This document shows positions 1-15,226 of a stretch of DNA of 15,226 nt, piece by piece; the stretch's first letter is position 1, and every line of letters begins with the position of its first letter. Position numbers and translations under genes: made by a program. The notes under the pieces are model-generated. The model did not search any database. It had not been told where the DNA came from and saw nothing but the letters and a program-made list of their open reading frames with translations. This stretch comes from a virus, in IMG/VR virus record IMGVR_UViG_3300045988_083488, positions 1-15,226 of that record; one strand, written 5' to 3'.

Positions 1-52
1 AGAGGGCTTACGTTATTCCCAATGAGACCACGTCCCACATTTTGTTAAAAAA
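1..52. repeat. Left inverted terminal repeat (52 bp perfect; homology continues through nt 54-65 after a 1-nt indel at G53)
   Basis: AGAGGGCTTACGTTATTCCCAATGAGACCACGTCCCACATTTTGTTAAAAAA equals the reverse complement of 15175-15226. CACGAAAAAATA (54-65) matches the reverse complement of 15163-15174. Confidence 0.97.
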
Positions 53-66
53 GCACGAAAAAATAC

Positions 67-95
67 TTGACAAATAATATGGTGTGTAGTATTAT
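67..95 (+). promoter_or_regulatory. Sigma-A-type early promoter (left end)
   Basis: TTGACA (67-72), 17-nt spacer, TATTAT (90-95, reading on as TATTATAAT). It sits just inside the ITR and upstream of the first SD and ATG. Confidence 0.7.
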
Positions 96-140
96 AATTA
101 TAGAAACAAAGATAACACATAAAATAAGGAGGAATAAAAA

Positions 141-461
141 ATGACGTTAAGTAGTAAGATTGTATGGGACGAAACTTTCGGACAGGATTCATATAACTTT
201 TATAAACAGGCGAAAGAAGTTGAAATGCAAATAAATAAAGACGACTATGTAATAGGAATGGTGTTAAGGGTAAATAGTGATTTACAGTTACGAATGTCAA
301 AAATTTTAGAACAAGGCGGAAACGATAACACGGGTAGAGCTATAGACTATATGTTGAGAACTATCGGAAGATATCTCCATAGAACATATTGTGTAAAAGA
401 GCATAGATACATGGCAACCATAGATTTAGTGTTGAAAAAATTTATTTTAGAGTGTATATAA
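141..461 (+). CDS. Early protein of unknown function; C-terminal half fits a ribbon-helix-helix (RHH) pattern (speculative)
   Basis: AAGGAGG at 126-132, 8 nt before ATG 141. The segment MVLRVNSDLQLRMSKILEQGGNDNTGRAIDYMLRTIGRYL fits a beta-strand/helix/helix CopG/Arc-like layout. No family was firmly recognised. Confidence 0.6.
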   Translation: MTLSSKIVWDETFGQDSYNFYKQAKEVEMQINKDDYVIGMVLRVNSDLQLRMSKILEQGGNDNTGRAIDYMLRTIGRYLHRTYCVKEHRYMATIDLVLKKFILECI

Positions 462-485
462 GAATAAAATAAGGAGGAATAAAAA

Positions 486-893
486 ATGCTTAATGAAGAA
501 AGACGAAATGTTAGAATCCGTGTGATTGATTTTAATACAGGTGCAATAGTTAGAAGTGAAGAGATTTTATCTGGTGAGTTATTATCAAGAATAGCTTGTA
601 GATTTGCGACTAAAGATACTACTGTTATTGCATCAGTAGATAATAGTTTTTATTGTTACTATATTAATGGCGACGATTTTTTGTGCAGTTCTATTAATGA
701 TATTGAAATAATTAGCTTTTTTGAGGATGTATTATCAGGAGTGTATGATTATGCACGAGACGCTTACCATATACAATATGGTAGAGTTATAGGATTGCTA
801 CAGTTACGTCATAATTATAAGCATACTGTATTACTTTCTTGTATAAATAACATATGGAATACAAGATACTATAGAATAGCATACAGACAATAA
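486..893 (+). CDS. Early protein of unknown function
   Basis: The 25 nt ending at the ATG are identical to those of the preceding gene (ATAAAATAAGGAGGAATAAAAAATG). The 135-aa ORF shows no motif I recognise. Confidence 0.6.
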   Translation: MLNEERRNVRIRVIDFNTGAIVRSEEILSGELLSRIACRFATKDTTVIASVDNSFYCYYINGDDFLCSSINDIEIISFFEDVLSGVYDYARDAYHIQYGRVIGLLQLRHNYKHTVLLSCINNIWNTRYYRIAYRQ

Positions 894-921
894 TATGATT
901 CAACAGAGGAGGAAAAAATAA

Positions 922-1374
922 ATGGTTAAATATAGACTTCATAACATCACAGATTTTGGCGTAGAACTCCATGACTTCTACACTGAAAACTCACTAAATA
1001 ACTACATAACCTTGTTTGTAGACCCTCCATATTGGGTTGAAAATTTAGAAACACATGAAAATGTGTATACAGGTTTTGATGGGCATATCGAAACTCATTT
1101 AGTTAATGAAAATACAGTAGTTACCCCCAATAAATTAGGCGACTTAAATGTTTCACGTGAAACATTACATGAAAGTGAAATAGAATGGATAAAAAGACAC
1201 AATATTGTAGAAGAAAAAGAGCCATTTATTAAATCAGAAAAAATATTCTATTTCTTAGCTATGTTATCTGTCATTGTCATGGCAATATTTTTACTATATC
1301 TTTTCTTATCTATTGTATCATTTATAGCAGAGCACTTTTCAGAGTTCACTTGGAAAGTATTTAATATTTTATAA
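922..1374 (+). CDS. Early C-terminally membrane-anchored protein, function unknown
   Basis: SD GAGGAGG at 906-912 precedes ATG 922. The C-terminus has a long hydrophobic stretch, IFYFLAMLSVIVMAIFLLYLFLSIVSFIA. The gene contains one copy of the 20-bp palindrome in frame (encoding NVSRETL). Confidence 0.65.
   Translation: MVKYRLHNITDFGVELHDFYTENSLNNYITLFVDPPYWVENLETHENVYTGFDGHIETHLVNENTVVTPNKLGDLNVSRETLHESEIEWIKRHNIVEEKEPFIKSEKIFYFLAMLSVIVMAIFLLYLFLSIVSFIAEHFSEFTWKVFNIL
1147..1166. promoter_or_regulatory. Palindrome copy 1 (AATGTTTCACGTGAAACATT), intragenic
   Basis: This is a perfect 20-bp palindrome, identical to the copies at 6313-6332 and 7626-7645. Confidence 0.6.
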
Positions 1375-1385
1375 GGAGGAAAATC

Positions 1386-1580
1386 ATGGCAAAATTAACA
1401 AACCAATTATTACGCTACAAAGTGATGTTTACGAAAGGAGGCACAGGCGGTTACACCGCTCGTGTCATGATACCAAAAGAAGCCATACGCGATTTAGGCA
1501 TTCACCCGGGAGACAGTATTGAATACACACGTGTACCGCATGGCTTACTCTTAAGAAAAGTGCAAAAGGAGGGCGACTAA
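1386..1580 (+). CDS. AbrB/SpoVT (swapped-hairpin) family DNA-binding protein; putative transcription regulator
   Basis: ARVMIPKEAIRDLGIHPGDSIEYTRVPHGLLLRK matches the AbrB/MazE/SpoVT domain pattern (v-IPkeir-LGi--GD-le). The protein is a 64-aa single domain. SD AAGGAGG overlaps the upstream stop codon. Confidence 0.75.
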   Translation: MAKLTNQLLRYKVMFTKGGTGGYTARVMIPKEAIRDLGIHPGDSIEYTRVPHGLLLRKVQKEGD

Positions 1581-1583
1581 AAG

Positions 1584-2294
1584 ATGGCTAATAAGCGTAT
1601 TAAAAAGAAGAAAACAAAAGCTTCTATTTTGCAACAGCAATATGTTAAAGAATATAATAATTATTTAGCTCGTGTTAGAAATCAGCAAAAACAGGGTGTA
1701 CAGGTTCAGAGAATTAAGCGAGTGAAAAAACCCACTCAAGCTTCTATTGAAAGACTGCAAAAACAGACAGCTAAAGAGATACGCGAGAGAGCATCTGTTG
1801 TAAACATGCTTACAGGTGAAATAATAACGTCTAAGGAATATGGACGTAAACATGCACTTGAAATAAATAGAGTTTTTACGAAATTAACACCACAGGAACA
1901 GGAATATGCTAGATTTCATGATTATACAAACGCAAAAGAATTAAAGACATTACAAAAGAGAGGCATCAAGGTAAATATAGCAACACCTGTATTAGACTAC
2001 GAAGCAATTATTGACTCGTTGTATGATTCTTTAGAGAGTTTTGCGCCAAAAACAGCGCACTGGTTAAGGCAAAAAACAGACGCTCTATTAGCTAATGCAT
2101 CAGAGAAAGAAAGAGCACTATTTGCATATACATACGCAAAAGAACCCGAAGCATTTCCAACAGAGGCATACATGGATAAAGCTACGGTTGACGCTGTGTT
2201 TTGGAATATTTTGCGGAGAATGGGCGTTCTTAGTTCTACAGAAGATTTTCAAGAATTTCTACAGGAACAAGATATTGTTATTGAGAACGAATAA
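1584..2294 (+). CDS. Terminal protein candidate (protein primer for DNA replication)
   Basis: It lies immediately upstream of the protein-primed PolB, as in phi29 gene 3 then gene 2. It is 236 aa with a very basic N-terminus (MANKRIKKKKTK) and an acidic Ser/Thr-containing C-terminus. Resemblance to my recalled phi29 terminal protein is only loose. Confidence 0.6.
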   Translation: MANKRIKKKKTKASILQQQYVKEYNNYLARVRNQQKQGVQVQRIKRVKKPTQASIERLQKQTAKEIRERASVVNMLTGEIITSKEYGRKHALEINRVFTKLTPQEQEYARFHDYTNAKELKTLQKRGIKVNIATPVLDYEAIIDSLYDSLESFAPKTAHWLRQKTDALLANASEKERALFAYTYAKEPEAFPTEAYMDKATVDAVFWNILRRMGVLSSTEDFQEFLQEQDIVIENE

Positions 2295-2312
2295 AAAAAG
2301 GGGTGAGTATAA

Positions 2313-4199
2313 ATGCCACGAAAAAAGAAAATAACCTTTTGGGCTTGCGATTTTGAGACAACTGTATGGGGTGAAAAAGTAGAGCAAGAAAAAGGCAAAA
2401 AGCAAGACAGTACGGAAGTTTGGTCGGGAGCGGACGTGGCTTTATATGATGATACTGAAACCGTTACAATAACGCATTCCATAAGAGATTTTTTAAATAG
2501 GTTTTTGACAATGAAAGGAAACAATGTATTATACTTCCATAACCTAGCTTTTGACGGTTCTTTTATTGTTGACTTTTTATTAAAAGAGGGGTGGCGCTGG
2601 GTACACTGTAAAGATAAAGAAATGAATTCAAAAGATTTTCAAACTTGTATATCAGATATGGGTTCATGGTACTGGATTAAATTAAAATGGAATAAGACGT
2701 TTTTAGAAATCCGAAACTCTTTGAAACTTATGCCCTCTTCATTGAAAAATATCGGGAAATCATTCGGGACAAAGCATCAAAAATTAGATATGGATTACGA
2801 GGGTGAAAGATATGCCTATTGTGATATATCAGAAGATGAAAAGAAATACATTGAAAATGATGTGTTAGTGTTAAAAGAAGCCTTAGAAATGATGTTTGAC
2901 GAAAAGCACGATAAATTGACAATAGGGTCTTGTTGTCTGTCAGAATTTAAAGGGTTTTATGAGAACAAACAATATGATAAGTTATTTCCCGACATTAGAG
3001 AAGATTATCTTGACGAATCAATTACAGATGTGTGGAATCAATGGGATTATGTCCATAAATCATATCACGGTGGCTGGTGCTATGTAAATCCGCAATACTC
3101 TCATACCGTAGTAGGTGACGGATTAGTGTATGATGTAAATTCTCTTTATCCGTCTATGATGCATAGCATTAGCGGAAACAAATACCCGTTCGGACATGGG
3201 GAATACCATAGGGGAGCGCCCTCCGATGAACTTATAAGTTCTACTAATAAATATTTTTTTATCCGCTTCAATTGCCGATTTCAACTAAAAAAGGGGGCGT
3301 TCCCGTGGCTTCACATTAGGCAGAGTGCATTGTATAAAGCGAATGAAAATTTATACAGCTCTAATGTAAGATATAGAGGTGAATATTATAGATATTATCG
3401 TGATATTGATGGACAGATGCATGATACTAATATTACCCTCACTATGACTTGTACTGACTGGCAGTTATTTCAAGAAACTTACGATATTTTTGACTTAGTT
3501 ATATACGACTATGTATGGTTTTACGCTAGAGAGGGTTTTTTCGATGAATACATAAATAAATACGGAGAAGAAAAGAGAACCTCAAAAGGTTTTAAAAGGC
3601 AAAAAGCGAAACTCTTTTTGAATAATCTGTATGGCAAATTCGCCATGTCGGATAACTCTTCCTATAAAGAGCCTTATCTTGATGAAGATGGTATTATAAG
3701 ATTTATTTTGCATGAAGAACATGAAAAGAAAGTAGGATATATTCCTATCGGTAGTGCTATTACATCTTATGCAATGAATTTTACAATTCGTCATGCTATG
3801 GCGAATTATGAGCGATTTTGCTACGCCGATACGGATTCTATTCATTTGATTGGACTAGATAAAGCAAATAAGGTTGTGGAGCACCCTACGAATTTCTGTT
3901 GTTGGAAATGCGAAAGTACGTTTGATTTTGCATATTATGAGCGTCAAAAGACTTACGCAGAACATATAGTTGAAGAGAATCATGAGCCTTGTGAGCCTTA
4001 TCTTGATATTAAAGCTTGTGGAATGAGCAGTCAAGCTAAACGCAAATTTATTGAAGAGGGAAAAGACATTTCAGAATTATCCACTGGACTTAGTATGGAA
4101 ACTTGTAATTTGAAAGCAGAGCGTGTACAAGGAGGTATTGTATTAAGAAATAAGGACTTTAATATCCATACGCAAAAAGATAAAAAAATTATGATATAA
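2313..4199 (+). CDS. Protein-primed family-B DNA polymerase (phi29 gp2-like)
   Basis: Exonuclease motifs: Exo I CDFET (D13/E15), Exo II HNLAFDGSF (N77/D81), Exo III YIENDV (Y179/D183). Polymerase motifs: A DVNSLYPS (D274), B KLFLNNLYGKF (K433), C YADTDS (D506/D508), plus KTY (K546). The protein looks collinear with my recalled phi29 polymerase from the MPRK start to the GG-V-L end. Confidence 0.95.
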   Translation: MPRKKKITFWACDFETTVWGEKVEQEKGKKQDSTEVWSGADVALYDDTETVTITHSIRDFLNRFLTMKGNNVLYFHNLAFDGSFIVDFLLKEGWRWVHCKDKEMNSKDFQTCISDMGSWYWIKLKWNKTFLEIRNSLKLMPSSLKNIGKSFGTKHQKLDMDYEGERYAYCDISEDEKKYIENDVLVLKEALEMMFDEKHDKLTIGSCCLSEFKGFYENKQYDKLFPDIREDYLDESITDVWNQWDYVHKSYHGGWCYVNPQYSHTVVGDGLVYDVNSLYPSMMHSISGNKYPFGHGEYHRGAPSDELISSTNKYFFIRFNCRFQLKKGAFPWLHIRQSALYKANENLYSSNVRYRGEYYRYYRDIDGQMHDTNITLTMTCTDWQLFQETYDIFDLVIYDYVWFYAREGFFDEYINKYGEEKRTSKGFKRQKAKLFLNNLYGKFAMSDNSSYKEPYLDEDGIIRFILHEEHEKKVGYIPIGSAITSYAMNFTIRHAMANYERFCYADTDSIHLIGLDKANKVVEHPTNFCCWKCESTFDFAYYERQKTYAEHIVEENHEPCEPYLDIKACGMSSQAKRKFIEEGKDISELSTGLSMETCNLKAERVQGGIVLRNKDFNIHTQKDKKIMI

Positions 4200-4202
4200 T
4201 AC

Positions 4203-4231
4203 TTGACTATATTTAGTTGTTGTGCTATTAT
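4203..4231 (+). promoter_or_regulatory. Sigma-A-type promoter with extended -10 (second early unit)
   Basis: TTGACT (4203-4208), 17-nt spacer, TGc-TATTAT (4223-4231). The context ATACTTGAC...TATTATAAT is nearly identical to the left-end promoter. Confidence 0.7.
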
Positions 4232-4301
4232 AATAATGTAATAAATAAAACATATTACATTACATTCACACTCACGAAAACAGAAAAAAGGAGGAAAAAA
4301 G

Positions 4302-4601
4302 ATGTTTACAAGGACATTAGTGACAGCAGAAGTATCTGTTGAAAGAATCTACAAAGATAAGGAGACAGGTAAAATCAAGAAAGATTCCTTTGACGAAAAA
4401 TTGCCAAATTGTAAGACAAGAGACAAAGCCGAAATCTTGATTGAAAAGAAGTATAAGGGCGACATTGTTTCCATTTTGGGCATTAAATTCAAATTAGAGA
4501 AACGCGCTATGACAGATGAACAGTTCTTACTCAATTCAGAGGTCAAGAGCGAAAAAATTGTTACAGAAGCAGAGTTGAAGGAAATTAAAAAGGAAGATTA
4601 G
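4302..4601 (+). CDS. Small basic/acidic-tailed protein, phi29 p6-like (histone-like dsDNA-binding replication protein) candidate
   Basis: It is 99 aa. EKKYKGDIVSILGIK...MTDEQFLLNS resembles my recalled phi29 p6 KRKYKGEPVQVVSVE...PVEKFLEVA. It has an acidic/lysine-rich C-terminal tail and sits directly before the p5-like gene, as in phi29. Confidence 0.5.
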   Translation: MFTRTLVTAEVSVERIYKDKETGKIKKDSFDEKLPNCKTRDKAEILIEKKYKGDIVSILGIKFKLEKRAMTDEQFLLNSEVKSEKIVTEAELKEIKKED

Positions 4602-4625
4602 CAGGAAAACAGGAGGTAAATTATT

Positions 4626-4976
4626 ATGGTAGAAATTAAAGAAATGAGCAGAGAATTTACAAAGGTCGAGAAGTATCTTATGACTACAGCACCCGACATT
4701 GAACCATTAAAAAATATCGCTGACGGGGAATCTATTCCAGTTGACGGATATATTATTTTTGATGATATCAAAGATAACGGAGATGTGCAGGAGATTGTGA
4801 GCATCATCACATCTGATAAGAAAGTTTATTCAGGGCAGTCTGCAACCTTTAGACAGTCTTTGAAAGACATTGAAAGTGTCATGGACGGTGAAAAATTTTC
4901 TATTATTAAAATTAGCGGAAAGACAAAAGCAGGTCGCGATTATATTAATTGCACCTTAGACGTATCAAATTTATAA
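4626..4976 (+). CDS. phi29 p5-like single-stranded DNA-binding protein candidate
   Basis: It is 116 aa. ADGESIPVDGYII..., EIVSIITSDKKVYSGQSATFRQSLKDIESV and GKTKAGRDYINCTLDVS are collinear with my recalled phi29 p5 segments LPDGTIIEANAI..., [31 protein letters not shown] and GTSSKGNVFFSLQLS. Confidence 0.55.
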   Translation: MVEIKEMSREFTKVEKYLMTTAPDIEPLKNIADGESIPVDGYIIFDDIKDNGDVQEIVSIITSDKKVYSGQSATFRQSLKDIESVMDGEKFSIIKISGKTKAGRDYINCTLDVSNL

Positions 4977-5016
4977 AATGATGTCGTGAGAATACCATTT
5001 TATGTTCTCTTCTTCT

Positions 5017-5046
5017 AAAGAGGTGGCTATATGTCACCTCTTTTTA
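5017..5046 (+). terminator. Rho-independent terminator after the p6/p5-like unit
   Basis: AAAGAGGTG (5017-5025) pairs with CACCTCTTT (5035-5043) around a 9-nt loop. The T-run continues to 5045. Confidence 0.75.
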
Positions 5047-5053
5047 AAAAATA

Positions 5054-5073
5054 ATTGTTTCACGTGAAACATT
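5054..5073. promoter_or_regulatory. Palindrome copy 2 (ATTGTTTCACGTGAAACATT; 16-bp perfect core at 5056-5071)
   Basis: It matches the 20-bp consensus with one mismatched base pair. It ends directly against the AGGAGG SD (5074-5079) of the ATPase gene. Confidence 0.6.
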
Positions 5074-5086
5074 AGGAGGTGTTAAT

Positions 5087-6133
5087 GTGATTAATGATTG
5101 TTATTACCATTGTGACAGGTTGTTGACATTAAAAGATAAAAACGGGAACACACCCGACATTTATATTGTTGATGGAAATAGAACGGCAGGAAAAAGCTAC
5201 TCCATTAAGTGTAGACAAGTTTCTGACTTTTTAAAAGATAAATATAGACCCGAAAATCAATTTATTTATTTATATCGCAATGTCGTTGATATGAAAAATT
5301 GCGCTGATACATATTTTGGTGATATATCTGAAAAATTTGACGGGTATGTAATGACTGAAAAAAGTTTAATGAATGGGGCATTAGTACAATTATTTTTAAA
5401 TGAAGAGCCATGTGGTTATTGTTTAGCGTTGTCTGTCGCTAGAAAATATAAAAAAATGCGTGGCTTATTTGTAAATATCCGTTCTGTATTTTTTGACGAA
5501 TATCAAGACGAAGATAACGTATATCTCTCAAACGAAGTAAATAAGCTTTTATCATTGCTTACAACGATTAGTGCAGGACGCGGAAAGCAACATAGAAGAG
5601 TTATGTTATATATGGCGTCAAATACCGTGTCATTATTGAACCCTTATTATAGCGTTTTTGGGATTAACAAAATGCTAAAATATAATACTAAAATTTTACG
5701 AGGTGATGGCTGGGTATTTGAACGAACTTATAATGAAAATGCATCAACAGCATATAAGGAAAGTGGAATTGCGCGAGCGTTTCAGGGGGCGTCTTATAAT
5801 GAATATGCTAGTGAAAATAAATATCTGAATGACAATGATTGTTTAATCGGAAAACCAACAGGTCAGTCACGTTATATTTGTACAATTCGATTCAATGAAA
5901 AAATGTATAACGTAAGAAGATACGACACTTATATGTATATTTCAACTGGTGCAGATGAAAGTTTTCCGACACGAATATGTTTTACAAAGAATGATGTAAT
6001 AGACAATACGGCTATTCGCGTAAATTCAACCCATTATATCGTCACGATGCTACGGGAATATTTCAACAGGGGGTTGCTTTTGTTTGAAAATTTGGAATGT
6101 AAGAACATGATATTTGATGTCATATCGTTTTAA
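5087..6133 (+). CDS. DNA encapsidation (packaging) ATPase, phi29 gp16-like
   Basis: GTG start 7 nt after AGGAGG. Walker A GNRTAGKS (recalled phi29 GARGIGKS) and Walker B VFFDEY (IVFDEF). NEVNKLLSLLTT and ASNTVSLLNPYY parallel recalled NEVSALLNLMDT and LSNAVSVVNPYF. Confidence 0.88.
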   Translation: MINDCYYHCDRLLTLKDKNGNTPDIYIVDGNRTAGKSYSIKCRQVSDFLKDKYRPENQFIYLYRNVVDMKNCADTYFGDISEKFDGYVMTEKSLMNGALVQLFLNEEPCGYCLALSVARKYKKMRGLFVNIRSVFFDEYQDEDNVYLSNEVNKLLSLLTTISAGRGKQHRRVMLYMASNTVSLLNPYYSVFGINKMLKYNTKILRGDGWVFERTYNENASTAYKESGIARAFQGASYNEYASENKYLNDNDCLIGKPTGQSRYICTIRFNEKMYNVRRYDTYMYISTGADESFPTRICFTKNDVIDNTAIRVNSTHYIVTMLREYFNRGLLLFENLECKNMIFDVISF

Positions 6134-6151
6134 TGTTTCATGTGAAGCATT
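6132..6151. promoter_or_regulatory. Palindrome copy 3, degenerate (AATGTTTCATGTGAAGCATT)
   Basis: It differs from the consensus at two positions. It overlaps the ATPase stop codon (6131-6133) and the first 2 nt of the -35 element at 6150. Confidence 0.5.
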
Positions 6152-6178
6152 GACATATTAAATTATATATGTTATAAT
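6150..6178 (+). promoter_or_regulatory. Full-consensus sigma-A promoter with extended -10, not followed by an ORF
   Basis: TTGACA (6150-6155), 17-nt spacer, TGt-TATAAT (6170-6178). No SD or plausible start codon occurs for about 200 nt downstream. Confidence 0.75.
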
Positions 6179-6183
6179 TACAA

Positions 6184-6340
6184 TGTACCCAAAATAATAC
6201 GAGCATTGTAATTGATATACGCGCACATAGACAAGTAGTCTGATATCAATTTTTGGATTTGCGTCCCCTTTGATTCGATTATTTTGTACCGTACAAAATG
6301 TTTCACGCGGACAATGTTTCACGTGAAACATTTTTATTTA
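6184..6340 (+). ncRNA. Candidate structured non-coding RNA (possible pRNA analogue, or a leader of the lysis cassette)
   Basis: A predicted start about 6-8 nt after the -10 gives an RNA of roughly 150 nt. Long-range pairs: 6190-6198 with 6278-6286 (9 bp), 6200-6202 with 6275-6277, and 6184-6188 with 6291-6295. An internal hairpin pairs 6210-6218 with 6243-6251. The 3' end would be the 6313-6332 hairpin followed by TTTTTATTT. End coordinates are estimates. Confidence 0.4.
6297..6332. promoter_or_regulatory. Palindrome half-site (AATGTTTCACG, 6297-6307) plus palindrome copy 4 (6313-6332, perfect 20 bp)
   Basis: The full copy is an exact consensus and is followed by TTTTTATTT. The half-site sits 16 bp upstream and duplicates the left arm. 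Confidence 0.6.
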
Positions 6341-6365
6341 CAAACAAATCTATTTGTGGTATTAT
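6337..6365 (+). promoter_or_regulatory. Possible promoter for the holin-endolysin cassette
   Basis: TTTACA (6337-6342), 17-nt spacer, TGg-TATTAT (6357-6365). The implied leader is very short, because the SD begins about 8 nt after the -10. The call is therefore tentative. Confidence 0.35.
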
Positions 6366-6385
6366 ATAAAAAAGGAGGTGATAAT

Positions 6386-6610
6386 ATGCAGGAAGTCATG
6401 ACAGCTATTAACACATTGGGTCTACCTACAGTTGTTGCGATTGCGTCCATGTGGTACGTGAAATACAGAGAGGATAAAAATGACGCACGCATAGACAAAC
6501 TAAATGAAGCGCACAAAAAAGAAATGGGAGATATTACAGAAGCTTTGAACAACAACACACTTGCGCTTCAAAGAATATGCGATACATTTGAACAGAAAAG
6601 GGAGGATTAA
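6386..6610 (+). CDS. Holin-like protein (BhlA/UviB-like architecture)
   Basis: The start is reassigned to ATG 6386, which follows AAGGAGGTG at 6372-6380. The 74-aa protein has one N-terminal transmembrane segment (LGLPTVVAIASMWYV) and a charged helical tail. It lies immediately upstream of the endolysin. Confidence 0.6.
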   Translation: MQEVMTAINTLGLPTVVAIASMWYVKYREDKNDARIDKLNEAHKKEMGDITEALNNNTLALQRICDTFEQKRED

Positions 6611-6612
6611 AC

Positions 6613-7602
6613 ATGGCAGTGAAAAAAGCAGTAGACATTTCATATCACAACGGGGTTATTGATTTTGAACGATTAAAAAACGCTGTAGACTATGTTATCA
6701 TTCGTTGCGGATATGGACAAGATATGGCATCACAAGACGATAAACAATGGAATCGAAATGTCAGTGAATGCGAAAGATTAGGGATTCCATACGGCGTATA
6801 TTTCTATTCCTATGCAAAAACCACAGCTAGAATAGAGGGTGAAATTAATCATTGTCTTAGATTATTACAGGGGCACACTCCTAATCTTCCTGTATTTTTT
6901 GACAGTGAAGAAAAAGGAACACAAGGCGTAGCAAAGCACAACGCAAAGCGTTTTTGCGATGCGATGCTGACGAACGGTTATAAGGCAGGAATCTATGCTA
7001 GTAAATCATGGTTCGAGAATTATATTGGCGAAACATGGGGATATGATTTATGGATAGCTCGGTACGCGAATGTATTAGGTGTAGATAATGTGGACATATG
7101 GCAGTATTCCAGTAATGGCTCTGTTGACGGTATTAATGGAAGATGCGATGTGAATCACGTGTACAAAGACTATGGAGCTTCAAGTGCTACGCCTACTATA
7201 CCGCAGCCCCCTACTAGTCAAGCAAAACCAAGAAATGAATTGATTGCTTTAGGTCAACAGCACGCTATTAATTTTACAGGTGTTCAGATTGCTGTAGACG
7301 GGATTGTCGGGAGAAACACAAAAAGAATGGCTGTACGTGTCGTGCAAAGAGCTATGAATGAGGACTATGGTTATACCATTGCAGAGGACGGAATTGTAGG
7401 CAAAAAGACAAGAGCAAAAGCAGGAAAGCATTATGTAAAGCGAGGAGAAACGCAGTATCTTGTCACAGCTCTTGAAATCTTGTGTTTGTTGCAAGGAAAA
7501 GACCCGAACGGTGTCGAATGTCCAGGAACATTTGGCGGAGGTCTTGCACGCGCTTGTGGTAGTGAATTTGTCTACGCAAAAGATATGCTATATATGTTAT
7601 AA
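6613..7602 (+). CDS. Endolysin: GH25 muramidase plus C-terminal PG_binding_1-type repeats
   Basis: GH25 hallmarks: DISYHNGVIDF, YVIIRCGYG, GIPYGVYFYSY, LWIARY, IWQYSSNGSVDGINGRCDVN. The C-terminus has two DGIVGxxT motifs typical of the peptidoglycan-binding domain. Confidence 0.85.
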   Translation: MAVKKAVDISYHNGVIDFERLKNAVDYVIIRCGYGQDMASQDDKQWNRNVSECERLGIPYGVYFYSYAKTTARIEGEINHCLRLLQGHTPNLPVFFDSEEKGTQGVAKHNAKRFCDAMLTNGYKAGIYASKSWFENYIGETWGYDLWIARYANVLGVDNVDIWQYSSNGSVDGINGRCDVNHVYKDYGASSATPTIPQPPTSQAKPRNELIALGQQHAINFTGVQIAVDGIVGRNTKRMAVRVVQRAMNEDYGYTIAEDGIVGKKTRAKAGKHYVKRGETQYLVTALEILCLLQGKDPNGVECPGTFGGGLARACGSEFVYAKDMLYML

Positions 7603-7603
7603 T
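7595..7603 (+). promoter_or_regulatory. Extended -10 promoter element overlapping the endolysin stop codon
   Basis: TGt-TATAAT (7595-7603) with a poor -35 (CGCAAA). The palindromes at 7609-7647 would lie from about +1 to about +35. Confidence 0.35.
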
Positions 7604-7608
7604 TTCTA

Positions 7609-7647
7609 TTCACGTGAAGCAAAAAAATGTTTCACGTGAAACATTTT
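7609..7647. promoter_or_regulatory. Core palindrome TTCACGTGAA (7609-7618) plus palindrome copy 5 (7626-7645; extends to a 24-bp perfect palindrome, 7624-7647)
   Basis: Copy 5 is AAAATGTTTCACGTGAAACATTTT. The centres of the two sites are 22 bp apart. The cluster lies between the endolysin stop and the SD of the tail-lysin gene. Confidence 0.6.
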
Positions 7648-7666
7648 AAGGGGGGTGTAGTAAAAA

Positions 7667-8674
7667 ATGCCAAATATTAATGTAGCGTATCAATGGGTGG
7701 TCAATGCGTGCAATGCTCCTAATATTGGCTATTCACAGCAATACCGAAGAGGGCAGACCGTGAACGGCATTACTTATTATGATTGCAGTTCTTTTATATC
7801 AAAAGCGCTAACAGAAGCAGGATTTTTCTCACCGAATCCGTGGTTCACTACAAGAACAGAAGAGGGATATCTATTACAGGCAGGATTTAACGAAATTAGT
7901 GTCAATGAGGCATGGCAGGCAGGTGATATTGTTTGGCGCAGTGGTCACACGGAAATGGTATACAGTGGAAACGGTGTTGGAGGTGGCGGTGTCACTATGG
8001 GAGCACACAGCGGGCGTTATCCGTTACCTGAACAAGTCAGTATTAATTCCCATGTAAGTAAGCCCTCTGCATGGACAAAGATATATAGATATGGTGACAG
8101 TGCAGGAATGCCTCTTGAGTGGATTCACGGAAACCGATATCTGACAGACGATGAAATGAAGAACAACGCTTATGTATTCTATAGCACAATGTTCTTCAAA
8201 GATTTCACCTTGAACGCCATTGCAGGAATGTTAGGAAATATGGAGACAGAATCCAATATCAATCCTGAATTATGGCAGTCACTAAAAGAGGGAAACTATA
8301 ACGGAGGTTACGGATTAGTTCAGTGGACACCTGCCACAGTCTATACAGATTGGGCGAACGCTCACGGGTATGACATCACAGACGGTTACTATCAATGTGT
8401 TTGGCTCAATGAAGAAACAGTAAGTAGTGGACAGTGGATTGAGACATTAAAATATCCGATATCATGGGAAGAGTTCAGAAAGTCCACGAAAGAACCAGAC
8501 TACTTAGCGTCTGTATTTTTAAAAAATTTCGAACGTGCAGGGGTGGAAAAAGAAGAGGATAGAAAAAAGAACGCGCTAAAATGGTATGCATATTTACAGA
8601 CATTATCCCCATACCCGATTCACCCACACGCAAGAAAAAGAAAAATGCCTCTTTACTTTTTCTTGCCGTGGTGA
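7667..8674 (+). CDS. Tail-associated peptidoglycan hydrolase (functional counterpart of phi29 gp13): N-terminal Cys-His peptidase-like domain plus C-terminal phage tail lysozyme-like domain
   Basis: YYDCSSFISKAL ... GDIVWRSGHTEMVY fits an NlpC/P60- or CHAP-type Cys/His pair. MLGNMETESNINPE...GGYGLVQWTP fits the phage tail lysozyme motif (GN--ES--NP...G-GL-QWT). Confidence 0.7.
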   Translation: MPNINVAYQWVVNACNAPNIGYSQQYRRGQTVNGITYYDCSSFISKALTEAGFFSPNPWFTTRTEEGYLLQAGFNEISVNEAWQAGDIVWRSGHTEMVYSGNGVGGGGVTMGAHSGRYPLPEQVSINSHVSKPSAWTKIYRYGDSAGMPLEWIHGNRYLTDDEMKNNAYVFYSTMFFKDFTLNAIAGMLGNMETESNINPELWQSLKEGNYNGGYGLVQWTPATVYTDWANAHGYDITDGYYQCVWLNEETVSSGQWIETLKYPISWEEFRKSTKEPDYLASVFLKNFERAGVEKEEDRKKNALKWYAYLQTLSPYPIHPHARKRKMPLYFFLPW

Positions 8675-8680
8675 TATAAT
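8652..8680 (+). promoter_or_regulatory. Candidate promoter for the structural operon
   Basis: TTTACT (8652-8657), 17-nt spacer, TGa-TATAAT (8672-8680). The TGA is the stop codon of the preceding gene. Confidence 0.45.
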
Positions 8681-8726
8681 AAAAATCGTAAAAGGGTGAC
8701 ACTAATATAAGGAGGTAAAAAATTAT

Positions 8727-9008
8727 ATGGATTATAATGAAGCATTAAGCGAATTAATTGACGCTGTGGTAGACGTGGAGGAACATGGAGACGCTATCGA
8801 AGTTTTACAAAATTACGAGAGCGAAAGAGATGGAGAGTCAGACAGCGAATGGAAAGACAAGTATGAAAAGTTAGAAGCCGAGTACAAAAAACGCTTTAAA
8901 GCGCGCATGAAAGAATCTGCTACTAATGCAGACGGTGAAGAAAAGAAAGACGAAGCAGAAGAAAAAATTACCGTTGAAGATTTGGACTTTGACGGGAAGA
9001 CGGAGTAA
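8727..9008 (+). CDS. Scaffolding protein (phi29 gp7-like)
   Basis: The 93-aa protein is acidic and predicted helical, and lies directly upstream of the capsid gene. The C-terminal EKITVEDLDF resembles my recalled phi29 gp7 ETITIEDLEAK. Confidence 0.65.
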   Translation: MDYNEALSELIDAVVDVEEHGDAIEVLQNYESERDGESDSEWKDKYEKLEAEYKKRFKARMKESATNADGEEKKDEAEEKITVEDLDFDGKTE

Positions 9009-9023
9009 AGGGAGGTTTAACAA

Positions 9024-10292
9024 ATGGCAGACGCAACGAATAGAAATATTTTAAAAGCAGTAAGGCAGGAGCTTTCTTTTGAAGTTCAGAATCACTTGCC
9101 TGTAGAAGTCTTAGACAATTTACAGGCTGTCTATGATAACATTCTGAATTTTGCTCCTGTACGGAACGAAATTGTTCCGTCATTAATTAATCGTATCGGT
9201 ATGCAGACCGTGGACAGTATCGCATGGAGAAACCCGTTAGCACGATTTAAAAAAGAACCTATGCGCTATGGCGAAACACATGAAGAAACATACGTTAATA
9301 TGTGTAAAGGTCGTGTCTATGATTCACAGGCAGATTTTAAATTCGCATTTCAGCAATACCAGTCTTATATCATGAGCGTGTTCCACAATGTCAATCTTGA
9401 AATTCAGTATCCAATTACGGTTACTTATGATAACCTTAGAAAAGCTTTTACTAGCGAATATGGAATCCGAGACATGATTAAGGCAAAAATGGAGAGTGCT
9501 ATCACAGGAGCGAACTGGGATGAATACCTTGCTATGCGTGATTTGATTAATGTTGGTTATGAAAAAGAGGTACTTCCAGCAGTGACCGTTGACGCGATTG
9601 TCGATGAAGCATCGGCGAAAAAATTACTGATTGAAGTAAAAAGAGCAGTTGGCGAGTTTGGTTTTCCGTTACCTGAAAACAACCCAGCAGGGGCGACTTC
9701 TCATGCTATGCCTGCTAACCTTATTTGGATTACAACGCCTGAAGTTAATGCTCAGATTAGCGTTGACGCATTAGCATATGCGTTCCATATGGACAAGGCA
9801 GACGTAGCAGTTCAGACGGTTATTGTAGACAAATTTGCCAGTGATGCAATACAGGGAGTTCTTTGCGATGTGCGATTTTTCAACGTGCGCGACCAGTTCA
9901 AAGAAATGAGTGACCAAAGACTTGCAAATGTATTATCTTGGAACTACTTCTATACACAGGTAGAAATGGTAAGCGCAAGTCCGTTCTATCCGATTCGTGT
10001 ATTTACAACAGATACTGTTGTTGATGCACCGACTCTCGGTGTTACGACAGGAACTTACACAGCAGGGCAGACACAGGAAGTTGAAGTAACGGTCACAGGT
10101 GGGTCAGGCACATATCATCAGAATTTAGTGACGCTTGAAGTTGACAGTGGTGCTACTTCTGCTAAGACGTATGTAATTCCTGGAACACATCTTTTGCACA
10201 CAGGAGCGGACGAGACAGGAACTATCGTATTAAAAGCGATTTACAGACCAAATGAGAAAATCACAAAAACAGCAAGTTTCACAAAAGCGTAA
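9024..10292 (+). CDS. Major capsid protein (phi29 gp8-like) with C-terminal Ig-like (BIG2-type) domain
   Basis: SLINRIGMQ...NPLARFKKEP...EETY and VDALAYAFHMDKAD...WNYFYTQ parallel recalled gp8 SLVDRIGLV...NPLKKFKKGQ...EEIY and VDVLAKAFNMNRTD...WNYYYHV. The C-terminal 90 aa is Thr/Gly/Val-rich and looks like a beta-sandwich. Confidence 0.9.
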   Translation: MADATNRNILKAVRQELSFEVQNHLPVEVLDNLQAVYDNILNFAPVRNEIVPSLINRIGMQTVDSIAWRNPLARFKKEPMRYGETHEETYVNMCKGRVYDSQADFKFAFQQYQSYIMSVFHNVNLEIQYPITVTYDNLRKAFTSEYGIRDMIKAKMESAITGANWDEYLAMRDLINVGYEKEVLPAVTVDAIVDEASAKKLLIEVKRAVGEFGFPLPENNPAGATSHAMPANLIWITTPEVNAQISVDALAYAFHMDKADVAVQTVIVDKFASDAIQGVLCDVRFFNVRDQFKEMSDQRLANVLSWNYFYTQVEMVSASPFYPIRVFTTDTVVDAPTLGVTTGTYTAGQTQEVEVTVTGGSGTYHQNLVTLEVDSGATSAKTYVIPGTHLLHTGADETGTIVLKAIYRPNEKITKTASFTKA

Positions 10293-10313
10293 ATTTAACG
10301 GAGGTGTTTATCT

Positions 10314-11930
10314 ATGATAAATTTACCATCTCAAGGAGGGGTTGCACCACGCAACCCCGAAACAAAATTAAGATTGTATAGTGGTGTGCCTTGGTCTGAC
10401 GAATATGAACACGTTAGATTATACAACTCGAAAGAAGATTTGCTAAATCATTTAGAGTTGTATCGTAAACATATTAACGGAGTTGACCTGTCACATCTTG
10501 CACCTATTAGAATAGGAAATTATGATATCCGCGTACCGTTCACAGAGATGAAAGCACTTAATCTCAATTATTTAGCTTTTCAAAATAGCGGTATTTCTAA
10601 CGAATGGGTATTTTGCTTTATTGACTCCATCGAGTGGTTATCAGAAAAAACAACTAGAATTAATTTTTCTTTAGATGTTTTTCAAAATAACTTTTACGAT
10701 GCAAATATAAAGCCTTGCTTTGTAGAGTATCATCATATTCCTAGAAGTGCAGATTCGATAGGCGTAAATCTAACGCCTGTGAATATTGAGACAGGAGAAA
10801 CGATTGTATCACGACACAAAAAATTAGACTTGACACCAACAGAGTGTTGCGCTTTTGTGACACGAGGAACAGCAGAGCAAAGTTGGTTTGAGGGTCGAGT
10901 GGAAAACGGCGTGTATTGCTGGGGTAGTATTGGACATTATGATGTCACAACCGAAGAGGGACTAAAAGGGATTAACACGTTATTAGAGGGTTACAATAAT
11001 CAAGGGGCGCAAGATGCAGTAATAGGGTTATTCATGTCCCCGAAATTATGCACACTTGCTTTAGGCGGAAAAGAAATCAAACCGAAAATAACAAGCATGC
11101 AGATTTCTGATAATGTGTTTGAGGGATATAAGCCAAAAAATAAAAAGCTATATTCTTATCCGTGGTTATTCTGTTTGGCTGACAACAATCAAGGAAATAC
11201 CCACATATACAGATATGAGTATAGTTATAATCGGGATAAGTCCCTTGAGTTCGACAGCTATGGAACAATCGCCACGTTACCGCAAGTCTTGACAGCACCG
11301 AAAAATTATAAAACACGTGAAGAGTTAGGACATGGACTAATGAGTGAAGCACTTATTAACTCCTCTTTCCCGATGTGTTCCTTTTCCTCTGACACTTATC
11401 GAGCATGGCTGGCACAAAATAAAAGTTCAATTGCTCTATCACAAGTTCACACAGCTGTCGATGCCACTCTAGAAACAGGCACGGCAATATCTGGGCTTGC
11501 TAGTGGAAGTTTACAGGGAGGTCTTAACGGTCTTGGCAAAACAACGAACGCTTTTTGGGACGCTCTTGGAATGTTGGCGAATCAGACAGACAGAGCAAGA
11601 AACGCGGGAGTAACGCATGGGAAAGCATTATCAGAAAATGTTCTGACAGGTATCAAGGAGTGTGGCGTTGATTTTTACGAGATGTCATGCAAAAGACAAT
11701 TTGCAGAAATGGCAGATAGCTTTTTCGAGCAATTTGGCTATCCAATCAATAAGATTGCAACCCCTTATTTACATTCGAGGTCGTACTGGAATTATGTAAA
11801 AACCTCTCATTGCGGATTCACTGGAAATATTGATTTAGACCAGTTGAAAAAACTGCGAAATATATTTGACAACGGTGTGACTTTGTGGCATACTGATGAC
11901 ATAGGGAATTATGGTCTATCCAACGATTAA
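10314..11930 (+). CDS. Tail knob / distal tube protein (phi29 gp9-like)
   Basis: The C-terminus FFEQFGYPINK...WNYVKTSHCGFTGNIDLDQLKKLRNIFDNGVTLWHTDDIGNY parallels recalled gp9 FFHKYGYKINR...[42 protein letters not shown]. The N-terminus YLAFQNSGISNEWVFCF parallels YIMFQNADYGNKWFYAF. Confidence 0.88.
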   Translation: MINLPSQGGVAPRNPETKLRLYSGVPWSDEYEHVRLYNSKEDLLNHLELYRKHINGVDLSHLAPIRIGNYDIRVPFTEMKALNLNYLAFQNSGISNEWVFCFIDSIEWLSEKTTRINFSLDVFQNNFYDANIKPCFVEYHHIPRSADSIGVNLTPVNIETGETIVSRHKKLDLTPTECCAFVTRGTAEQSWFEGRVENGVYCWGSIGHYDVTTEEGLKGINTLLEGYNNQGAQDAVIGLFMSPKLCTLALGGKEIKPKITSMQISDNVFEGYKPKNKKLYSYPWLFCLADNNQGNTHIYRYEYSYNRDKSLEFDSYGTIATLPQVLTAPKNYKTREELGHGLMSEALINSSFPMCSFSSDTYRAWLAQNKSSIALSQVHTAVDATLETGTAISGLASGSLQGGLNGLGKTTNAFWDALGMLANQTDRARNAGVTHGKALSENVLTGIKECGVDFYEMSCKRQFAEMADSFFEQFGYPINKIATPYLHSRSYWNYVKTSHCGFTGNIDLDQLKKLRNIFDNGVTLWHTDDIGNYGLSND

Positions 11931-11942
11931 GGAGGTGATATC

Positions 11943-12842
11943 ATGCGAAACCCTTTAAGAATTTTTGAAAAATGTAAAGATAAAAAATTTAATGGTGATT
12001 TTGAAACAATCAAAACTATCTATTTTTATGATATTTTTGATATATTTGTAAATCGGTATCAATGGCATAACTTACCCGAAGAAATTTTGCCGATGTACAT
12101 TGAACAAACACTTTTTTGGCATGGACTTGGTGTATTCATCAAAGATGATATAGCAGGATACGCTTTTATGAAAGTTGCATTATCAGGATTGCCTGATATT
12201 TATAATATCCCTCAAGATAGAATTGCTTATACGGCTAATGGGTATATCGAAGATTATGGCAAGAAAAATAGTTGCATTTTATGGAACAATTATTCGACTA
12301 TGCCATATTACTATAAAGCGTTAATGTATGCTGATGCAATGGCGAATACATGGAAAACAAAAGGCATTAATATGTACGCACAACGTACACCTGTTGCACT
12401 TTCTTCATCAGACAATGAAAAACTAAGCTTTGAAGTAGTAGGCGAAGAGTACGATAACTATTTACCTATTCTAAAACTTTCTGATTCATTAAATTTAAAA
12501 GATATCAAAGCTTTGAACATGGGAGCCCCTTACATTGTCGATAAATGTGAACAGGAATTACGAGATTTATGGTCACAAGTATTAACATCTTTAGGGTATG
12601 AAAGTAATCCAGTAGAAAAAGGTGAGCGTCTTGTTACAGGTGAAACGGCAGGGAACAACGGGCAGATTGAAGCAAATAGAAATGTTGGTCTAATATTGAG
12701 AAGAAGATGCGCGAACGCTATTAACGAATTATGGGGACTCAATGTGACTGTTGATTTCAATAGTGTGTTGCCGACCATGCTTAATGGATATATACCTGAA
12801 AAATATATGCAAAGAGGTAAGGAGGGTGACGAGATTGAGTAA
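11943..12842 (+). CDS. Head-tail connector / portal (upper collar, phi29 gp10-like)
   Basis: YQWHNLPEEI, AQRTPVAL, GAPYIVDKCEQ, EKGERLVTGE and INELWGLNVTVDF parallel recalled gp10 FEWENLPPTI, AQKTPVLI, DAPYVVDKLNAQ, EKKERMVTDE and INELYGLNVKVKF. Confidence 0.9.
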   Translation: MRNPLRIFEKCKDKKFNGDFETIKTIYFYDIFDIFVNRYQWHNLPEEILPMYIEQTLFWHGLGVFIKDDIAGYAFMKVALSGLPDIYNIPQDRIAYTANGYIEDYGKKNSCILWNNYSTMPYYYKALMYADAMANTWKTKGINMYAQRTPVALSSSDNEKLSFEVVGEEYDNYLPILKLSDSLNLKDIKALNMGAPYIVDKCEQELRDLWSQVLTSLGYESNPVEKGERLVTGETAGNNGQIEANRNVGLILRRRCANAINELWGLNVTVDFNSVLPTMLNGYIPEKYMQRGKEGDEIE

Positions 12843-13536
12843 ATACACTACAACTATAAAAGATATTTGTGAAAGCTTTATCCATACCCAAGAACTATGT
12901 AGCATGGACTTATCTGTACAAAGAATTATTGACAAAACACAGGGAAATTTTTTTGACTTTGATTTTCCTTTTTATTCAGAAGATAGAAAAGACTTATACA
13001 CGTTTAAGACATATTTTCTACTTAGGTATTGGAATAATTATATAGGCTTTGAAACTCTAGGAATGTGGAAAACAGCTTTTATAGCAAAAATGTATGAATT
13101 GATGCCGTATTACACAAAATTGTATAGTGCAATTCAAAAAGACAACCCTTTTACAAATGTAAATATGACAATCACAGAAGCAGAAAAAGGAAACGAAAAA
13201 ACAACAACTAATTCAACAGATGCAGGAAAGAGCGAGGTAAAAAACAACCAAAATTATCAAAATATTGATAGTGATAACCCACAAGTTACCGTAGCAACAC
13301 AAGATTATGCAAGTGCTATGAGCAGAGGTGAGACTGTCAATAACACTACGACAATGGCAAATAATAGCCGTGCAGGGAACGACAACAAAGACAGCAAAAG
13401 AGACAGAGCAACGAAAGAGATAGGATTAAGAGGAAAATCAACAAGCGAAGCAATAGCAGAATATCGTGAGCAAATACAAAATATCAACAGAGAACTTGTA
13501 AATGCTTGTCGCGATTTATTCATGAAAGTTTGGTAA
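12835..13536 (+). CDS. Lower collar protein (phi29 gp11-like)
   Basis: The start is reassigned to TTG 12835, 9 nt after GGAGG (12821-12825). This start overlaps the connector gene's 3' end by 8 nt. The position after the connector fits. The protein has IGFETLGMWK near the N-terminus, a central Asn/Thr/Ser-rich region, and ends ...DLFMKVW. Confidence 0.65.
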   Translation: MSKYTTTIKDICESFIHTQELCSMDLSVQRIIDKTQGNFFDFDFPFYSEDRKDLYTFKTYFLLRYWNNYIGFETLGMWKTAFIAKMYELMPYYTKLYSAIQKDNPFTNVNMTITEAEKGNEKTTTNSTDAGKSEVKNNQNYQNIDSDNPQVTVATQDYASAMSRGETVNNTTTMANNSRAGNDNKDSKRDRATKEIGLRGKSTSEAIAEYREQIQNINRELVNACRDLFMKVW

Positions 13537-13552
13537 AAAGGAGGTGAGATAT

Positions 13553-14392
13553 ATGGCAAATGAATTAAACCCTTTAGTTACTTTACTTTGTTGTGATATA
13601 CCTAGCGTGTACAGTAATAAACAAAGCTATTACGAGTGTTTATGTTATATCGGTTATAAAGTGAATGAGTGTATTGACGCAATTAACGGCTTTACAGACG
13701 CATATAAGCAGTATACAGATGAAAAAATTGCAGGATTGAAAGCCTATATTGATGGTCTTAACACTGATATCTATAAGCATATCGCAGAAGTAGAAAAAAA
13801 TATCCGAGATGATATGAATAAAAAAGATACCGAACTTGATGAAAAAATAAATAAAGTTCAAACACAACTTCTTGATAAGATTGGCACATTGAATATTTTG
13901 ATATATGACTTAAATGCTGAGACAAGAGCGCATATTGATACAGAGGTAAAAAAGCTATATGATTATATCAATGATTATGTTCCTAATAACATGGAAGTGT
14001 TAAACCCTGTAAAGGGTTATCGAACAAGTTTGAACCAAGCGTTAGCTGATATGTATGATAATCTACGGTATTATGCTTTAACGTGTAATGAATTTGATTC
14101 ATTAAATTTGACTTGTACAGAGTTTGACGAGTTATTAATTAACTGCACAGAATTTGACTTATACAGTGCAAAAAGATTTCGCGTTGATAGTAACTTATAC
14201 ATGCATGACCCATTTACAGGGAAATATGTATTCTATCAAGATGTTATCTATAAACTCGCGGGGTTACACTTTAATAACCCTATTTCAGCTAGTGAGTTCG
14301 ACGCTTTATTATTGACCGTAGCAGGATTTGAAGCTAAGGCGTTAAGTGCTTACACTTTCGACAGCAACGCTAAAACGGCGTTACATTTATAA
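13553..14392 (+). CDS. Fibre/appendage-associated structural protein with coiled coil and 10-residue EFD repeats
   Basis: The start is reassigned to ATG 13553, 6 nt after AAGGAGGTG. The N-terminus reads QSYYECLCYIGYKVNECI and is followed by heptad-like helices. There are two blocks of three decapeptide repeats, at nt 14078-14167 and 14282-14371. Confidence 0.45.
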   Translation: MANELNPLVTLLCCDIPSVYSNKQSYYECLCYIGYKVNECIDAINGFTDAYKQYTDEKIAGLKAYIDGLNTDIYKHIAEVEKNIRDDMNKKDTELDEKINKVQTQLLDKIGTLNILIYDLNAETRAHIDTEVKKLYDYINDYVPNNMEVLNPVKGYRTSLNQALADMYDNLRYYALTCNEFDSLNLTCTEFDELLINCTEFDLYSAKRFRVDSNLYMHDPFTGKYVFYQDVIYKLAGLHFNNPISASEFDALLLTVAGFEAKALSAYTFDSNAKTALHL

Positions 14393-14410
14393 ATTAAGGA
14401 GGAATAAAAA

Positions 14411-15115
14411 ATGAGTTCAACAAACAAAACAACTTATTATGATTTAAGTCAGTATATCGGGACTGACAAGCCGACATATTTAGGAGATTATAATTCTGAT
14501 ATGTCTAAAATTGATGCGGGAATTCACGGTGCAGATGATAAAGCTACCACAGCTTCACAAAATGCAGGAAGTGCAATTGCTAGAGTCGGTGAAGTAGAAA
14601 AAACAATAAAAACACATACTGGAAGTATTTCATTATTACAGACTGATGTTTCGGGTCTAAAAGAAAGTGTAAAAACAGCACAGAATACAGCAACAGAGGG
14701 TAGTCAAAAAGCTGACAATGCACAGCAGACAGCGAACAGCGCACTTTTGACAGCTAATAACGCTAGTTCAAAAGCTGACAACGTAAATAAAGATACAACA
14801 CTGTGGACAGGTTCTATTAAAAATCAAACAGTTACTCTAAATGACAGTTTAACTAATTACAGATTTTTATACATTGAGACTGACGAGGGCGTATCTCCTA
14901 TATTTCCTTTTAGAAACGACAAAAAATCTTATTGCGGAGCACAGCAAGTTATATCACCTCAAGGCTCATCGGTTGCTACAATCTCTATACAGATTAAAGT
15001 TGTTGATGATACACATATTACTATTTATACGAACGCAATGGATCATGCGTTCGGAAGTACACACCCAGGACTTGATGCAAGAACTACTCTAGGTGTGTAT
15101 GGTATCCCGAGATAA
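14411..15115 (+). CDS. Tail fibre / receptor-binding protein candidate
   Basis: The N-terminal TYYDLSQYIGTDKPTYLGDYNSDMSKIDAGI matches the common fibre N-terminal motif (Y-L--P-g-D...-N-N---ID). A Gln/Ala/Asn-rich coiled coil follows. The C-terminus is a beta-rich knob (TLWTGS...VTLNDSLTNYRFLYIE). Confidence 0.55.
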   Translation: MSSTNKTTYYDLSQYIGTDKPTYLGDYNSDMSKIDAGIHGADDKATTASQNAGSAIARVGEVEKTIKTHTGSISLLQTDVSGLKESVKTAQNTATEGSQKADNAQQTANSALLTANNASSKADNVNKDTTLWTGSIKNQTVTLNDSLTNYRFLYIETDEGVSPIFPFRNDKKSYCGAQQVISPQGSSVATISIQIKVVDDTHITIYTNAMDHAFGSTHPGLDARTTLGVYGIPR

Positions 15116-15133
15116 ACGAAGCTAAAAATTAAT

Positions 15134-15170
15134 AAAAATAACCTTGCCAATTTTGGTGAGGTTATTTTTT
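15134..15170 (+). terminator. Rho-independent terminator at the right end
   Basis: AAAAATAACCT (15134-15144) pairs with AGGTTATTTTT (15159-15169). An inner CCAA/TTGG pairing and a T-run complete the structure. It lies 19 nt after the last stop codon. Confidence 0.75.
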
Positions 15171-15174
15171 CGTG

Positions 15175-15226
15175 TTTTTTAACAAAATGTGGGACGTGGT
15201 CTCATTGGGAATAACGTAAGCCCTCT
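15175..15226. repeat. Right inverted terminal repeat
   Basis: It is the exact reverse complement of nt 1-52 and ends at the last base of the window. Confidence 0.97.

What the first reader, a model, noticed from the sequence alone, without database searches (positions are those of the whole stretch)
6134..6385. Promoter-driven, ORF-less, highly self-complementary locus directly downstream of the packaging ATPase: candidate relocated pRNA
This is the only large non-coding stretch in the genome. It begins with the best promoter in the window (TTGACA-17-TGtTATAAT, 6150-6178), yet no SD or credible start codon follows for about 200 nt. The predicted transcript can close on itself through a 5'/3' helix: CAAAATAAT 6190-6198 with ATTATTTTG 6278-6286, CGA 6200-6202 with TCG 6275-6277, and TGTAC 6184-6188 with GTACA 6291-6295. 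That helix encloses a 9-bp hairpin (6210-6218 with 6243-6251), which has an inner 5-bp stem and a 9-nt bulge, ACGCGCACA. A 3' hairpin (the 6313-6332 palindrome) plus a U-tract follows. This mimics the phi29 pRNA layout of a roughly 117-nt domain closed by an end-to-end helix plus a 3' domain. The only GC-rich patches (ACGC/CGCA in the bulge, TGCG/GCGT at 6260-6264) are mutually complementary tetranucleotides, reminiscent of pRNA hand-in-hand loops. phi29-type motors need pRNA. In phi29 its gene is at the left end, where this genome has no room (nt 1-140 hold the ITR, a promoter and an SD). Alternatively, the region is a structured leader or attenuator controlling the holin-lysin cassette.
Basis: partly seen in the sequence, partly recalled or inferred. 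Interest (0 to 1): 0.8.

Follow-up and report, generated by a model that had tools for sequence, protein, structure and literature searches.

The report
Prohead-RNA-like gene beside the packaging ATPase
A small phi29-like phage of gut Clostridia carries, right after its DNA-packaging ATPase gene, a conserved folded RNA built like the phi29 "prohead RNA", a motor part so far described only in Bacillus phages, so packaging RNAs may be much more widespread than thought.

Summary
Positions 6134-6385 hold no credible ORF. They hold a perfect sigma-70-type promoter (6150-6178), a ~112-nt RNA (6184-6295), a terminator-like hairpin with a T-run, and a second promoter (6337-6365) for the holin gene.

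About 120 related metagenomic phages conserve the RNA as strongly as ATPase codon positions 1 and 2. Its helices are kept by compensatory changes.

A covariance model of this RNA finds, in register, the RNA that follows the ATPase stop codon in a second, much more diverse clade that includes Clostridium phage CS229P1. There 27 of 33 pairs covary.

The element order matches phi29 pRNA: closing helix, stem, 9-nt bulge, hairpin, UUU linker, small hairpin. The phage has gp16- and gp10-type proteins.

Rfam's pRNA model does not match, and the gene is not at the genome end.

My verdict is a real structured ncRNA, most likely a divergent pRNA. No experiment yet shows a packaging function.

The "3' palindrome" is a consensus host parS (ParB/Spo0J) site, one of five in the genome, as in phi29.

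The parts
5087..6133 (+). DNA-packaging ATPase gene (phi29 gp16 type). The RNA gene follows it in every clade examined.
   Evidence: PHROG terminase 3e-54. Pfam Podovirus_Gp16 3e-31, covering 19-325 of 331 profile positions.
6132..6151 (.). parS-like palindrome AATGTTTCATGTGAAGCATT (core 6134-6149, 2 mismatches to consensus parS). It overlaps the -35 hexamer of P1. It is an exact parS in most relatives.
   Evidence: parS identity. Column identity 0.994 across 80 relatives.
6150..6178 (+). Promoter P1: TTGACA (6150-6155), 17-nt spacer, TG-extended TATAAT (6170-6178). The predicted start is about 6184-6186 (inferred).
   Evidence: Only 12/12 match in the window. The hexamers are conserved while the spacer varies (0.83) in relatives.
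6184..6295 (+). Core of the structured RNA (domain I, about 112 nt), a three-way junction closed by a 5'/3' helix.
   Evidence: MFE fold. 97.2% of cells paired, and 8 pairs with double changes against 3.5 +/- 1.0 in shuffles. RNAalifold gives the same helices. Column identity 0.948 against 0.739 at ATPase third codon positions.
6184..6205 (+). A-helix, 5' strand: UGUAC 6184-6188, CAAAAUAAU 6190-6198, CGAGCA 6200-6205. It pairs with 6271-6295.
   Evidence: Compensatory changes at 6186:6292 (UA<->CG, 9 sequences), 6193:6283, 6200:6277 and 6201:6276 (GC<->AU, 19-20 sequences).
6210..6218 (+). C-like helix, 5' strand (AAUUGAUAU). It pairs with 6243-6251.
   Evidence: MFE. Nearly invariant, with only AU<->GU changes.
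6219..6227 (+). One-sided 9-nt bulge ACGCGCACA, the equivalent of the pRNA CE or right-hand loop. GCGCA 6221-6225 is complementary to 6260-6264.
   Evidence: Column identity 0.972. The homologous columns covary with the D-loop in the sister clade.
6228..6242 (+). E-like hairpin: UAGAC, loop AAGUA, GUCUG.
   Evidence: Three of its pairs show double compensatory changes (AGAC/GUCU <-> GAAC/GUUC <-> GGC/GCC).
6243..6251 (+). C-like helix, 3' strand (AUAUCAAUU).
6252..6254 (+). UUU linker at the junction, in the same place as the UUU bulge of the phi29 three-way junction.
6255..6267 (+). D-like small hairpin (GG ... CC). Its loop carries the invariant UUGCG. UGCGU 6260-6264 is the equivalent of the pRNA left-hand loop.
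   Evidence: Column identity 0.98. The stem is invariant, so it has no covariation support of its own. In both covariance-model alignments it lines up with the D hairpin of the sister clade.
6271..6295 (+). A-helix, 3' strand: UG.AUUCG 6271-6277, AUUAUUUUG 6278-6286, GUACA 6291-6295.
6296..6339 (+). 3' domain and terminator-like element. It holds a parS half-site (6298-6308), a full consensus parS AATGTTTCACGTGAAACATT (6313-6332, core 6315-6330) and the T-run 6333-6339. Two alternative hairpins share the 3' arm.
   Evidence: helix 7. The simple terminator scan does not flag it, because the long form has a 17-nt loop and the short form has only 2 G-C pairs. Termination is therefore inferred.
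6337..6365 (+). Promoter P2 for the holin-lysin genes: TTTACA, 17-nt spacer, TG-extended TATTAT.
   Evidence: 10/12 with TG. The -35 (0.994) and -10 (0.943) are conserved while the spacer varies (0.82).
6371..6388 (+). Shine-Dalgarno sequence AAAGGAGGTG and the ATG (6386) of the holin gene 6386-6610. It is not part of the RNA.
   Evidence: PHROG holin, weak.
11943..12842 (+). Connector (upper collar) gene, phi29 gp10 type. It is the expected docking partner of a pRNA. The N-terminus is basic (MRNPLRIFEKCKDKK).
   Evidence: Pfam Phage_connector 2e-48. PHROG upper collar 2e-52. Translation.
1147..1166 (.). Exact parS site inside ORF 922-1374.
   Evidence: Syntenic in relatives.
5054..5073 (.). 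Exact parS site immediately upstream of the ATPase Shine-Dalgarno sequence.
7626..7645 (.). Exact parS site immediately upstream of the Shine-Dalgarno sequence of gene 7667-8674.

Best explanation
Positions 6150-6339 are a stand-alone gene for a small structured non-coding RNA. It is a divergent counterpart of the phi29 prohead RNA (pRNA).

Proposed steps:
- Host RNA polymerase starts at the consensus promoter P1, at about 6185 (inferred).
- It makes a core of about 112 nt that folds into a three-way junction, plus a 3' hairpin domain that ends at a T-run (fold shown, ends inferred).
- The long helix formed by the 5' and 3' ends would carry the gp16-type ATPase, which is encoded just upstream.
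- The junction arms would sit on the gp10-type connector and prohead.
- The bulge GCGCA (6221-6225) of one molecule would pair with the loop UGCGU (6260-6264) of the next. This would close a ring around the portal that scaffolds the ATPase ring for packaging of the terminal-protein-linked genome. All of this step is inferred by analogy with phi29.

What is shown:
- The RNA structure is under selection.
- The RNA belongs to a family that is always linked to the ATPase gene.
- The bulge-loop pairing is maintained by covariation in that family.

The two palindromes that bracket the gene are host parS sites. They belong to a genome-wide set of five. They most likely recruit host ParB/Spo0J, as in phi29. 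The downstream one also serves as the terminator stem.
For: 1. Real RNA.
- In 76 distinct sequences of the window's clade, 97.2% of pair cells are standard pairs. Slid controls give 35-45%.
- 8 pairs show changes on both sides, against 3.5 +/- 1.0 in shuffles (0 of 500).
- RNAalifold predicts the same helices independently.
- G-U pairs are consistent only with the + strand.
- The RNA core is conserved at 0.948. ATPase codon positions 1 and 2 are at 0.944 and 0.962, position 3 at 0.739, and the holin gene at 0.823.

2. One family with the post-ATPase RNA of a large sister clade.
- Model R2, built from the window clade, was run with filters off on 81 kb.
- Its 15 best hits are all that RNA, full length and in register. 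The best are 33.5 bits (E = 5e-5), 29.2, 27.6, 26.0, 25.8 and 25.0 bits.
- The reverse model R1 puts the window RNA 6184-6299 among its two top hits (16.7 bits, E = 0.06).

3. The sister clade (58 distinct sequences).
- 92.1% of cells are paired, against 69.4% in shuffles.
- 27 of 33 pairs have double changes. The covariation score is 0.564 against 0.148.
- The five bulge:loop pairs all covary. The types seen are AGC/GCU, ACC/GGU, GAC/GUC, CGC/GCG, UGC/GCA, GGA/UCC, UGU/ACA and AAG/CUU.
- 306 of 370 cells are paired, against 246 +/- 5 when loops are swapped among sequences (0 of 5000).

4. Synteny.
- The RNA lies directly 3' of the ATPase gene in 79 of 80 loci of the window clade and in 83 of 83 of the sister clade (81 full length).
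- In three further clades an RNA of the same topology occupies that place: MT835904-like, 17 of 17 loci; MT836152-like, 19 of 19; and both HM2-like genomes. Their ATPases are only 36-39% identical to the window's.
- The bulge/loop complements differ by clade: GUAGUC/GACUAC in HM2 (P = 0.004), UGCUAA/UUAGCA in the 12-kb phages (P = 0.015), GGGA/UCCC in MT835904.

5. Same topology as phi29 pRNA. Both have the A helix, a C helix, a 9-nt 5'-side bulge, the E hairpin, the C helix 3' strand, a 3-nt U linker, the D hairpin and the A helix 3' strand (Rfam structure line; folds).

6. The protein partners are present. Pfam finds Podovirus_Gp16 (3e-31) and Phage_connector GP10 (2e-48). There is also a protein-primed-type PolB and 74-nt inverted terminal repeats.
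Against: - Rfam Phage_pRNA (RF00044) gives no hit at E <= 10 on the window, on the 176-nt locus alone, or on 20 related loci. It scores 145 bits on phi29.
- My two models do not hit the phi29 pRNA core. Homology to known pRNAs is therefore not shown. Only the architecture is shared.
- The gene is mid-genome, not at the left end as in phi29.
- The D stem is only 2-4 bp, against 6 bp in phi29, and has no covariation support in the window's clade.
- In the window's own clade the bulge and loop are nearly invariant, so the pairing there rests on homology with the sister clade. The 5-bp complementarity alone has P of about 0.17.
- Sequence cannot tell an intramolecular pseudoknot from an intermolecular ring.
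- Not all phi29-like phages need a pRNA. For ascc-phi28, 'no evidence for a pRNA' is reported (PMC7823558). In phiCP7R there is no room after the ATPase gene.
- No expression, prohead-binding or packaging data exist.
Confidence: 0.7

Rival explanations
1. The RNA is a structured non-coding RNA tied to the ATPase gene but with another role. It could be a 3'-UTR-type element or small RNA that stabilises or regulates the ATPase message, or a scaffold for some other complex. The bulge-loop pairing would then be an ordinary intramolecular pseudoknot.
For: - In the sister clade the RNA starts at or within a few bases of the ATPase stop codon, with no recognisable promoter. It must be co-transcribed with the ATPase gene.
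- Sequence cannot distinguish intra- from intermolecular pairing.
- No hit to the Rfam pRNA model.
Against: - In the window's clade, HM2 and MT835904 the RNA has its own strong promoter, so it is made independently of the ATPase message.
- A three-way junction with a covarying loop-loop contact, conserved as strongly as protein-coding positions, is far more than an mRNA stabiliser needs.
- The element order copies pRNA exactly.
Confidence: 0.17
2. The region is a structured leader or attenuator. Transcripts from P1 read into the holin-lysin genes, and the fold controls lysis timing.
For: - The RNA lies upstream of the holin gene on the same strand.
- The terminator-like hairpin is A+T-rich and may leak. 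Two alternative hairpins share one arm.
Against: - A conserved promoter P2 with its own -35 and extended -10 sits between the hairpin and the holin Shine-Dalgarno sequence.
- Both alternative hairpins end at the same T-run, so there is no terminator/antiterminator choice.
- In CS229P1 the homologous RNA is followed by a bidirectional terminator and a convergent gene, not by lysis genes.
- Across clades the RNA follows the ATPase gene, not the holin gene.
- No Rfam cis-regulatory family matches.
Confidence: 0.05
3. The conservation is at the DNA level. The stretch would be a protein-binding region, with ParB nucleation at the two parS sites and other factors between them, and not an RNA gene.
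For: - Two parS sites bracket it, one on the -35 hexamer of P1.
- The bulge and loop segments are invariant in the window's clade.
Against: - Compensatory double substitutions that keep Watson-Crick and G-U pairs on the + strand are not explained by DNA binding.
- The sister clade mostly lacks parS next to the RNA yet keeps the fold.
- A perfect promoter points into the stretch.
Confidence: 0.03
4. The region hides a small protein gene, for example the 57-aa minus-strand ORF 6158-6331.
For: An ATG-started ORF exists on the minus strand. It persists in 55 of 77 relatives.
Against: - It is lost in 22 of 77 close relatives.
- It has no Shine-Dalgarno sequence, whereas every real gene here has AGGAGG-type sites.
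- All genes are on the + strand.
- The substitutions follow base pairing, not codons.
Confidence: 0.02

Closest known systems
phi29 prohead RNA (pRNA; Rfam RF00044 Phage_pRNA) of Bacillus phages phi29, PZA, M2/Nf, B103, SF5 and GA-1
   Same: - It is encoded by a small phage that replicates by protein priming and has gp16-type ATPase and gp10-type connector genes.
- The core is about 115 nt and is closed by a 5'/3' helix.
- It has a three-way junction.
- It has a stem with a 9-nt one-sided bulge followed by a small hairpin.
- It has a U-rich 3-nt linker.
- It has a second small hairpin whose loop is complementary to the bulge over 4-6 nt.
- The two loops covary across relatives.
- An extra 3' hairpin domain ends at a terminator.
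- It is transcribed from a host-type promoter.
   Different: - There is no detectable sequence or covariance-model similarity, in either direction.
- The gene lies mid-genome directly 3' of the ATPase gene, not at the left end.
- The D stem is much shorter.
- The hosts are Clostridia of the gut rather than Bacillus.
- In the sister clade the RNA has no promoter of its own and abuts the ATPase stop codon.
- Function is untested.
The 12 'novel pRNAs' reported in 2025 from Bacillus and Cytobacillus phages (PMC12670572)
   Same: They were identified by the same criteria used here: a three-way junction, paired right- and left-hand loops of 3-4 nt that covary, and gp10 and gp16 homologues in the same genome.
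   Different: - Those RNAs were found by homology to known pRNAs, and all come from Bacillus-type phages (Salasvirus, Bfsp1, LY3 and GA-1 groups).
- It was found by position and covariation.
parS sites of phi29, bound by host Spo0J/ParB
   Same: - There are five copies of the 16-bp consensus TGTTNCACGTGAAACA scattered over a roughly 15-19 kb lytic phi29-like genome.
- In phi29 they help trap the phage genome in the forespore (PMC2731898).
   Different: - Here four copies are perfect consensus sites.
- Two bracket the RNA gene. One overlaps the -35 hexamer of its promoter and one forms the terminator stem.
- ParB binding and a sporulating host are not shown.
3'-UTR-derived bacterial small RNAs
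   Same: In the sister clade the RNA begins at the stop codon of the upstream gene and would have to be released by processing.
   Different: - The window's RNA has its own consensus promoter.
- Its architecture is that of a scaffold RNA, not a seed-pairing regulator.

Membership tests
Prohead RNA (pRNA, Rfam RF00044) | Significant match to the curated covariance model Phage_pRNA | tested here: not met
   No hit at E <= 10 on the whole window, on 6170-6345 alone, or at E <= 1 on 20 related loci. The positive control, phi29, scores 145.4 bits against a gathering score of 100.
Prohead RNA (pRNA, Rfam RF00044) | Encoded by a phi29-like phage with a gp16-type packaging ATPase, a gp10-type connector and protein-primed replication | tested here: met
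   Podovirus_Gp16 3e-31 and Phage_connector 2e-48. PolB PHROG 3e-127. 74-nt inverted terminal repeats.
Prohead RNA (pRNA, Rfam RF00044) | Domain I fold: a 5'/3' A-helix closing a three-way junction, a C helix, a one-sided CE bulge, the E hairpin on one arm and the D hairpin on the other | tested here: met
   MFE fold. Covariation in the A and E helices. Same order and same bulge (9 nt) and linker (3 nt) lengths as phi29. The D stem is short and invariant, so it is unsupported on its own.
Prohead RNA (pRNA, Rfam RF00044) | Complementary right-hand (CE) and left-hand (D) loops of at least 2-4 bp | tested here: met
   GCGCA 6221-6225 pairs with UGCGU 6260-6264 (4 Watson-Crick pairs and 1 G-U). 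The clade consensus is ACGCA/UGCGU with 5 Watson-Crick pairs. The complementarity is not significant in isolation (P about 0.17).
Prohead RNA (pRNA, Rfam RF00044) | The two loops covary among relatives | tested here: met
   In the window's own clade there is only an AU<->GU change. In the homologous sister clade all 5 pairs covary with up to 5 pair types each. Homology and register were established with models R1 and R2.
Prohead RNA (pRNA, Rfam RF00044) | The loop-loop pairing is intermolecular and builds a ring on the prohead portal, and the RNA is needed for packaging and absent from mature virions | not testable with these tools
   This needs native gels, prohead purification, in vitro packaging or cryo-EM.
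Prohead RNA (pRNA, Rfam RF00044) | Gene at the left genome end, transcribed from early promoter A1 (typical of known members, not defining) | tested here: not met
   The gene is at 6150-6339 of 15226. Positions 1-140 hold only the inverted terminal repeat, a promoter and a Shine-Dalgarno sequence.
Chromosomal-type parS site (ParB/Spo0J centromere), as exploited by phi29 | 16-bp palindrome matching TGTTNCACGTGAAACA | tested here: met
   Exact at 1149, 5056, 6315 and 7628, and with 2 mismatches at 6134. The consensus is taken from PMC7022226.
Chromosomal-type parS site (ParB/Spo0J centromere), as exploited by phi29 | Several copies per phage genome, beyond chance, and conserved in relatives | tested here: met
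   6 matches at <= 3 mismatches against 0.20 expected, with 0 of 200 shuffles reaching this. The sites are syntenic in about 80 relatives. phi29 has five (PMC2731898).
Chromosomal-type parS site (ParB/Spo0J centromere), as exploited by phi29 | Bound by host ParB and affecting segregation or spore entrapment of the phage genome | not testable with these tools
   The host is unknown. The only pointers are a MAG binned as Clostridia and relatives that infect Clostridium symbiosum and the host of HM2.
Transcription attenuator or leader of the lysis cassette | Mutually exclusive terminator and antiterminator folds, no promoter between leader and gene, and linkage to the regulated gene across relatives | tested here: not met
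   Both alternative hairpins end at the same T-run. A conserved promoter P2 intervenes. In other clades the RNA is linked to the ATPase gene and not to lysis genes.
Any other curated RNA family (Rfam 15), tRNA or tmRNA | Match to a covariance model, or ARAGORN detection | tested here: not met
   Only chance-level hits with E of 0.6-6, far below the gathering scores. No tRNA or tmRNA.

The most novel reading that the evidence does not exclude
The RNA is a true prohead RNA. If so, pRNA-dependent packaging motors are not a peculiarity of Bacillus phages. They would be used by a large radiation of phi29-like phages of gut Clostridia: more than 460 ATPase relatives in IMG/VR and about 220 loci examined here. 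The pRNA gene would be genetically coupled to the ATPase gene, and in one clade it would be made as the tail of the ATPase message. In addition, host parS sites sit on the promoter and in the terminator of the RNA gene. This leaves open that ParB binding ties pRNA supply, and so packaging, to the host's segregation or sporulation state.
Probability: 0.6. Interest if true: 0.85.

Novelty: new variant of a known kind. Interest (0 to 1): 0.8.

Why it matters
**State of knowledge.** pRNA is the only known RNA that forms part of a viral DNA-packaging motor, and it is a workhorse of RNA nanotechnology. Reviews up to 2024 call it unique to phi29 and related Bacillus phages (PMC11476376). A 2025 survey added only more Bacillus and Cytobacillus phages (PMC12670572). 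For other phi29-like phages the field has assumed, or looked for, pRNA-free motors (PMC7823558).

**What a Clostridia-phage pRNA family would change.** The family has no sequence similarity to known pRNAs and sits next to the ATPase gene. It would:
- widen the distribution of RNA-dependent packaging;
- make the origin of pRNA (ancestral or acquired) directly testable;
- offer cultured systems for experiments (CS229P1-3 on Clostridium symbiosum, and HM2);
- provide a rich natural set of covarying kissing-loop pairs and three-way junctions.

**Annotation.** It also gives a simple rule: look immediately 3' of the gp16-type gene.

**The parS sites.** The parS finding suggests that gut phi29-like phages use the same host-ParB hijack known from phi29.

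Tried and rejected
1. Rfam scans found no pRNA or any other family. I scanned the whole window, the locus alone and 20 related loci. The positive control on phi29 worked.

2. Nucleotide searches against cultured phages gave nothing useful. Megablast of the window found no match. The sensitive search found only the 26-nt palindrome.

3. I first read the repeated palindrome as an operator of a phage regulator, with the MazE/AbrB-like 64-aa ORF 1386-1580 as candidate. tblastn with that ORF found no phage relatives. A literature string search then showed that the palindrome is the consensus parS. The operator idea is dropped.

4. Spo0A boxes (TGTCGAA) are not enriched: 3 found against 1.8 expected.

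5. The palindromes are not general terminators. Only the 6313 and 7626 copies are followed by T-runs.

6. Loop complementarity is not significant as stand-alone evidence for the window (P about 0.17), and the same is true of phi29 itself (P about 0.5). I rely on covariation instead.

7. I looked for intermediate relatives of the window clade that might show loop covariation within it. A second ATPase query returned the same 122-contig clade, all at >= 84% identity.

8. Model R1 with default filters missed the window RNA. Only with filters off did it appear, at a marginal E = 0.06. The reciprocal model R2 gave the significant result.

9. HM2-like, MT835904-like and MT836152-like RNAs and the phi29 pRNA are not reached by R2. 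R1 gives MT836152 a marginal 17.7 bits. I link these RNAs by position and topology only.

10. C. perfringens phage phiCP7R has no room after its ATPase gene, so the synteny is not universal among phi29-like phages.

11. The minus-strand ORF is rejected. No tRNA or tmRNA was found.

12. The first attempt to anchor the sister-clade RNAs by regular expressions misaligned several sequences. I replaced it with an nhmmer profile alignment.
Full report
**The window**

The 15,226-bp window is a complete phi29-like genome.
- It has 74-nt inverted terminal repeats.
- All genes are on the + strand.
- It encodes a protein-primed-type DNA polymerase (2313-4199), a packaging ATPase (5087-6133) and a holin and endolysin (6386-7602).
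- It also encodes a major head protein (9024-10292), a tail protein, an upper collar or connector (11943-12842) and a lower collar.
- Pfam assigns the ATPase to Podovirus_Gp16 (3e-31) and the connector to Phage_connector/GP10 (2e-48).
- Nothing in GenBank phages is similar at the nucleotide level.
- By ATPase protein, the nearest records are human-faecal contigs and Clostridium phages CS229P1-3 (host Clostridium symbiosum) and HM2, at 36-39% identity.
- A MAG binned as 'uncultured Clostridia bacterium' carries the RNA core motif.

**Checking the observation**

- The promoter TTGACA-17-TGtTATAAT at 6150-6178 is the only 12/12 match in the window.
- Positions 6134-6385 form the largest gap between genes. 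They contain no + strand ORF with a ribosome-binding site.
The 113-nt core gives -23.6 kcal/mol, z = -2.3. With the 3' hairpin the values are -39.9 kcal/mol, z = -3.8.

I add three points.
- A second promoter, TTTACA-17-TATTAT, lies at 6337-6365 between the RNA and the holin ribosome-binding site.
- The 6313-6332 palindrome is a genome-wide repeat.

**Relatives of the window**

The ATPase protein retrieves about 122 IMG/VR contigs of 14-16 kb at 84-97% identity.
- In 79 of 80 fetched loci the stretch after the ATPase gene is collinear with the window.
- Column identity is 0.948 over the RNA core, 0.972 in the bulge and 0.98 in the small-hairpin region.
- For comparison, ATPase codon positions 1, 2 and 3 score 0.944, 0.962 and 0.739. 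The holin gene scores 0.823, and the two promoter spacers score about 0.82.
- Both promoters keep their hexamers while their spacers drift. That is the signature of working promoters.

The stated structure was tested on 76 distinct sequences.
- 97.2% of pair cells are standard pairs. Controls with partners slid by 1-3 columns give 35-45%.
- Eight pairs carry changes on both sides, against 3.5 +/- 1.0 in 500 shuffles, none of which reached the observed value.
- RNAalifold predicts the same closing, C-like and E-like helices without being told.
- Examples are UGUAC/GUACA <-> UGCAC/GUGCA, CGA/UCG <-> CAA/UUG <-> UGA/UCA, and AGAC/GUCU <-> GAAC/GUUC <-> GGC/GCC.
- The G-U pairs fit only the + strand.
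- The minus-strand ORF is broken in 22 of 77 relatives.

I conclude that this is a real structured RNA gene.

**Other clades**

The more distant ATPase relatives all have a non-coding stretch directly after the ATPase stop codon.
- In HM2 the layout copies the window: promoter, an RNA of about 100 nt, a terminator built on a parS-like palindrome, a second promoter and the next gene.
- The folds have the same topology.
- The bulge and the small-hairpin loop are complementary, with a different sequence in each clade. HM2 has GUAGUC/GACUAC, the 12-kb phages have UGCUAA/UUAGCA, and MT835904 has GGGA/UCCC.

**The sister clade**

An alignment-based ATPase search found more than 466 relatives. The 80 nearest to MT835814 span 70-96% identity.
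- All 83 loci of this clade have the RNA right after the stop codon, 81 of them full length.
- On 58 distinct sequences, 92.1% of cells are paired, against 69.4% in shuffles and 30-43% in slid controls.
- 27 of 33 pairs show changes on both sides. The covariation score is 0.564 against 0.148.
- The five bulge:loop pairs all covary, with eight different trinucleotide cores.
- Swapping loops among sequences lowers the number of paired cells from 306 to 246 +/- 5, and none of 5000 swaps reached 306.

**Is the window's RNA the same family?**

- Model R1, built on the sister clade, missed the window with default filters.
- With filters off, its two best hits in 34.7 kb were the MT836152 RNA (17.7 bits) and the window at 6184-6299 (16.7 bits, E = 0.06). 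Both were full length and in register.
- The reciprocal model R2, built on 22 window-clade cores, was run with filters off over 81 kb. Its 15 best hits are all the post-ATPase RNA of sister-clade loci, full length. Six have E <= 0.005, and the best scores 33.5 bits with E = 5e-5.
- The E-values are rough. The identical position and register in 15 separate loci is not a chance result.
- The alignments place the window's CGC (6222-6224) and GCG (6261-6263) on the covarying columns of the sister clade.
- The loop-loop pairing shown there therefore applies to 6221-6225 and 6260-6264 in the window.

**Comparison with phi29 pRNA**

- Rfam's structure line for phi29 and its MFE fold read: A helix, C helix, 9-nt one-sided bulge holding the right-hand loop, E hairpin, C helix 3' strand, UUU, D hairpin holding the left-hand loop, A helix 3' strand, then a dispensable 3' domain.
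- The window reads the same way, element by element. Both have the 9-nt bulge, the UUU linker and a 3' hairpin domain.
- The criteria used in the 2025 survey of new pRNAs are a three-way junction, 3-4 paired loop nucleotides that covary, and gp10 and gp16 in the genome (PMC12670572). All are met.
- Not met: similarity to RF00044, detection of phi29 by my models, and the left-end location.
- I therefore say that the RNA is built like a pRNA and most likely works like one. I do not file it under RF00044.
- The literature held here describes pRNA only in Bacillus-type phages.

**The palindromes**

- AATGTTTCACGTGAAACATT occurs at 1147, 5054, 6313 and 7626. A copy with 2 mismatches is at 6132, and a half-site is at 6298.
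- The sites are syntenic across the clade.
- The 16-mer is the consensus chromosomal parS bound by ParB/Spo0J.
- phi29 carries five parS sites and uses Spo0J to get its genome into the forespore.
- Exact parS sites also lie next to the RNA in CS229P1 and several sister-clade members, between the ATPase stop and the RNA.
- One lies inside the terminator loop of MT835854, one in C. perfringens phiCP7R, and others in more than 120 IMG/VR contigs.
- In the window one parS overlaps the -35 hexamer of P1, and another forms the stem that precedes the T-run.
- Whether ParB binding modulates P1 is unknown.

**Mechanism and confidence**

- Shown: a conserved, covarying, promoter-driven RNA. It is a member of a family linked to the gp16-type gene, and the bulge-loop pairing is under selection.
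- Inferred: transcript ends; ring formation through intermolecular pairing; docking on the connector and prohead; scaffolding of the ATPase; and termination at the parS hairpin.
- I put about 0.97 on 'real structured ncRNA' and about 0.7 on 'pRNA-type packaging RNA'.
- The main rival (about 0.17) is another ATPase-linked role with an intramolecular pseudoknot.
- The leader or attenuator idea is unlikely (about 0.05). P2 intervenes, and the RNA travels with the ATPase gene rather than with lysis genes.

Noticed in passing
window 1147-1166, 5054-5073, 6132-6151, 6313-6332, 7626-7645 (half or partial copies at 6298-6308 and 7609-7621): There are five copies of the consensus host parS site TGTTTCACGTGAAACA (ParB/Spo0J centromere), four of them exact, against 0.2 expected. 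They are syntenic in about 80 relatives. phi29 also has five parS sites and uses them for spore entrapment. The same 16-mer is in C. perfringens phages and in more than 120 IMG/VR contigs, some with 4-5 copies.
   Followed up: partly
window 1386-1580: This 64-aa ORF has a MazE/AbrB-type (SpoVT-AbrB) DNA-binding domain (Pfam 7.5e-8, above the cut-off). It is a possible small phage transcription regulator. tblastn found no relatives in GenBank phages.
   Followed up: partly
window 6337-6365: A second conserved promoter (TTTACA-17-TG-extended TATTAT) lies just after the parS/T-run and in front of the holin ribosome-binding site. The lysis genes therefore do not depend on read-through from the RNA promoter.
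   Followed up: partly
window 7588-7645: The last codons of the endolysin gene contain TATATATGTTATAAT, the same extended -10 block as in P1. It is followed by a partial parS (TTCACGTGAAGCA) and a full parS just before the ribosome-binding site of gene 7667. This is a likely promoter with parS sites in the 5' leader.
   Followed up: no
window 5019-5047: A G+C-containing hairpin with a T-run (AAAGAGGTG...CACCTCTTTTT) lies after ORF 4626-4976. A parS follows, and then directly the ATPase ribosome-binding site. No obvious promoter for the ATPase gene lies downstream of this terminator-like site.
   Followed up: no
L202 (Clostridium phage CS229P1) 7992-9206: In CS229P1 the ATPase gene and the RNA form a two-gene unit on the strand opposite to all other genes. 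The unit ends at a bidirectional terminator. The RNA starts 24 nt after the stop codon, with a parS in between and no promoter.
   Followed up: partly
L243-L322, first bases after the ATPase stop (e.g. L251 2223-2346): In most sister-clade phages the RNA (GGUAUC...GAUAU) begins at or overlaps the ATPase stop codon (TAYTAGGTATC), with no recognisable promoter. It must be released from the ATPase message or act as its 3' tail.
   Followed up: partly
L207 and L209-L226 (12-kb phages), e.g. L207 1706-1785: The roughly 12-kb genomes carry a miniature version of about 80 nt with the same topology. The bulge/loop complementarity (UGCUAA/UUAGCA) is so strong that the MFE fold prefers it as an ordinary helix. 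The pRNA-like fold is only 0.8 kcal/mol worse.
   Followed up: partly
L310 about 2228-2344; L204 1729-1867; L302/L303 about 2224-2420: There are variants of the sister-clade RNA. L310 has lost the C/E arm. MT835854 (L204) has about 25 extra nt in the D arm, giving a four-way junction. L302 and L303 have about 160-200 nt inserted between the ATPase gene and the RNA.
   Followed up: no
L127 (IMGVR_UViG_3300014963_000378) after position 4985: This contig follows the window up to the E hairpin of the RNA and then switches to unrelated G+C-rich sequence at the contig end. It is probably an assembly chimera.
   Followed up: no
L326 (phiCP7R) 10123-10257: This C. perfringens phage has a parS followed by a long G+C-rich hairpin in a 135-nt gap after the lower-collar gene. 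It has no room for an RNA after its ATPase gene. Other gaps of 180-290 nt (889-1176, 9192-9399, 16416-16628, 17210-17391) were not examined for a pRNA-like RNA.
   Followed up: no
window 4626-4976: This 116-aa ORF gives a weak sub-threshold match to the phi29 single-stranded-DNA-binding protein family (PF17427, E = 1e-3, 19.8 bits against a cut-off of 25).
   Followed up: no
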